From NCBI GenBank assembly GCA_036153155.1, contig JAYZMM010000017.1, forward strand, positions 1,292 to 65,291: a stretch of 64,000 nucleotides of DNA. The letters run 5' to 3'. Under the pieces are notes generated by a model that saw only the letters and a list, made by a program, of their open reading frames with translations, was not told the DNA's origin and ran no database searches. Position 1 is the stretch's first letter. Each line of letters begins with the position of its first letter. This document shows positions 1 to 64,000 of this stretch, piece by piece. This stretch comes from Planctomycetota bacterium. Its GTDB lineage: Bacteria; Planctomycetota; Planctomycetia; Pirellulales; UBA7805. The translations under genes and the position numbers were made by a program.

Positions 1-1527
1 ATCCACTAATGCCATCCAACTCGCTTCGATGACGTTTTCGCTGACCCCTACGCTACCCCAGACACCCTCATCATCTTCAGTTTCAATAATCACACGCACG
101 GCGGCAGCGGTTGCTGCTTCAGAGTTAATCACCCGTACTTTGTAATCAACAAGCCGCATGCTATCGAGGTTAGGGTATGTCGGTTTAAGTGCTTTACGCA
201 ATGCCGCGTCAAGCGCATTGACTGGCCCATCTCCCTCAGCGACCTCGTGGCGGATTCCACCGCCGACCCAGAGTTTTACAGTTGCCTCAGTGGTAACCTG
301 TCCGGAACGATCAGTTTCCACATTCACATGATAATTGATTCGCTCAAAATGAGGCTTGAATGTTCCAACACTTCGTTTTACCAATAAGTCAAAAGATGCC
401 TCGGCAGCCTCAAACTGATATCCCTGATTCTCTAAATCAACAACCAGCGCCAAAATTCGATCCATCAATTCTCGATCATCTTGAATATTATGCTTTGTGG
501 TCATAGCGATAATATTCGACCGACCCGATAATTCACTCAATAAAAATCTTCGTTCATTACCGACACTCTCAGGATCAATATGCTCGTAACTTTTTGTTAC
601 GCGGCGTACCGCATGCACATGCATGCCACCTTTGTGGGCGAACGCACTGGAACCGACAAAGGCTTGATTGGTCGGGTAACGCATATTGGCTGTTTCGTAT
701 ACAAATCGCGACAGTTCGGTTAAGCGTTCAACGCCACTACCTTTCAAAACCTTATAGCAATCTTGTTTTATGGCTAAATTTGCAATGACACTTATCAGAT
801 CGGCGTTACCACAACGTTCCCCGAACCCATTAATAGTGCCTTGAACTTGTACCGCCCCCGCTTCAACTGCTGCCAAAGAATTCGCTACTGCTAACTCGCA
901 ATCGTTATGGCAATGGATGCCAGCGGGGACATCGATTTCGTTAATGGCTTTTGCCGTAATATCTTTAATTTCCCATGGCATTGTGCCACCATTGGTGTCA
1001 CAAAAAACAACCATGTCCGCTCCAGCCCCAATGGCACTCTGGATTGTTTCCAGCGCGTAGGTTGAATTAGATTTCCATCCGTCAAAGAAATGTTCCGCAT
1101 CGTAGATAACTTCTCGTCCCTGTGCTTTAAGGAACGCAATGGTCGAGGAAATCATTTCCAAGTTTTCATCGCAGGTTACACGAAGGACCTCGGCGACATG
1201 AAAGTCGGATGTTTTTCCAACGATAGTTATCACCGCAGCCGCACTGTCGAGCAGGGCCTGCATACCCGGGTCATCTTCCGGTTGCATGCCCTTGCGATGC
1301 GTCATCCCAAAAGCTGTTACTTTGGTGGTTCCAAGATCTGTCTCTGAAACCTGGCGGAAATATTCGGCATCCTTTTCGTTGGAAAGCGGATATCCCCCTT
1401 CGACATAATCAAACCCGAGATTCGCCAATTTTTCGGTGATCAGGATTTTATCCTGAAGAGAAAAATTTATGCCTTCGCCCTGGCTGCCATCGCGAAGAGT
1501 CGTATCGTAGATCTGAATGGTTTTCAT
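1..1527 (-). CDS. cimA: Citramalate synthase / 2-isopropylmalate synthase family protein (CimA-like); C-terminal end cut by window edge
   Basis: Absent from the ORF track because it runs off the window. Translating the minus strand from ATG at 1527..1525 gives MKTIQIYDTTLRDGSQGEGINFSLQDKILITEKLANLGFDYVEGGYP..., open for 509 codons down to position 1. The N-terminus is the typical HMGL-like (DRE-TIM) domain of CimA/LeuA. Confidence 0.8.
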   Translation of the reverse strand, partial: MKTIQIYDTTLRDGSQGEGINFSLQDKILITEKLANLGFDYVEGGYPLSNEKDAEYFRQVSETDLGTTKVTAFGMTHRKGMQPEDDPGMQALLDSAAAVITIVGKTSDFHVAEVLRVTCDENLEMISSTIAFLKAQGREVIYDAEHFFDGWKSNSTYALETIQSAIGAGADMVVFCDTNGGTMPWEIKDITAKAINEIDVPAGIHCHNDCELAVANSLAAVEAGAVQVQGTINGFGERCGNADLISVIANLAIKQDCYKVLKGSGVERLTELSRFVYETANMRYPTNQAFVGSSAFAHKGGMHVHAVRRVTKSYEHIDPESVGNERRFLLSELSGRSNIIAMTTKHNIQDDRELMDRILALVVDLENQGYQFEAAEASFDLLVKRSVGTFKPHFERINYHVNVETDRSGQVTTEATVKLWVGGGIRHEVAEGDGPVNALDAALRKALKPTYPNLDSMRLVDYKVRVINSEAATAAAVRVIIETEDDEGVWGSVGVSENVIEASWMALVD

Positions 1528-1536
1528 GATTGATTA

Positions 1537-1570
1537 TGAAAAAACCCTGAGGCATAAACACCTCAGGGTT
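1537..1570 (-). terminator. Intrinsic-terminator-type hairpin (possible attenuator) 10 nt upstream of the cimA start codon
   Basis: Perfect 10-bp inverted repeat: AACCCTGAGG (1543..1552) and CCTCAGGGTT (1561..1570), with an 8-nt loop. On the minus strand the stem runs into a T6 tract, then CATAATCAATC, then the ATG. Confidence 0.55.
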
Positions 1571-1694
1571 CGATGAATCGATCGATGGACCGTATTGATT
1601 GGCTCGTTCTTTCGATTTGGCTGATCGGTCTTCAATCCCTTCAGTGGAAAGACAGAAAAAGCCGCCGGAGAAGGTTAGCAAAAACTCTCATACC

Positions 1695-1723
1695 AGAATA
1701 AAAATGGGGGGGAGAGGTGTCAA
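1695..1723 (-). promoter_or_regulatory. Candidate sigma70-type promoter for cimA
   Basis: On the minus strand: TTGACA (1723..1718), a 17-nt spacer, then TATTCT (1700..1695). It lies in the 235-bp gap between the ftsK stop and the cimA start. Sequence match only. Confidence 0.3.
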
Positions 1724-1762
1724 TCGGGTGAGAAGGAAGGATGGTCCAAAACTCGGGACTTT

Positions 1763-4753
1763 TTACACTTTTTCCTCCTCAAAGGACTCCTCCGCTTCAC
1801 CTACATTGGCTTCCCATTCCTCGTCCTCGTGTTCGTCCTCCTCCCAGTCACCGTCATCAGATTCAGCTTCTTCACAGTCCTCTTCGTATTCGTACTCGTA
1901 CTCGTACTCCTCATCCTCGTCGTCTGCCTCAGCCTCTTCACCGGCAGCGATTTCATCTTCTTCTAACTCTTCCTCCTCCCACTCTTCTTCTTCATCCTGG
2001 GCGACATCTTCTTCTACTTCATCTTCCTCGATTTCGTCATACTCGACGTCATCTACTTCTTCGTCCTCGGCTTCCTCATCATATTCGGCATCTTCATATT
2101 CGCCGTCTTCATATTCGGCATCTTCTTCCTCTTGGCCCTCTTCTTCAATCACATCAGTACTGCCACGTAGTTCGGCATACTCGGTGTGATCTTCTTCAAC
2201 GGTACCTACTGGTGTCGATTCCTCCAGTCGGATCGACGTATCGCCTTCGCCACTGCTCATTGCCGCCCATTGATCAGCCGTTACCAAAACCTCGCGCGCC
2301 TGGGATCCATTATAGGGTCCCACGATGCCGTCTTCAGCCATAAAGTCCACAAGCCGAGCTGCGCGACCGTAACCAATGCCTAGGCACCGCTGCAGCAGCG
2401 AAACACTTCCTCGTCCCTCGCCGATGACAACGTCGACAGCCGATTCGTATAGCGCATCCTTATTTTTATTTTCTGACGCAGCAGATTCTTCTGCATTTGC
2501 CGGTTGAAGCTTGACGAGTTCTTGCACAAACTGTGGGTCATTTGTCGCTACGCTATCGACAACCTTTGTAATTTCATCATCTGAGAGAAATGTCCCTTGG
2601 CCTCGTAAGAGCGTGCTGGTGCCTGGCCAGAGAAATAGCATATCGCCATTTCCCAGAAGTTTATCGGCACCCATTTCGTCCAGTACGACACGACTATCGG
2701 TACGGCTGGCGACTTGAAATGCGATTCGAGCGGGGAGATTGGATTTAATTAAACCGGTAATCACATCGACTGTCGGTTTCTGGGTCGCAAGCACAAGGTG
2801 AATACCAACAGCGCGACTTTTCTGCGCCAGACGAATAATGTGGCCCTCGACCTCTTTCGCCGCAGTCATCATCAAATCGGCCATTTCGTCGGCAATAATG
2901 ACAACGTATGGAAGATGGCGGGGAATATTGTCTCGTTCCTCGTCTGTTTCTGGCTGGATCCGATCGAGTAGTTCTTGTTCATCGAGTTGATTGTAGGAAC
3001 TGACATGCCGCACTCCCGCTTTGGCTAGGAGGGTGTATCGTTCCTCCATTTTGTCCACAGCCCATGCCAGAATCGCTTCGGCCTTTTTCATATCCGTTAC
3101 CACCGGATGCATCAGGTGGGGAAGCTTTTTATAGGGACTCAATTCCACCATCTTGGGATCAATCATAAGCATCTTCACCTCATCAGGTCGTCTTGTCATG
3201 ACCATGGAAGTGATGATGGAATTAAGACAAACACTTTTTCCAGTTCCAGTACGGCCTGCGATTAACAAGTGAGGGAGAGTTGCCAAATCAACAGTGGTTG
3301 ATTTCCCTGACACATCTTTGCCGAGAAATACAGGGATCTTCATTTTCTGCCATTTATTGTGATCCTCCTCCATCACTTCTCGGAGGCGTACCATGGAACG
3401 AGTGGTATTAGGAATCTCAATACCTACCGTGTTTTTCCCCGGAATTGGTGCGACAATTCTTACACTAGGTACCCTCAATGCGATGGCAATGTCATCCGCC
3501 AGATTTGTAATTTTTGCCAAGCGTAAACCAGCTTCCAATTCAACTTCATACTGGGCAATGACCGGGCCCGTTTCTATTTCAACGACACGTACATTAAATC
3601 CAAAATCAGCAAATGTTTTTTCAAGCGTTTTAGCTTTACGCCGGACCTCTTTTTCATGAGTGTCGTACTCCATTTGATCTGAAGGCAGCAGCAAATCAAC
3701 GCTTGGTAACTGATAATTTTCCAGACTGCTTTCCTGACTTGCCGCCTCGAGTGATTCGATCATCACGTCGCGTTCGTTAGGCGTCGCTGGCTTCTTGATC
3801 CTCAGCGCCGAAGCGAGACGCCGCTTTCGTTCACTTCGACGTGGGAGATGCGGGGTAGGTGCATCTTCCTCGTGTTCTTCCTCGGATTCTACTACTTCTT
3901 CCGGATATTCCTCATCTTCCTCTTCGTACTCATACTCGTCTTCCTCTTCATACTCATCCTCCTCGTATTCGTCCTCTGGTGGTTTTCCGTCATTGCGTTT
4001 TCTACCTCGAATGCGTACCTGCAGTTCTTCGTCTTCTTCCTCTTCGTATTCTTCTGCATCCTCCATCGAAGTCTTTTTAATATTTTTTTCCTTCGATGAA
4101 TCGGTGGAAGAGACACCGCGAAGGAGATGTTGCCCACCGCGGGAAAGGTGTGAAATGCCAAAAGCTGCAACGCGGAAAACGACGTAGTCGGTACACATCA
4201 CCAGACCCGCAAGAAAAACACTCACAGCCAATATATAGGCACCAATTGCGGCAAAGTGTAAGAGCAAGAGCTCGCTTCCAACCGCCCCCAATAGGCCTCC
4301 CGCTCCCAATTCCGGTCCTGTCCAAAGCGGGGGCAGTAGATGTGTCATCGACAAACTGACTAGCGTTGTGAAACCGATCAAAGAAATGAGCCACCCTGAA
4401 AATCGTATCCAACGCTGATCAATTGCTTTTCGACGCAACAGGAAAAAATCCAAAATTGCCAGGGAGATCACCAGGTAATAGCAACCGACCCCCGAGAAGC
4501 GAAGCAGTAGATCTGCGATCCATGCTCCAACTAATCCACATAAATTTGAAGTCTGGCCACCAGAGGGGTAGACCAAGGCGCCGGCGGTATTGCTCAATGA
4601 TGGATCTGAACGATCATATGAAATGACTGCTAGAGCCAAAAAGACAACAAGTGCCAATAGACCTAATGCAAAGAGATCTTGTTTGATATTGCGATTTTCG
4701 AACATGGACGCGGTTGCCAGATAATCTAAACTGCAGCCGCTGACGCGGCCCAA
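1763..4753 (-). CDS. ftsK: DNA translocase FtsK, with acidic linker and long acidic C-terminal tail
   Basis: It has N-terminal TM helices, the motor-domain Walker A GRTGTGKS, VVIIADEMADLMM, and the gamma domain LLQRCLGIGYGRAARLVDFMAEDGIVGP. The annotated start at 4753 is TTG; the ATG at 4705 (MFENRNIKQ...) is a likely alternative start. Confidence 0.93.
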   Translation of the reverse strand: MGRVSGCSLDYLATASMFENRNIKQDLFALGLLALVVFLALAVISYDRSDPSLSNTAGALVYPSGGQTSNLCGLVGAWIADLLLRFSGVGCYYLVISLAILDFFLLRRKAIDQRWIRFSGWLISLIGFTTLVSLSMTHLLPPLWTGPELGAGGLLGAVGSELLLLHFAAIGAYILAVSVFLAGLVMCTDYVVFRVAAFGISHLSRGGQHLLRGVSSTDSSKEKNIKKTSMEDAEEYEEEEDEELQVRIRGRKRNDGKPPEDEYEEDEYEEEDEYEYEEEDEEYPEEVVESEEEHEEDAPTPHLPRRSERKRRLASALRIKKPATPNERDVMIESLEAASQESSLENYQLPSVDLLLPSDQMEYDTHEKEVRRKAKTLEKTFADFGFNVRVVEIETGPVIAQYEVELEAGLRLAKITNLADDIAIALRVPSVRIVAPIPGKNTVGIEIPNTTRSMVRLREVMEEDHNKWQKMKIPVFLGKDVSGKSTTVDLATLPHLLIAGRTGTGKSVCLNSIITSMVMTRRPDEVKMLMIDPKMVELSPYKKLPHLMHPVVTDMKKAEAILAWAVDKMEERYTLLAKAGVRHVSSYNQLDEQELLDRIQPETDEERDNIPRHLPYVVIIADEMADLMMTAAKEVEGHIIRLAQKSRAVGIHLVLATQKPTVDVITGLIKSNLPARIAFQVASRTDSRVVLDEMGADKLLGNGDMLFLWPGTSTLLRGQGTFLSDDEITKVVDSVATNDPQFVQELVKLQPANAEESAASENKNKDALYESAVDVVIGEGRGSVSLLQRCLGIGYGRAARLVDFMAEDGIVGPYNGSQAREVLVTADQWAAMSSGEGDTSIRLEESTPVGTVEEDHTEYAELRGSTDVIEEEGQEEEDAEYEDGEYEDAEYDEEAEDEEVDDVEYDEIEEDEVEEDVAQDEEEEWEEEELEEDEIAAGEEAEADDEDEEYEYEYEYEEDCEEAESDDGDWEEDEHEDEEWEANVGEAEESFEEEKV

Positions 4754-5016
4754 CGTTAATCAGGGGCGCGTCCATGCCCAACTCTCTTCCAATTGTGAGT
4801 TGCTTTTCGACATGACTTGATCGATCCATCCGCTGTCTCGATCGTTGGCTCTATACAAGCCAAAATTCAGTGTCGCTGCCGTAAGCTCACCGGAAGAAGT
4901 CTAGCACTGCTTCGGGAAGAGGCTATTTTTTTTAAGCTGCGACAGAAAAGAAGGGGAAGAAATCCGCAAATTATTTGACGGTTGTACGGAATTCGTAAAC
5001 TCTTCAGCCGTTAAAG

Positions 5017-5925
5017 TTAAACCTTATCGCTTGTCTCGGTTTTAGAGGCAGGTCGCACGAACACCTTATGCGGTATCCATTGAAATGACTCTGCCTTATG
5101 CAGGATGGCAACCAGGCGGCAGTCAAAAAATGCGGCAATCTTTGCGGATTGGGGAGATGAAATAAGGTGAACTGGAGTCGATATTTTTCGACCGTGACTT
5201 ATATCCTCTAGCTGGTCGCTCGAAAGATCGATACGCTCAAGATGATTTACCGCAAATGCAGGCGAAATAAGCAGTTTAGAAATAGAAACTTTATCGAGCT
5301 GTTCGGGGGCATGCGATTCGGAAATTTTGAAATCTCCAATCGCTGTGCGGCAAAGCGATTTCATTACAGCAGACGTATTCAATCGACTTGCTAAATCACG
5401 TCCGATTGCTCGGACATAAGTTCCCCCACTACAGGTGATATCGAGTGTCAATTCTGGGTATGTAAAATCCACGAGCGAAATCGCGTAAATCGTAACTTCT
5501 CGTGGAGCAATCACAACTTGCTTGCCGCTGCGGGCGACGTCATAGGCCCGACGACCTTGCACTTTGATGGCAGAATATTGAGGGGGTTGCTGCATTAATT
5601 TTCCATGAAAATATTGCAACGCTTGCTGCACTTCCTCGATAGATGGAACGGGCGCTCCAAGGACTCGAGAAATTTCACCTTCAACATCGAGCGTCTCACT
5701 AGAACACCCCAGCAAGAATGTTCCTCTATATGACTTGGGCATTTGTTGCACAAACTCGACCAACCGCGTCGCTGATCCGATTCCGAGCACTAAAACACCG
5801 GTCGCAATCGGGTCGAGCGTTCCACAATGGCCGACTTTATGTTGTCCGGCAAGTCGTCCAATTTGATCGACGACAAACCGCGAAGTGACTCCATGCGGTT
5901 TGTTGATGTTAATGAATCCGAACAT
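5017..5925 (-). CDS. truB: tRNA pseudouridine(55) synthase TruB
   Basis: NINKPHGVTSRFVVDQI and the GHCGTLDPIATGVLVLGIG motif containing the catalytic Asp. Confidence 0.93.
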   Translation of the reverse strand: MFGFININKPHGVTSRFVVDQIGRLAGQHKVGHCGTLDPIATGVLVLGIGSATRLVEFVQQMPKSYRGTFLLGCSSETLDVEGEISRVLGAPVPSIEEVQQALQYFHGKLMQQPPQYSAIKVQGRRAYDVARSGKQVVIAPREVTIYAISLVDFTYPELTLDITCSGGTYVRAIGRDLASRLNTSAVMKSLCRTAIGDFKISESHAPEQLDKVSISKLLISPAFAVNHLERIDLSSDQLEDISHGRKISTPVHLISSPQSAKIAAFFDCRLVAILHKAESFQWIPHKVFVRPASKTETSDKV

Positions 5926-5957
5926 CGTTTGAGGGTCAATTATTTTGAATTCTTGCT

Positions 5958-7478
5958 TTATGTTGGAATACGCAGATTAAAACTATAAAGAGTCTGCACT
6001 TCCTCAGTTGATGCATTCTGAAGGTCTTCACAACGAGACATTATGGCTTGAGGTTCGTCTGAACCCTGAGAAGCCAGAGAATCTATTTTGGTGCGCAAAA
6101 TATCTTTCGTCACTAAAAAATCACTCCTGGAGTGGCCTAAAGGATACATTATTAAACCACTATCGACGGTTCCTAGTTCATCATGCCGTAGACGAATCGA
6201 TGTCGGGATTCCTTCAGGATATCTTTCGTCGTAAGACGGCCCGCCGTGCCGCACATGTATCTTTGCCATGAGTGAACGTATCGTTTGGTTCTGGATTTGC
6301 TCTGTGCTGTAATCCGCCGGAAGTAACATCAGATCCTTCCAGGATGCGGATTGTGTGCGGTACGCTTTTTCGAGAATTGCTGCGATGATGAACAGCATCG
6401 AGTGATCGGCTGTTTGTCGTGTTTGGGGATCTCTTTTCGCGGGATCTCCAATAATGCTGTAGGCCGGTTCATAAATCGTGATTTCAATATGTTCTGGAAA
6501 AATCCCACTATTTAACAACTGAGGGTATTTTTTCAAAAGATCAATAATGGCTTGTATTGCGCCGGCAGACTGGTGTTCATAAAGACCTAATTTGAAATGC
6601 ATATCGAGTATGGCAAAGTTTTCACCGCCACAGGTAAGCGTGAGATCAAAAGGACTTTCGCGATCATCGATTGGTGGTTGGGAAAGACAGAAAATCGCCT
6701 GACGATTTCTAAAAATATCGGCCGGGCCTACAAACCCTCGAAGCGCCCGATGAAGTGAAATGATCCCCATTTCGGTTGAGATCGCAGCACTTGCGCCCTT
6801 AGAGTCCGACAGTTGTTTACCTGAACGAATAGCGCGATAGGGGATATAGTGGGCAATCAAAAGTCCCAGTGCGGATTCAATCTGAGAGGCGTCTGCGCCC
6901 ATCATGGCACCATAGACGGTTGTGGAGGCAATGGCTCCATGAAGGACGTGGTCGATCTTGTAGTCTTTAAGACTGAATACCTCGGCCAAACGTCCACGAA
7001 TTTCATCGATCAACAGCATTCCAAGAGAAGCCTGAAAACCGTTCATTCCCATCGCCTGTGCGGCTGCGATTGCCACAGGATAAAAATCATTGTGTCCGAA
7101 CTCTCCTGCCGTTGCGTCCTGTTTTGGATTGAAACCAAAGTTCGTTCCATTCGCATCCCACTCTCTAACCGCGGCACAATTGGCCAGGATTGCCTTTTCA
7201 GGTGAAATCTCTTGCGTGGAGCCAAAACAAAATGATCCTGTGCCTTTCTGTTTGACCGGGTAACTGAGGGCCTCATTTCGAAGCACCGTGGGAGCATTTG
7301 TTTCTAAAGCTATTGCGGAGGCGGCGCAACAAACACTATCTAAGTGGAAAAGATTAAGTCGCTCAAAGACCGATGCACTTGGCGGAGGAAATTTTTCCGC
7401 CATAAAATCAATCGCAAATTCGCCAAGTGCTCTTGCTTGATTAGATGAACGGCTAAGCGTGATCGATGCTGCTGTCAT
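5958..7478 (-). CDS. MmgE/PrpD family protein (2-methylcitrate dehydratase-like)
   Basis: 506 aa. Length and N-terminal pattern (LGEFAIDF...LNLFHLDSVCCAASA) resemble the PrpD/MmgE family. Recognised by eye only. Confidence 0.6.
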   Translation of the reverse strand: MTAASITLSRSSNQARALGEFAIDFMAEKFPPPSASVFERLNLFHLDSVCCAASAIALETNAPTVLRNEALSYPVKQKGTGSFCFGSTQEISPEKAILANCAAVREWDANGTNFGFNPKQDATAGEFGHNDFYPVAIAAAQAMGMNGFQASLGMLLIDEIRGRLAEVFSLKDYKIDHVLHGAIASTTVYGAMMGADASQIESALGLLIAHYIPYRAIRSGKQLSDSKGASAAISTEMGIISLHRALRGFVGPADIFRNRQAIFCLSQPPIDDRESPFDLTLTCGGENFAILDMHFKLGLYEHQSAGAIQAIIDLLKKYPQLLNSGIFPEHIEITIYEPAYSIIGDPAKRDPQTRQTADHSMLFIIAAILEKAYRTQSASWKDLMLLPADYSTEQIQNQTIRSLMAKIHVRHGGPSYDERYPEGIPTSIRLRHDELGTVDSGLIMYPLGHSRSDFLVTKDILRTKIDSLASQGSDEPQAIMSRCEDLQNASTEEVQTLYSFNLRIPT

Positions 7479-7630
7479 AAGAGCCTCATAGATCTAAAAG
7501 ACGGTAAATGCGAGAGTGAGCGAGCAAAACGACAAGAAAATTTAAAAGAGAGTAGAAGCATATCGCGCGTAGAACCAGCATAACAGAGCTCCATTTGCAG
7601 TCGAAGCCGTCAACCTGCTAGGATTTTATT

Positions 7631-9418
7631 ATGGAATTAACACAACTTGGGCCATATCGCATTGAGAGAGAAATCGGTCGAGGCGGCATGGGGACCGTCT
7701 ATACCGCGATTGAAGAAACAACGGGCGAGAAAGTGGCAGTTAAAGTTCTCGCCCCTCTTCTGGCAAACCAGGAAGGGTTTCGTGATCGATTTGCTGCTGA
7801 GATTGAAGCACTCCAAGAACTGGATCACCCAAATATTGTTAAGCTCTTTGCGTCCGGGCAACAATCTGGCTGTCTTTACTACGCAATGGAATTTGTCGAT
7901 GGTTGCAGCTTAGAAGACGAGCTTTTCCGACGACGAAGGTTTCAGTGGCAAGAGGTGTGCCGGATCGGAATTGACCTTTGCCGGGCATTAAAACTTGCAC
8001 ATGATCACGGAGTTATCCACCGGGATATCAAACCGGCAAATCTTCTGTGGTCGAAAGACGAGCAAATCAAATTAAGTGATTTTGGGATAGCCCGATTATT
8101 TGGAAATACGGGCTTTACAAGTGAAGGAGGAGTGCTCGGGACCGCCGAATATATGGCCCCAGAACAGGCGGAAGGAAACCGTATAACTCACCACTGCGAC
8201 CTCTATAGCCTTGGGGGCGTCTTGTACGCAATGCTGGCGGGTCGACCCCCGTTTCAGAGTAAGTCGATGCTGAAGCTCCTACAAATGCAACGGTTCTCAC
8301 AGCCGGAAAGCGTTTGTAAATACGCTCCTGACACGCCAAGTGAATTTGATCAAATTATTTTACAACTTCTTGAGAAGGAACCAAATCAACGATTCCCGAA
8401 TGCTCTGTTAGTAGCGCGTCGCCTGGAAGCCATGCAACGAGCCCTTTCGCTAAAAAGCGAAAATGAACAAGCAGGTTCAATTGCCCAAGTCACCTCCGGA
8501 TTTGAAATTCATCCGTACGACGCTGATCGTCCGGATGATGAGATCGGTGAGACGATGGATATTGAATCAGTAAAGCCTGTAGCCAATGAACTGGTAGGGG
8601 ATGGAGATTCGGCGAGAGCACAAGGAGGGGAAGCAGAGAACAATAGTCTGCAAACCACCGAGGATCATTTCACCACGACAGAGGAAGCACTGCAAAAAAG
8701 AGAACTATTAGAACGTCCAAGGCACCCGTTTATATCCGCACCGACCTGGTTACTAGCCGCGGCATTACTGGCGACGATGGCTCTTGGCTGGTATTTTTTA
8801 CAGCCTGCTTCAGCGAATTCGTTATACGAACGCATAGAAATCGCCGCGCAAAATGACCGGTTGGTTGATGTCAAGCACGAGGTCGACCAGTTTCTACGAT
8901 ACTATCCCCGTGATCCACGGTGGCAGACCGTCTCACAATATCAAAGCGCTATTGAAGCTATCCAATTGAGAGGGCGGGCTTTACTTCAAGCGCGGATGCT
9001 GAATAAACGGTATCGCGATTCACCCATTGGGCCTGAATATTTATCGGCCATCGAATCGGCTGCTTTCGATCCCGAGGCTGCGGCAGCCCACTTGCGAGCC
9101 TTGATTTCACTCTATAAACCGCTAAGCGATGAAAAATTAATCGGCCCTTTTGTTCAAGCCGCTGAGATTCAACTTCCCTTTTTGGACCAACAGGCTTCTA
9201 GAAGGGTTCGTGTCGAAACTCAATTGATTGAGCGTCGCTTGGAAACGGCGCAGAGCATGATGAAAGATGATCCAGCCCAGACAAAAAGTATCTGCCAAGC
9301 GATATTTTTTCTTTATAAAGATAAAACCTGGGCCGATTCTCTCGTAAAAAAGGCAACGCAATTGCTTGAAGAGGCAAATAACTCTGGTGCCAAAGATATA
9401 ATTTCATCAAGGCAATGA
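7631..9418 (+). CDS. Ser/Thr protein kinase with TM segment and C-terminal helical extracytoplasmic domain
   Basis: Hanks-type motifs are present: GRGGMGTVY, VAVK, HRDIKPANLL, DFG and APE. A TM helix (WLLAAALLATMALGWYF) follows the kinase domain. Confidence 0.9.
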   Translation: MELTQLGPYRIEREIGRGGMGTVYTAIEETTGEKVAVKVLAPLLANQEGFRDRFAAEIEALQELDHPNIVKLFASGQQSGCLYYAMEFVDGCSLEDELFRRRRFQWQEVCRIGIDLCRALKLAHDHGVIHRDIKPANLLWSKDEQIKLSDFGIARLFGNTGFTSEGGVLGTAEYMAPEQAEGNRITHHCDLYSLGGVLYAMLAGRPPFQSKSMLKLLQMQRFSQPESVCKYAPDTPSEFDQIILQLLEKEPNQRFPNALLVARRLEAMQRALSLKSENEQAGSIAQVTSGFEIHPYDADRPDDEIGETMDIESVKPVANELVGDGDSARAQGGEAENNSLQTTEDHFTTTEEALQKRELLERPRHPFISAPTWLLAAALLATMALGWYFLQPASANSLYERIEIAAQNDRLVDVKHEVDQFLRYYPRDPRWQTVSQYQSAIEAIQLRGRALLQARMLNKRYRDSPIGPEYLSAIESAAFDPEAAAAHLRALISLYKPLSDEKLIGPFVQAAEIQLPFLDQQASRRVRVETQLIERRLETAQSMMKDDPAQTKSICQAIFFLYKDKTWADSLVKKATQLLEEANNSGAKDIISSRQ

Positions 9419-11272
9419 AGTGATCGGAGTGGACTTTGCGTTGCTCCTTAAAATTTGAGACACGATGTTTATCGTCGTATCATTTTTTAAAATTTCAGTA
9501 TGGATCGCATCGACAAAAAAGGTTTGGCCGGAAGGTGGTGTGGTTGCACTCTCAATAGTAATCACTCCATCAGAGGGACCCATCCGTGAATAAAACGATC
9601 CACCGGTCCCCGCTATCGCATAGCTATTCACCCACGGTGCGAGCGGAAGACATTGAATTGCCTGCAGAAGAGGGTTGTCCGGATTCATCAAGTCAATGCT
9701 TGTCGGACTTCTGCGTCGAAGCGTCTTATTAAATGCATCAGGATTTTTCTGAATTAAACTTTTGTGAAATTGTGTTTGTTGAGGAGAGTATTTCACTATT
9801 TTCGATGCAATCTTTCCTGTAGCACGTTTTGCCCACGGAGAACCCTCATTGGGGGTCGCAATAAAAATGGCCGTATGAATGGAGGAGGATGGTGTAAAGA
9901 AAAATTGCTCGGCAAGACGATGACGCTCCTCGGAACTTGCTACAATTTCATTAAACGGTACACGAGCAACACTATTCCATAATGTGTTTCCGCTGCTTGT
10001 AACCTGCATTTTTGCGATAAGGCCACCAAGACTATGTCCGATGATTACCATTTTATCCAGTTTGTTGGTTGGGTGTTGGGCGCGACAATAGGCTTGTAGC
10101 GAAACCAGTTGATTTCGAAGTTGTGCGGCTGACAAAAAGAAATTGCCTCCCGTCGGATAACGATATACCCAAATTTGATAAGCATCATGTAAATCAGATT
10201 GTGCACGAATCTGATTTGCCATCTCCAGATAAGTCTGAGGATCTGAAAACAATCCATGCACGAAAAGAATGGGTATTTTTTCAGGTTGATAAGGTTCCAG
10301 CATTCTCAACCCGGCCAAGCTTGGATCGGTTTCAGGTCGGATATATTCTTTGACTGGATTCCAATTTTTTTCCTGGCCCAAAAATCCCAGAGGGGACGTG
10401 ATATCGGATGCCAGTTGGTAGGTAGCACCTTCATGCCGAACGTGCATTACTTGATGGGGATCGTAAAGCACTAAACCGACCTCACCAATATTATGTGGGT
10501 ATTCGATTCGTAAACGTGCTAACCAAGGTTTCACATTCGGAAATAAAATTGCGGTGGCAGCAAAGGGCGTTTGATTCAAAAAGTAGTTATTCGATTTACT
10601 TTGCTGACAATTATTTTTGCGAAGCGCCACCACAGGGCAACCTAAACCGCATTCGACATACTGATGTCTCAAGTTGGTGTCGTAGTAATATCCAACCGGA
10701 ACAAGCTCGTTGAAACTATCTGAGGGCCAGACAAACTCATTCAATCGTATAGGCAGCCACTCAAGCCCCACCGGAGTTTGTACCAGCAACCCTTTTTGAA
10801 GATCTAGACGACCTGATCTTTGACCATTGACAAGTACCTCGGTAAGACTCGAGTGATAAATATCCCATGCTCTCTCCGTTTTTTTATCGTACTGAGATAA
10901 CTTTCGGTATTGAGAGATGAATATCCAGCTTCTTACTAACGCTGCGTAGTACGCGTCAACAGCCTGTGCTGATGATTTAGTTTTGCGAGCCGATTCATAC
11001 GATTGCTCCATCTCGTCAAGAAGCATGGCAGAGCAATCCGTGGCAGAAAAATTATCTTTTTGCCGAAAACATATTTCCGATACCTTAGCCAATTCGCAAG
11101 AACGGAAGTTTGAATCAGCTGGGATAGGTGAGCTCCAGATGTGTTTCTTTTGACATAGATGGCATCCACTTCCACATAGCACACCGAAGGCGGAGAACAG
11201 GAGGAGGAGACGTCTCCATGGACGGGCACAATCGAATGGTTTTACGGCAGAAATATTCATAAATCCTCCCAA
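9407..11272 (-). CDS. Putative lipoprotein, alpha/beta-hydrolase (lipase/esterase-like) C-terminal domain
   Basis: Signal/lipobox-like N-terminus (LLLLFSAFGVLCGSGC) and nucleophile elbow GHSLGG in VIIGHSLGGLIAKM. The 3' end overlaps the convergent kinase gene by 12 nt. Confidence 0.65.
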   Translation of the reverse strand: MGGFMNISAVKPFDCARPWRRLLLLFSAFGVLCGSGCHLCQKKHIWSSPIPADSNFRSCELAKVSEICFRQKDNFSATDCSAMLLDEMEQSYESARKTKSSAQAVDAYYAALVRSWIFISQYRKLSQYDKKTERAWDIYHSSLTEVLVNGQRSGRLDLQKGLLVQTPVGLEWLPIRLNEFVWPSDSFNELVPVGYYYDTNLRHQYVECGLGCPVVALRKNNCQQSKSNNYFLNQTPFAATAILFPNVKPWLARLRIEYPHNIGEVGLVLYDPHQVMHVRHEGATYQLASDITSPLGFLGQEKNWNPVKEYIRPETDPSLAGLRMLEPYQPEKIPILFVHGLFSDPQTYLEMANQIRAQSDLHDAYQIWVYRYPTGGNFFLSAAQLRNQLVSLQAYCRAQHPTNKLDKMVIIGHSLGGLIAKMQVTSSGNTLWNSVARVPFNEIVASSEERHRLAEQFFFTPSSSIHTAIFIATPNEGSPWAKRATGKIASKIVKYSPQQTQFHKSLIQKNPDAFNKTLRRRSPTSIDLMNPDNPLLQAIQCLPLAPWVNSYAIAGTGGSFYSRMGPSDGVITIESATTPPSGQTFFVDAIHTEILKNDTTINIVSQILRSNAKSTPITSLP

Positions 11273-11494
11273 ACTTTATCGAACAAAAGTAAACGCCAGC
11301 TTGTTCCGAAGGGGAATGGTGCTGGTCATTTGGTTTGCTACAAATATGTGCAACCCATCGAAATTAGGATCTGTAGGCAGCAAGCAATACAACCGGTAAC
11401 TGATGGTTCCGATTTTAATGCCAATAGGGCCGTCATACTCCAAGTCGGATGATTGCTCGAAATTCAAATGCAGACGACCACAACGAGGCGATCA

Positions 11495-11677
11495 ATGATG
11501 GAAGAAGAGGGATCGTACATCTGTAGTGCGTGCGGAGAAGAAATTGTTATTCCGCTGGATGTTTCTGCCGGAAAGGAACAGGAGTATGTGGAAGACTGCC
11601 CGGTCTGTTGTAGACCCCATCTACTTCAAATCACTTGGTACCATGAAGTCGCCGAAATAATGGCGAAGCCTGAATAA
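11495..11677 (+). CDS. CPXCG-motif cysteine-rich small protein (zinc-ribbon-like)
   Basis: CSACG...CPVCC cysteine pairs. I chose the start at the MM pair (11495), giving about 60 aa as is typical for this family. The ORF track start is 11453. Confidence 0.6.
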   Translation: MMEEEGSYICSACGEEIVIPLDVSAGKEQEYVEDCPVCCRPHLLQITWYHEVAEIMAKPE

Positions 11678-11777
11678 TGGGTGTGTCGATTTAATGAACC
11701 CGTGGTCCTTTTGGATGTCGGGATTGCTCTTTAAACTGGGATTTAAGGTCGTAAGCAGCCACACTTGAAATATTGAT

Positions 11778-13067
11778 GTGTTGACGATGCTCCAAATATC
11801 CATCTACCGGATACTACTCATTACAGTTGTTCTTGTTGTCTCAGGATGCAACAACGGTGAGGGCGTTTACTCTCCAACCACAAAAAATATTTTGTCGAAA
11901 GCATTTCGTCCGATTGAGATTAAATCGGGTGACTGGCCCTGGTGGCGGGGTCCGACCCACGATGGAATTGCAGAAAACCAGTCGGTGCCGCAACACTGGA
12001 ATGAAGAAAAAAATATTCTTTGGAAAACGGCGGTTCCCGGAAAGGGCCACGCAAGTCCCATTGTTGTTGAGGATCGTATTTTTTTGACAACCGCTAATCA
12101 TGAAACTAATAAGATTTCGCTACTGTGCTATGACCGAAAATCGGGGAGTCTTCTCTGGGAGAAAGAGATTCACCGAGGCCCCTTCATGCATATGCATAAA
12201 AAAAATTCGCAAGCTTCTGCCACGCCTGCATGGGACGGGAAATATGTTTTTGTGGTGTTTATGATCGACGATGGCATTTATGTCACTGCTTTGGATCGAG
12301 ATGGCAATATTGTTTGGCAGACTCGCGCAGGAGACTTCGACTCCAAACACGGATATGGATCCTCGCCGTTTTTGTATAAATCACTGTTGATTGTAAATGG
12401 TGATAATCAGGGAACTGGATTCTTGGCTGCGCTGGATCGAAATACGGGCAAAATCATTTGGCGGATTGATCGTAAAAATAACTCCAGCTTTGCAACACCC
12501 GTAGTAGCAACTATTGATGGTGTCGATCAATTGTTACTAAGTGGCCACAACACCGTGTGTAGTTATAACCCAGAGAGTGGTGCCTTACGTTGGCAGTCAG
12601 AAGGGCCAGCGGCAACAACTGCGAATACGATGCTTTGGTACAAGGGGTTGGTGTTTGCCAGTGGTGGATGGCCTGAACATAATTTGATGGCAGTGCGAGC
12701 TGATGGAAGTGGTAAGATCGCTTGGCAAAAGGGTATCAAATCCTATGTCCCCTCGCCGGTTTTGATCGGAGATCGGCTATTGGTGGTTCAGGACGCAAAC
12801 ATCGTCCGGCTGTTTGATCCAGAATCCGGGAAGGAATTCTGGAAAGAACGGTTAGGGCGTCGCGGATATTCAGCCTCACCAACCGTGGTGGGGAACGTAG
12901 TGTACTTGCCGGATGAGACCGGTGAAGTTCATGTGTTCCGTGCGGGAGATACCTTTGAAAAAATTGCTAGCAACCGCCTTGAAGGCGATGGCATGGCAAG
13001 TCCTGTAATCTGCGGGGGTAAAATATATTTGCGTACTTCCTCGCATCTCTATTGTATCGGTCAGTAA
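11778..13067 (+). CDS. PQQ-like beta-propeller repeat lipoprotein (BamB-like fold)
   Basis: GTG start and lipobox VVSGC. Repeated W-containing blades (LLWEKEI, IVWQTRAG, IIWRIDR, LRWQSEG, IAWQKG, FWKERL) are typical of PQQ-like repeats. Confidence 0.7.
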   Translation: MLTMLQISIYRILLITVVLVVSGCNNGEGVYSPTTKNILSKAFRPIEIKSGDWPWWRGPTHDGIAENQSVPQHWNEEKNILWKTAVPGKGHASPIVVEDRIFLTTANHETNKISLLCYDRKSGSLLWEKEIHRGPFMHMHKKNSQASATPAWDGKYVFVVFMIDDGIYVTALDRDGNIVWQTRAGDFDSKHGYGSSPFLYKSLLIVNGDNQGTGFLAALDRNTGKIIWRIDRKNNSSFATPVVATIDGVDQLLLSGHNTVCSYNPESGALRWQSEGPAATTANTMLWYKGLVFASGGWPEHNLMAVRADGSGKIAWQKGIKSYVPSPVLIGDRLLVVQDANIVRLFDPESGKEFWKERLGRRGYSASPTVVGNVVYLPDETGEVHVFRAGDTFEKIASNRLEGDGMASPVICGGKIYLRTSSHLYCIGQ

Positions 13068-13107
13068 GTTAGTGCGTTAAATCAGGTTTATTGTACGCCA
13101 CCTGAAA

Positions 13108-14568
13108 TCAACGACTCTGTGTCCCACGAAAATGGCGATCGGTAAAATCAAGATATTGCGTCCAGTCGTATAACGTAATGTCGTGTGAACCACTTCGAAG
13201 GTGATAACCCATGGTTCCTTGCACAGGTTGATCGGGGTCCGGCATGCGATCAACCGGCAATCCAGGGGTTCCCAGCATTTTGTAGACTGGGTCGGCATAT
13301 AGCAGGGATAAAAACTCGCCTTTAGGGTCGGCCCACAAATCTTCCGTCGCACTTGCTACGTACACCGGACGAGGTGCAATAAGCGACACCAACATGTGCT
13401 GATCCACTGGAAGTTCATCTTCTCGTTGATTGTATTTTTTAAAGTTTGTACAGAACCAATGTGGAAAATTCATATTGATTGCCTGCACTGTTTCGCCAAA
13501 TTGACGGCGGCTTAGAGCTGCCCCGCCACAGCCAGAATTATTAGAAATAACTACAGCAAAGCGTTTATCTTGTGCCCCAGCCCACAAGGCTGTTTTACCG
13601 AGTCTGGAATGCCCAATGACTGCTGCTCGCGTATGATCGATTTCCGACTCTTGTTCCAGGTAGTCTAAGATTCGGCTGAGACCCCAACTCCATGCCCCGA
13701 TCGTTCCCCACGTTTCTTCCGCTTGTGCGACCGAATGTCCATCGGCAAACAAGGGATGAATACCGTTTTTGTACCCATCATCAAAATCGGGATCTATATC
13801 TCCACAATGTGCGGTCGCGACCGCATATCCTCGCTCAATAATGTGCGCAAGAGGCCAACGTGATTTTTTCTTACCACGTGATGCGACGGTCGCCCGATGA
13901 TCGATCACGCCCTCGTCCTCAGACCCGATGGTCCAGTTTGTATGTAGCCCGATGGCTGGATCCGGGTTGATCGATGCATTGCCGATAAAATTCAATCCGA
14001 CAAATACCGGGGCAGCCTGTTCACAATCCACCGGTCGATAGAGCAGTACATTAATTGTGGCGGTCGATCCGTTTCGTCCCATGGAAATTGCGACTTGTTT
14101 GCGCTCCGCCCTTCCGTCTAATGCCGGTGTCCAATCTTCAGTCACTGTGTATTCGGGTTTCAATGGCTGAGCCGGTTTTTTTCCATATACCTCGCGCTCG
14201 AAAGAGTTCAGAATTTCTTTGCGGCGATGTGTCCACGCATCCGCCGAATCGATTTTTTGCCCGCTTTCCGCGCGTAGTGGATCCGGAAGTTTATAGACTG
14301 GCACTTTCTGCTCATCATAGTTTTGGCCAAACGCTTGGCCTGGAAATGTCATCATGAAAAATACCCACTGATAGATCGTTGCTAGATTTAATATTGCAAG
14401 TAAACGACTCCGGAAATTCTGTTTTTTAAGCCCCTTTTGTTCGCTGCTGCATCCGAGGAGGGTTGACGTTAGCAAATCATTTTTTAGGCTGAATGCCAGA
14501 GATTTCTGGGCAGGTAACATGGTATTTTCCCGGTCCCGGATAAGTTGAAACATCATCCACGTACGCAA
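13108..14568 (-). CDS. Carbohydrate esterase family 15-like (glucuronoyl esterase-like) alpha/beta hydrolase
   Basis: GHSRLGKTALWAGAQD matches the G-x-S-R-x-G-K nucleophile motif of CE15 enzymes. The start is uncertain: ATG at 14520 is more likely, because only 28 bp separate 14568 from the divergent peroxiredoxin gene. Confidence 0.6.
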   Translation of the reverse strand: MRTWMMFQLIRDRENTMLPAQKSLAFSLKNDLLTSTLLGCSSEQKGLKKQNFRSRLLAILNLATIYQWVFFMMTFPGQAFGQNYDEQKVPVYKLPDPLRAESGQKIDSADAWTHRRKEILNSFEREVYGKKPAQPLKPEYTVTEDWTPALDGRAERKQVAISMGRNGSTATINVLLYRPVDCEQAAPVFVGLNFIGNASINPDPAIGLHTNWTIGSEDEGVIDHRATVASRGKKKSRWPLAHIIERGYAVATAHCGDIDPDFDDGYKNGIHPLFADGHSVAQAEETWGTIGAWSWGLSRILDYLEQESEIDHTRAAVIGHSRLGKTALWAGAQDKRFAVVISNNSGCGGAALSRRQFGETVQAINMNFPHWFCTNFKKYNQREDELPVDQHMLVSLIAPRPVYVASATEDLWADPKGEFLSLLYADPVYKMLGTPGLPVDRMPDPDQPVQGTMGYHLRSGSHDITLYDWTQYLDFTDRHFRGTQSR

Positions 14569-14596
14569 AACATAAGTTTTAAAAAGTGAGGAACGA

Positions 14597-15181
14597 ATGT
14601 CGATTATAGGTCAAGCGGCCCCAGATTTTTCAATGGAAGCGGTCGAAAAAGGATCTTTCAAGCAAGTTAGTCTTAAAGATTATGAGGGAAAGTGGCTGAT
14701 TCTTTTTTTCTATCCGCTTGATTTCACTTTTGTTTGCCCGACGGAAATTCTGGCATTTTCAAAAGCAGTCGATCGCTTCAAAAATTTAAACGCCGAATTG
14801 CTGGGCGTAAGCGTGGACAGTAAATTTACTCACTTGGCCTGGACGGAGAAACCGCAGGCAGAGGGTGGAATTGCGGGGCTTGAATATCCACTTGCTTCCG
14901 ATTTAAGCAAACAGGTTGCAACCCGATACAACGTGTTAGCCGCCGGTGGTGTAGCGCTACGCGGATTATTTATCGTTGATCCAAAAGGGATTATTCAACA
15001 TGCAACAGTGAATAATCTTGCAGTTGGGCGGTCTGTGGATGAAACGCTACGAGTACTGCAGGCATTTCAATATGTTGCCGAGCATGGTGAAGTTTGTCCT
15101 GCCGGATGGGAACCAGGAGCCGCAACCATGAAGGCTGATTGGGATGGTTCGAAGGAATACTTCAAATCTGCCAGCGCATAA
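14597..15181 (+). CDS. Typical 2-Cys peroxiredoxin (AhpC/Tsa family)
   Basis: FFYPLDFTFVCPTEI peroxidatic-Cys motif and C-terminal EVCPAGW resolving Cys. Confidence 0.93.
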   Translation: MSIIGQAAPDFSMEAVEKGSFKQVSLKDYEGKWLILFFYPLDFTFVCPTEILAFSKAVDRFKNLNAELLGVSVDSKFTHLAWTEKPQAEGGIAGLEYPLASDLSKQVATRYNVLAAGGVALRGLFIVDPKGIIQHATVNNLAVGRSVDETLRVLQAFQYVAEHGEVCPAGWEPGAATMKADWDGSKEYFKSASA

Positions 15182-15248
15182 GCTAATGAGCTTTTATTAG
15201 AAATTCGCCGAGCAATAACAATCGGTGGATTATTTCTTTGCTTTTATC

Positions 15249-15294
15249 ATCGGCGGTAATTCATACTGATTGTGAATTACCGCCGATATTTTTT
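15249..15294 (+). terminator. Rho-independent terminator downstream of the peroxiredoxin gene
   Basis: Perfect 15-bp stem: ATCGGCGGTAATTCA (15249..15263) and TGAATTACCGCCGAT (15273..15287), with a 9-nt loop. The stem is followed by A and a T6 tract (15289..15294). Confidence 0.8.
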
Positions 15295-15306
15295 GGGGTT
15301 ATACCA

Positions 15307-15855
15307 GTGCGAGCCAAAATCATTCGTTTACTCTTTATTCCTACACTGTTGTGGAATGTGTTTCTTGGCCGACTGCTAAAGGTTCGACACTGGTGGGATG
15401 CACTTACAGAAGAACCTATTCTCCTCGGTGCGCTGCCCTTTTCACGCGATGTGCCTCACTTGCAAGCGGAAGGTGTGACCGGGGTTATTAACATGTGTAT
15501 TGAATATCCTGGGCCAAAAATTGCCTATGAAAAGGCGGGGATTGAGCAACTATGGCTACCCACAGTAGATTTCACACCACCCACCATGAGCGACATTCAG
15601 CACGCAATTAATTTTATTGAGCGTCACGAAAATGGTGGTGGAAAGGTGTATGTCCATTGCAAAGCGGGAAGAGGGCGTAGCGCTACGGTAGCACTTTGTT
15701 GGATCATGTATCGTCGCGGATTTACGCCTGAGGAAGCAGCGGTCTGGTTGGCACGCCAGCGGCCCCACATTAATCGCGATTTAGCAGAGCGGTCTGTCGT
15801 CCAGAGTTTTCACCAAGCCTTATCAGCAGGTGAAAAATTCTCAAGGGATAATTAA
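15307..15855 (+). CDS. PTPMT1-like dual-specificity phosphatase (Cys-X5-Arg P-loop)
   Basis: VHCKAGRGRSAT active-site loop and an N-terminal LLFIPTLLWNVF...ILLGALPF pattern like PTPMT1/PLIP. I moved the start from the TTG at 15238 to the GTG at 15307 because the terminator hairpin lies inside the longer ORF. Confidence 0.75.
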   Translation: MRAKIIRLLFIPTLLWNVFLGRLLKVRHWWDALTEEPILLGALPFSRDVPHLQAEGVTGVINMCIEYPGPKIAYEKAGIEQLWLPTVDFTPPTMSDIQHAINFIERHENGGGKVYVHCKAGRGRSATVALCWIMYRRGFTPEEAAVWLARQRPHINRDLAERSVVQSFHQALSAGEKFSRDN

Positions 15856-18596
15856 CGTTTTTTCTGCTGCAATTGGCGCACGGTTTCGGTAAGTGTGTAC
15901 TGAAGATAACGATCCATTGGCTGATCCAGCGCGCGGAGCGCAATTTCCAACGGTTCAGGACCCTGAAAAAAACTACAGGCACGTACTGCCTCTAGTCGCA
16001 CACGAGGATGCGGGTCCTGAACGGATCTTTCAAGTAAGGCAAGTGGATCCGTAAGATCTTCTCTCCATGCTGCTAGAACCCGCACAGCGGCGGATCGCAC
16101 GCGGAAATCCGGACTTTGAAGTAAAGAATTTAAAAGTTTTGAGTTGGGACGATGGTGTTGTTGATACACCCACAAACCCTCAAGTAATTGCCGTTGGTAT
16201 TCTGGATCGTTTTGATCGAGATCAGAAATCCATGTTTGAAGCGTCGAAATAACATCATCGCTGTCTCGCTCGCTCAGCTCAATTCGTGATCGATACCGGA
16301 CCCGCTTTTCCCGAGACTTGAGAAGATCTAGAAGTGCTTCGATGGGTTGACCGTCTATGGCTATTTTTGAAGCGTAGGGCCGCGACGGATAAGTGATGCG
16401 ATACACCCTGCCGTGCTTATTGTCTCTACTAGGATCGCGAATATGATGCTGCATATGGCCGATAATGGGATTTTGCCAATCAGAAAAATAGACGGCTCCC
16501 TCGGGTCCAACTTCGATGTCTGTGGGTCGAAAATTTCGATCTGTTGATCGCACCAGAAATGGTTCCTCAAAGCCGGCGAAACTACTATCTTTTTCATCCA
16601 GGCGATATCGGAGAATGCCTTGAAAACCGATCACATTACCGACCAATAAATCCCCCTGGTAGGAATCTGGAAAGTGTTCGGTCGCAATAATTTCGACTCC
16701 TGGACAAGGGCGGGTTTTCCTTTGGTAAAGCAGCGGGCTTGATGGTTTGTCGCGCCGTTTATTGGGGTAATCAATGTGTCCGGAAATGATTGCCGCATGG
16801 TAAGGATAAGACGTTGTGCCGTCGTATACAAAATTCTGCCCCCAACTGTCAAAAACATGTCCGTGTGGATTTGCAAAATTATATGGAATAAATCTCTCTA
16901 CTTCCCAGGTTCTAGGGTCGAATTTCCAAATACAACCATCACGATTCCGCACCGCACCGTATGGGGTCTCAATTTGAGTCCGGTGGAAGATGCCTTCGCC
17001 AAAATAAATATTTCCATCGGGACCAAAAACAAAACTATTTGCAGCATGGTGGGTGTCGCCCGAAGACAATCCATGTAACACACGCATCCGTATATCTGCG
17101 ACATCGTCACCGTCCGTATCTTTCAAAAATAGCAGGTCGGGTGCCGTTGCCACGAAGACTCCCCCGCCCCAGAACTCGAAACCTGTCGGATTATGCAATC
17201 CATCGGCAAAGGTTTTGCAGCTATCGGCTTTTCCATCTCCATCGGTATCCTCAAGAATTAGTAATTTGTCATCCATCACATCCCCCGGTTTCCAGTGAGG
17301 ATAGCTGGGCCAAGTGGCAACAAACAAACGATCTTTCGTGTCAAATGCCATTTGGACCGGATTGATCAAATCTGGAAACTGCTCCTCTGAAGCAAAAAGA
17401 TTAATGGCAGTTCCATCGGCGAGAGTCATTTTACCTATAGCCTCTTCGCCACCGAGAAACAGATGCTCACCAGCGGGACCCTTACCGGGCGCGTTTGTCT
17501 TCACATCGTATTGAGGTGGTAAATTACTATCGTCGATTACCGCCGTATTGCCTTTGGCAGTTTCCCAAATAACTGCATCCCGATTGGTGGTCATTTGGTC
17601 AAGAATGTCGAGTTCCCGCTGCATTACCTCTCGATTACTAAGGTCATCAATATATTTTAAATCTGCCCGATTCCCGTGCACGTTGTAACCATCAGTAGGT
17701 TGATAGCGGTGGAACCAATGAAAGTTTTTATCTTGAATAACTGCGCGTAACGTCGCCAAATTAGTCGGTTCGTTTTGCTCTGAGCTCACGGGAAGTAACG
17801 CGTCGGCAATAATTTGCCCTAATCTACGGTTCCCATAATTTGTGAGATGAATGCCATTGATTGTCCATTGGATGTCGTCGTCCTGATATCCCTCAAGAGT
17901 CGGTGTAAACAAATCGACATAATGAACATTCGTTTCCTTTGCAACATTAGAGATAGCGTCGGCATAAAGCCTTAATCGACGATTATTTTCCACGCCATCG
18001 GGTAAATTCGCCTGCTTGAGATCCTCATGCGCGATCGGAGAAAATAGAACGATTTGTGGCGGATTTTTCCCGTTGTAATTCTCCGCTTTCAGTTGATTTA
18101 CAAATTTGCGCAGCGTTTGCTTAAACTGGTCTACTTTCGACTTACCGGCGAATGATTCATTAAATCCAAAAAAGGCAAAAACCCAGTCCGGTTTAGTTTT
18201 CTTCAGCCATTCGTCTTGTGAGCCATATCCGGTGACTCTTAATCTTTCGTCTACGCTATCTGCCGAAAAACCAAGATTACGGAATGATAATTTTTTCCCG
18301 ATGGCCCGATCTTGAATCAGAGTTTCCATCCAAGCATCATGCTGCATTCGCTCAGCGAGTGTTCCACCCAAAATGACAACGCGATCCCCATTATTAAACG
18401 TCACGCCGCTCGGTAGAGATTCGCTCTTTCCTGAAAACACTTGCTGAATCGTGAGGACCAGGAAAATAGAAAAAACTGTGCAATAAATGGTGAAACGTAT
18501 TTTTTTTCTTGACTGCATAATGTATTGCCAATCAGGGATATATAAGCGATGGACTCCGAATTGGATAATTTTACGCTGCCTAATACAGAAACGCAA
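15852..18596 (-). CDS. Large secreted/membrane-anchored protein: SGNH-like domain + beta-propeller (membrane-bound-dehydrogenase-type) domain + C-terminal HEAT repeats
   Basis: SGNH blocks are recognisable but altered (GGTL, NLGFSAD, GFNES, NGIH). The central region has DGDGKAD / DTDGDDVAD propeller-type loops. The C-terminus has HEAT/PBS-like repeats (VRSAAVRVLA, PRVRLEAVRA). The likely true start is MQSRKK at 18518. Confidence 0.6.
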   Translation of the reverse strand: MRFCIRQRKIIQFGVHRLYIPDWQYIMQSRKKIRFTIYCTVFSIFLVLTIQQVFSGKSESLPSGVTFNNGDRVVILGGTLAERMQHDAWMETLIQDRAIGKKLSFRNLGFSADSVDERLRVTGYGSQDEWLKKTKPDWVFAFFGFNESFAGKSKVDQFKQTLRKFVNQLKAENYNGKNPPQIVLFSPIAHEDLKQANLPDGVENNRRLRLYADAISNVAKETNVHYVDLFTPTLEGYQDDDIQWTINGIHLTNYGNRRLGQIIADALLPVSSEQNEPTNLATLRAVIQDKNFHWFHRYQPTDGYNVHGNRADLKYIDDLSNREVMQRELDILDQMTTNRDAVIWETAKGNTAVIDDSNLPPQYDVKTNAPGKGPAGEHLFLGGEEAIGKMTLADGTAINLFASEEQFPDLINPVQMAFDTKDRLFVATWPSYPHWKPGDVMDDKLLILEDTDGDGKADSCKTFADGLHNPTGFEFWGGGVFVATAPDLLFLKDTDGDDVADIRMRVLHGLSSGDTHHAANSFVFGPDGNIYFGEGIFHRTQIETPYGAVRNRDGCIWKFDPRTWEVERFIPYNFANPHGHVFDSWGQNFVYDGTTSYPYHAAIISGHIDYPNKRRDKPSSPLLYQRKTRPCPGVEIIATEHFPDSYQGDLLVGNVIGFQGILRYRLDEKDSSFAGFEEPFLVRSTDRNFRPTDIEVGPEGAVYFSDWQNPIIGHMQHHIRDPSRDNKHGRVYRITYPSRPYASKIAIDGQPIEALLDLLKSREKRVRYRSRIELSERDSDDVISTLQTWISDLDQNDPEYQRQLLEGLWVYQQHHRPNSKLLNSLLQSPDFRVRSAAVRVLAAWREDLTDPLALLERSVQDPHPRVRLEAVRACSFFQGPEPLEIALRALDQPMDRYLQYTLTETVRQLQQKKR

Positions 18597-18643
18597 AGGC
18601 AGCGATGCTGCTCGAAATTAACAAACCGGCAGCCAGACTTTCA

Positions 18644-20176
18644 TTAATTGGCTTGAATGCTTTTGAGACGTTGGCTCTCTGACGCATTAAACGCGTGATG
18701 GCCAGTTGAACCATTTCCGAGAATTGGTTGTTCGGTGGCGGGAAGATGCTTGCGGTGCATCTTAATTATCGATTGTTTCTGAGGGTTGGTCGCGAGGTTA
18801 TTCCATTCATGGGGATCGTTTCGGTGATCATACAGCTCTTCCGATCCATCACGATATCGGATGTAACGCCAGTCGCGACTCCGGATGGCATGATTTCCTG
18901 GACCAAATGTTGTTCGCACTGGAGGTCTTGATTTCGATGGATCCATTATTTGTGGCGCTAGGGACGAGCCTTCTAGTTGGCTGTCTGAGGGAAGTTTGCA
19001 TAAATCCAGTAAAGTTGGATAGATATCAATGAGTCCGGCTGGCTGTGGACATTTTTGGTTCTGGGGTAATTCAGCACCCGCGATAATCAAAGGCACACGC
19101 GTACCGTCTTCCCAAAGCGATCGTTTTGCCCACCGCTGTTTTTCACCTAAATGAAATCCATGATCTGAAAACAAGACGATAATGGTATTATCGCGATAAG
19201 GGCTTTTATCAAGCGCATCCAAAACATTTCCAACACACGCATCCACAAAAGAACAGCAAGCAAGATAAGACTGAATCGCATGTTTCCACTGTTTATTTTT
19301 AATAATCCATTCATGTAATGGGGCTACATGCCGAAGACTTGTGAGGTCTCGCGCATAGGGTGATAAATCATCCACATCATCAGGTTGTATCAGGGGAGTG
19401 ATAATTTCTCCTCGCGGATGCTGATCAAACCAATCTGGAGGCACAAGCATTGGCACGTGTGGTCTGTAAAAACCGACGGCAAGAAAAAAGGGTTCTTGAT
19501 CGGGAGTTTTTAATTGCTTTATTGCCCAATTAGCAATTTGCGTATCTGGCATTTGATCATTTGAATCTGGGTAGGTCCCCCAATCCCATAATGGATGACC
19601 ATGAGGTTGACTGATTTTCTTTTCGGGTTGCGGACCAAAATATCCAAAGCCTCCCCCGTACTTTCCTAGATTGCTGAATACAGGTCCATTAATCACGTGA
19701 AATATTTTCCCAGCACCCAAAACTCGATATCCCTCATCAGCAAATCTTTGTGGTAGTGTTTTCTTCTGCTTGGTTACCGGGGATGCATCAATCCCGGGAT
19801 TTAGAAAATATAATCCTGAGGACGACGGATATGTTGACGTCAGTAGACTTGCGCGTGACGGTTGACATACGGGGGCCTGACAATGCGCATTGGAGAAAAG
19901 CGTGCCCCTAGCAGCAAGACGATCAATATTCGGCGTCCAGGCCTGAGGATGCCCCCCGAGACATCCTACCCAATCATTGAGATCATCAATCGCGATAAGT
20001 AATATATTCGGCCTGGGGGTGGGATGACTTTCCGCTTCAGCAAGGGCTGAATGCTCCGCGATTACGAGCAGAGGAAGAGAAAGCAGCCCCCAGTGCCGAG
20101 TAAGATAAAATAAACGTAACAGACTGCTGAACGCACTGCTTCCAAGCACTCGAAATACTCTACTGCTGATCGCCAC
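18644..20176 (-). CDS. Sulfatase (formylglycine-dependent, arylsulfatase/iduronate-sulfatase-like)
   Basis: Signal peptide, IAIDDLNDW metal site and the CQPSRASLLTS (C-x-P-x-R) formylglycine motif. Confidence 0.88.
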   Translation of the reverse strand: MAISSRVFRVLGSSAFSSLLRLFYLTRHWGLLSLPLLVIAEHSALAEAESHPTPRPNILLIAIDDLNDWVGCLGGHPQAWTPNIDRLAARGTLFSNAHCQAPVCQPSRASLLTSTYPSSSGLYFLNPGIDASPVTKQKKTLPQRFADEGYRVLGAGKIFHVINGPVFSNLGKYGGGFGYFGPQPEKKISQPHGHPLWDWGTYPDSNDQMPDTQIANWAIKQLKTPDQEPFFLAVGFYRPHVPMLVPPDWFDQHPRGEIITPLIQPDDVDDLSPYARDLTSLRHVAPLHEWIIKNKQWKHAIQSYLACCSFVDACVGNVLDALDKSPYRDNTIIVLFSDHGFHLGEKQRWAKRSLWEDGTRVPLIIAGAELPQNQKCPQPAGLIDIYPTLLDLCKLPSDSQLEGSSLAPQIMDPSKSRPPVRTTFGPGNHAIRSRDWRYIRYRDGSEELYDHRNDPHEWNNLATNPQKQSIIKMHRKHLPATEQPILGNGSTGHHAFNASESQRLKSIQAN

Positions 20177-21959
20177 TCATAATCTCCGGAAATCCAGACC
20201 CCGGTTTTATCCAAGGATAGCAATCCTCATGGGGAACAACACACTCTACGACATAAGGGCCACTGGTTGAGAGCATTCGTTCCATAGCGGGCTGAATTTC
20301 TTTCTTCAGTGAAACCTTTTCGCCTGGTACGCCGTACGAATTCGCATTTGTGATAAAATCCATATCCGACACACCATCAACATGATCAATGACCCCAACA
20401 TTATTTCCACCGAACATATGGGTCGTCCACTGTCGAACAATACACTGTCCACCGTTATTGATCACAAGAACCTTCACAGGAAGGTTGTACCGAGCGATAG
20501 TCCGTAATTCCGGACCGCAACTGTAGTAGCCTTCATCACCTTCCACCACCACCACTAGTCGATCCGGGGCAGCCAATTGTGCTCCAATCGCCTGTGAAAT
20601 ACCGGTTCCAAGCGTGCCAATCCCCGCGCTAGTAACAAAGGATCGAGGACCTGTTGTGTTAATTCTCTGACTCGACCACATCTGATGATTTCCGACATCA
20701 GTGACCACAATTTTATCCGGGTGACTATGCTCGGTAACCTGGTTGAGTGTTTCCAGTGTGTACATAATATCAAGACAATCTTGACTCTGAAATTCACTCG
20801 GCGGGGCTGGATTTTCTTTCAACCAACGTTCGATCTGGTTGTGCCATTGATCAAGCTTTAGCTTTCCAGGATCGAGGTTATCTAATAGATATCGAACCAC
20901 ATCACCTGCATCGCCCAATACATTCAATTTATTAGGGACAATATCACGTGATTTAGTGAATTGTGTTTTTTCTGTATCTACATGCACCAGTGCCGCTCGT
21001 TGCTGAGCTTTTGGCGCAAATGAAGATGGGTTGCCCACTGCGCGATCATCATATCGGGCACCCAATCCCAATATAAAATCAGAATGATATCCCGCTGCAC
21101 TCGCTGCATAGAGGCCATGCATCCCGAGCATACCCAGGTTATATGGATAACTCGAAAGCACGGATGATTTACCGGGCAGGGTATGAATGACGGGGATCTT
21201 AGTCTTTTCTAAAAGCGCGTGAAATTCATCAAAGACATTGGCCAGTGAAAGACCGTAGCCAGCCATGATGACCGGGCTATCCGATGCGTAGAGAAGCTTG
21301 ATCGCCTCGTCCAGTGCGTCTGTATCGAGTTCGGGTTTTGTTAGATAGTCTTGATAAGAGGTGATTTTATCGCGACATTTTCTTAAATCGATCGGAGCAA
21401 ACTGAACATCCTTTGGTAAATCCCAAAGCACACTTCCCGGACGACCCTCCGCAGCATGGGCCAAATCTTTAGGAATAGAATCAATTAATTGGTCCACGTT
21501 TTCAATAAGTCTGGCAGATTTTGTAACCGGTATTACCACATCGGTGATATCAGTTCCCTGAAATGCATCCGTACCAATTGCATCCTGTGGCACCTGCCCA
21601 GCAATCAATCCCACAGGCGCGCAATCCCGTGTCGCATCAGCAAGAGCTGTAACTGTGTTAAGTCCGCCTGGCCCAGAAGTCACGATACCAACTTGTGGCT
21701 GTTGACTAATTTTTGCCATCCCAAGAACAGCAAATGCGAGTCCCTGCTCGGTTTTAAAGAAAACTTGCCGTAAAGTACGACTAACGCGATCCATCGTGGG
21801 CATAATCTGCCCACCCTGAAGCGATGGAACGATATTGATTCCTTGTGCCCGAAGAATTAATCCAATTAACGAGGCACCAATGATTGGTGTTTGTTCCTTA
21901 TTCGCAATGATTTCTTCCGTCAGCTCATCAATCACAGTTGTTTCTATTGGTGTCGCCAT
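20160..21959 (-). CDS. Thiamine-diphosphate-dependent enzyme, acetolactate synthase large-subunit-like
   Basis: It has TSGPGGLNTVTALADA and FQGTDITDVVIPVTKS, plus the C-terminal ThDP-binding region (VEGDEGYY...VINNGG). No ilvN or ilvC lies nearby, so I do not assign ilvB. It overlaps the downstream sulfatase start by 17 nt. Confidence 0.8.
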   Translation of the reverse strand: MATPIETTVIDELTEEIIANKEQTPIIGASLIGLILRAQGINIVPSLQGGQIMPTMDRVSRTLRQVFFKTEQGLAFAVLGMAKISQQPQVGIVTSGPGGLNTVTALADATRDCAPVGLIAGQVPQDAIGTDAFQGTDITDVVIPVTKSARLIENVDQLIDSIPKDLAHAAEGRPGSVLWDLPKDVQFAPIDLRKCRDKITSYQDYLTKPELDTDALDEAIKLLYASDSPVIMAGYGLSLANVFDEFHALLEKTKIPVIHTLPGKSSVLSSYPYNLGMLGMHGLYAASAAGYHSDFILGLGARYDDRAVGNPSSFAPKAQQRAALVHVDTEKTQFTKSRDIVPNKLNVLGDAGDVVRYLLDNLDPGKLKLDQWHNQIERWLKENPAPPSEFQSQDCLDIMYTLETLNQVTEHSHPDKIVVTDVGNHQMWSSQRINTTGPRSFVTSAGIGTLGTGISQAIGAQLAAPDRLVVVVEGDEGYYSCGPELRTIARYNLPVKVLVINNGGQCIVRQWTTHMFGGNNVGVIDHVDGVSDMDFITNANSYGVPGEKVSLKKEIQPAMERMLSTSGPYVVECVVPHEDCYPWIKPGSGFPEIMSGDQQ

Positions 21960-22075
21960 ACTTTTTTCAGTGTCCTGATTGTCGATATTTTTAGACGTGC
22001 CAAAAATACTGTCGCAATATCAATGCATGTGCTTTGGGATTCAGTTCAGTAATCATCCCGTTTCTTGCGACGGGG

Positions 22076-24622
<2,547 letters not shown>

Positions 24623-24937
24623 TTACGAACCTGGTAATCGCCCCACACGGAATCGGATATCTTTAATTAAATTGCTTTCTGTCTTTTTATTAAATGCTTT
24701 TACAAGTTCTTGCTTACGAAAAACAAGCTCTTGCATTACTGTGGAGTTAGTCACAATCACATTGAGTTGTTGCCGGTTGATTTTCCCACAATGTGTCATC
24801 GGAGAAATAGCGTCACCCACAACCTCTCCCCAAATCGCTTCTAATTCAGTTGTGGCTTGCGGTCTTCCCAACCCTCTTCTTGAAAGCAGGTCAGCAACGA
24901 TATTTCCGATTGGTACTGGTCCTCTTTTTTTCATCAT
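24623..24937 (-). CDS. DUF721 family protein (DciA-like)
   Basis: 104 aa. The pattern IGNIVADLLSRRGL...IWGEVVG...C...L.V.V.NS..MQEL is typical of DUF721. It sits between dnaN and gyrB, as DciA-family genes do in many phyla. Confidence 0.7.
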   Translation of the reverse strand: MMKKRGPVPIGNIVADLLSRRGLGRPQATTELEAIWGEVVGDAISPMTHCGKINRQQLNVIVTNSTVMQELVFRKQELVKAFNKKTESNLIKDIRFRVGRLPGS

Positions 24938-24953
24938 TTATCAAGCGAGTGAT

Positions 24954-26069
24954 TTATCGATCTCGAGCCATTGGCATAATAACGTACCCATAACCATCAT
25001 CCGTTGTGCATACCGCTGCACTTTTTGCATCCTTAATTTCCAGTGAGAAAGTTTTGTCTGCGTCAAGCACCTTAAGAAAATCGCTCATATATTTTGGATC
25101 CAACATAAGGGTAATTGGCTTTCCATTGTATTCGATCGGTAACTCAATCCTGGATTGTCCTGTTTCAGCTGCCTCGCCAGCTAACACTGCGTTCCCTTCC
25201 CCAAAAGTAAAATCGATGCCACGACTCTCTTCACTAGTGACAATTGCTGCCTGACGAACAGCGGAATAAAACAACCCGACAGGCAGTTCAATCTGCATAT
25301 TTTCATCTCGTTTAGGAAACACATCCCTCCATTTAGGAAAACGTCCTTCCACTAAACGAGAATAAATCGTTACATCACCACACTGAATCAGGACATCGTT
25401 AGAGTGGGTTGAAAACTTCACCTGCGATTCTTGATCAGACAACGCACGATCAATAAGTTGAAGCGCGCGACTTGGAATAATAGTGGTTGAATCGCCTGTT
25501 TTATGACCACCTACAGGCTCAGACGGTCCCTGCATTTTTGCGAGTCGACGACCATCTGTTCCAACTGCTATTAAATCTTTATCACCTAATTCAAACAACA
25601 CACCGCTAAGTGCATACCGACTACTTTCATTATCTGTGGCAAAAATAGTCCGATGAATAATCTCTTTTAGGAAAGCTGCAGAAATTTCATGATAAGAATC
25701 ATCACTAAAAGACGCGACAGCTGGAAATTCGTCTGGGTTTGCGGCGGGCAGTAGAAAATTACTCCTCTGGCCATGAACACGTACACCTTGTGATGTAACC
25801 TCAATCTCTAATTTATCATCTGGCGCTTCTCTTAAAATGCTCGAGAATCGACTAACTGGTAGTAACGCGGCACCCGGTGTTTCAACTTCCACGTCCTTCA
25901 CAATAAACCGAATACCTACCTCCATATCAGTGGCTGACAACACTGCCTGATCACTCTCAACTTCCAATTTAACATTCTGCAATATTACTTTAGGGCTTCT
26001 GGATGGAGCAACGGATGCGACCACCTGAAACGCTTCTAAGAACTTTGTTCGATCACAATGGATTTTCAT
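24954..26069 (-). CDS. dnaN: DNA polymerase III beta sliding clamp
   Basis: MKIHCDRTKFLEAFQVVASVAP...ILQNVKL is typical of DnaN. I chose the ATG at 26069 because GGAGGAG lies about 10 nt upstream; the ORF track's GTG at 26099 would include that SD. Confidence 0.95.
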   Translation of the reverse strand: MKIHCDRTKFLEAFQVVASVAPSRSPKVILQNVKLEVESDQAVLSATDMEVGIRFIVKDVEVETPGAALLPVSRFSSILREAPDDKLEIEVTSQGVRVHGQRSNFLLPAANPDEFPAVASFSDDSYHEISAAFLKEIIHRTIFATDNESSRYALSGVLFELGDKDLIAVGTDGRRLAKMQGPSEPVGGHKTGDSTTIIPSRALQLIDRALSDQESQVKFSTHSNDVLIQCGDVTIYSRLVEGRFPKWRDVFPKRDENMQIELPVGLFYSAVRQAAIVTSEESRGIDFTFGEGNAVLAGEAAETGQSRIELPIEYNGKPITLMLDPKYMSDFLKVLDADKTFSLEIKDAKSAAVCTTDDGYGYVIMPMARDR

Positions 26070-26364
26070 AACCCGGACTCCTCCCCCTTCAGACAACACA
26101 CTCGTTTATCTATATCTTTTTTATTTTTAGTTTCAGTAGTTAATCCAACAGAGTAAAAACCACACGCCATTACATAACCCTAATAACTACAACACCATCT
26201 GAAAAAATATATTACTAGTAACCTGTCAGTAATCTGTTTACTGTTAATCTCACAACAAGTTGATTTTGTTGATAGAAACCCAGATTAAAATACGACTGGT
26301 AAATAAAATAAATCAACAAACTACACTCAACAAAAACCAACAAGTTTTACACATACAGGTTTAT
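26070..26364. other. Candidate oriC / replication-control spacer between the dnaA-like gene and dnaN
   Basis: My count over 26101..26360 is 77 G+C in 260 nt (about 30% GC, against about 45-50% in flanking genes), with 25 G and 52 C on the plus strand. Its position between the dnaA-like gene and dnaN is the classical oriC site. I found only degenerate DnaA-box matches, e.g. TTTTACACA at 26345..26353. Confidence 0.45.
26251..26344. repeat. Five copies of a CAACAA-core 9-mer, consensus (A/C)(T/C/A)CAACAA(A/G)
   Basis: The copies are CACAACAAG (26251..26259), ATCAACAAA on the minus strand (26265..26273), ATCAACAAA (26312..26320), CTCAACAAA (26326..26334) and ACCAACAAG (26336..26344). The first two form an inverted pair. 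Confidence 0.5.
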
Positions 26365-27264
26365 TTATTGATGTAGTTTTTCGATCGCATTTTTCAGTAA
26401 TAGGATGTGTTTTTTTATTTCCAAATCTTCAATTGTTTTTTTTTCAATCACTTGGCAGCCATGCGATACAGTCGAGTGGTCGCGATCCAGAAATTTACCA
26501 ATCTTCTGAATACTGTGGCCGTATAATTGGTGGGCCATGTACATCAAGAGTTGCCGGGGAAGAACGATTCCCCGCTGACGACTCCGACCTTTTAAGTCGC
26601 CCATTGAAACCCCAAAATATTTTGAGGTTACTCTGCAGATTTCACTTAATGTGAAATCGGATCCCACCGCCGATTCACTGGTGTTAGATGTTGCGACTTT
26701 GTGTGGTTGGGGGTTTAATTTTAAAACAACCCCCGCATGAAAACGACTCCGCAGTCTTGACGGAAAACTCAACAATGCACTCGGCGGGACACTCATTGTT
26801 AATACAACGCGTTCATTTCCCACTGCACAATGATCTAAAAAATCACACAGACAATTAGCCAAAGAATTATTGGCAGTAAATTGATCAACATTATCGATAA
26901 TCCATAATGTTTCCCGATTAGATTCAAAATATTTATGCTCTAAAGATTGATAATTATTTTTTTGTCCATCGATAAACACAACCGTTTGACCTAACGCACA
27001 ACATCGTCGCTTTAATTCCTTCGTCAATAAAGTCTTTCCAGTACCTCGCCCACCCCAAAACACGGTTGGACTCATCGGATAATTCACCAAAAAAGGATTT
27101 ACCACCTGACCAATAAGCGTCGGCACTAGATGGTTTTCAGGGCCAACAAGGAAACAATCCTGCGTTTTGTCAGTCGGAAACTGATCCCCCGATCCATGTT
27201 CGAATATCGGTGTGCCGCGAAATGAAATACAGCTAACCGGGTCGACGACCATGGTTCCATCCAT
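26365..27264 (-). CDS. Short DnaA-like protein (reduced AAA+ core + DnaA domain IV HTH; lacks domains I-II and the lid)
   Basis: FLVGPEN, Walker A GGRGTGKT, Walker B WIIDNVD and RLRSRF. The C-terminal region LSEICRVTSKYFGVSMGDLKGRSRQRGIVLPRQLLMYMAHQL...DRDHSTVSHG matches the DnaA C-terminal DNA-binding domain. Confidence 0.8.
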   Translation of the reverse strand: MDGTMVVDPVSCISFRGTPIFEHGSGDQFPTDKTQDCFLVGPENHLVPTLIGQVVNPFLVNYPMSPTVFWGGRGTGKTLLTKELKRRCCALGQTVVFIDGQKNNYQSLEHKYFESNRETLWIIDNVDQFTANNSLANCLCDFLDHCAVGNERVVLTMSVPPSALLSFPSRLRSRFHAGVVLKLNPQPHKVATSNTSESAVGSDFTLSEICRVTSKYFGVSMGDLKGRSRQRGIVLPRQLLMYMAHQLYGHSIQKIGKFLDRDHSTVSHGCQVIEKKTIEDLEIKKHILLLKNAIEKLHQ

Positions 27265-27326
27265 TGGGTGAAGAACCCAAATATTAAGACCAGAAAGAAC
27301 ATAAAAGAACGAATTATTTCATGCTT

Positions 27327-28541
27327 CTAATCTACCACTTTAAGCCCCTCTCGACGAGCGGGTGCGGTGGTGGTCGGGGAGGAAATGGTTTTCTGTAAGT
27401 TATTTATACACAATGTGATACGATTAGCCGCCAGTTCCATTTCTTGGTTCGTGTTGAGATAACCAACACTCAGTCGAATTGCCGCATCCAAGAGTGACGT
27501 CTCGCACTTCATCGCCTCTAAAATGGGTGATCTCTGGACCGCTCCACTCTCGCATGCGGCTCCTGTGGAACATGCGATTCCTGACTGGTCGAGCGCCATC
27601 AACAAAGCCTGTCTATCCACACCCGCTACGGAAAAACAACTTGTTTGCGGTGCCCTTTCTGTCTGGTCTCCATGAAATACGACATTTGGAAACGCCAAAG
27701 CAATTTGGTGCTCAAGGAAATCCCGCATCTTTCGCAGTGCCTGCCCATTATCACTCATTTGTGAATGAGACCATTTCCATGCAGTCCAGAGTCCCTCCGC
27801 TAAAACTGGGCTTTCTGTTCCGGGACGTACTCCAGATTGTTGGAATCCGCCAAGCAATAGAGGCTTCATTTGAGTGTTTCCTCGAACGAATAAGCCCCCA
27901 ATTCCTTTCGGGCCGTGAAATTTATGGCCGGAAAAAGTAAGTGCCGAGATAGGAATTTTTCGAAGATCGATGGGTATCTTGTTGATAATTTGTGTTGCAT
28001 CGGTGTGTAGCGGAACACCATACTTCTGACACAATTCCGCAATCCTCTGTATCGGTTGTAATACTCCTGTTTCATGTTGGGCCCAGATCACACTAACCAA
28101 ACTGGCACCTTGTTGAAGAAGATTTTCAAGTTGTTGGATTGAAATGATCCCCTGACGATCCACCTCCAGCCAATGAACAACAATTCCGTTTTGTGCCATA
28201 GACTGGGCAACACGTTCAACACTTGGATGCTCTCCGGGTGAAAGAATAATTGGACCCGCCTCGCCCAAACCGTGAAGAGCCAAATTATTAGCCTCTGTCG
28301 CCCCGCTGGTGAAAATAATTCGATCCGGGTTTATGCCTGTGGTTTGTCCCCCCAGGTCAACTAAAATCCCCTCCCGGGCCCGTTCGACCACTTGGCGGGC
28401 TTTACGCCCAAAGCGATGAGGACTTGCAGGATTGGCGTGCTGGCAACGCGCGCACTCAAGCATTGCCTCCAGCACAGGTGTTGCCAAAGGCGTTGAAGCG
28501 TTGTTATCGAGATAAAGAATCGTTGGCTGGGACATCGCCAC
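27327..28541 (-). CDS. Cysteine desulfurase (class V aminotransferase, NifS/IscS-like)
   Basis: YLDNNASTPL, FTSGATEANN, SGHKFHGPKGIGGLFVR (the PLP lysine) and the active-site loop CSTGAACES. Confidence 0.9.
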   Translation of the reverse strand: MAMSQPTILYLDNNASTPLATPVLEAMLECARCQHANPASPHRFGRKARQVVERAREGILVDLGGQTTGINPDRIIFTSGATEANNLALHGLGEAGPIILSPGEHPSVERVAQSMAQNGIVVHWLEVDRQGIISIQQLENLLQQGASLVSVIWAQHETGVLQPIQRIAELCQKYGVPLHTDATQIINKIPIDLRKIPISALTFSGHKFHGPKGIGGLFVRGNTQMKPLLLGGFQQSGVRPGTESPVLAEGLWTAWKWSHSQMSDNGQALRKMRDFLEHQIALAFPNVVFHGDQTERAPQTSCFSVAGVDRQALLMALDQSGIACSTGAACESGAVQRSPILEAMKCETSLLDAAIRLSVGYLNTNQEMELAANRITLCINNLQKTISSPTTTAPARREGLKVVD

Positions 28542-28664
28542 TATTATAAGACTTTTACATCAGAGATGCGGATGATAGCAGGTGAAAAAGTGGCGTCCCG
28601 ATGGCGTAATCATTGATGATTATTTTGCCTCAATTGGCGTTGTCTTTCAGGAAATACCCTATGT

Positions 28665-29312
28665 ATGATCCCCGCCATGAAAACTTCCGCGTTTGATACA
28701 TTTTGTCGTGCTCTCGTTTTTGGTGCCGTTTTGGGTGCGATCGGTTGGGGTGCTGTACGGTACACCAATCTTCCTCAAATGGCTCTGGCAAAAATTGTCA
28801 CTCTTAGTCGAGAAGTTCAGGGTCAGGCGGGTGATCCGAATTACCTTCACGATGCATCGGTGACATTAACCACCCCTGCCCCATTATCCTCTATAAATTC
28901 TAATTCAGTCTCTGCATCGCCAATTACGCAAACACCGCCTCAAAACATCCCTGCGGTGAATTTGGGTGTTTTGCAACAAGAAGCACAACATCCGGCACAA
29001 CAGGCAGCCTACTTGGAGCCGACGCCCCCGAGCACCAACAATGCGGCAACAATTAATCAAACTTCCTGCAGTCGAAGAACTATGGAACAACGGCTAGCTG
29101 AACTTGGAGCCGTCTACAGCTTACTTGAGATGTGGGGCCATGAAAACGTGCAATACCGTTTCCATTGTCGGGTATCAATCGCAAATAATCGACAAGTCAC
29201 ACGAAGTTTTGAAGCGAACGGTGCAAGCCCTGAAGAGGCGATGCGGCAAGTACTCACCGAAGTCGAGGGGTTTCAGTCCACAAGTAGTCTGCAGGGACCA
29301 GAGGTACGCTGA
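28665..29312 (+). CDS. Hypothetical membrane-anchored protein
   Basis: N-terminal TM helix (ALVFGAVLGAIGWGAV), a low-complexity P/S/Q/N linker and a small C-terminal globular region. I recognise no family. Confidence 0.5.
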   Translation: MIPAMKTSAFDTFCRALVFGAVLGAIGWGAVRYTNLPQMALAKIVTLSREVQGQAGDPNYLHDASVTLTTPAPLSSINSNSVSASPITQTPPQNIPAVNLGVLQQEAQHPAQQAAYLEPTPPSTNNAATINQTSCSRRTMEQRLAELGAVYSLLEMWGHENVQYRFHCRVSIANNRQVTRSFEANGASPEEAMRQVLTEVEGFQSTSSLQGPEVR

Positions 29313-29353
29313 ATATTTTCAGTTGTATTTAACCCTGTTCGTTACTTTTCAGA

Positions 29354-29385
29354 AAAACATATCATATATTTGATCGATATGTTTT
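29354..29385 (+). terminator. A/T-rich inverted repeat (weak terminator or operator) between the hypothetical gene and the acylase gene
   Basis: AAAACATATC (29354..29363) and GATATGTTTT (29376..29385), with a 12-nt loop. The stem is AT-rich, so the call is weak. Confidence 0.3.
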
Positions 29386-29410
29386 ATGCCATTTAGGCTT
29401 TGAGCTGAAG

Positions 29411-31621
29411 ATGAAGCCCATCGATGTAGGAAAAAAACGACGTCCATTTATCGCCTATCGAAATAAATTCGGCATTCCTCAAATTGAAGCCGACTCTTGG
29501 CTATCCTGCCTCTATGGACTCGGTTATGTCCATGCGATTGATCGACCAACTCAAATTTTATTTGCTCGAGCCGTTGCGCGTGGTACGGCTGCGGAACGGA
29601 TTGCTGATAAAGAAGACCTTTTTGATACCGATCAATATTTTCGTCGCGCGGGATTATATCTTGGGCTTAAAGAAGAAGTTTCTAGACTAGACGACAAAAC
29701 CTTTAGTGAAATCACAGCATATTGCGAAGGTTTGAATGACGCATTACAGGAAGCAGGTCGTACCTTACCGATGTGGGCAACCGGTTTCGATCCACAACCC
29801 TGGACCCAAGAATCGGTTCTGCTGATTGGAAACTTGCTAAGCTTCGGTGGGTTGGCTGTAGGGCAACAACAAAGCGAACGACTTCTTCTTGAACTTGTGC
29901 AATTAGGAATTCATAAAGATAGACTTCAAGAACTGTTTTCTCCCCATCTTGATCATGTTGATTTTAATCTTCTCCATAAGATTAAAATGGCACATCGACT
30001 TTCAGATGATGCCCTCGAGCTGATTGCCGACCTTCCACGCCTGGCAGGAAGCAATGCCTGGGCCGTTTCCCCAAATCGGAGTCAAACGGGGGCACCACTT
30101 CTGGCTGGTGATCCACACCTTGAAGTCAATCGGCTTCCTGCAATCTGGTATGAGGCAGTTTTAAAATGGAATCAGAATTATGTAATGGGTGCAACATTGC
30201 CGGGCTGTCCGCTATTTGGGGTCGGACGCACCCGTAACCTTTCCTGGTCGGTAACTTATCTTAAAGGAGATACGAGCGATTATTTTATTGAGGATTGCCG
30301 ACCGGGTGGTGAAAGTGGTTGGCAATATAGGCGAGAAAATAACTGGATCGACTTTTCAAGACGAATTGAGACAATACATCGCAAAGACAACCAGTCTCTC
30401 GAAATGCCGATTTACTTCAACGACGTCGGCACTCTAGAGTGTAATCCGGAGGCCACCGGACCAGGGTTATATTTGTCCCTTGCTTGGGCCGGCTCCAAAG
30501 AAGGGTCCGGACAATCCATCGCATCCTGGCTTCGATTACTTGATTGTACTGATGTCCGACAAGCAATGTTTGCGGTTCGGGAAACGCCGCAGCCTACTTT
30601 GAATTGGATATTTGCCGACCGTGAAGGTCATATCGGTCGCCAAGCGAGTGGCTGGATTCCCCGCCGTCGCTCAGGGCAAAGCGGACTGGTTCCAACACCC
30701 GCTTGGCGTCGTGAAAATCACTGGAGTGGTTGGATTCCTGCCGACCAGCTTCCATCATCGTACGACCCGGCCGAGGGGTTTGTGTTGTCGGCGAACGAGA
30801 ACGTTAACCAACCCGATGGACCGATTATCAATACGCTATTTTTACCTGACTATCGCTATCGTCGTATTCGCGAGCGGCTTACGGAACTTTCCCGGGCCAC
30901 CATTGATGATTTCAAGGCATTGCAATATGACGTGGTTAGCCTCCAAGCACGAGATTTACTCAAGATCTTCTTGCCGCATTTACCGACAGGAGAAATAAAA
31001 ACACGTCTCGAAAACTGGTCATGCCATTACAGCCCGGAAAGCCACGAAGCTTCATTGTTTCAACGGCTATATCGAAATGTTATTTTGGAAATTTTTGGGC
31101 AACCAAGTAACGGACAGGGAGGCATCGGTTGGCGAAGAATGTTTTATCTGGCTAGTCGAATAGGCTATTCCACGATGGTGATTACAGCGATTGATGCATT
31201 ACTCCACAAAACGTCCTCTACCTGGTGGCATTCTCGTGACAAGGGATCCATGATTCGCGCAGCCTGTGAGTCGATTCGCGACAAAGATGATCGCCCCTGG
31301 TCGGACATCAATGCCTTTAGATTCACTAATCGGTTTTTTGAGGGGCACCGAGCAGGCCGGCTGTTTGGATTTCACACAGGTGAGTTTGCTATGCCGGGCA
31401 ACCACGCCACGCCTTTTCAGGGCCATTTATTAAGAGCCGCAAAGCGTGAGTCGACCTTCGCACCGAGCTATCATTTTATAACGGATATGAGTACTGACGA
31501 AGCCTGGACAAATCTTCCAGGTGGCCCATGTGAGAGTCGATTTTCAAAATACTATAAGACCGATATCGCGCGTTGGAGCCGCGGTGAATACAAATTACTC
31601 TCCCCTACCGCTGCTGAGTAG
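29411..31621 (+). CDS. Penicillin acylase family protein (Ntn hydrolase, S45)
   Basis: The LAGSNAWAVS autoprocessing/nucleophile Ser site, LLAGDPHL, and a length of 736 aa typical of the family. Confidence 0.88.
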   Translation: MKPIDVGKKRRPFIAYRNKFGIPQIEADSWLSCLYGLGYVHAIDRPTQILFARAVARGTAAERIADKEDLFDTDQYFRRAGLYLGLKEEVSRLDDKTFSEITAYCEGLNDALQEAGRTLPMWATGFDPQPWTQESVLLIGNLLSFGGLAVGQQQSERLLLELVQLGIHKDRLQELFSPHLDHVDFNLLHKIKMAHRLSDDALELIADLPRLAGSNAWAVSPNRSQTGAPLLAGDPHLEVNRLPAIWYEAVLKWNQNYVMGATLPGCPLFGVGRTRNLSWSVTYLKGDTSDYFIEDCRPGGESGWQYRRENNWIDFSRRIETIHRKDNQSLEMPIYFNDVGTLECNPEATGPGLYLSLAWAGSKEGSGQSIASWLRLLDCTDVRQAMFAVRETPQPTLNWIFADREGHIGRQASGWIPRRRSGQSGLVPTPAWRRENHWSGWIPADQLPSSYDPAEGFVLSANENVNQPDGPIINTLFLPDYRYRRIRERLTELSRATIDDFKALQYDVVSLQARDLLKIFLPHLPTGEIKTRLENWSCHYSPESHEASLFQRLYRNVILEIFGQPSNGQGGIGWRRMFYLASRIGYSTMVITAIDALLHKTSSTWWHSRDKGSMIRAACESIRDKDDRPWSDINAFRFTNRFFEGHRAGRLFGFHTGEFAMPGNHATPFQGHLLRAAKRESTFAPSYHFITDMSTDEAWTNLPGGPCESRFSKYYKTDIARWSRGEYKLLSPTAAE

Positions 31622-31644
31622 ACGAGGCGTTTCCATCTGCTATC

Positions 31645-32712
31645 TTGGAATCAATGGAAACAGCAGATGAAAAACCGATTGAAATCGTACGCGCTGAATT
31701 AATCGCACCGCGGCGCCGGCGAGTTTTGTTGCCGCTCTTACTATTTTGCGCAACCTGTTTCACAACATTCGCAGCCGGTTGTTACCGATGGAATGCTTGG
31801 GAAACACCAGTTTTTGGCAATCCTGTTCGAATCGAAGTCCAACCCGGAGATTCATTTACAGATCTCAAAGGCCAGCAACAAACCGCAAAACAGCGATCTA
31901 TTGTCTGGGCCAGTTGGTATGACGGATTGCGGTATAACTGGAAAACCGGCGTCCTTTATATGTTTTGGGTAATGGCCATTTTATTGCTACATGAGATGGG
32001 CCACTTTCTTATGACGCTCCGCTATAAAATTCCAGCGAGCTTTCCCTTCTTTATTCCCGTTCCTTTTATGGTGACCGGAACAATGGGTGCAGTTATCGGA
32101 ATGAACCCCAACCGAGCAAATCGCAAAGAAGTATTTGATATCGGAATCGCCGGTCCGCTTGCTGGTCTTGTCTTAACAATTCCATTACTGATCTACGGTC
32201 TCAGTGTTGCAGAGCCAACGCCTGAGCGTCCTGAGGCTCGAGGTTATGGAGACCCTTTGCTGGTTAAATTGTTGATTCCCCTGCTGCACGATCTCGATGA
32301 CGTGAAAAAAGATTATGCGGAAAAAAACAACGATCCCAGCGCGCTGAAAAAGTCGTTTACTTTTGTCGTGAATCCGATATATATGGCTGCCTGGGTAGGT
32401 ATGCTGGTGACGGGGCTCAACATGTTACCGGTAAGTCAACTTGATGGCGGTCATGTTTCGTACACTCTGTTTGGCCCTTATGCACGCTGGGTAGCCCGCG
32501 GATTTATGCTTGCTGCCATGTTATTCATTGTATGGACCGAGTCCTACAACTGGACACTTATGTTGATTCTTGTCTTGCTGATGGGCACCGACCATCCTCC
32601 GACTGCCGATGACCGGGTTAAACTGGGTCCCTTGCGATATGGCTTGGGGCTCGTTTCATTATTGATACCTATTTTCTGCTTTACGCCTTTCCCGCTTTTA
32701 ATGGGCGACTGA
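31645..32712 (+). CDS. Site-2 protease family (M50) membrane metalloprotease
   Basis: HEMGHF (HExxH) within a TM helix, NMLPVSQLDGGH (the NxxPxxxLDG motif) and multiple TM segments. An ATG at 31654 is a possible alternative to the TTG at 31645. Confidence 0.8.
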   Translation: MESMETADEKPIEIVRAELIAPRRRRVLLPLLLFCATCFTTFAAGCYRWNAWETPVFGNPVRIEVQPGDSFTDLKGQQQTAKQRSIVWASWYDGLRYNWKTGVLYMFWVMAILLLHEMGHFLMTLRYKIPASFPFFIPVPFMVTGTMGAVIGMNPNRANRKEVFDIGIAGPLAGLVLTIPLLIYGLSVAEPTPERPEARGYGDPLLVKLLIPLLHDLDDVKKDYAEKNNDPSALKKSFTFVVNPIYMAAWVGMLVTGLNMLPVSQLDGGHVSYTLFGPYARWVARGFMLAAMLFIVWTESYNWTLMLILVLLMGTDHPPTADDRVKLGPLRYGLGLVSLLIPIFCFTPFPLLMGD

Positions 32713-32897
32713 TTGGGCGACTGAAGTGTGGCCCGTTTGCGCTTTTTTTTTACGCATGTTTGCGGAAACAGGCACAATGGGGTGCTTGCCCCAGCAACAC
32801 CACCTCTGGGATACTGAGAGGCTAAAGGGCAAAGTTGTGTCCAGTAATTTGCCCAAGGTAACAAGCACCAAACGACAGGGAGTGTCGGAGAGACGCC

Positions 32898-34907
32898 ATG
32901 ACTGAAACAACTTATCGCACTGCTCCGGAACCGACAACGAAAATGCCTGGTGGCATTCCTTATATCATCGGCAACGAGGCGGCCGAGCGTTTCAGCTACT
33001 ACGGAATGAAAGGGATTTTGATCATTTTTATGACTCAATATCTCGTCTTAATGCAAGGATCAAGACCTGGCGATACGATGTCGGATGCGGAGGCAACGGC
33101 AAACGTCCATTTATTTAATTCAGCTGTCTATTTTTTCCCGATTTTCGGTGCCCTGCTCTCTGACATTCTGATTGGAAAATATCACACGATTCTCTCACTC
33201 TCCATTGTTTATTGCCTCGGGCATGCCGCGCTAGCCGTGATGGGATACCAGGGTGTGCCGATGCACTGGATGATTGCAGGTCTTTTTTTAATAGCCGTCG
33301 GATCAGGGGGTATCAAGCCTTGCGTATCTGCACATGTGGGCGACCAGTTTGGAAAAACAAATAGTTTTCTACTCACGAAAGTATTCGGCTGGTTTTATTT
33401 TTCCATCAATATGGGGGCTTTTATTTCAACACTGCTGACCCCCTGGTTGCTTGAGTGGTACGGTCCGCACTGGGCGTTTGGAATTCCCGGGGTCTTGATG
33501 GCACTTGCTACAGTTGTGTTCTGGATGGGTCGCAAGGTGTTTATTCACGTGCCACCTGGAGGAAGCCAAGCATTTTTTGGCGAAACATTCAGTCGTGAAG
33601 GTCTTGCCGCCATCGGTAAGTTATTGATTATTTATATCTTTGTGGCTGTTTTCTGGGCCCTGTTCGATCAGATGGGTTCATCCTGGGTGCTTCAAGCCGA
33701 AGATATGGATCGTCGCTGGCTTGGGATTACTTGGCTTTCATCTCAAATTCAAGCAGTCAATCCAATCTTGATCTTGGCATTTATCCCACTTTTTCAGTTC
33801 GTGGTGTATCCATTGATTGATAAAGTTTTTCCCCTCACACCAATGCGTAAAATTTCACTGGGCTTGTTTGTCATGGTGGGTGCATTTGCAACAGTGGCGG
33901 TTGCACAGGAACGGATTGATTCAGGAGAACATCCCTCCATCGGATGGCAGGTGTTTGCGTATGCCCTGCTGACTGCTGCGGAAGTGATGGTTTCCATTAC
34001 ATGCCTCGAATTCAGTTACACCCAAGCCCCACGCAAGATGAAGTCTGTCATTATGGCGTTATTCCTGATGAGCGTATCACTTGGGAATTTTTTCACAGCG
34101 GCGGTAAATAGTTACATTATTGTGCCAGAAGGCACTGCTCCGGCCACGCGGTTGATACAAAAAGCAGTTCAGGAGGATGGCTCGCTAAATGCTCAGCAAT
34201 TGGCAGATAGTGCGAGCGAGAACGGTCTGTCGGCTGAACCGCAAAGCGATGGAAGCTTTTTGATTACCCTTTCTCAAACAGAAGGACTAGAACCCTCCTC
34301 CTCGACCACCATGCTTTTTAATTCTCGTGGGGAACTGATCGAGGTTCAAACTCCAGAAAATGATCGGCTGCGAGCGGCATTTAAAGAAATTTTGAAACAT
34401 TGGGACGCAAAGCAAATGCTGCCTCTCGATGAGATTGGCTCAGAGTTAGTTGGTGGGGCACGGGATCAATGGGGAAATGCACTTTCATATGATCTCAAAA
34501 ACAATAAACAATTTTTAATCAGTAGCCTTGGACCGGATGGTATTCCTTATACAGTCGATGACGTTCATTTGACGGTTATTCGCAATGTTCAAACAGAAGA
34601 AGAAAAAAGAATCGCCGCATCAGCAGGAGGTGATCTGTTTGCTTCACTCCATCCAGAAAAGACCTGGCTTGATCGCCGCCGGGAGGAAATCGGTTCACTT
34701 AGTGGTGCGGAGGATAATCAGGCAGGAACCTCAGTAGCACCAGAAAATTTTTCCACCGATATCTCCATTGGCGGTGGCGAGAATCTATCAGGTGCAGCCT
34801 ATTTTTGGTTCTTTGCACAGTTAATGCTGGTAACGGCCGTCTTATTTGTGATTGTGGCTTGGTTCTATCAACCGCGAGAGTATTTGCAGGAAGAAGCCGC
34901 GGCATAA
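32898..34907 (+). CDS. Proton-dependent oligopeptide transporter (POT/PTR2 family, MFS) with a large soluble insertion before the last TM helix
   Basis: ERFSYYGMKGILIIFM PTR2 signature, GSGGIKPCVSAHVGDQF, and many TM helices. Residues about 409-632 are hydrophilic. Confidence 0.88.
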   Translation: MTETTYRTAPEPTTKMPGGIPYIIGNEAAERFSYYGMKGILIIFMTQYLVLMQGSRPGDTMSDAEATANVHLFNSAVYFFPIFGALLSDILIGKYHTILSLSIVYCLGHAALAVMGYQGVPMHWMIAGLFLIAVGSGGIKPCVSAHVGDQFGKTNSFLLTKVFGWFYFSINMGAFISTLLTPWLLEWYGPHWAFGIPGVLMALATVVFWMGRKVFIHVPPGGSQAFFGETFSREGLAAIGKLLIIYIFVAVFWALFDQMGSSWVLQAEDMDRRWLGITWLSSQIQAVNPILILAFIPLFQFVVYPLIDKVFPLTPMRKISLGLFVMVGAFATVAVAQERIDSGEHPSIGWQVFAYALLTAAEVMVSITCLEFSYTQAPRKMKSVIMALFLMSVSLGNFFTAAVNSYIIVPEGTAPATRLIQKAVQEDGSLNAQQLADSASENGLSAEPQSDGSFLITLSQTEGLEPSSSTTMLFNSRGELIEVQTPENDRLRAAFKEILKHWDAKQMLPLDEIGSELVGGARDQWGNALSYDLKNNKQFLISSLGPDGIPYTVDDVHLTVIRNVQTEEEKRIAASAGGDLFASLHPEKTWLDRRREEIGSLSGAEDNQAGTSVAPENFSTDISIGGGENLSGAAYFWFFAQLMLVTAVLFVIVAWFYQPREYLQEEAAA

Positions 34908-34932
34908 GGCGTGGTGGTGCGAGGATACACTG

Positions 34933-35862
34933 ATGGGTCATCACCATAACCACGGCCACGGCCACGGCCACAGTCACAGCCATGGGCCGCCGAATTATAC
35001 GTTTGCTTTCTCTTTCGGCATTAGCCTGAACCTCATTTACATCGGCGTTGAGGTGTCATATGGACTTGCGATTGATTCCCTTGCGCTTCTGGCTGATGCT
35101 GGACATAACATAAGTGATGTTTTGGGGCTGCTATTAGCTTGGGCCGGTTATCGGCTGAGTAAAATACCGCCTTCCACGCGTCGGACTTACGGCTGGAGAA
35201 GTGGGTCTATTTTGGCCGCATTTCTAAATGCCCTTCTGTTGCTGGTTGCAGTAGGGGCCATAACCTGGGAAGCGATCGAGCGATTCTCCCATCCTGTGCA
35301 AGTCGCCGGCAATACAATCATGGCCGTGGCTGGAGTGGGAGTGTTTATTAATTTATTCACAGCGCTGTTGTTTCTTCGTGGCCGTAAGAACGATATTAAT
35401 ATTCAAGGTGCTTTCTTACACATGGCAGCCGACGCGGGAGTCTCGCTTGGTGTGGTGTTTGCGGGGCTGATGACCAAACTTTATCCGGTAAACTGGATAG
35501 ATCCTTCGGTTTCGCTGTTGGTTGCAGCGGTGATTCTTGTAAGCACCTGGAGCTTATTCCGCGACTCCACAGCACTGCTGCTGCACGCGGTTCCACCTCG
35601 CATTGACCCAGATAAAGTCAACCATGCACTTCAAACACATCCTGATGTGATTTCCATCCATGATCTTCATATCTGGGCGATGAGTACCACAGAAACGGCA
35701 CTTACCGCTCACGTAGTGGTGCGACCTGACTGTGAATACAACTTAGTTCTGGAATCACTTAGAAAAACAATGTCCGATCAATTTGAAATTGAACATGTGA
35801 CACTACAATTTGAAGCGGAATCAGAAACTCGTTGCCCGCAGGATGACGAAGAAGCGATTTAA
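34933..35862 (+). CDS. czcD: Cation diffusion facilitator (CzcD/ZitB-like Zn/Co/Cd efflux) with His-rich N-terminus
   Basis: MGHHHNHGHGHGHSHSHG, then LLADAGHNISD, HMAADAGVS and the C-terminal cytoplasmic domain. I chose the ATG at 34933; the ORF track start at 34852 overlaps the POT gene. Confidence 0.9.
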   Translation: MGHHHNHGHGHGHSHSHGPPNYTFAFSFGISLNLIYIGVEVSYGLAIDSLALLADAGHNISDVLGLLLAWAGYRLSKIPPSTRRTYGWRSGSILAAFLNALLLLVAVGAITWEAIERFSHPVQVAGNTIMAVAGVGVFINLFTALLFLRGRKNDINIQGAFLHMAADAGVSLGVVFAGLMTKLYPVNWIDPSVSLLVAAVILVSTWSLFRDSTALLLHAVPPRIDPDKVNHALQTHPDVISIHDLHIWAMSTTETALTAHVVVRPDCEYNLVLESLRKTMSDQFEIEHVTLQFEAESETRCPQDDEEAI

Positions 35863-35875
35863 TGGGTGTGCTCGG

Positions 35876-36514
35876 TTAAAAAGGCTCAGGTGAGGTCCAC
35901 TGCATCCATTTGTTTGTGTAAGGGTGCCGAAATGCAAGCGCGTGAGCATGCAACCCAAGCCGAGAGAGTTGCCCACGGGATTGCTCTGTTCCGTAAATCG
36001 GGTCACCTAGAATAGGATGCCCGATATATTCCATATGAACTCGCAACTGATGACTTCGCCCCGTAATCGGTCGCAGCGTAATAGACGTTCTTGATCCATG
36101 TGACGCAGTAACCATCCAATGTGTAGTCGCGTCTTTTCCGCTTTTAAAATCGATGCAATAGCGTGGGGGCCGGGTTGATTTTCGGCGTATGGGCGCATCG
36201 ATCGTTCCAGATCTTCGGTCAGGGCACCCATCAATTTGTGCGTGGTAAATTTTTTTTACGCGACGCTTCGCAAATTGATCACTCAACCTTCGATGGGTCT
36301 CAGCATCTAGTGCAAGCACTATCAAACCCGACGTATCTCGATCAAGCCGATGCACAATCCGAGCGGAGGGCCAATCAATTAAGCTACGCACAAGAAGTGA
36401 ATCATGCTGCATGGGTCCCAATCCGGGCTGTGAGAGTAATCCTGCTTCTTTTTCCAACACGATTAAATGTTGATCTTCAAACACGACTGCGGTTTTTATT
36501 GAGCAAGAGGGCAT
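35876..36514 (-). CDS. RluA family pseudouridine synthase
   Basis: HRLDRDTSGLIVLA catalytic motif and GRSHQLRVH. Confidence 0.88.
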   Translation of the reverse strand: MPSCSIKTAVVFEDQHLIVLEKEAGLLSQPGLGPMQHDSLLVRSLIDWPSARIVHRLDRDTSGLIVLALDAETHRRLSDQFAKRRVKKIYHAQIDGCPDRRSGTIDAPIRRKSTRPPRYCIDFKSGKDATTHWMVTASHGSRTSITLRPITGRSHQLRVHMEYIGHPILGDPIYGTEQSRGQLSRLGLHAHALAFRHPYTNKWMQWTSPEPF

Positions 36515-36542
36515 CGGGCGTTAGGTAGGTGTAATATTTTCC

Positions 36543-37088
36543 CTAGAATTCCAAATCCGTTTTTGCCCGGAGGAAATAAATTGCGGCATACACTCGGCCG
36601 TCCAAAATGGCCCCCGCCTCCACCCGCTGATCAAGGTAATCATCGATTTGCGAGAGGGGTATCTCATGCACCGTAATATTTTCATTGGCGTCACCACCTC
36701 CGGGCCCCACCTTTTCCAAATCATTCGCGAAAAAAAGAGTGACACATTCGTCCGTTAGGCCTGCCGAGGAGGCAACTGTAACCCATTCGGACCATATTGT
36801 TGCTCGATAGCCGACCTCCTCCATCAACTCCCGTTTTGCGGCCTGCACGAGGTCTTCTTGTGGTTGATCCGTAAGATCACCGACGAGTCCCGCCGGCAAT
36901 TCAAGGACCGATTGATTTAGCGGTGGCCGATACTGTTCGACTAACAAGAGTTTGTTTTCTCTCGTGACGGCAATAATCGCTACTACCCCCACTCCGGTTG
37001 TTCGCTGAACAAATGACCAACCCCCTCGGTCAATCAAACGCAGGTAGGGTGTATTTGCGATTGTACAATCAGTTGGTTGTGCAGACAT
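36543..37088 (-). CDS. NUDIX hydrolase (ADP-ribose pyrophosphatase-like)
   Basis: Nudix box GLVGDLTDQPQEDLVQAAKRELMEEVGY. I chose the ATG at 37088 (MSAQPTD); the track start at 37127 is TTG. Confidence 0.8.
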   Translation of the reverse strand: MSAQPTDCTIANTPYLRLIDRGGWSFVQRTTGVGVVAIIAVTRENKLLLVEQYRPPLNQSVLELPAGLVGDLTDQPQEDLVQAAKRELMEEVGYRATIWSEWVTVASSAGLTDECVTLFFANDLEKVGPGGGDANENITVHEIPLSQIDDYLDQRVEAGAILDGRVYAAIYFLRAKTDLEF

Positions 37089-37205
37089 TAAATTCTCACA
37101 GAAACAATATTCAATAACAGGGAACAAAAAAACTATATGGAATTGGTGTATATGGATCTACACCAAACCACTGATCAGCATGTTAACAGTTCACTGATTT
37201 GCCGA

Positions 37206-38165
37206 TCATTCTGGGAGGGAAAGGGTGATCCCATCCAAGTAAACCGCAGCGGCATTGCCGAGCAAATCACGATGCATTCGCCATGGATCACCAAAGTAGC
37301 CCTCACCGATCTGTGCATCGAGGAGGCTGGTGCCCAATATTTGCATTGCGCGTGTCGGCTGAAAAATCGATTCGGCATAGATGATTTTTTCACCCTCACC
37401 CCGTACGCCGAGGAGCTTGGAAAAATATTGCACTGCCAGATTATTTTTTCTTGGCATCGCCGGTCCGGAAACAACTACATGCAACCGGCCCCAGTCTTCT
37501 GCGGATATCTTTTGTTTCCAGACGACTATTTGACGGTGAAAATGATCAATTCGAAATTTTGCCGCAAGCTTGACATTTTGCAATATCTGCGGTTTCACGC
37601 TGTCCAAAAAGTCATCCAGGTCTTCTGCAGTCCATGCCTTTTCATCAATAATTTTTTTAATCAGAGATAGTGTTTTTCCAATCACCCGCTGCTGCGCTTC
37701 AACCAAATCCATGTCCTCTGTCAGCCGCTTACCCAGTTCACTTTGCACCGTCTTGGCAATTTTCTGGAACGTTTGAAGACCATCAATACGAGTTTCAGAA
37801 AGAGGACCCTCTCCATATGGCTCCAATAAAAGGAAAATCGTTAGTGTGATATGCGAAACAGTGGTTAGCGTTCTGTAACCAGATTGCGGCGGCCCACTTT
37901 TTACGGATTTGCCATTGTAAAAAAGGGTTAAATCCTCACCCTGGACGAAAATAATCGGCCCGGTATCGCGCAAGGTTTGCTCCCGAGCACGGTTGTAGGT
38001 AGAGCGGAAAAATTGGTCCATTTTCCCGAACGCATCCGGCTTTACCGGCTCAGCGTTTACACTGCCATGGCCCCCAAAAGAAGGCAGGAATAACACGAGA
38101 GATATGAACGTTAAGTGTCGAAGTTTAGTCGCGAATTCAAGCAAGATGAACAAAATCATGACCAC
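37206..38165 (-). CDS. Hypothetical secreted protein
   Basis: Signal-peptide-like N-terminus (FISLVLFLPSFGGHGSVNA) and non-repetitive, protein-like composition. I recognise no family. The overlapping plus-strand ORF 37137..37670 is judged spurious. Confidence 0.5.
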   Translation of the reverse strand: MVMILFILLEFATKLRHLTFISLVLFLPSFGGHGSVNAEPVKPDAFGKMDQFFRSTYNRAREQTLRDTGPIIFVQGEDLTLFYNGKSVKSGPPQSGYRTLTTVSHITLTIFLLLEPYGEGPLSETRIDGLQTFQKIAKTVQSELGKRLTEDMDLVEAQQRVIGKTLSLIKKIIDEKAWTAEDLDDFLDSVKPQILQNVKLAAKFRIDHFHRQIVVWKQKISAEDWGRLHVVVSGPAMPRKNNLAVQYFSKLLGVRGEGEKIIYAESIFQPTRAMQILGTSLLDAQIGEGYFGDPWRMHRDLLGNAAAVYLDGITLSLPE

Positions 38166-38203
38166 GCTCCGGTTTGTTTCATTTCACAATGCATCAGGAT
38201 GCA

Positions 38204-39478
38204 CTAGGGTAATTTTTCATCGCAGGCCCATAAACCGAGTGCCGGATTACGAATAAAGAAAATTTCTTCCTGACCTTCGACCTGGTTCCACCCGTCAGTC
38301 ATGCGATCGGGGTTGTACGTTTTCATCATCTGTTCGAGATTCCCATAGCGATAGCCGACCGATTCAATATCCGTCTGTGAGAGTTGATCGCAGCAGTAGA
38401 TGACATCAAAACGATTTTCTGGAGAACCATGGATTAAATGGGCCGCTGCCGCCAGATTATTTTTAAGATCTTCCCCAGACTCCACAGCTTGGAGAATTTC
38501 AGGTGTCGGACGATAACCGTATTTCCGAATCAATTGGTCAATTTTCGGGTCTTCTCCAAAAGTCTTCACCCCCGGCGCGAGAATGATCAACTGTGCTCCA
38601 TCGGCCAGGGCCATTCGTGAACGATAGATAGCCTTGTTTCCGAGCCAGGTACTTTTGAATTCCTCCGGATCGAGATAAACGACAGCCTTATCTACTTCAC
38701 GATCAAGTCGCTGAAAATTTGTTTCAACTGAAAGCGAACATGCTCGTTGAAAACAATCCAAGTCATCTCCGATAAACAGTCCACGAAGCAAGGGATTTCC
38801 AGCTGCATCCGGCGAGACTACGGTAAGCACATAGAGAATGGGAAGGTGGCCGCAAAAATGATCCTCCGCATAATTGAGTATTTTTCGCAGAGGCGTATCG
38901 GCACGACCCATCATCCTCTCCAAGCCATATGCTGCACCAATGAAATGACTTTCGTTGATTCCAGCTTCGCCACCCGTTCCGATAAAAATGTTCTTATTGA
39001 AATTTGCCATGCCGATCACCTCGTGCGGAACGACTTGTCCTACCGACAAAATCAAATCGTGCTTTCCTTCCCACAGCAACCTATTAATCTGTACCGGCCA
39101 AGATTTGCGGTAGATACCTTCGGTCACCTCGCTAACAAAATCGGCGGGCACTTCGCCGATCGTGACTACATCTTCTCGCCAACGATGTGTGCGGATAAGC
39201 GACTTCGGTAATGTGGGAAACATACGCTCGATTTGCCATGCTTCCATTGGAAAGTGAGTTCCCAACGCGGGGAGAACATCTACTAGATGTTCTCCATAGA
39301 ACTGATGAGTCATACACGTAATGGGTCCGGCCTGGCTGTGAATCCGAGTGTAATCAGGAGGCACCACCAACACTCTCTCTCGCCGACCAATCTGTTCGAA
39401 CGAGTCATACAATAAATGTTGTAATTGCTCAGATTCAATTACCGCATCAACAGATCCACTCGCACAGTAAAGACTCAT
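38204..39478 (-). CDS. LarA-like (lactate racemase N-terminal domain / DUF2088) protein
   Basis: VVPPDYTRIHS and ALGTHFP align by eye with the LarA motifs SSDHTRPVP and ATGFHRP. A PHE...NFNK segment aligns with the LarA His/Lys region. The start overlaps the upstream gene's stop (ATGA). Confidence 0.55.
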   Translation of the reverse strand: MSLYCASGSVDAVIESEQLQHLLYDSFEQIGRRERVLVVPPDYTRIHSQAGPITCMTHQFYGEHLVDVLPALGTHFPMEAWQIERMFPTLPKSLIRTHRWREDVVTIGEVPADFVSEVTEGIYRKSWPVQINRLLWEGKHDLILSVGQVVPHEVIGMANFNKNIFIGTGGEAGINESHFIGAAYGLERMMGRADTPLRKILNYAEDHFCGHLPILYVLTVVSPDAAGNPLLRGLFIGDDLDCFQRACSLSVETNFQRLDREVDKAVVYLDPEEFKSTWLGNKAIYRSRMALADGAQLIILAPGVKTFGEDPKIDQLIRKYGYRPTPEILQAVESGEDLKNNLAAAAHLIHGSPENRFDVIYCCDQLSQTDIESVGYRYGNLEQMMKTYNPDRMTDGWNQVEGQEEIFFIRNPALGLWACDEKLP

Positions 39479-40542
39479 GGCTTACTGAAATCCGCCGGTT
39501 GAAGATCTTTATTTGCCCAGTCTTCATCAGTTCGAAATCCGAAATCAGTCGGATCATACGGAGGCACAAGATCAGCGCGAATACCTTGGTCAGGAATCGA
39601 TTTTTCCAATCCACATGCCCAGAAAAGTCCTTGAATGATTAACCTCCGTAAACCTTCTGACAAAAAATCAGTAGATGATCCCATCGTAGTATTAAACACT
39701 CTTCCAGTGCTACTTTGTGATCCCGGAAGTTGGTAACTTTTTGTCCAAGCAATTGGCATCATTGGATTATTTTTTTTGCCTGCAAGGGGAGCATCGGTAG
39801 GTTTCATGCCAACCAGCACTTGCCCTAAAACAAGCGTTTGACTGTCACCCGGGAGTGGCAACCGAACTCCATATACGTCAGTCGGGCCCCAAATGTCGCC
39901 ATCATTAATTCCTCGAACAATCGGGTTTTGTCGTTCTCCCGGAGCAATCAGCCCGCGAGTGCTTTCCTTTCGATGATCACCGTGGTGGGAAATCCATTTC
40001 TCGCCCAAAATTGCGCGACCAAAACCGCCTCGCCAGAACTCTTTTTTCCCTTGATACCCGTTGCCATAATGAGCATACGGTTTGTTTCCCGGGATATTAA
40101 ATCCATGGGTTGCCGTTCGCATGCCGACGACCGGGCCACCACGATGTAGATAGCGATCGATTTCCTGCATTTGCTGTTTCGGAAGGTCGCGGAATCGAGT
40201 GGCGATGACCATCGCCTCAGCGTCCCGTAAATGATTCAGTCCGGGTATATTATGTCTAAAATTAGGATCAATTTTTTTCGTTTCCGGATGGATTGCGAAA
40301 AGCACAATACAGTCAAAACCATGCTGCTGGGCAAGAATTCTGGCTAACTGCGGCAGAACCTCCTCCGATCGATATTCTTCATCTCCTGATATCAACACTA
40401 TTTTTTTACCGGTTCCAGGTCGATCCTCGCACCCGCTCAGAGTAAGCATCTCAGCAGAATTCTCCGTCGCCTCCAAGAAATCGACCGCACCGGAGAACAC
40501 CCACAAACAACAAATCAAATATAAAATCTTTAAACGCATCAT
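39475..40542 (-). CDS. ThuA-like (class I glutamine amidotransferase-like fold) secreted protein
   Basis: Signal peptide MMRLKILYLICCLWVFSGA. The pattern KKIVLISGDEEYRSEE...VIATRFRDL...GGPVVGMRTATHGF resembles ThuA-domain proteins. Recognised by eye. Confidence 0.5.
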   Translation of the reverse strand: MMRLKILYLICCLWVFSGAVDFLEATENSAEMLTLSGCEDRPGTGKKIVLISGDEEYRSEEVLPQLARILAQQHGFDCIVLFAIHPETKKIDPNFRHNIPGLNHLRDAEAMVIATRFRDLPKQQMQEIDRYLHRGGPVVGMRTATHGFNIPGNKPYAHYGNGYQGKKEFWRGGFGRAILGEKWISHHGDHRKESTRGLIAPGERQNPIVRGINDGDIWGPTDVYGVRLPLPGDSQTLVLGQVLVGMKPTDAPLAGKKNNPMMPIAWTKSYQLPGSQSSTGRVFNTTMGSSTDFLSEGLRRLIIQGLFWACGLEKSIPDQGIRADLVPPYDPTDFGFRTDEDWANKDLQPADFSKP

Positions 40543-40586
40543 TAATCAAATCTTTCAATAAATGAAGCCACTAAACGATGTGTCGC

Positions 40587-42182
40587 TTATCTTCGCCAGG
40601 AAATCCATCGCGAAAGTAGCCATTTGATTCCCGGCGTCAATCGATTGCGATTGTATTGATCTCCGAGGCGACGGAATACTTCACTTTCTGTTGGATACGG
40701 AAATATTGTCCCGGCCATTCTTTTTAACCCGATGTTGTTTTTCATTGCGAGCGACACGAATCCGATGAGTTCACCCGCATGTTTCCCCACTATTGTGGCA
40801 CCAATGATTTTATCAGAGTGTGGGCGAACATATAACTTAACGAACCCCTCGGTTTCGCCATCAAGGATACAGCGATCAACTTCGCTGAAAGATTGCATAA
40901 ACGAATTAATTTTTATTCCGCGACTTGCCGCGGACCAGGGCTGTATACCGATCTGGGCGATTTCAGGTGCGGTGTAGGTGGACCAGGGAATCTGCAATCG
41001 GCTCGCCCGTCCCCGGAGCCCTAGAAGTGCGTTTCCTACAGCAATGCGCGCCAACGCATCTGCCGCGTGTGTAAATTTAAATTTGGAACAGACATCACCC
41101 GCCGCATAGATGCGACGGTTGGTGGTCTGCAAACGGTCATCAACATCGATACCCCGATCGTGATCATACTGCACCTGCGCTGCTTCTAGATTCAAGCCCT
41201 CAGTGTTTGGCTTCCGCCCCGTGGCAAGTAACACTCGATCGACATCAAAAGATAAATTTGCTGAGGATTGATAAGCAGAAATACGAACATTCTCAGGACG
41301 CTGCTGAACGCCTATATTTCTTCCCTCGCCCACAAGTTGCACACCATCCTTCTCAAGAGCCCTCGTTACAATTGCTGCCGCATCCGGGTCCTCCCGCGGG
41401 AGGATGCCTGTTTTTGAATGAAACAGTGTTACTTGTGAGCCAAACCGCGCAAAGGCTTGTGCGAGTTCACAACCGATCGGTCCTCCGCCGATGATCCCAA
41501 GCCGGGGGGGCATGGCGTCTAAGGAAAATACATTTTCACTTGTTAGTGCATTGACTGTTTCGACACCCGGAATCGGTGGAATACGGGGTTTGGCGCCCGT
41601 AGCAAGAATTGCACGTTTGAATCCAATCTGACTGCCATCGACCGAAACTGATCTGGGTCCGGTGAATTCAGCGCTGCCGAAAAATATATCGACCCCGAGA
41701 CGAGAGAATCGATCTACGGAATCATTCTCGCTTATTTCTGCGCGTAATCGCCTCATACGTTGCATCACAGCTGAAAAATTCACTTTTGGTGCCGAATCAC
41801 TTTGGACTCCATAATGTGCTGCATTAAAAAATGCAGCTGCGACCCGTGCGGATTGAAGCAATGCCTTAGAAGGGACACAACCGGTATTAAGGCAGTCTCC
41901 GCCCAGAGCATCGCGTTCGATCAACGCGACCCGTGCACCGAGACCAGCCGCGCCTGCTGCACTTACCAATCCCGCGGTTCCACCACCAATCACCACTAGA
42001 TCATAGGGTTGTAAGGGAAAGTCATTATTCCAGACGGTTGGTTTGACGTTACGAGCACGCAAATCTTCATCGGTTGCGATCAACGACGAATCGGAATTCT
42101 CCAAGGTGATGCTCCGTGCAGGGGAAACGAAAACAGGCGAAGTCCTATTTTCGGATCTCCTGTTCAAAAAGACAGGCTGCAA
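40587..42182 (-). CDS. FAD-dependent pyridine nucleotide-disulfide oxidoreductase (dihydrolipoamide dehydrogenase / mercuric reductase-like)
   Basis: YDLVVIGGGTAGLVSA, the redox-active GGDCLNTGCVPSK, a second Rossmann motif GIIGGGPIGCE, and a C-terminal dimerisation domain. The start is uncertain: the track start is TTG and there is a long N-terminal extension. Confidence 0.85.
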   Translation of the reverse strand: MQPVFLNRRSENRTSPVFVSPARSITLENSDSSLIATDEDLRARNVKPTVWNNDFPLQPYDLVVIGGGTAGLVSAAGAAGLGARVALIERDALGGDCLNTGCVPSKALLQSARVAAAFFNAAHYGVQSDSAPKVNFSAVMQRMRRLRAEISENDSVDRFSRLGVDIFFGSAEFTGPRSVSVDGSQIGFKRAILATGAKPRIPPIPGVETVNALTSENVFSLDAMPPRLGIIGGGPIGCELAQAFARFGSQVTLFHSKTGILPREDPDAAAIVTRALEKDGVQLVGEGRNIGVQQRPENVRISAYQSSANLSFDVDRVLLATGRKPNTEGLNLEAAQVQYDHDRGIDVDDRLQTTNRRIYAAGDVCSKFKFTHAADALARIAVGNALLGLRGRASRLQIPWSTYTAPEIAQIGIQPWSAASRGIKINSFMQSFSEVDRCILDGETEGFVKLYVRPHSDKIIGATIVGKHAGELIGFVSLAMKNNIGLKRMAGTIFPYPTESEVFRRLGDQYNRNRLTPGIKWLLSRWISWRR

Positions 42183-42318
42183 GGCAAGGGCGGACGAAAA
42201 TTACCCATAAAAACAACATAATTCCATCATTTTGCCACGTTTTCTCCTGCTGGACCAACCGTGTCCACCCGCTAGCGAAATTAAAGAACAGCAAACAAAA
42301 CCCAGGGAGAAACGAACA

Positions 42319-42948
42319 ATGCGAGCCACATTTTTAAACTACGACGAATCCAGAACCGAGTCCTCGTTGATTGAAGAGTTCTACGGGGGTGATGAAACCG
42401 CTTTTACGACTCTTGCCGAACGGTTGTATCCACAACTGAAAGGATTGGCCCTTAGCCGAATCCCGCGCAATGAAGTTGGTCGATATCAACTGGCAGAAGA
42501 TCTCGTGCAAGAAACATTGATGCGTGTGGCACGCACTAAAGATCGCAGTTTGACACGTTGGCAACCTGACAAGAGTTCGGTTTCCACCTGGGTCGGTACA
42601 ATTCTAAAAAATCTAATCTGTAGTCACCTCAGAACACAAAAAAATAGAATTCGCGTTACGAGCGACCTTTGGTCTGATTCCAAAGAGGTCGAAAACGATC
42701 GAATCGAAAACAGTTTGGTAGATTATCGCCGAGTCACTACACACCAACGGCCTAACGATGCTATTGAGCGAGACACATGGCGGCAAGCCATTGCTGCACT
42801 CCCTCAGAAATTTCATATCTTAATTAATTTGCAAATGGAAGGAAAAAGCCATCGAGAAATAGCCTCTTGTCTAGGAATCTCACGATCGACAGTAACTTAC
42901 CGAATCAGAAGCGCAACCAAGCTTCTCAGGAAAACGGCCGCCGCTTGA
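42319..42948 (+). CDS. ECF-type RNA polymerase sigma factor
   Basis: Region 2 (LAEDLVQETLMRV) and a region 4 HTH (SHREIASCLGISRSTVTYRIRSA). I chose the ATG at 42319 with GGGAGA 8 nt upstream; the track start at 42232 is TTG. Confidence 0.8.
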   Translation: MRATFLNYDESRTESSLIEEFYGGDETAFTTLAERLYPQLKGLALSRIPRNEVGRYQLAEDLVQETLMRVARTKDRSLTRWQPDKSSVSTWVGTILKNLICSHLRTQKNRIRVTSDLWSDSKEVENDRIENSLVDYRRVTTHQRPNDAIERDTWRQAIAALPQKFHILINLQMEGKSHREIASCLGISRSTVTYRIRSATKLLRKTAAA

Positions 42949-43035
42949 ACACTTGAATTCGTACCAATTCCTTTTTGAGTAAAAACAATTTAAAATTCGG
43001 TGTTTTGTGAATTGCTCACTTAGAAAGGATGATCG

Positions 43036-44085
43036 ATGGCCCCATCCATGCAACGGGGAAAACAAACAGCCCGCCAGTTTAAGGTTTTGGAGCTACTCGA
43101 AAATTCGCGGTTTGGAATGACAACTCGAGAAATTCGAGACGAGGTGGTTGAATCCCTAGGACTCTCATCGCTCCACGAAAAAACTATTAAGAGGGATTTG
43201 GAGCATTGGCGACAGTTGGGCTATCCCATTGAGCAGCATGACACGGCAAATCCGGACCGCCCTAAAATCTGGATATTGGACAAAACCCGACGAAAGATTC
43301 CCCGGCTACCGATCGGTGTTGTTGAGTTGCTGGCGTTCTCCGCAGGAAGGGAACTTCTTTATCCGCTGGCTGGGACACCTTACTGGGATGGAATTCAACG
43401 TCTTTGGGAACGGATGCGCGATAGTACGTCTCCGGAAGTGCTTGCACATTTGGACCGGCAGCGGGCCGGATTAATTGTCCGTGGCCGTGGGCCGGGCAAC
43501 TACGCCAAAAAAGAGGGAATCCTCTCTTCGCTTAATCGAGCCACCTTTGAACATCGCTTGATCAAGATTCGTTACCAAGGGCTTGGGAAAAATGGTGCCC
43601 GCAATCGGATTATAGCCCCCCATGCGATTTGCCTCTTCGACGGAAGCATTTATATTTTGGCCGCCGATGTACCATCCACCAATGATCAACTCCATCCGAA
43701 AGGCCCTATCAAGTCGTTCAGATTGGATCGTATCACAGCAGTTTCTTTTATTGATCGTCGATTCGTACCTCAGCGAGATTTTGATCCTGATGCGCATTTT
43801 GATAACAGTATTGGTATTTTTCGAAACAATAAGCCGAAAAAGTTCCGCATTCGCATAATACGCCAGTTTGCCGAACTGGCGGCAGAAATTTTAAAACACC
43901 CAAAACAACGAATCCGTGAACAAAAAGATCAATCAGTGATAATTGAAATTGAAGAGGCCTACGAAGAAGAAATACTTCCACGGGTGCTGTCGCTCGGTGA
44001 ACATGCCGAAATTTTATCTCCTAAATCCTGCCGAGAAAAAATGGTTAAAACGGCAAAAATGTTGCTTGAAAAATACCGCAACTAG
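43036..44085 (+). CDS. HTH-WYL-WCX transcriptional regulator (WYL domain protein)
   Basis: N-terminal wHTH (FKVLELLENSRFGMTTREI), a central WYL-type domain (IKIRYQGLGKNGARNRIIAPHAICLFDGSIYILAAD) and a C-terminal extension ending in GEHAEILSP. Confidence 0.8.
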   Translation: MAPSMQRGKQTARQFKVLELLENSRFGMTTREIRDEVVESLGLSSLHEKTIKRDLEHWRQLGYPIEQHDTANPDRPKIWILDKTRRKIPRLPIGVVELLAFSAGRELLYPLAGTPYWDGIQRLWERMRDSTSPEVLAHLDRQRAGLIVRGRGPGNYAKKEGILSSLNRATFEHRLIKIRYQGLGKNGARNRIIAPHAICLFDGSIYILAADVPSTNDQLHPKGPIKSFRLDRITAVSFIDRRFVPQRDFDPDAHFDNSIGIFRNNKPKKFRIRIIRQFAELAAEILKHPKQRIREQKDQSVIIEIEEAYEEEILPRVLSLGEHAEILSPKSCREKMVKTAKMLLEKYRN

Positions 44086-44205
44086 TCGGTGAGTATTTTT
44101 GAATGAAGATACCAAAAACGCTTGTCTTATCGTTCTAGATGCTTACGGATATACTGAGTCAGATCCGTTACTTTGCAGTCATTATCATGAGCTCTTATTA
44201 ATATC

Positions 44206-46245
44206 ATGCCAATTAATGTACTACGCTTCGGTCTTCTCTTGACATTATCTGCAAGCAGCATATCGTTTTTTCCAGCCACAATGGACGCGCAAGAAAATAC
44301 GTTGCGCCAATCGAAAAGTATCGAATCAATCTCACTAGAGAAAATAAACGGCGAAAGGCTGAGTGTCGGATCCTTATCAGATAAACCTTATCTGGCGATC
44401 ATATTTTTAGGCACCGAATGTCCACTAGTGAAAATCTATTTGCCGCAACTCGGCATGATTTCAGAAAGGTTTCAGGACTTCGCCGACGTCATTGGAATAA
44501 ATTCAAACAGTCAGGATACGCGGAAAGAGGTCAATGCATTCGTTAAGAGCAACAAGATTTCTTTTCCTGTTTACAAAGATCCAGGAGGTCAACTTGCGAC
44601 AGCATTGGGGGCAAGACGGACTCCCGAAGCTTTGGTCATCAATCGGCAAGGTGACGTGCTTTATCGGGGCCGCATTGACGATCAATATGGGGTTGGTTAT
44701 GCCCGTGATGCCCCTGGAAAGGAGTATCTGAAGGAGGCACTCGAGCAACTTCGACAGGGTCAACCGATCAGTATTTCACGTACGGAAGCTGTGGGATGTT
44801 TTATTGGCAAAAATCAGTCTTCACCAAAACGATCAGGAACTGTGACTTATCAGAATCGCATCGCGGCGATGATGGAAAAGCATTGCATTGAATGTCATCG
44901 AGAAGGAGAAATCGGTCCTTTTTCCTTAACCAATTATGATGACGTTGCTGCATGGTCTGAGACTATCGGAGAGGTAATTGAACAAGGCCGCATGCCTCCA
45001 TGGCATGCGAATCCAGCGCATGGATCCTTCTCGAACGCGAGGCAGATGAATTCCGAGGAACGCGAATTGATTGCCCGGTGGATCGAAGATGGATGCCCCC
45101 AGGGAACAGAGACGTTTATGCCGGCAGAGCGATCATCCGTTTCGGGATGGCAACTTGATACTCCGCCTGAGTTGATTCTTCCGATGCGGGAAACTCCGTT
45201 CCAGGTACCGGCAGATGGTACGGTCGAATATCAATATTTTGTAGTGGACCCGAAATTTACTGAAGATCGCTGGGTAACCGCTGCAGAGGTTGTGCCTGGA
45301 AATCGGAGCGTTGTGCATCACGCGATCGTGTTCATTAGCGCTCCCGGACAGCAGAATGCTGACAACTACGGTTGGCTCGCTGCTTATGTTCCGGGACAGC
45401 GTCTCACAGCTTTAAAACCAGGACAGGCTCGCAGAATACCGGCGGGAAGCCGGTTCATTTTTCAAATGCACTACACTCCTAATGGGTCGATTCAGGAAGA
45501 TCAGACAAAAATTGGACTTGTTTTTACGAGTCCCGACAAAGTGGATGAAGAGGTGATGACACTCATTTCTGCAAACCGTCACTTTAAAATACCACCTGGC
45601 GCTTCGAATTATCGCGTTGACTCAACACTAACCGAGTTTCCGGAGAATGCAAAACTTACTGCTCTTACTCCCCATATGCATTTACGAGGTAAATCGTTTC
45701 GAATCACAGAGCACGATCAGGCAGACCACAAAACTATTCTTTTGGATGTCCCCCAATACGATTTCAATTGGCAACATGTTTACCGGCTTGCCGAACCTTT
45801 ACCCCTAAACAAAGTAAAACAGATCGAATGTACCGCACATTTTGACAACTCACTAGGCAATATTGTTAACCCGGATGCAACTTCGACGGTACGCTGGGGT
45901 GATCAAAGCTGGGAGGAGATGATGATTGCCTTCTTTGAAGTATCAGTGCCACGTAGTCACAGTGAATTAAAAAAAGAAAATGAAGCGGAGGCGGATAAAA
46001 GAAATCAACGCACTCGAGCAAATAATTTGGCCATGGAATGGATGAATAAATGGGATCGCAACGGCGACTCTCAGGTACAACGCAATGAAGTTAGTGAATC
46101 GTTCCGGCGATTTGCCTTTGCGATAATTGATCGCAATCAAGACCAACAGATTAGTCTAAAAGAAACTGAAACATATATTTCTGAATCGCTCACAGAAGAA
46201 AAACAACAAGAAGATCTGCGCAGACTGCTAGATCAGCTGAAATAA
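44206..46245 (+). CDS. Secreted multidomain redox protein: thioredoxin/redoxin-like + c-type heme (CxxCH) + PHM/DBH-like copper monooxygenase + two EF-hands
   Basis: Signal peptide, then a redoxin-like region (AIIFLGTECPLVKIY...RRTPEALVI). CIECH lies at res 227-231 in a planctomycete-cytochrome-like context. Cu-ligand pattern: HH (371-372), H (422), HMH (490-492) and M (572/573). EF loops: DRNGDSQVQRNE and DRNQDQQISLKE. Confidence 0.75.
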   Translation: MPINVLRFGLLLTLSASSISFFPATMDAQENTLRQSKSIESISLEKINGERLSVGSLSDKPYLAIIFLGTECPLVKIYLPQLGMISERFQDFADVIGINSNSQDTRKEVNAFVKSNKISFPVYKDPGGQLATALGARRTPEALVINRQGDVLYRGRIDDQYGVGYARDAPGKEYLKEALEQLRQGQPISISRTEAVGCFIGKNQSSPKRSGTVTYQNRIAAMMEKHCIECHREGEIGPFSLTNYDDVAAWSETIGEVIEQGRMPPWHANPAHGSFSNARQMNSEERELIARWIEDGCPQGTETFMPAERSSVSGWQLDTPPELILPMRETPFQVPADGTVEYQYFVVDPKFTEDRWVTAAEVVPGNRSVVHHAIVFISAPGQQNADNYGWLAAYVPGQRLTALKPGQARRIPAGSRFIFQMHYTPNGSIQEDQTKIGLVFTSPDKVDEEVMTLISANRHFKIPPGASNYRVDSTLTEFPENAKLTALTPHMHLRGKSFRITEHDQADHKTILLDVPQYDFNWQHVYRLAEPLPLNKVKQIECTAHFDNSLGNIVNPDATSTVRWGDQSWEEMMIAFFEVSVPRSHSELKKENEAEADKRNQRTRANNLAMEWMNKWDRNGDSQVQRNEVSESFRRFAFAIIDRNQDQQISLKETETYISESLTEEKQQEDLRRLLDQLK

Positions 46246-46328
46246 ATATTTTTCACATCTTTTACGTTAAGCAGGTTTTCCTGATCCGTGGCGCGGACGA
46301 GTCTCGCCATGGTGCTTTTTAGATCATC

Positions 46329-48614
46329 GTGCAATTAGTAACACGTTACGCCGATTGGGTCATCAAGCACCCCAAATTTATTTGGGGTATCATTCTGGCC
46401 ATCAGTTTTCTTGCACTTTTGCCAAGCCTTTGGCCCCAGCCCGGCGCCGCGCATATTCCACTGCAAGACCTTGAAATTACAAAAGCGTCAACTAGCGATG
46501 AAATGTTTCGGCCTGACAGGGCCGATAGTTTTCTGGTAATCCAGTCTTCGGATTTATTCGCGCCCTCTAGCATTCAGGCTCTACGAAGCCTTGTCTCCAG
46601 TATTGAAAAGTTACCTTACGTTCAGAGTGTGTTCTGGATCGAAGATATCCCCCCCCTCAATATTTTTGGCCTGTCACCCGCTTGGCTGCCTGACGATACA
46701 GCAGAGTTATATGAATACGATGAGGCCAAAGAACGTATTCTTAAGCACCCTCTAGTATACGGTCAGCTAATCTCTCCTGATGCGACGACTCTATTGCTAC
46801 CTGTACGTTATGACTGGATGGGAATTCAGCAAGATGAAGACTGCACTGTCAATTTATTAGCCGCCTGTCAGTCCGCAGTGGATGCATTTCCGGCAGAATT
46901 CGAAATCGGAATCACCGGACGGGTCCCACTTTATCTGGCTGCTCAAAAGGCATTCCGTGACAATCATCGTAAATTCCAAATCATCAGCTATATCTTGGTT
47001 TTCTTTATCGCGACCGCACTATTTCGTGATGTCGGTACCATCATGATTGTTGGTGCCGTACCCGCGATAAGTATGTTTTGGACTTCAGGCGCATTAGATT
47101 GGCTATCGATACAGGGTAATGATTTAACTTCTGTTGTACTCCCAGTGTTGATCACCATGGTTGGATTGACTGATGGTGTCCATCTAATGGTGGTCTTTCG
47201 CAAACATTGGACGAGTGGCCAAAATCGCTTCGAGGCGTTGCATAAAGCTATAGGGGCGGTCGGCGTAGCGTGCTTGTTAACTTCGATTACTACCGCTGTC
47301 GGATTCGGCTCTTTACTACTTGCACGTTCCACACCAATTCGAGATTTCGGAATTGCCTGCAGCGTGGGTGTTTTAGTGACATTTGTCGCTGTGTTGACGA
47401 TCATCCCTGCCCTCGCAATATCTCATCTTGGAAAATTGGTTGGTCATGAGAAATCCAATCACCGTCCGTTTGAACTTACAAAATTGGATCAATTATTAAA
47501 TTTTATTTTGCGGCGCTATCGATCAATCAGTATCCTTGGTGCACTGTTAACCATTCTTTGTATCGGTGTTTCCTTATCCCTAAAGCCGGATGCCCGCACG
47601 ATTAATGCTCTTCCGGCAGACAGTCCTGCCACTCGTGCCTTGAAACATTGCAATGAATCGATGGGTGGAATCGATTTTGTGAAAGTCACCGGTGAATTTA
47701 CAAACTCTGGTACACAGACCGATGTTTATTTCCTCGAGGTCATTAATGAAATTAATGATTTTATATCACGTGAGTCGCTTCTTCGTCATCCATTGTCGAT
47801 TCAGACTTTATTAGATTCGCTTGAAAGAAAACCATCGACTAATTCAATGGATTACGTTGAATTGCTGTCACCTGGTATTCGCAATGTTTTGCTGAGCCAG
47901 TCTCGTGATCAGATCCAGATCTATATCCGTACCCAGGATCTCGGCGCCGCGATCTATACCCCGATTTTCGCAAGACTCAACGAGAAACTTCAAAACCTGG
48001 AAGATACATATTCAGGGCTGGAACTCAAGTTGAGCGGGATTCCAGTAAAATCATCGCGAGATGTTTCACTCATTGTCTATGACTTAGTTGCCAGTCTGGG
48101 GACGGCATCGATCATCATTCTTATTGTGATGATCATCTTTTATCGATCGTGGAGAATCGGTTTGGTAACCATTATCCCAAATCTTTTTCCTCTTGCATTG
48201 ACCGGAGCCCTTCTTGTTGCGACAGACCAAAATTTAGCAATTGTTAGCGTATGTGCCCTCGCGGTTTGTATAGGAATTGCGGTGGATGATTCGATTCATT
48301 TTTTAACACGTTTCCGGCAGGAACTGGAAAAAGGACTTGATGTCGAATCTGCAATTCGCTCGACATTTTTCGGTGTTGGCGGCGCGTTAGTGATTACCAC
48401 CCTCATCCTAATTTCAGGATTCGCAACGGTGCTTATTAGCCCGTTACCAACTCACCGAATGTTCTCAATGATGGCATGTGCGACGATAGGCGGTGCGCTT
48501 GTCGGCGACCTGTTATTTCTTCCCGCACTCCTGAAATGGTTGATCCGTCAACCTTCAGATATCCTTCGTATCCCGACGTTGCAGGGAGAAGATCGGAATC
48601 GATATCCTGATTAA
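46329..48614 (+). CDS. MMPL/RND-superfamily membrane transporter (HpnN-like exporter)
   Basis: 761 aa with two 5-6-TM bundles, each following a large soluble loop. It also has the motifs GLTDGVHLM and GIAVDDSIHF. GTG start. Confidence 0.8.
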   Translation: MQLVTRYADWVIKHPKFIWGIILAISFLALLPSLWPQPGAAHIPLQDLEITKASTSDEMFRPDRADSFLVIQSSDLFAPSSIQALRSLVSSIEKLPYVQSVFWIEDIPPLNIFGLSPAWLPDDTAELYEYDEAKERILKHPLVYGQLISPDATTLLLPVRYDWMGIQQDEDCTVNLLAACQSAVDAFPAEFEIGITGRVPLYLAAQKAFRDNHRKFQIISYILVFFIATALFRDVGTIMIVGAVPAISMFWTSGALDWLSIQGNDLTSVVLPVLITMVGLTDGVHLMVVFRKHWTSGQNRFEALHKAIGAVGVACLLTSITTAVGFGSLLLARSTPIRDFGIACSVGVLVTFVAVLTIIPALAISHLGKLVGHEKSNHRPFELTKLDQLLNFILRRYRSISILGALLTILCIGVSLSLKPDARTINALPADSPATRALKHCNESMGGIDFVKVTGEFTNSGTQTDVYFLEVINEINDFISRESLLRHPLSIQTLLDSLERKPSTNSMDYVELLSPGIRNVLLSQSRDQIQIYIRTQDLGAAIYTPIFARLNEKLQNLEDTYSGLELKLSGIPVKSSRDVSLIVYDLVASLGTASIIILIVMIIFYRSWRIGLVTIIPNLFPLALTGALLVATDQNLAIVSVCALAVCIGIAVDDSIHFLTRFRQELEKGLDVESAIRSTFFGVGGALVITTLILISGFATVLISPLPTHRMFSMMACATIGGALVGDLLFLPALLKWLIRQPSDILRIPTLQGEDRNRYPD

Positions 48615-48622
48615 CCCCCAGG

Positions 48623-49945
48623 TTAATCCATCGATGCATGCACTGTTGGACGACCAATTGAATAGTATGTGAATCCGGCAGATTGCATCTGTTCCCCATT
48701 AAAAATATTCCGACCGTCAAACACCACTGGCTGCTTCATTCTAGACTTCATTTCTGCATAATCAGGCGTCCGAAACTCACCCCATTCAGTCATAATTGCA
48801 ACCGCATCAACACCATTCAGTGCATCCAGTTGGCGGTCACAATAAGTCAAGCGATCACCATATTTCTCACAAACATTACTCATTGCTTCGGGGTCATGGA
48901 CGCATAATTCACAACCCGCTTCCAATAAACGATCGATAAGCACCAGCGCCGGTGCTTCTCGAATATCATCCGTTTTTGGTTTGAAGGCCAATCCCCAAAC
49001 ACCTATCTTTTTTCCATTCAGATCATTATCAAAATGTTGTTTGATGAGCCCCGGCACCAATTCTTTCTGTACGGTATTCACCCGGTCTACTGCCTGTAAT
49101 ATTTGAGCATCGATATTTTGACTTTTTGCTAAATAATCCAGCGCCCGCACATCTTTTGGAAAACAACTTCCTCCGTAACCCACACCCGGAAAAAGGAATG
49201 CAAAACCAATCCGACTATCGTGCCCGATTCCTCTGCGAACATCATCAATATTTGCGTCCATGGCCGAACAGATCCCCGACATTTCATTGATGAAACTAAT
49301 TTTTGTGGCTAGCAGAGCATTCGCCACATATTTTGTCATTTCTGCGCTTTCAGGCGACATTGTGAGAAAAGGTTTTTCAGTGCGAAGAAACGGCGCATAA
49401 AGGCGTCTGAGTATTTCTCCATCCTCCGCGCTTCGAACCCCGACAACTACCCGATCAGGTTTCATAAAGTCATCAATGGCCGCACCTTCTTTTAAAAACT
49501 CTGGGTTGCTTGCGACCCGACAATCGCGACCTGTATTTTGTTTGAGTCGTGAAAGAATTTGAGCGTTTGTACCAACCGGAACAGTGCTCTTGGTAACCGT
49601 AATTGCATTTTCATTGAGATATGGTGCAATGGAATCCACAACGGCCCATAGGGCAGTAAGGTCTGCCGCACCGGATTCAGACATTGGCGTCCCCACCGCA
49701 AGATAAACCAACTGGGCCGGAGGAACAGCGACAGAAACAGCCGTTGTAAACTGGAGTCGCCCAGAGGCGATATTTCGCTCGATTAATTCGCCCAGCCCTG
49801 GCTCGTAAATCGGAACTTCGCCGTTGCGCAAACGTTCAATTTTTGTCTGGTCAATGTCGACACATACGACATCGTTGCCGCTCTCAGCAAAACAGGTCCC
49901 TGTCACCAAGCCAACATATCCAGTTCCGATGACGGCAATTTTCAT
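48623..49945 (-). CDS. ugd: UDP-glucose 6-dehydrogenase
   Basis: [21 protein letters not shown], and [10 protein letters not shown] containing the catalytic Cys. Confidence 0.93.
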
Positions 49946-50069
49946 AGATCTATTCTCACTATCCAGAGCTAACTAAAGTCGTGCTGCGCAATAACATGCT
50001 GCGTATGATAACCATTCAGCCGCATTAATTTCCAGGTGACTTGATCACGATTAAATTGTATCGATGCTG

Positions 50070-51032
50070 CTAAGGAGTCAAGGATTTTAAATCACTCAGA
50101 ACCATTTCCTGGATTAAATCCTCAAATCCAGATTTTGGATGCCAACCCAGTTCATTTTTTATATTTGAAGAATCACCACATAAAGCGTCAACTTCTGCCG
50201 GGCGATAAAGCGCCGGATCCACTTCAACAAAACGCTCCCAATCAAGATCCACGCAAGCAAAAGCAATTTTCGCTAAATCTCTCACCGTATACTTTTTTCC
50301 AGTGGCGACGACGTAATCTCGCGGTTCGCTTTGGTTGAGCATCATCCACATCGCCTTTACGTAATCGCGTGCGTGCCCCCAATCACGCTCAGCATTTAAA
50401 TTTCCAAGAGACAGTTTTTTTTGCAGGCCTAATTTGATTGCCGCGACTCCGCGAGAAATTTTTCTACTTACAAACTCATGCCCGCGACGTGGTGATTCAT
50501 GATTAAATAAGATCCCACTAACGGCAAATAAATCATAACTCTCGCGATAGTTTATTGTGATGAAATGGCCATATGCCTTAGCTACACCATAGGGGCTACG
50601 CGGTCGAAGGGCCGTCTGCTCCGATTGTTTTTTATCGTGTGCTTGGCCAAAAATCTCAGAACTGCTTGCCTGAAAGAAGCGAATCTCAGGGTTAAATTGC
50701 AGCAAAGCCTCAAGTATTCGAGCCACACCTAAAGCGGTCACATCACCAGTGAGAATTGGTTGTGTCCAACTCGCGGGGACAAAAGATTGAGCAGCGAGGT
50801 TGTAGACTTCCACGGGGTTGGATTTTTCAAGAATCCTTAACAGCGATCCTGAGTCTGTCAGATCGCCATCATGCAGTGTGATCCGAGGAAGAATATCCTC
50901 AATCCTTTCCATGCGCTGTCCACTGGAACGACGGACCACTCCGTGAACCTCATAGTTTTTTTCAAGCAGAAGCTCTGCCAAATAGCTTCCATCCTGACCG
51001 GTAATTCCCGTAATGAGTGCGGAGCGGGTCAA
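50070..51032 (-). CDS. gmd: GDP-mannose 4,6-dehydratase
   Basis: ALITGITGQDGSYLAELLLEKNYEVHG, SPYGVAKAY and LFNHESPRRG. Confidence 0.93.
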   Translation of the reverse strand: MTRSALITGITGQDGSYLAELLLEKNYEVHGVVRRSSGQRMERIEDILPRITLHDGDLTDSGSLLRILEKSNPVEVYNLAAQSFVPASWTQPILTGDVTALGVARILEALLQFNPEIRFFQASSSEIFGQAHDKKQSEQTALRPRSPYGVAKAYGHFITINYRESYDLFAVSGILFNHESPRRGHEFVSRKISRGVAAIKLGLQKKLSLGNLNAERDWGHARDYVKAMWMMLNQSEPRDYVVATGKKYTVRDLAKIAFACVDLDWERFVEVDPALYRPAEVDALCGDSSNIKNELGWHPKSGFEDLIQEMVLSDLKSLTP

Positions 51033-51129
51033 ACAAAAACCCCTTCTAGATTCTGATACATCACACTTTTCTTGCGTGGAGCAGGGTCAGAGGAAAGAAT
51101 TTTTTTCTAACTTTAGATGCACAGACAGA

Positions 51130-53880
51130 TTAATCTTCTGTTCCATCTGTTTCTTCGGTCGTCGTATCAGGAGGATCACCACTCGCTCCAGCATCGCCGG
51201 AGGATTCCGCGTTTTGTGAACTGGCATCCTGTTCAGCGGCCCCATTACCTTCTTCTTTTGGTACCCGAACAACCGCAACTAATGCATCATCCCCATCAAT
51301 AGACATAATGCGGACCCCTTGGGTATTTCTTCCAATCACATTGATATCACTCGCAGCGATCCGTTGGATTTTGCCACGAGCAGTCATGATCATAATCTCA
51401 TCATCGTCAGTCACCCGTGTGATTCCAATCGCGGGACCATTGCGTGAGGTAGTTTTGATGTCACGCACACCCTTTCCACCTCGACGCTGCGTTCGATAAC
51501 GACCGGTCGATCCACCCTCTTCGGTTTCACCATCTGGTTGATCAACCGACTCTCCGGCACCGAACAGAGTACGTTTACCGTAACCGTTAGCGCAGGCAGT
51601 CAGCAGCGTAGCCTCCGGCTGCGCAACCACCATACCTACCAAGCGATCTCCCTCGCCAAGCGAAATACCGCGAACACCACTGGAATTTCTACCCATTGGT
51701 CTTGCGTCTGATTCTTTAAATCGAATTGCCATTCCATTTGCAGTGGAAAGAACAACCTCATCATTCGGCTTGGTGACGACCACATCCACCAACTCATCGC
51801 CCTCCCGAAGTTTGATTGCAATAATGCCACCTTGTCGTGGTCGACTGTACGCCTCAAGTTTGGTTTTTTTAACTAACCCACCAGCAGTTGCCATCATCAA
51901 AAAATGGCCTGCATTGTCAAAATCGCGAACCGCCCGACAATCGGCGATCCGTTCATCCGGTGCCAAATTCAATAAGTTTACAACCGCTCGTCCTCGGCTA
52001 TCGCGGCTCAATTCAGGAAGATCATAAACTTTTTGCCAATAGACCCGCCCTCGGTTACTGAAGAATAACAAATAGGCGTGCGTACTAGCAACAAAAAGAT
52101 GCTCAATAGGATCTTCATCCTGGGTGCGAGCCCCCCGAAGACCCTTTCCACCGCGACGCTGCGAACGGTAAACACTCGCAGGGGTACGCTTAATTCGACC
52201 ACTATGGCTGATAGACACAACCATCGTCTCTTCAGTGATTAGATCTTCAAGATCAACATTGCCGATTTCATTACCGGAAATTTCTGTCCGTCGTGGTTCT
52301 CCATGCTTCCGCTTCAATTCCGCTAGATCATCACAAATTATTTTAAGAATATGTTTTTCATCCGAGAGTATCCTTACATAACCAGCGATGTCCTCGAGTA
52401 ATTTTGAAAATTCGTTCCCCAATCGCTCTTGTTCCAGATTTACCAGCTGCCCAAGAGTCATTTTTAAAATGGCGTCTGCCTGCACAGGAGTCAGCGTATA
52501 ATTCTCAGCAACACCATGCTCTTCTTGGTATATCGCGAAACCATCGTCACCCAGAGCACGCTTCAGTAGTGAACCGGGACATTCAATCTGCATTAAACGA
52601 TCTTTGGCCTCTGCCTGTGTAGAGCTACTCCGAATAACACGCACCACTTCATCAAGGTTGGCGTGGGCCAACAACAAACCTTCAACCGTATGTTTTCTGT
52701 TTCGGGCCTTCGCAAGCAAAAACTGCGTACGCCGGCGAATAACACTTAAACGATGTCGAATGAATTCTTCAATTAAACCTTTAAACGACAGCGGACACGG
52801 CTTGCCATCTACCAACACAAGTAGATTGAGAGAAAAGGTCACCTGAAGCTGAGAGTATTGATACAACTGGTTGAGAACAACTTCGGGATCGGCATCCCGC
52901 TTCACCTCAATAATCAATCGAACCGGTTCTTTGAGATCACTCTCATTCCGCACCGCTGAGATTCCATCAATCCGCCCCCCCTGCACTAAACTGGCAATAC
53001 TCTCTTCAATTCGGTCACGAGCCTGCTGAAAAGGTATTTCGCGAACAATAATTCGAAAACGACCTTTTTTGAACTCTTCAATATCGGCTCGCGCACGTAA
53101 CGTAATTGTACTTCGTCCTGTGTGGTAACCTTTCCGGATACCACTTCTTCCACACACGATTCCCCCGGTTGGGAAATCCGGTCCGGGGCAGATTTCCAAA
53201 AGTTGATCAACCGAAATATCAGGGTCATCAATGACCGCCGTGATCGCATCACAAATTTCGGATAAATTATGCGGGGGTATCGACGTGGTATAACCAACCG
53301 CGATTCCATTAGCCCCGTTCACCAGTAAATTTGGAAACTTCGATGGCAGGACGGTCGGCTCAGTGCGTCGCTCATCATAGGTGGGAAGAAAGTCGACCGT
53401 ATCTAGGTTAATGTCATCAAGCATAAGTGCTGCCGGGGGTGCCATGCGGGCTTCGGTATACCGCATAGCAGCAGGCGGCAATCCGGCAATGGAGCCAAAA
53501 TTTCCCTGCTTATCCACAAGCACGTAACGCATATTCCACTCTTGGGCCATCCGAACGAGTGTCGGATAGATGACGCTCTCCCCGTGCGGGTGATAGTTAC
53601 CGCTGGTGTCCCCAGAAATTTTGGCACACTTGATCCGAGACGCTCCCGGCGTCAAGTTCAGATCATTCATAGCGACAAGGATTCTACGCTGCGACGGCTT
53701 CAGCCCATCACGAACATCAGGAAGTGCCCTGCTCACAATAACACTCATTGCATAAGTCAGGTAACTATTCTTCAACTCTTCCTCAATAGGAAGATCGATT
53801 ATGCTACCGACTTCAGCTGGGCCACCACCATTTATTTCTTCCGCAGGATCACCCGCATTTTCATCAGAATTTTCAGCCAA
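51130..53880 (-). CDS. gyrA: DNA gyrase subunit A
   Basis: [23 protein letters not shown], the HPHGESVIY (QRDR) region, AMRYTE with the catalytic Tyr, C-terminal beta-pinwheel repeats and an acidic tail. Confidence 0.97.
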
Positions 53881-54088
53881 GAATCAAACCTCGAAGGACA
53901 CAAAAGGTGAGATAAAAGAGAACTTTTTTACGAGAAAAACCCCGGTTTTTTTCTTACAAAAATATACCTATTTAAGACCTCTTTCACAACGCCCCACCCC
54001 ACCAAATGCAGCTCATTAATTCGGTCTGTCAAAGGCCGAAAAAGAGGTATCGGGAATAAAGAAAGTCGATCCGAATCCACGCGGAGAT

Positions 54089-54559
54089 CTACTGATCTAC
54101 TTGACCCGGTCGTGTTGCCATCGGCACGGTAAAGACACCAGCCCCACCAAAGCTGATCACCACCACATAAAAACCACCGACAGCGGGACCGCGCGCGAGT
54201 GCGTCTGCAAGGTAAGGAAACCACTGAGATAACTCTTGTTGACTGTCAAATAAAGGGACAGTTTTAATAAGCACCGTGGTGGCTCGCTCTTCATTATCAG
54301 AGGTTTCATCGTCCATTGCATTTGACATTATTGCTGCATCAACTGCGTCGTTCCCTTCCCATTTTCGTGCAATTGGAGCGCCGATCGGATCTTCACAATC
54401 AATCAAAAGTAGGACAGGTTCATTCACACCCTCTTCGAGCGCTATGTCAAACGCGGCAAACAAGCTACCCAGCGAAGATTCCACAAGTGCCTCACGACCA
54501 TCCATGTCGTGCTCTGGATTACCGGTGCTTCCAGGAAATTGATCGTCATTAAATTCCAT
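54089..54559 (-). CDS. Hypothetical acidic protein
   Basis: 156-aa ORF of non-repetitive composition that fills the gap upstream of gyrA. I recognise no family. Confidence 0.45.
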   Translation of the reverse strand: MEFNDDQFPGSTGNPEHDMDGREALVESSLGSLFAAFDIALEEGVNEPVLLLIDCEDPIGAPIARKWEGNDAVDAAIMSNAMDDETSDNEERATTVLIKTVPLFDSQQELSQWFPYLADALARGPAVGGFYVVVISFGGAGVFTVPMATRPGQVDQ

Positions 54560-54929
54560 TTATCGTCCAAACTTCTCTGGCGCAAGACTCTGGTGTAAGA
54601 AAGGCGGAACAATGACCGCCAGACAAAATAGAATCATCTGCAATTACCACAATCCACCTCGCCGGGGCACAGATTTTTCAATGCATTTGAACTCTCGGTA
54701 CGTACAACCACCCCTATCTGACTTTAAGAGAGATTACTATAATCTTTTCTCCAAATTTACCGTGTTAAAAAAGATCTCGTTCGGACTATTTGACTGTTTT
54801 ATAACGCTGGTGTTGTGCTCCACGAGAAACTTTCACGGTAGCCGCAGGATTTTGAACCTCCAAGAGTCTTTGTCGCCGGAATGGCGGATATAAGTTTTTG
54901 GAGGATTTCCCATAACAGAAGTTTTTTGA

Positions 54930-55964
<1,035 letters not shown>

Positions 55965-56042
55965 TTCCGATTTGCTGCTGGAGACACCGGTGGTCCCACA
56001 CTGCAGATTGCATAGGGATTGAACCACTAGGTTACCTATCGG

Positions 56043-57209
56043 TCACCGATAGGGCTTCCACTCAGCGTCACGTTTTAAATTAGCTTTGGCTGGATTTTTT
56101 CGCCAATTGGTTGGCTGGAATGTCTTTTGCGTCGGTGTCGGTGGTGTCGGTATTGAGGAACTACTGACAGGTAGTGTATTGAGTTCAGAACTTCGATGAC
56201 CCCGACGCGGGACAATCAATGGATCGGTCGTGGTGAAGTCGCGAGGTCGAGTCCGTTTTCTCCACCCACGATTCTGTCCCTCTGGACCACCGCTGAAGGC
56301 AGGTTCTCGTTGCGAGAGATCGATTCGCTGATTCACGAGTAATTGATTTCCCTCTGGCGTAATAAGCCGCACATAGATCTGCAACAAACTATCCATTGGC
56401 GGCTCTCCCGACCAGGGAAGCTCCAACAATAGGGACTCACCAATAGGTAGATCTTCCGTAATCATTTCAACTTGAGCAGGGGAAAACTTCCAATTCGCAA
56501 CTCGAGCCCCATCGGTGGAATATGCTCGCGGGTTAATCAAGGCGATGGAAAGTTCCCCACGCGGTCGGACTTTTTGTCCCGACGCATTTTGAGGTGCTAA
56601 AAGCAACCACATTCCACCGAAGGTTCCCTGTTCGGTATAACCACCGGATAAACCTTCATGGAACGGAAGGGCTGTAATGACCGGATCTTCAATTCTTTCT
56701 CCAGGCCCCAATGGAGTTGGTGCACGCGGATCCTTAAGGATTGATTCTTGATAACGCGCTAGGGTGACGTTATTCGGCAAGGGGTGTGACCATTGAGTGG
56801 TAATAGGTTGCGTCGCGTACAAATCCTCTTTGGCAAGCTTTCCGTAGTAATCCGCAGGCAAGCGTGGGAGTAACCCGCTCTTGATCCCCGGTAATTCCAC
56901 TGACGGAGGTTGCACCTCATCAGGGGATGAACCACCCGGTGGAATCAAATGAACATCCGGCTGCAAATTCTTTTTTAGAATCGAAGAGTTGCCTGAAGCG
57001 GATGTCGCAGTTCGTTTACAGGATTCGTTTTCCTGCCGACACTCCTCCAGATAGCATTTGTATGTCCGAATATAATCCTGCAACTGATATATCATGTCCT
57101 CCTGATAACGGAGTTCACGTTGCAGTGCCTCGGTATTACCTGCTGATTTACAACCAATCGTTTCCAAGACTAGAAACGACAAGATGAGACATCCTTGCCA
57201 ACACTTCAT
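56043..57209 (-). CDS. Hypothetical lipoprotein (short coiled-coil N-terminus, basic/Pro-rich C-terminus)
   Basis: Signal sequence plus Cys (LSFLVLETIGC). It starts 11 nt after the clpP stop on the same strand. I recognise no family. Confidence 0.5.
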   Translation of the reverse strand: MKCWQGCLILSFLVLETIGCKSAGNTEALQRELRYQEDMIYQLQDYIRTYKCYLEECRQENESCKRTATSASGNSSILKKNLQPDVHLIPPGGSSPDEVQPPSVELPGIKSGLLPRLPADYYGKLAKEDLYATQPITTQWSHPLPNNVTLARYQESILKDPRAPTPLGPGERIEDPVITALPFHEGLSGGYTEQGTFGGMWLLLAPQNASGQKVRPRGELSIALINPRAYSTDGARVANWKFSPAQVEMITEDLPIGESLLLELPWSGEPPMDSLLQIYVRLITPEGNQLLVNQRIDLSQREPAFSGGPEGQNRGWRKRTRPRDFTTTDPLIVPRRGHRSSELNTLPVSSSSIPTPPTPTQKTFQPTNWRKNPAKANLKRDAEWKPYR

Positions 57210-57220
57210 TTTTTTCTCGC

Positions 57221-57829
57221 TTACGCATCCATGCGTTCAATAATGCGATCAATTAATTTGTACTCTAAAGCTTCCTCTGGTTCCATAAAACGATCGCGGT
57301 CCGTATCCGCCTCAATCCGATCAAGCGGTTGCCCACAATGCTTCAAAAGAATGTTGTTTAATTTATCTTTTGTTTTTTTAAATTCCTTGGCGTGAATCAT
57401 GATGTCCTCCGCAGTCCCTTCCATCCCAGCAAGGGGTTGATGAATCATGATTCGCGAATTGGGAAGTGCATGCCGTTTACCGTCGGTTCCCGCAGTCAGC
57501 AAAACCGCGCCCATCGATGCGCATTGACCGATGCAATATGTCGCCACGTCACACGTAATTAACTGCATGGTGTCATAAATTGCCAGGCCGGCACTGACAC
57601 TGCCACCTGGCGAATTGATGTAAAAGTGGATATCTGCTTTCGAATCATCTGATTGCAGAAACAACATTTGGGCAACGATAGCGTTTGCAACATCGTCATT
57701 CACACCCGATCCTAAAAAGACAATTCTGTCTTTAAGGAGACGACTGTAAATATCCATCGCCCGCTCTTCGCGACCACTCTTCTCGATCACATAGGGGATC
57801 AAAGGCATCGGCGGCAAGTCTCCAAACAA
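57221..57829 (-). CDS. clpP: ATP-dependent Clp protease proteolytic subunit (ClpP paralogue, distal)
   Basis: [30 protein letters not shown] (Ser), IMIHQP (His) and DTDRDRFM (Asp). Confidence 0.93.
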
Positions 57830-57867
57830 TAAAAATAAAAGGTTCTGTTTCGTCGCGATGAAAGAAG

Positions 57868-58536
57868 TTATTCGTCTTCTTCCGCATCCACCGGTGACTT
57901 TGTGATAATTTCGTCAACAATTCCATATTTTTTTGCGTCTTCAGCTGACATGTAAAAATCACGGTCAGTATCTTCAGCGATTTTCTTAATTTTCTGTCCG
58001 GTGTGTTCACTTAAAACCTGATTAAGGACATCGCGAGTTTTGAGAATTTCGTCAGCCTGAATCTCAATATCCGAAACCTGTCCACCCACCTGCCCATAAG
58101 GTTGATGAATCATCACTTTCGCATGAGGTAGAATAAACCTTTTTCCTGCCGATCCACCGGCAAGCAGGACGGCACCTCCACTCGCCGCAAGTCCGACACA
58201 AAAGGTCGTGACCGGGCAGCTCAGGATTTGCATCGTGTCATATATAGCCAAGGTAGAACTGACGCTTCCGCCAGGTGAATTGATATAAAAATTTATATCC
58301 TTGCGACGATTTTCACTCTGTAAATAGAGCATTTTCATCACAAGCTCATTGGCGTTTCCATCATGGATCTCACCCTGAAGGAAAATGATCCTGTTTTCTA
58401 GTAGCAGGTCTCCCAACGTCATCTGGCGTTGTCGCTGGTAATCGCGACTGAGCTTTGGATCCGCTAGGGGGGCTTTAGAAAAACCATCAAACGCGTTCAT
58501 CAACAATATTCCTTCATTGCTTCCGTGGTAGAGCAC
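57868..58536 (-). CDS. clpP: ATP-dependent Clp protease proteolytic subunit (ClpP paralogue, proximal)
   Basis: [30 protein letters not shown] (Ser), VMIHQP (His) and DTDRDFYM (Asp). It has a longer N-terminus and an acidic C-terminal tail. Confidence 0.9.
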
Positions 58537-58619
58537 ACTTTTGGGACACGGATTTGTCCTTCACTAGGGTGCGTGCTCCTTCTCTTTTCGTCTTCCGTTT
58601 CAATTAATCAGCAAGCAAC

Positions 58620-60101
58620 CTAAGTGTGATCTTTGGGTTCCGCAAGTTCCTCTTCCTGCCCATGTTCGGCCACAGGTATGTCATTCTGGTCACCACCCCC
58701 GATTGCCAGATCAACAGCTTCTGTGTTTCCCCCTTCAGAATCAAAAGCTACATCTTTAAATTTCGCTTGCTCCAGCACCAATTCAATGACACGGCGTTCA
58801 ATAATCTGATTTCGCAAACTGTCCATCAGCCCCTTTTTTTCAATCTGTGCCCGGACGCGCCTTGGCGAATCACCAGTTTGCATTGCCATTAATGCAACTT
58901 CTTTATCATAATCTCCCTCTTCGGCATCAATTTTTTCTTCCTCTGCAATCCGCTCCAAAATAAAGTGCTCACGCAGAGCAGTGGCAGTCGCTTGCTGACT
59001 ATTTTGTCTTAAGTCATTCGCATGCGCCTGAATATCGGCCTCCGGAAAACCGCTCCTTCTCAATTCCATGATCTTTCGCTCTAACTCGCGCCCGCTTTGC
59101 CGTTTAAGCATGTCCGGGGGTAGCTCCCAATCTGCCGCCGCCGTCAGCAATTGAGTAATTTGCTGCCGTGCTCGCTGCTGCTGTTGATAATCGAGTTGTC
59201 GTTGCAAGCTATCCTTGACGGCATCTCGTAGATCCGCTTCGGTATCAAAATTGCCGATTTGAGAGAGGAATTCAGCATTGAACTCAGGCAGTTGGAATTT
59301 TTTAACATCTAATATTTCAAACTCAAGCTGAATCTCTTTCCCCGCAAGTTCGTTATTTGGCGCATCATCCACAAGCTTCATCGACGCGACAATTTTTTGT
59401 CCAGATTTTGAACCAGTGACAAGCTTACCGAAGTCTTCTAATGTTCCATCACGGAAGCTCAGGCTCTGGCGCACACAGACAGTTTGCTCTGTCGGATCAC
59501 CCAAGGCTGCTCCATCCGAAGATGCAGTAATTTGTACTGTAATGTAGTCACCCTCTTTAATTGGATCATCCGAGGGCACACGCTTTCCATAATTTGCGAG
59601 CACCCTTTCAAGCTGCTGATCAATATCAGCATCACTAAAATCTTTTGTCGGGCGTTCGATTTTCAAGCCTTTCCAGTTGGGAAGGTCAAACTCGGGCCGG
59701 ACCTCAAGATCGAATTCAAATGTTAATGGTCCCTCTGCGGGGAGTTCCACTGATCCAAGATCGATATCGGGTTCACTAATAGCAGCAAGATCATGGTCCT
59801 CGTTAACCTGTGCCATGCTATCAAGTAATAACGAACCCTTTATTTGATCAGCAACTTCTTTGCGATAACGGGTTTCGACTAATTTTCTTGGCGCACGGCC
59901 TACTCGAAAGCCGGGCACATTTGCCGAAGGCATCATTTCGCTGAATGCATCATCAAAATATCTGTCGATATCTTTACGAGCGACAGTCACCGTGATGTGT
60001 CTTTGACACGCTGTAGGCGACTCGATAGCCACATCCAACTTTAATGCCGTATCATCCGCATCTGGTTGAACGTCAGAATTTTGGGAGTCGTCGTTACTCA
60101 T
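58620..60101 (-). CDS. tig: Trigger factor
   Basis: The N-terminal ribosome-binding region includes GFRVGRAPRKLVE (the GFRxGxxP signature). A PPIase-like middle domain and a C-terminal arm follow, and the gene lies upstream of clpP as in most bacteria. Confidence 0.92.
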   Translation of the reverse strand: MSNDDSQNSDVQPDADDTALKLDVAIESPTACQRHITVTVARKDIDRYFDDAFSEMMPSANVPGFRVGRAPRKLVETRYRKEVADQIKGSLLLDSMAQVNEDHDLAAISEPDIDLGSVELPAEGPLTFEFDLEVRPEFDLPNWKGLKIERPTKDFSDADIDQQLERVLANYGKRVPSDDPIKEGDYITVQITASSDGAALGDPTEQTVCVRQSLSFRDGTLEDFGKLVTGSKSGQKIVASMKLVDDAPNNELAGKEIQLEFEILDVKKFQLPEFNAEFLSQIGNFDTEADLRDAVKDSLQRQLDYQQQQRARQQITQLLTAAADWELPPDMLKRQSGRELERKIMELRRSGFPEADIQAHANDLRQNSQQATATALREHFILERIAEEEKIDAEEGDYDKEVALMAMQTGDSPRRVRAQIEKKGLMDSLRNQIIERRVIELVLEQAKFKDVAFDSEGGNTEAVDLAIGGGDQNDIPVAEHGQEEELAEPKDHT

Positions 60102-60183
60102 TCAATCACCAACCCTCTAATCAATCTTCCTACCACAGACTCTTGGCCTGCCGCCAAAACAAAATAGGCCTCACGTCCTAAGG

Positions 60184-60256
60184 AGCGGGTGATGGGATTC
60201 GAACCCACGACAACAACGTTGGCAACGTTGTGCTCTGCCAACTGAGCTACACCCGC
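60184..60256 (-). tRNA. tRNA-Gly (anticodon GCC)
   Basis: The minus strand reads GCGGGTG-TA-GCTC-AGTTGGCA-GAGC-A-CAACG-TTGCCAA-CGTTG-TTGTC-GTGGG-TTCGAAT-CCCAT-CACCCGC-T. This folds as a 73-nt cloverleaf. The discriminator is U, and CCA is not encoded (the trailing bases are CCT). Confidence 0.9.
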
Positions 60257-60631
60257 TTGTAACTCGAAAAACAAATTGAAACGACGCGTCTTCCATCAAT
60301 AAAAATTAAACGATCGAGAGACGCAGAGCCTCATGCACCGGAACAAAATTCGCCGGATTATAGGGTGGTTTGAAGGGTACGCAAGGCCAATCACCAACCC
60401 ACAAGCAGATTAAATCTTGGGACCTTATAGCGTCAAGGGGCGACCTTTGGGAAAGCTGCGGCATCAATGCGTGATAAGACCCGATGTACGCGCTGGTTTA
60501 CGACTTGCACTGTCGGCATATGACACCGATTCTCTGCCAGCGATGCCAGCGGTTGTGCCTATCTGAAGTGCTAAAACGCCGTGTACATAACTAAAAATCT
60601 AGAGTCTCTGAAACCCGATCCCCAGGCTTTC

Positions 60632-61243
60632 TCAAGTCAGCGATATGGAAGTCCAACCCACTGCAGCAACTACAATTCCGCAGGCAAGATAAATCCAACC
60701 AGACGCGTTGGGGACCGTGCAATGTGAAAGTAATTCTTCCCGAATTGTTTTTTGTAAAACACTCCATCCCGCACTGGATTGTTCAGCGCAGGTTGCACGG
60801 AGAGTAATATTCTTCATTGCTTCGACGGGCATGATTTCAAACTGAACCTTTAATTCGCTGATTTGTACTACATTCCCATGTCTTTGAGCGGTCCATATTT
60901 CACGTTCCATTGCACGCTCTAAAATATGTAAAAATTCATCATAATTCAGGTTATAGAAAACAAGCCGCGGACGACTAATCATTGACAGCCACAGGACGCC
61001 GAATAAATAAAGAACTATCATCGGATACCAAACATGATTCCCAAAACGAATCATTCCCGCTGCTGGAAGAAAAATTTGTAACGGACCGACAATCATAAGC
61101 CCCGCAACTCCAAAGCTGAGTGCAATCAAGTCTTGTCGTCCCGTAAGAACTCGCGTTTTTCGAGAAAGATTAATTACTCCCAGGAAAATCAAATAGAAAC
61201 TCAATGGTATTAGTGCGGTGAAAATGGAAAAGAAATCCATCAA
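60632..61243 (-). CDS. Hypothetical integral membrane protein
   Basis: About 4-5 predicted TM helices flank a soluble segment of about 70 aa. I recognise no family. Confidence 0.5.
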   Translation of the reverse strand: MMDFFSIFTALIPLSFYLIFLGVINLSRKTRVLTGRQDLIALSFGVAGLMIVGPLQIFLPAAGMIRFGNHVWYPMIVLYLFGVLWLSMISRPRLVFYNLNYDEFLHILERAMEREIWTAQRHGNVVQISELKVQFEIMPVEAMKNITLRATCAEQSSAGWSVLQKTIREELLSHCTVPNASGWIYLACGIVVAAVGWTSISLT

Positions 61244-61294
61244 AAATCCTGATCAAAAAGTATTTACATAATTTATCTGGATAAATTGACGCTA

Positions 61295-62521
61295 TTAAGG
61301 CAACTGTACCCATTCCAGAATGACCCACCCCACCTTTGCCAGAGAATCTCCAGAGCATCGTGCCGGTGTATCTTCATCCGTGTGCCAATATCGATTTACG
61401 GGAAATCTCGGATAGTCAAAATCAATAATTTCGCAAGTTGGAATTTTTCCAACGTTTCGCAGCATTAGATGATCGTCTCGGATAGGTGTCCGCATTTTAG
61501 GGTGCGTGCGACCAATGAATTCTTTGACTCCCAGTCGCTCGGCGGTACCCCAGATTTCCTTAGTGATCGGTCGCGTGTCCTTCCACCAGACACTATTTCG
61601 ATCTTGGTAAATCTGAAGATGTCGGTCACCAATCATGTCTAACACGACCCCCTTCTTGTATTGGTATGGAGGTGAGTTTTTTTGATAGTCCCGTGCGAAG
61701 TATTCTGAACCCCAGAAATAGCGTTGAGGTGGAAAATCTGAAAAGACGAATTCCTCGGCATCTACCAAAAGGAAATCAACTCCGTACGGGCTTTCCAATT
61801 CCCGCATCAAGTACGCGAGTTCCATTAATAATGCCACACCGCTGGCACCATCATTTGCTCCCAGGAATAAATCACCCCGCTGATTTTTTGGGACACGAGA
61901 ATTGTCTCCCTGAGGGCGGGTGTCATAATGCACGCAAATTAAAATTCTATCACGTTTTTCCGGATGCCATTCCACAATCAAATTCGCAGCTTCTTGAGGC
62001 GTACCATGTTGAGGATGGGGAAAACTGAATTTCTGTAACCGTACCTTTCCACCTAAATTCCGAAAGTGATTCGTAAGTATCTCTTGTTGCCTCTGCATGG
62101 CTTCTGACCCAGTAACACGAGGGCCAAGGTCACAGATGTCTTGGAGGAAACGAAAAGCACGATCTTTATCTAGAGGGCTATTGCCTGTTGTCTCACTGAC
62201 GGTGAGCACAATTCCGGATGGTGTGTCTGAATCATCCGGAAGCAACACTTCATCTACCGAAGCAGCATGTTGAGTAACAGGTTGCTCGACCAAGGATTTA
62301 TTTTTTGCACCCTGCTCCCATGGAGAGTCTGTGGTTTGACACCCTGAGATAAGTAAACAGACACACGTCATGAATCGGAGACAACAACCGTATCCTTTCA
62401 CTGACCTGAATACGGTATCAGGAATCAAGGCTAGATCACATCGTCGCGCGCCACCGTCGGCACAAAGCAAAGTTGCCCGGCGTCTTTTGTGGGTGTTCAA
62501 GAAGCTTATTTCAACAATCAT
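61295..62521 (-). CDS. M28 family peptidase / glutaminyl-peptide cyclotransferase-like protein
   Basis: GANDGASGVALLMELAY is typical of M28/glutaminyl cyclase metal-site loops, and LVDAEE and HTDEDT are also present. An alternative lipoprotein-type start lies at 62371 (MTCVCLLISGC). Confidence 0.7.
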   Translation of the reverse strand: MIVEISFLNTHKRRRATLLCADGGARRCDLALIPDTVFRSVKGYGCCLRFMTCVCLLISGCQTTDSPWEQGAKNKSLVEQPVTQHAASVDEVLLPDDSDTPSGIVLTVSETTGNSPLDKDRAFRFLQDICDLGPRVTGSEAMQRQQEILTNHFRNLGGKVRLQKFSFPHPQHGTPQEAANLIVEWHPEKRDRILICVHYDTRPQGDNSRVPKNQRGDLFLGANDGASGVALLMELAYLMRELESPYGVDFLLVDAEEFVFSDFPPQRYFWGSEYFARDYQKNSPPYQYKKGVVLDMIGDRHLQIYQDRNSVWWKDTRPITKEIWGTAERLGVKEFIGRTHPKMRTPIRDDHLMLRNVGKIPTCEIIDFDYPRFPVNRYWHTDEDTPARCSGDSLAKVGWVILEWVQLP

Positions 62522-62734
62522 ACTTCAGAGTAACGACTCTCGGTTCTCTCGCATGGATTCGCGATCCCGTCTCCTATTGTAGCCCTCGTGGCATGAAGCG
62601 GCACATAGAAGATTTGAGCGAATCTCGTTATTTTATCGAGAACAGTGAAGCTATGCCTTGAAGACGCTCTATCGCAGATGGTACGATGTGAGATTGTCTT
62701 TATTTCGCTGAGAAGAGGCTTAACAAAACTATCT

Positions 62735-63595
62735 ATGTTTGCAAAAGAACAATATCAGTTACTTGATTTCGGCGAGGGTCGTCGATTGGAACGCTTTGGA
62801 GAATTTATTCTTGATCGCCCAAGTGTTGCTGCAGAGGGTATGCCGAAGCAACAAGCCGAATTATGGAGCTCGGCGCACGCCACTTATATCCGTCGCGGTG
62901 CAAACGAAGGAGCGTGGCAGAGCGCAAATCAGATGCCATTATCTTGGAAAATACAGCATGAGAACTGCGACCTTGAATTAAAGTTGACCGACTTTGGTCA
63001 CGTGGGTGTTTTTCCAGAGCAGTCTGGAAATTGGGATTGGATGACGAGACAGTTAAAAAGCACGGATGAAACACTCAAAGTATTAAATTTATTTGCATAC
63101 ACTGGTGGCGCAACACTCACCGGGGCTGCAAACGGGGCTGAAGTGGTTCATGTCGACTCGGCACAAAATAGTGTGCTATGGGCGAGAAGAAATACAGAGT
63201 CGAGCGGACTAACCGATGCTTCCATTCGCTGGATTACAGAGGATTCCAGAAAATTCGCCACTCGAGAGCTAAAGCGGGGAAACAAATATCATGGCGTTGT
63301 CATGGACCCCCCGAGCTATGGGCACGGGCCAAAGGGGGAGGTTTGGAAGATTCAACAGGATTTGGACGAACTGCTCGACCTTTGCATGCAATTAACGGCA
63401 CATGATAGAAGATTTATTTTGATCAGCTGTCATACCACTGGCTATTTGCCTCACGATTTAGAACAAAAATTACGGATTGCTTTGGGAAGTGGTCACGGAG
63501 GAACTTTTGAGTCAGGAGGATTGGCTATTCGCTCTGCTGACGGTCGGCAATTGCCTTGTGGTATTGCTGTTCGTTGGACGAAGAAAATTGATTAA
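62735..63595 (+). CDS. Class I SAM-dependent RNA methyltransferase (RlmI/RlmK-like catalytic domain)
   Basis: VLNLFAYTGGATL (motif I), VVHVDSAQ and VVMDPPSYG (the DPP motif IV). I chose the ATG at 62735 (MFAKEQYQLLDFGEG); the track start at 62645 is GTG. Confidence 0.8.
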   Translation: MFAKEQYQLLDFGEGRRLERFGEFILDRPSVAAEGMPKQQAELWSSAHATYIRRGANEGAWQSANQMPLSWKIQHENCDLELKLTDFGHVGVFPEQSGNWDWMTRQLKSTDETLKVLNLFAYTGGATLTGAANGAEVVHVDSAQNSVLWARRNTESSGLTDASIRWITEDSRKFATRELKRGNKYHGVVMDPPSYGHGPKGEVWKIQQDLDELLDLCMQLTAHDRRFILISCHTTGYLPHDLEQKLRIALGSGHGGTFESGGLAIRSADGRQLPCGIAVRWTKKID

Positions 63596-63611
63596 ACGTG
63601 ATCATTCTTAG

Positions 63612-64000
63612 ATGACAGAATTTCCGGCAATCACCAGTCCGCGGAATGAAAAGGTCAAGGCTGCAGTCAAGCTGCGGCGACGCAAACACCGCGGTCGACA
63701 AGGAAGAACTTTGATTGACGGCGCTCGTGAGTTAATCCGTGCTGTATCGGCCGGGGTTAACGTGGAGGAAATTTATTTTTGCACATCTCTTTGTGGCACG
63801 ACGGAGAGCCGTCGTTTGCTTGCGCAACTTGATGAATTCCAGATGGATATTTATGAAGTCTCGGAAGTTGTCTTCGAAAAACTCGCATATGGTGAACGAG
63901 CAGAGGGATTCATTGGTGTTGCCATTCCACCGGAAATCGAACTAGATGATCTAAAATTACCTGAAAATCCTCTGGTAGCCATTATTGAGGGTATCGAAAA
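63612..64000 (+). CDS. TrmH/SpoU family RNA 2'-O-methyltransferase, N-terminal part (3' end outside window)
   Basis: Absent from the ORF track. Translating from ATG 63612 gives MTEFPAITSPRNEKVKAAVKLRRRKHRGRQGRTLIDGARELIRAVSAG..., open to the window end. The pattern ITS..N..VK....L...K.R...G.F..EG matches the SpoU substrate-binding N-terminus. Confidence 0.75.
   Translation, partial: MTEFPAITSPRNEKVKAAVKLRRRKHRGRQGRTLIDGARELIRAVSAGVNVEEIYFCTSLCGTTESRRLLAQLDEFQMDIYEVSEVVFEKLAYGERAEGFIGVAIPPEIELDDLKLPENPLVAIIEGIE

Follow-up and report, generated by a model that had tools for sequence, protein, structure and literature searches.

A DnaA orthologue without the AAA+ lid at the dnaA locus of a marine planctomycete lineage

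Background

The initiator protein DnaA has been described as strictly conserved and composed of four domains (PMC3401641). In the canonical protein the lid of the AAA+ domain has two roles: it senses the gamma-phosphate by means of the sensor II arginine, and when ADP or no nucleotide is bound it shuts the site off from the arginine finger of the neighbouring molecule (PMC3401641). In Escherichia coli, N-terminal truncation of DnaA is not viable, and domains III-IV alone can open oriC in vitro (PMC5448010). The related regulators Hda of E. coli and HdaA of Caulobacter carry a hexapeptide at the extreme N-terminus (QLSLPL and 4-QFKLPL-9, respectively) for which binding to the sliding clamp has been demonstrated experimentally (PMC3836487). 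The fold of DciA resembles that of DnaA domain I (bioRxiv 10.1101/2022.01.24.477630). Our search of the literature retrieved no paper on a DnaA without domain I or without lid in Planctomycetes, and no experiment on any DnaA of the class Planctomycetia. We describe here a DnaA orthologue of this class from which the lid has been deleted.

Results and Discussion

The gene and its start

The DNA that was analysed, hereafter the window, is a stretch of 64 kb from an uncultured marine Planctomycetaceae lineage; the genes and the spacer described below are located on its reverse strand (-). At the usual dnaA position it contains an open reading frame of 299 codons (26365..27264), for which a sequence-only reading had claimed a protein of 299 residues. 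The frame is present, but the length has to be adjusted: translation probably starts four codons downstream, at ATG 27252 (MVVDP...), yielding a protein of 295 aa (26365..27252). On three independent assemblies the gene callers chose this start, and it is shared by all homologues; ATG 27264 would add 4 codons. An N-terminal extension is excluded, as was argued before, by an in-frame TGA (27321..27319) 54 nt ahead of ATG 27264 and by the end of the preceding cysteine desulfurase gene at 27327.

A protein identical to that of the window is encoded on three independent assemblies, and lidless relatives with 54-98% identity were found in other marine metagenomes. The protein is short and its score against the DnaA equivalog model TIGR00362 (126.5 bits) lies far below the cut-off (343.9), as might be expected from a pseudogene, or from an artefact of assembly or gene calling that affected a normal dnaA. 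We give this explanation virtually no credence and reject it: independent assemblies, at least eight in number and derived from different samples, carry the reading frame of the lidless clade uninterrupted, dN/dS is far under 1, more than 70 alignment columns are invariant among sequences that are 46-98% identical, and the deletion is in frame with identical boundaries across a monophyletic clade. Judged by these sequence comparisons, the lidless dnaA is a real, conserved and functional gene.

Domain content and conserved motifs

The protein was searched with the Pfam profiles of the three DnaA regions. Matches were obtained with Bac_DnaA (PF00308; residues 34-181, E 7.5e-10, 39.7 bits with a cut-off of 23) and Bac_DnaA_C (PF08299; residues 208-272, E 4e-22, 78.4 bits), and none with DnaA_N (PF11638). 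A comparison profile built from 60 full-length DnaA sequences aligned only at profile positions 119-277 and 354-449, so that neither domains I-II (profile positions 1-118) nor the lid (278-353) have a counterpart; the domain III segment CFLVGPEN follows after only about 32 residues. The AlphaFold2 model comprises an alpha/beta core (44-182), a disordered stretch (186-201) and domain IV (206-296), and has no lid helices. Its best PDB matches in Foldseek are DnaA structures (8btg, 3r8f, 1l8q and 2hcb). The lack of domains I-II and of the lid with sensor II, as proposed in the sequence-only reading, is thus borne out, the latter by profile, alignments and AlphaFold2 alike.

The motifs FLVGPEN, GGRGTGKT (71-78), WIIDNVD (121-127), RLRSRF (170-175) and RDHSTVSHG were recovered at the positions reported earlier in the 299-aa numbering, and their conservation, together with the PF00308 match above cut-off, confirms the AAA+ core. 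In the 295-aa protein Walker A comprises residues 67-74 (27031..27054), of which the first, fourth and sixth positions (glycines) and the lysine are invariant in a 13-sequence alignment. Walker B comprises residues 117-123 (26884..26904); its second acidic residue is an Asn, and this position alternates between D and N within the lidless clade. Box VII with the arginine finger is found at residues 166-171 (26740..26757), and R-L-R-S-R is invariant in the 13-sequence alignment. The beta2-beta3 region (26905..26979), the site of the initiator-specific motif, is predicted as a single helix; canonical DnaA has 8-12 residues more at this place. None of the basic residues of the single-strand-binding B motif is present. 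Domain IV (residues 202-291; 26380..26649) is supported by PF08299, by alignment to E. coli 1j1v and by superposition on the DNA-binding domains of E. coli and M. tuberculosis DnaA (1.2-1.4 A), so that the claim of a complete domain IV-like HTH holds. The counterparts of E. coli R399, P406, R407, Q408, D433, H434, T436 and H439 are kept (those of R399, R407, D433, H434 and H439 being invariant), while T435 is replaced by Ser and P423 by Gln. Along with Walker A and the domain IV contacts, D124/D127, T156 and RLRSR are invariant among the sequences with 46-98% identity.

Canonical DnaA (E. coli, B. subtilis, A. aeolicus) thus provides the best matches in PDB, in sequence and in fold, and shares with the window protein Walker A, the Walker B Asp, the arginine finger, the fold of domain IV with most DNA-contact residues, and a gene located directly upstream of dnaN. 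The window protein differs in that it has no domain I/II, no subdomain IIIB lid and no sensor II, a short initiator-specific motif, no basic B-motif residues, and DN in Walker B.

Genomic context and the short DnaA proteins of the Planctomycetia

The gene is preceded by a class-V aminotransferase/cysteine desulfurase-like gene (CysDes; 27327..28541), a conserved upstream neighbour of dnaA across the Planctomycetia, and followed by dnaN (beta clamp; 24954..26069, 371 aa as called on other assemblies), dciA (PF05258, 104 aa; 24623..24937) and gyrB (830 aa; 22076..24568). The order CysDes-dnaA-dnaN-dciA-gyrB was found, whole or in part, in the window, both lidless sublineages and the lid-bearing sister clade, and also in Gemmataceae, other Planctomycetia and a Pirellulales-type contig. 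The window gene is therefore the positional orthologue of dnaA, and the view that it is a reduced homologue of DnaA, encoded where dnaA is expected, is supported by both domain content and locus. The nearby dciA had been read as a sign of a non-canonical initiation module, for which it is not enough by itself: a DciA gene beside dnaN/gyrB is a common arrangement, present in 15 of the 23 phyla having DciA (PMC5109545).

The absence of domains I-II is not peculiar to the window gene but the rule for dnaN-adjacent DnaA of the class: we found more than 1000 DnaA proteins of 320-380 aa without domains I-II in the Planctomycetia, and all nine for which the neighbours were examined are encoded at the CysDes-dnaA-dnaN-dciA-gyrB locus or part of it. 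The Phycisphaerae retain a 440-aa form, and two full-length DnaA (439-443 aa, from a Phycisphaerae MAG and an unclassified Planctomycetota MAG) adjoin dnaN and gyrB. The sequence-only reading had allowed that a short DnaA might be normal among relatives with demonstrated canonical function; what was found in the relatives is the short length.

The window protein belongs to a subfamily with an N-terminal tail and motif, most members of which lack the sensor II arginine. This group of short Planctomycetia DnaA with an N-terminal tail was defined in our analysis and is not a curated family; the window protein shares its locus, the lack of domains I-II, the N-terminal motif and the grouping in the tree, but not the lid. 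The other short Planctomycetia DnaA keep the four-helix lid, with a distance from box VII to RDHSTV of around 145-157 residues as opposed to 89-93 in the window clade, and in the window clade the N-terminal motif is degenerate, unlike in the others. With respect to annotation, the NCBI pipeline gives the short proteins names other than DnaA ('DnaA/Hda family protein', 'helix-turn-helix domain-containing protein' or 'ATP-binding protein'), and at JGI the short form is called 'chromosomal replication initiator protein'. A scan of the genome collection yielded, among the matches listed, one close relative (UBA7805) and unrelated DnaA. A profile search with the N-terminal extension returned mostly canonical DnaA candidates and few new names.

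Deletion of the lid

In the window clade a clean loss of about 60 residues takes out the four-helix AAA+ lid. The place of the lid with sensor II is occupied by the deletion junction (residues 178-201; 26650..26721), a linker of some 16-24 residues (17 by profile alignment) that is predicted to be disordered. The distance between box VII and RDHSTV is 91 residues in the window protein and 89-93 in 16 sequences of the clade, compared to 102 and 128 in two further proteins, P0132 and P0197, respectively. The remaining 433 DnaA of the sample have 135-185 residues here. The AlphaFold2 model of a sister protein (P0011) has four lid helices at 183-249, where the model of the window protein has none. 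Among 1.84 billion representatives the lidless form makes up only one cluster at 50% identity. It is this deletion, noted but not given special weight in the sequence-only reading, and not the loss of domains I-II, that makes the window protein very rare. In the tree the lidless sequences form a monophyletic group (bootstrap 100%) whose sister is a lid-bearing clade of 350-aa proteins, and therefore the loss of the lid can be taken as a single event.

An independent lid deletion, of 50 residues, was found in P0132 (309 aa; MAG GCA_975970265.1 and SRR33785045). Like the window protein, P0132 is encoded at a CysDes-dnaA-dnaN-dciA-gyrB locus, but it is only 29% identical, stems from another lineage and has other deletion boundaries, so that the first lid helix retains its beginning. 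This second deletion at the same locus suggests that the lid is dispensable in this subfamily. DnaC/IstB was considered as a lidless precedent and dropped, as DnaC has a sensor II arginine.

Sequences of the sister clade and the outgroups have E, P or G in the sensor II column, which implies that the sensor II arginine was lost before the lid. For these clade alignments MAFFT was used, because hmmalign to the canonical profile does not place the core of the lidless proteins. The sensor II arginine is missing in 101 of the 134 DnaA with an N-terminal extension and retained in 100 of the 117 without one (counted within a window of +/-1 residue, since the hmmalign column is off by one in many sequences); gain of the tail thus coincides with loss of the arginine. 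The reduction was stepwise. Domains I-II were lost in an ancestor of the class Planctomycetia, after which one large subfamily gained a tail of about 30 residues with the conserved hexapeptide, while the sensor II arginine disappeared from most of its members; finally, the immediate ancestor of the window clade deleted the entire four-helix lid (~60 residues) in one event. Purifying selection acts on the remainder, which consists of a P-loop core (with Walker A, the arginine finger of box VII and the first aspartate of Walker B), a short disordered linker and a canonical domain IV of the DnaA-box-binding kind.

The N-terminal motif

The N-terminal consensus of the subfamily reads M-V-x-G-V-F-[ST]-I-P-L-[PS]-G (residues 1-12), with a hexapeptide at positions 5-10. 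The pattern [ILV][PS][LFI] occurs within the first 22 residues of 91 of the 130 proteins with an N-terminal extension, compared to 8.4% of control windows. In the window protein the hexapeptide is VSCISF (residues 6-11; 27220..27237), a degenerate copy of V-F-[ST]-I-P-L in which Ser takes the place of the Phe (position 2) as well as of the Pro (position 5).

The motif brings Hda to mind. Both Hda/HdaA and the window protein are small DnaA-type AAA+ proteins without domains I-II that have a conserved box VII arginine and a short hydrophobic hexapeptide at the N-terminus, before an 'F..F..G..N' segment. The window protein could be a regulator of the Hda type, coupled to the clamp and joined to a domain for DNA binding. 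Its hexapeptide would bind the beta clamp, and loaded clamps would tether or inactivate the protein after initiation, in place of ATP hydrolysis. Such a function would fit the conservation of the hexapeptide in the subfamily, its resemblance to the clamp-binding motifs of Hda and HdaA, the pairing of tail gain with sensor II loss and a match, if a weak one, of the AAA+ core to the Hda model. However, the motif is degenerate in the window protein itself, and a glutamine at position 1 of the hexapeptide is found nowhere in the subfamily. Clamp binding by the Hda motif, QL[SP]LPL, is established by experiment; VSCISF is at most a candidate clamp-binding motif. In the AlphaFold2 model of the sister protein the motif is a beta-strand packed onto strand 32-35 of the same molecule, a position that suggests an intramolecular, structural role. 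The score against the Hda model TIGR03420 (44.3 bits) is far below its cut-off (194.8), and the architecture is the opposite of that of Hda, which has a lid and no domain IV. We consider an Hda-like function highly unlikely, and the earlier suggestion of an Hda/DnaA hybrid is retained only as a lead in view of the degenerate motif, the failed Hda cut-off and the full domain IV.

Evolutionary rate and origin signals

The dN/dS of the lidless dnaA (0.22-0.30) points to purifying selection, but dnaN and gyrB (0.01-0.04) are constrained about tenfold more strongly. Likewise, the window protein is 48-49% identical to its sister clade, against 90-94% for DnaN and GyrB. The faster evolution of dnaA would be consistent with constraint having been relaxed once the protein ceased to be the central initiator.

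The dnaA-dnaN spacer (26070..26364) is AT-rich (32% G+C) and contains conserved blocks, among them one DnaA-box-like element directly downstream of the dnaA stop codon and an A/T block ahead of dnaN. A cluster of DnaA boxes was found neither in this spacer nor elsewhere near the locus: with at most one mismatch, the canonical box TTATCCACA matched 24 times in the 64-kb window (15 expected) and not once in the spacer, and with at most two mismatches the six spacers contained 0-3 sites each, which is near chance. A perfect box at 24378 was discarded, as it lies inside gyrB and is the product of the codons for a conserved V-D-N. De novo counting of 8-mers for a box motif returned A/T runs only, the GC skew over the 64 kb tracks the gene strand with no origin-like turn, and scans of the locus for promoters, terminators and Rfam families gave nothing above background. 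Lacking a box cluster and a skew turn, the locus is only a candidate for the origin.

The rate and the missing origin signals would both be accounted for if the gene were a relic or had been repurposed as a DNA-binding regulator, initiation being taken care of by another DnaA paralogue or a DnaA-independent route. The protein would then survive as a transcription or chromosome-organising factor that depends on domain IV, for instance in the autoregulation of dnaA-dnaN. The successive loss of ATP-switch and single-strand-binding elements agrees with this, paralogous dnaA genes do occur in the phylum (three copies in Ca. Kuenenia), and changed DnaA-dependent replication and free-living bacteria without dnaA are dealt with in a cyanobacterial study (PMC7198777). 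On the other hand, Walker A and the arginine finger, which a plain transcription factor would not need, are invariant, the ancestral dnaA position is held in every relative examined, the 64-kb window contains no second DnaA-like ORF, and in Ca. Kuenenia it is the dnaN/gyrB-adjacent copy that is found at the skew-defined origin. Taken together, we regard loss of the initiator role as possible but rather unlikely.

A putative initiator without nucleotide switch

The reading we lean towards is that of a DnaA orthologue, reduced in steps, in which DNA binding and oligomerisation would persist and the nucleotide switch would be missing. Domain IV would still bind DnaA-box-like DNA, and head-to-tail stacking would persist through the bound nucleotide and the arginine finger. 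Since neither of the two roles of the lid can be performed in its absence, oligomerisation should have become independent of whether ATP or ADP is bound, and the alternation of DD and DN in Walker B indicates that ATP hydrolysis is probably not a selected activity. In E. coli, substitutions of R334 (sensor II) leave ATP binding and initiation intact and abolish hydrolysis and the sensitivity to RIDA. This is the behaviour predicted for a protein without sensor II, although the R334 mutants are engineered and have the lid. Similarly, the E. coli domains III-IV variant shares with the window protein the lack of domains I-II, but it is engineered and its lid is present.

The window protein would according to this reading act as a switchless origin-binding initiator, and control of initiation would fall to the level of the protein or to partners of the N-terminal motif. 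DciA, with its domain I-like fold, would take over the recruitment of the helicase, normally the task of domain I. The absence of the basic B-motif residues and the shortened initiator-specific motif make origin melting by the window protein doubtful. A more far-reaching variant, which we think quite improbable, is that in the Planctomycetia a clamp-docking N-terminal peptide replaces domains I-II while DciA recruits the helicase, and that in the window lineage the redundant switch was deleted together with the lid. The beta clamp, rather than ATP hydrolysis, would then restrain the initiator, in the fashion of the Hda motif.

Conclusions

Current models for once-per-cycle initiation centre on the ATP/ADP switch that lid and sensor II operate. 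In the window lineage the hardware of this switch has been removed, while selection has preserved P-loop, arginine finger and DNA-binding domain, and the lineage is nested in a whole class without the helicase-recruiting domain I. If the clamp-docking variant were true, this would be a free-living bacterium whose sole initiator is an always-open, lidless AAA+ protein. The lidless proteins and their relatives offer test cases for a minimal initiator, for DnaA oligomerisation and DNA opening without nucleotide gating, and for the control of initiation without Hda, in which the N-terminal motif or DciA may act as substitute parts.

Gene start and domain content

The open reading frame at window positions 26365..27264 (minus strand) was confirmed as real, and the DnaA-type motifs reported for it by the sequence-only reading were all recovered at the residues given. 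An in-frame TGA (27321..27319) and the upstream gene, which ends at 27327, indeed rule out a longer N-terminus. The start was called at ATG 27252 (MVVDP...) in three independent assemblies and is the same in all homologues, and the protein therefore most likely comprises 295 and not 299 residues. An assembly artefact or a pseudogene can be excluded as an explanation.

When aligned to a profile of 60 full-length DnaA sequences, the window protein matched positions 119-277 and 354-449 only; domains I-II and the lid (the four-helix AAA+ subdomain with sensor II) thus have no counterpart in it, as had been claimed. Pfam recovered the DnaA ATPase core (34-181) and the C-terminal helix-turn-helix (208-272) but no DnaA_N, and the protein stayed far under the cut-offs of both NCBIfam models, DnaA and Hda. 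The AlphaFold2 model (13-sequence alignment, mean pLDDT 70) comprised an alpha/beta core (44-182), a disordered stretch (186-201) and a domain IV (206-296) that superposed at 1.2-1.4 A on the DNA-binding domains of E. coli and M. tuberculosis DnaA; DnaA structures were its best Foldseek matches in the PDB.

Domains I-II are absent class-wide

DnaA without domains I-II is the rule across the class Planctomycetia. At eight loci the dnaN-adjacent genes encode 321-358 aa, starting at or just before the 'F..G.EN' of domain III; when 1.84 billion representatives were searched exhaustively with a profile, most of the best 150 matches were 330-400 aa long; and a 5.8-billion-cluster set yielded more than 1000 matches, of which the best 120 were 314-444 aa and lacked DnaA_N. 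The reduction initially taken as an oddity is thus the class norm with respect to domains I-II, and is rare only with respect to the lid. NCBI names these short proteins 'DnaA/Hda family protein', 'helix-turn-helix domain-containing protein' or 'ATP-binding protein', and JGI 'chromosomal replication initiator protein'. Our literature searches found no paper describing a DnaA family without domain I, and a review from 2017 on the N-terminal domains of DnaA took domain I as general.

Genomic context and orthology

The window carries, all on the minus strand, a cysteine desulfurase-like gene, the dnaA-like gene, dnaN, dciA and gyrB. This order recurred, whole or in part, in identical contigs from other samples, in lidless relatives (58-85% identity), in the lid-bearing 350-aa sister group, in MAGs of Gemmataceae and other Planctomycetia, and in a Pirellulales-type contig of 1.18 Mb; moreover, two full-length DnaA (439-443 aa, with domain I) adjoin dnaN and gyrB in a Phycisphaerae MAG and an unclassified Planctomycetota MAG. 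By position, then, the window gene is the orthologue of dnaA. The nearby DciA-like gene had been read as a hint of a non-canonical module, but dciA commonly adjoins dnaN/gyrB, in 15 of the 23 phyla that have DciA (PMC5109545), and its presence alone is no sign of such a module.

The conserved dnaA position also speaks against the main alternative, less likely but possible, that the protein is an initiator no longer, as does the origin of Ca. Kuenenia, which is marked by its dnaN/gyrB-adjacent dnaA copy; multiple dnaA copies, however, have precedent in the phylum. No second dnaA was present within the 64-kb window.

The samples were of marine origin (TARA and others), and the only named genomes among the relatives were the Planctomycetaceae MAGs UBA7805 and GCA_002306615.1. 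The UBA7805 gene copy has a masked N run inside its coding sequence (L001, about 10712-11106), which inflates its apparent match length to 1208 nt. Divergent from the cysteine desulfurase-like gene lies a gene for a 215-aa protein without a Pfam match (28665-29312, plus strand), conserved at this position in all relatives and followed by penicillin amidase and M50 peptidase genes. In the 1.18-Mb contig (L091, 12927-15537; dnaA product P0408) gyrB was called as three genes, probably through frameshift errors from long-read assembly. A full-length DnaA labelled 'uncultured Pirellulales' (L036, 436 aa) has no dnaN neighbour and is nearly identical to that of an Anaerohalosphaeraceae (Phycisphaerae) genome (L025); its taxonomic label or binning looks doubtful.

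Loss of the lid is rare

As a measure of the lid we took the number of residues between the box VII arginine motif and the RDHSTV motif of domain IV. It was 89-93 in the 16 sequences of the window's clade, 102 in P0132, 128 in P0197 and 135-185 (mostly 148-152) in the remaining 433 DnaA sampled, full-length or short. Aligned to the sister clade, the difference is a single clean gap of about 55-60 residues, exactly where the AlphaFold2 model of a sister protein (pLDDT 83) has four helices (183-249). Among the 1.84 billion representatives the lidless form made up one 50%-identity cluster only (P0003). In a neighbour-joining tree from which the lid columns were left out, the lidless sequences formed a clade with 100% bootstrap support, its sister being the lid-bearing 350-aa group (also 100%), which indicates that one deletion event removed the lid. 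The lid was deleted a second time, independently, in P0132, which shares 54% identity with the lid-bearing P0167, their alignment having a single gap of 50 residues, and 29% with the window protein. It is encoded in another Planctomycetia lineage, at a locus ordered as in the window, in two assemblies (L093, 5896-6825, MAG GCA_975970265.1; L094, 1463-2392).

Sensor II and the N-terminal motif

In P0008, P0011, P0122 and P0124, lid-bearing proteins of the sister group and the outgroup, the column of the sensor II arginine (canonical context NIRELEGAL) is occupied by E, P or G; the arginine was thus lost before the lid. Short DnaA without an N-terminal extension (Gemmataceae type, MQTFxxWIxLxEN) kept the arginine in 100 of 117 cases, whereas it was absent, usually replaced by Pro, in 101 of 134 proteins with an extension of about 30 residues. 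The latter have the consensus M-V-x-G-V-F-[ST]-I-P-L-[PS]-G, with the motif near residue 8 in 91 of 130 proteins as compared to 8.4% of control windows, and its presence goes with the loss of the arginine. The motif marks the extreme N-termini of a large short-DnaA subfamily (P0121-P0269 and P0300-P0417).

It resembles the clamp-binding hexapeptide of Hda/HdaA, the sole support for an Hda-like clamp coupling. The window clade falls into the extension class with a degenerate copy of the motif (VSCISF, 27220-27237), and the AlphaFold2 model of the sister predicts an intramolecular strand, so that such a coupling seems improbable. Of the earlier proposal of a stripped-down initiator or Hda/DnaA hybrid, the stripped-down DnaA homologue stands, and the hybrid comes down to a motif resemblance weakened by this degeneracy.

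Selection and evolutionary rate

More than 70 columns are invariant in 13 sequences that are 46-98% identical, including Walker A residues G71, G74, G76 and K77 (299-residue numbering), D124, D127, T156, R-L-R-S-R and the domain IV equivalents of E. coli R399, R407, D433, H434 and H439. This invariance of ATP-site residues and arginine finger argues against a lost initiator role. In favour of such a loss are the fast evolution of the gene and the loss of single-strand-binding features; in the window clade the B motif that follows Walker B lacks its basic residues and the initiator-specific-motif region is 8-12 residues shorter. Walker B alternates between DD and DN across close relatives.

Against close relatives, dN/dS was 0.22-0.30 for the dnaA-like gene, 0.08-0.09 for dciA, 0.03-0.04 for dnaN and 0.01-0.02 for gyrB, with identities to the sister clade of 48-49%, 64-73%, 90-91% and 91-94%, respectively. 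The dnaA-like gene is functional, yet unusually weakly constrained for an initiator. The rate contrast is strong for one operon-like cluster (22076-27252, compared with L084 and L086).

Origin signals

No DnaA-box cluster was found at or near the locus and no GC skew signal for an origin within the 64-kb window, which again favours a protein that has ceased to be an initiator. The single perfect TTATCCACA near the locus (24378-24386) lies inside gyrB and is the reverse complement of the V-D-N codons of the conserved GyrB segment EVVDNSIDE; it was therefore rejected as an origin element and considered a coding coincidence. The dnaA-dnaN spacer (26070-26364; L084-L087, L089) measures about 290-310 nt in all relatives, with 29-38% G+C, and contains conserved blocks: GGAAAACyTGTTG just past the dnaA stop, ATCAACA, ACAGGTTAT and, ahead of dnaN, TAAAAATAA..AAAGATATAGATAA.

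A proposed DnaA without a switch

In canonical DnaA the sensor II arginine of the lid touches the gamma-phosphate and keeps the site open, and in the ADP or empty state the closed lid blocks the neighbour's box VII arginine, preventing filaments (PMC3401641). From this role, and the absence of the lid, we infer that a protein with intact P-loop and arginine finger would be permanently open; its oligomerisation would be free of ATP/ADP gating, and sensor II-assisted hydrolysis would not be possible. Domain IV would still recognise DnaA-box-like DNA, although its box may deviate from the consensus in E. coli, since the equivalent of E. coli P423 is Gln across Planctomycetota. Domains III-IV of E. 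coli DnaA alone opened oriC in vitro but failed to sustain replication, since helicase loading requires domain I (PMC5448010). The fold of DciA resembles DnaA domain I (bioRxiv 10.1101/2022.01.24.477630), and DciA would be the obvious candidate to supply the loading step. On balance we favour, with modest confidence, a switchless, origin-binding DnaA orthologue. That the window protein is a DnaA minus the lid, within a family that lacks domains I-II throughout the class and has drawn little notice, is well supported, and a DnaA minus the lid would surprise specialists in replication initiation.
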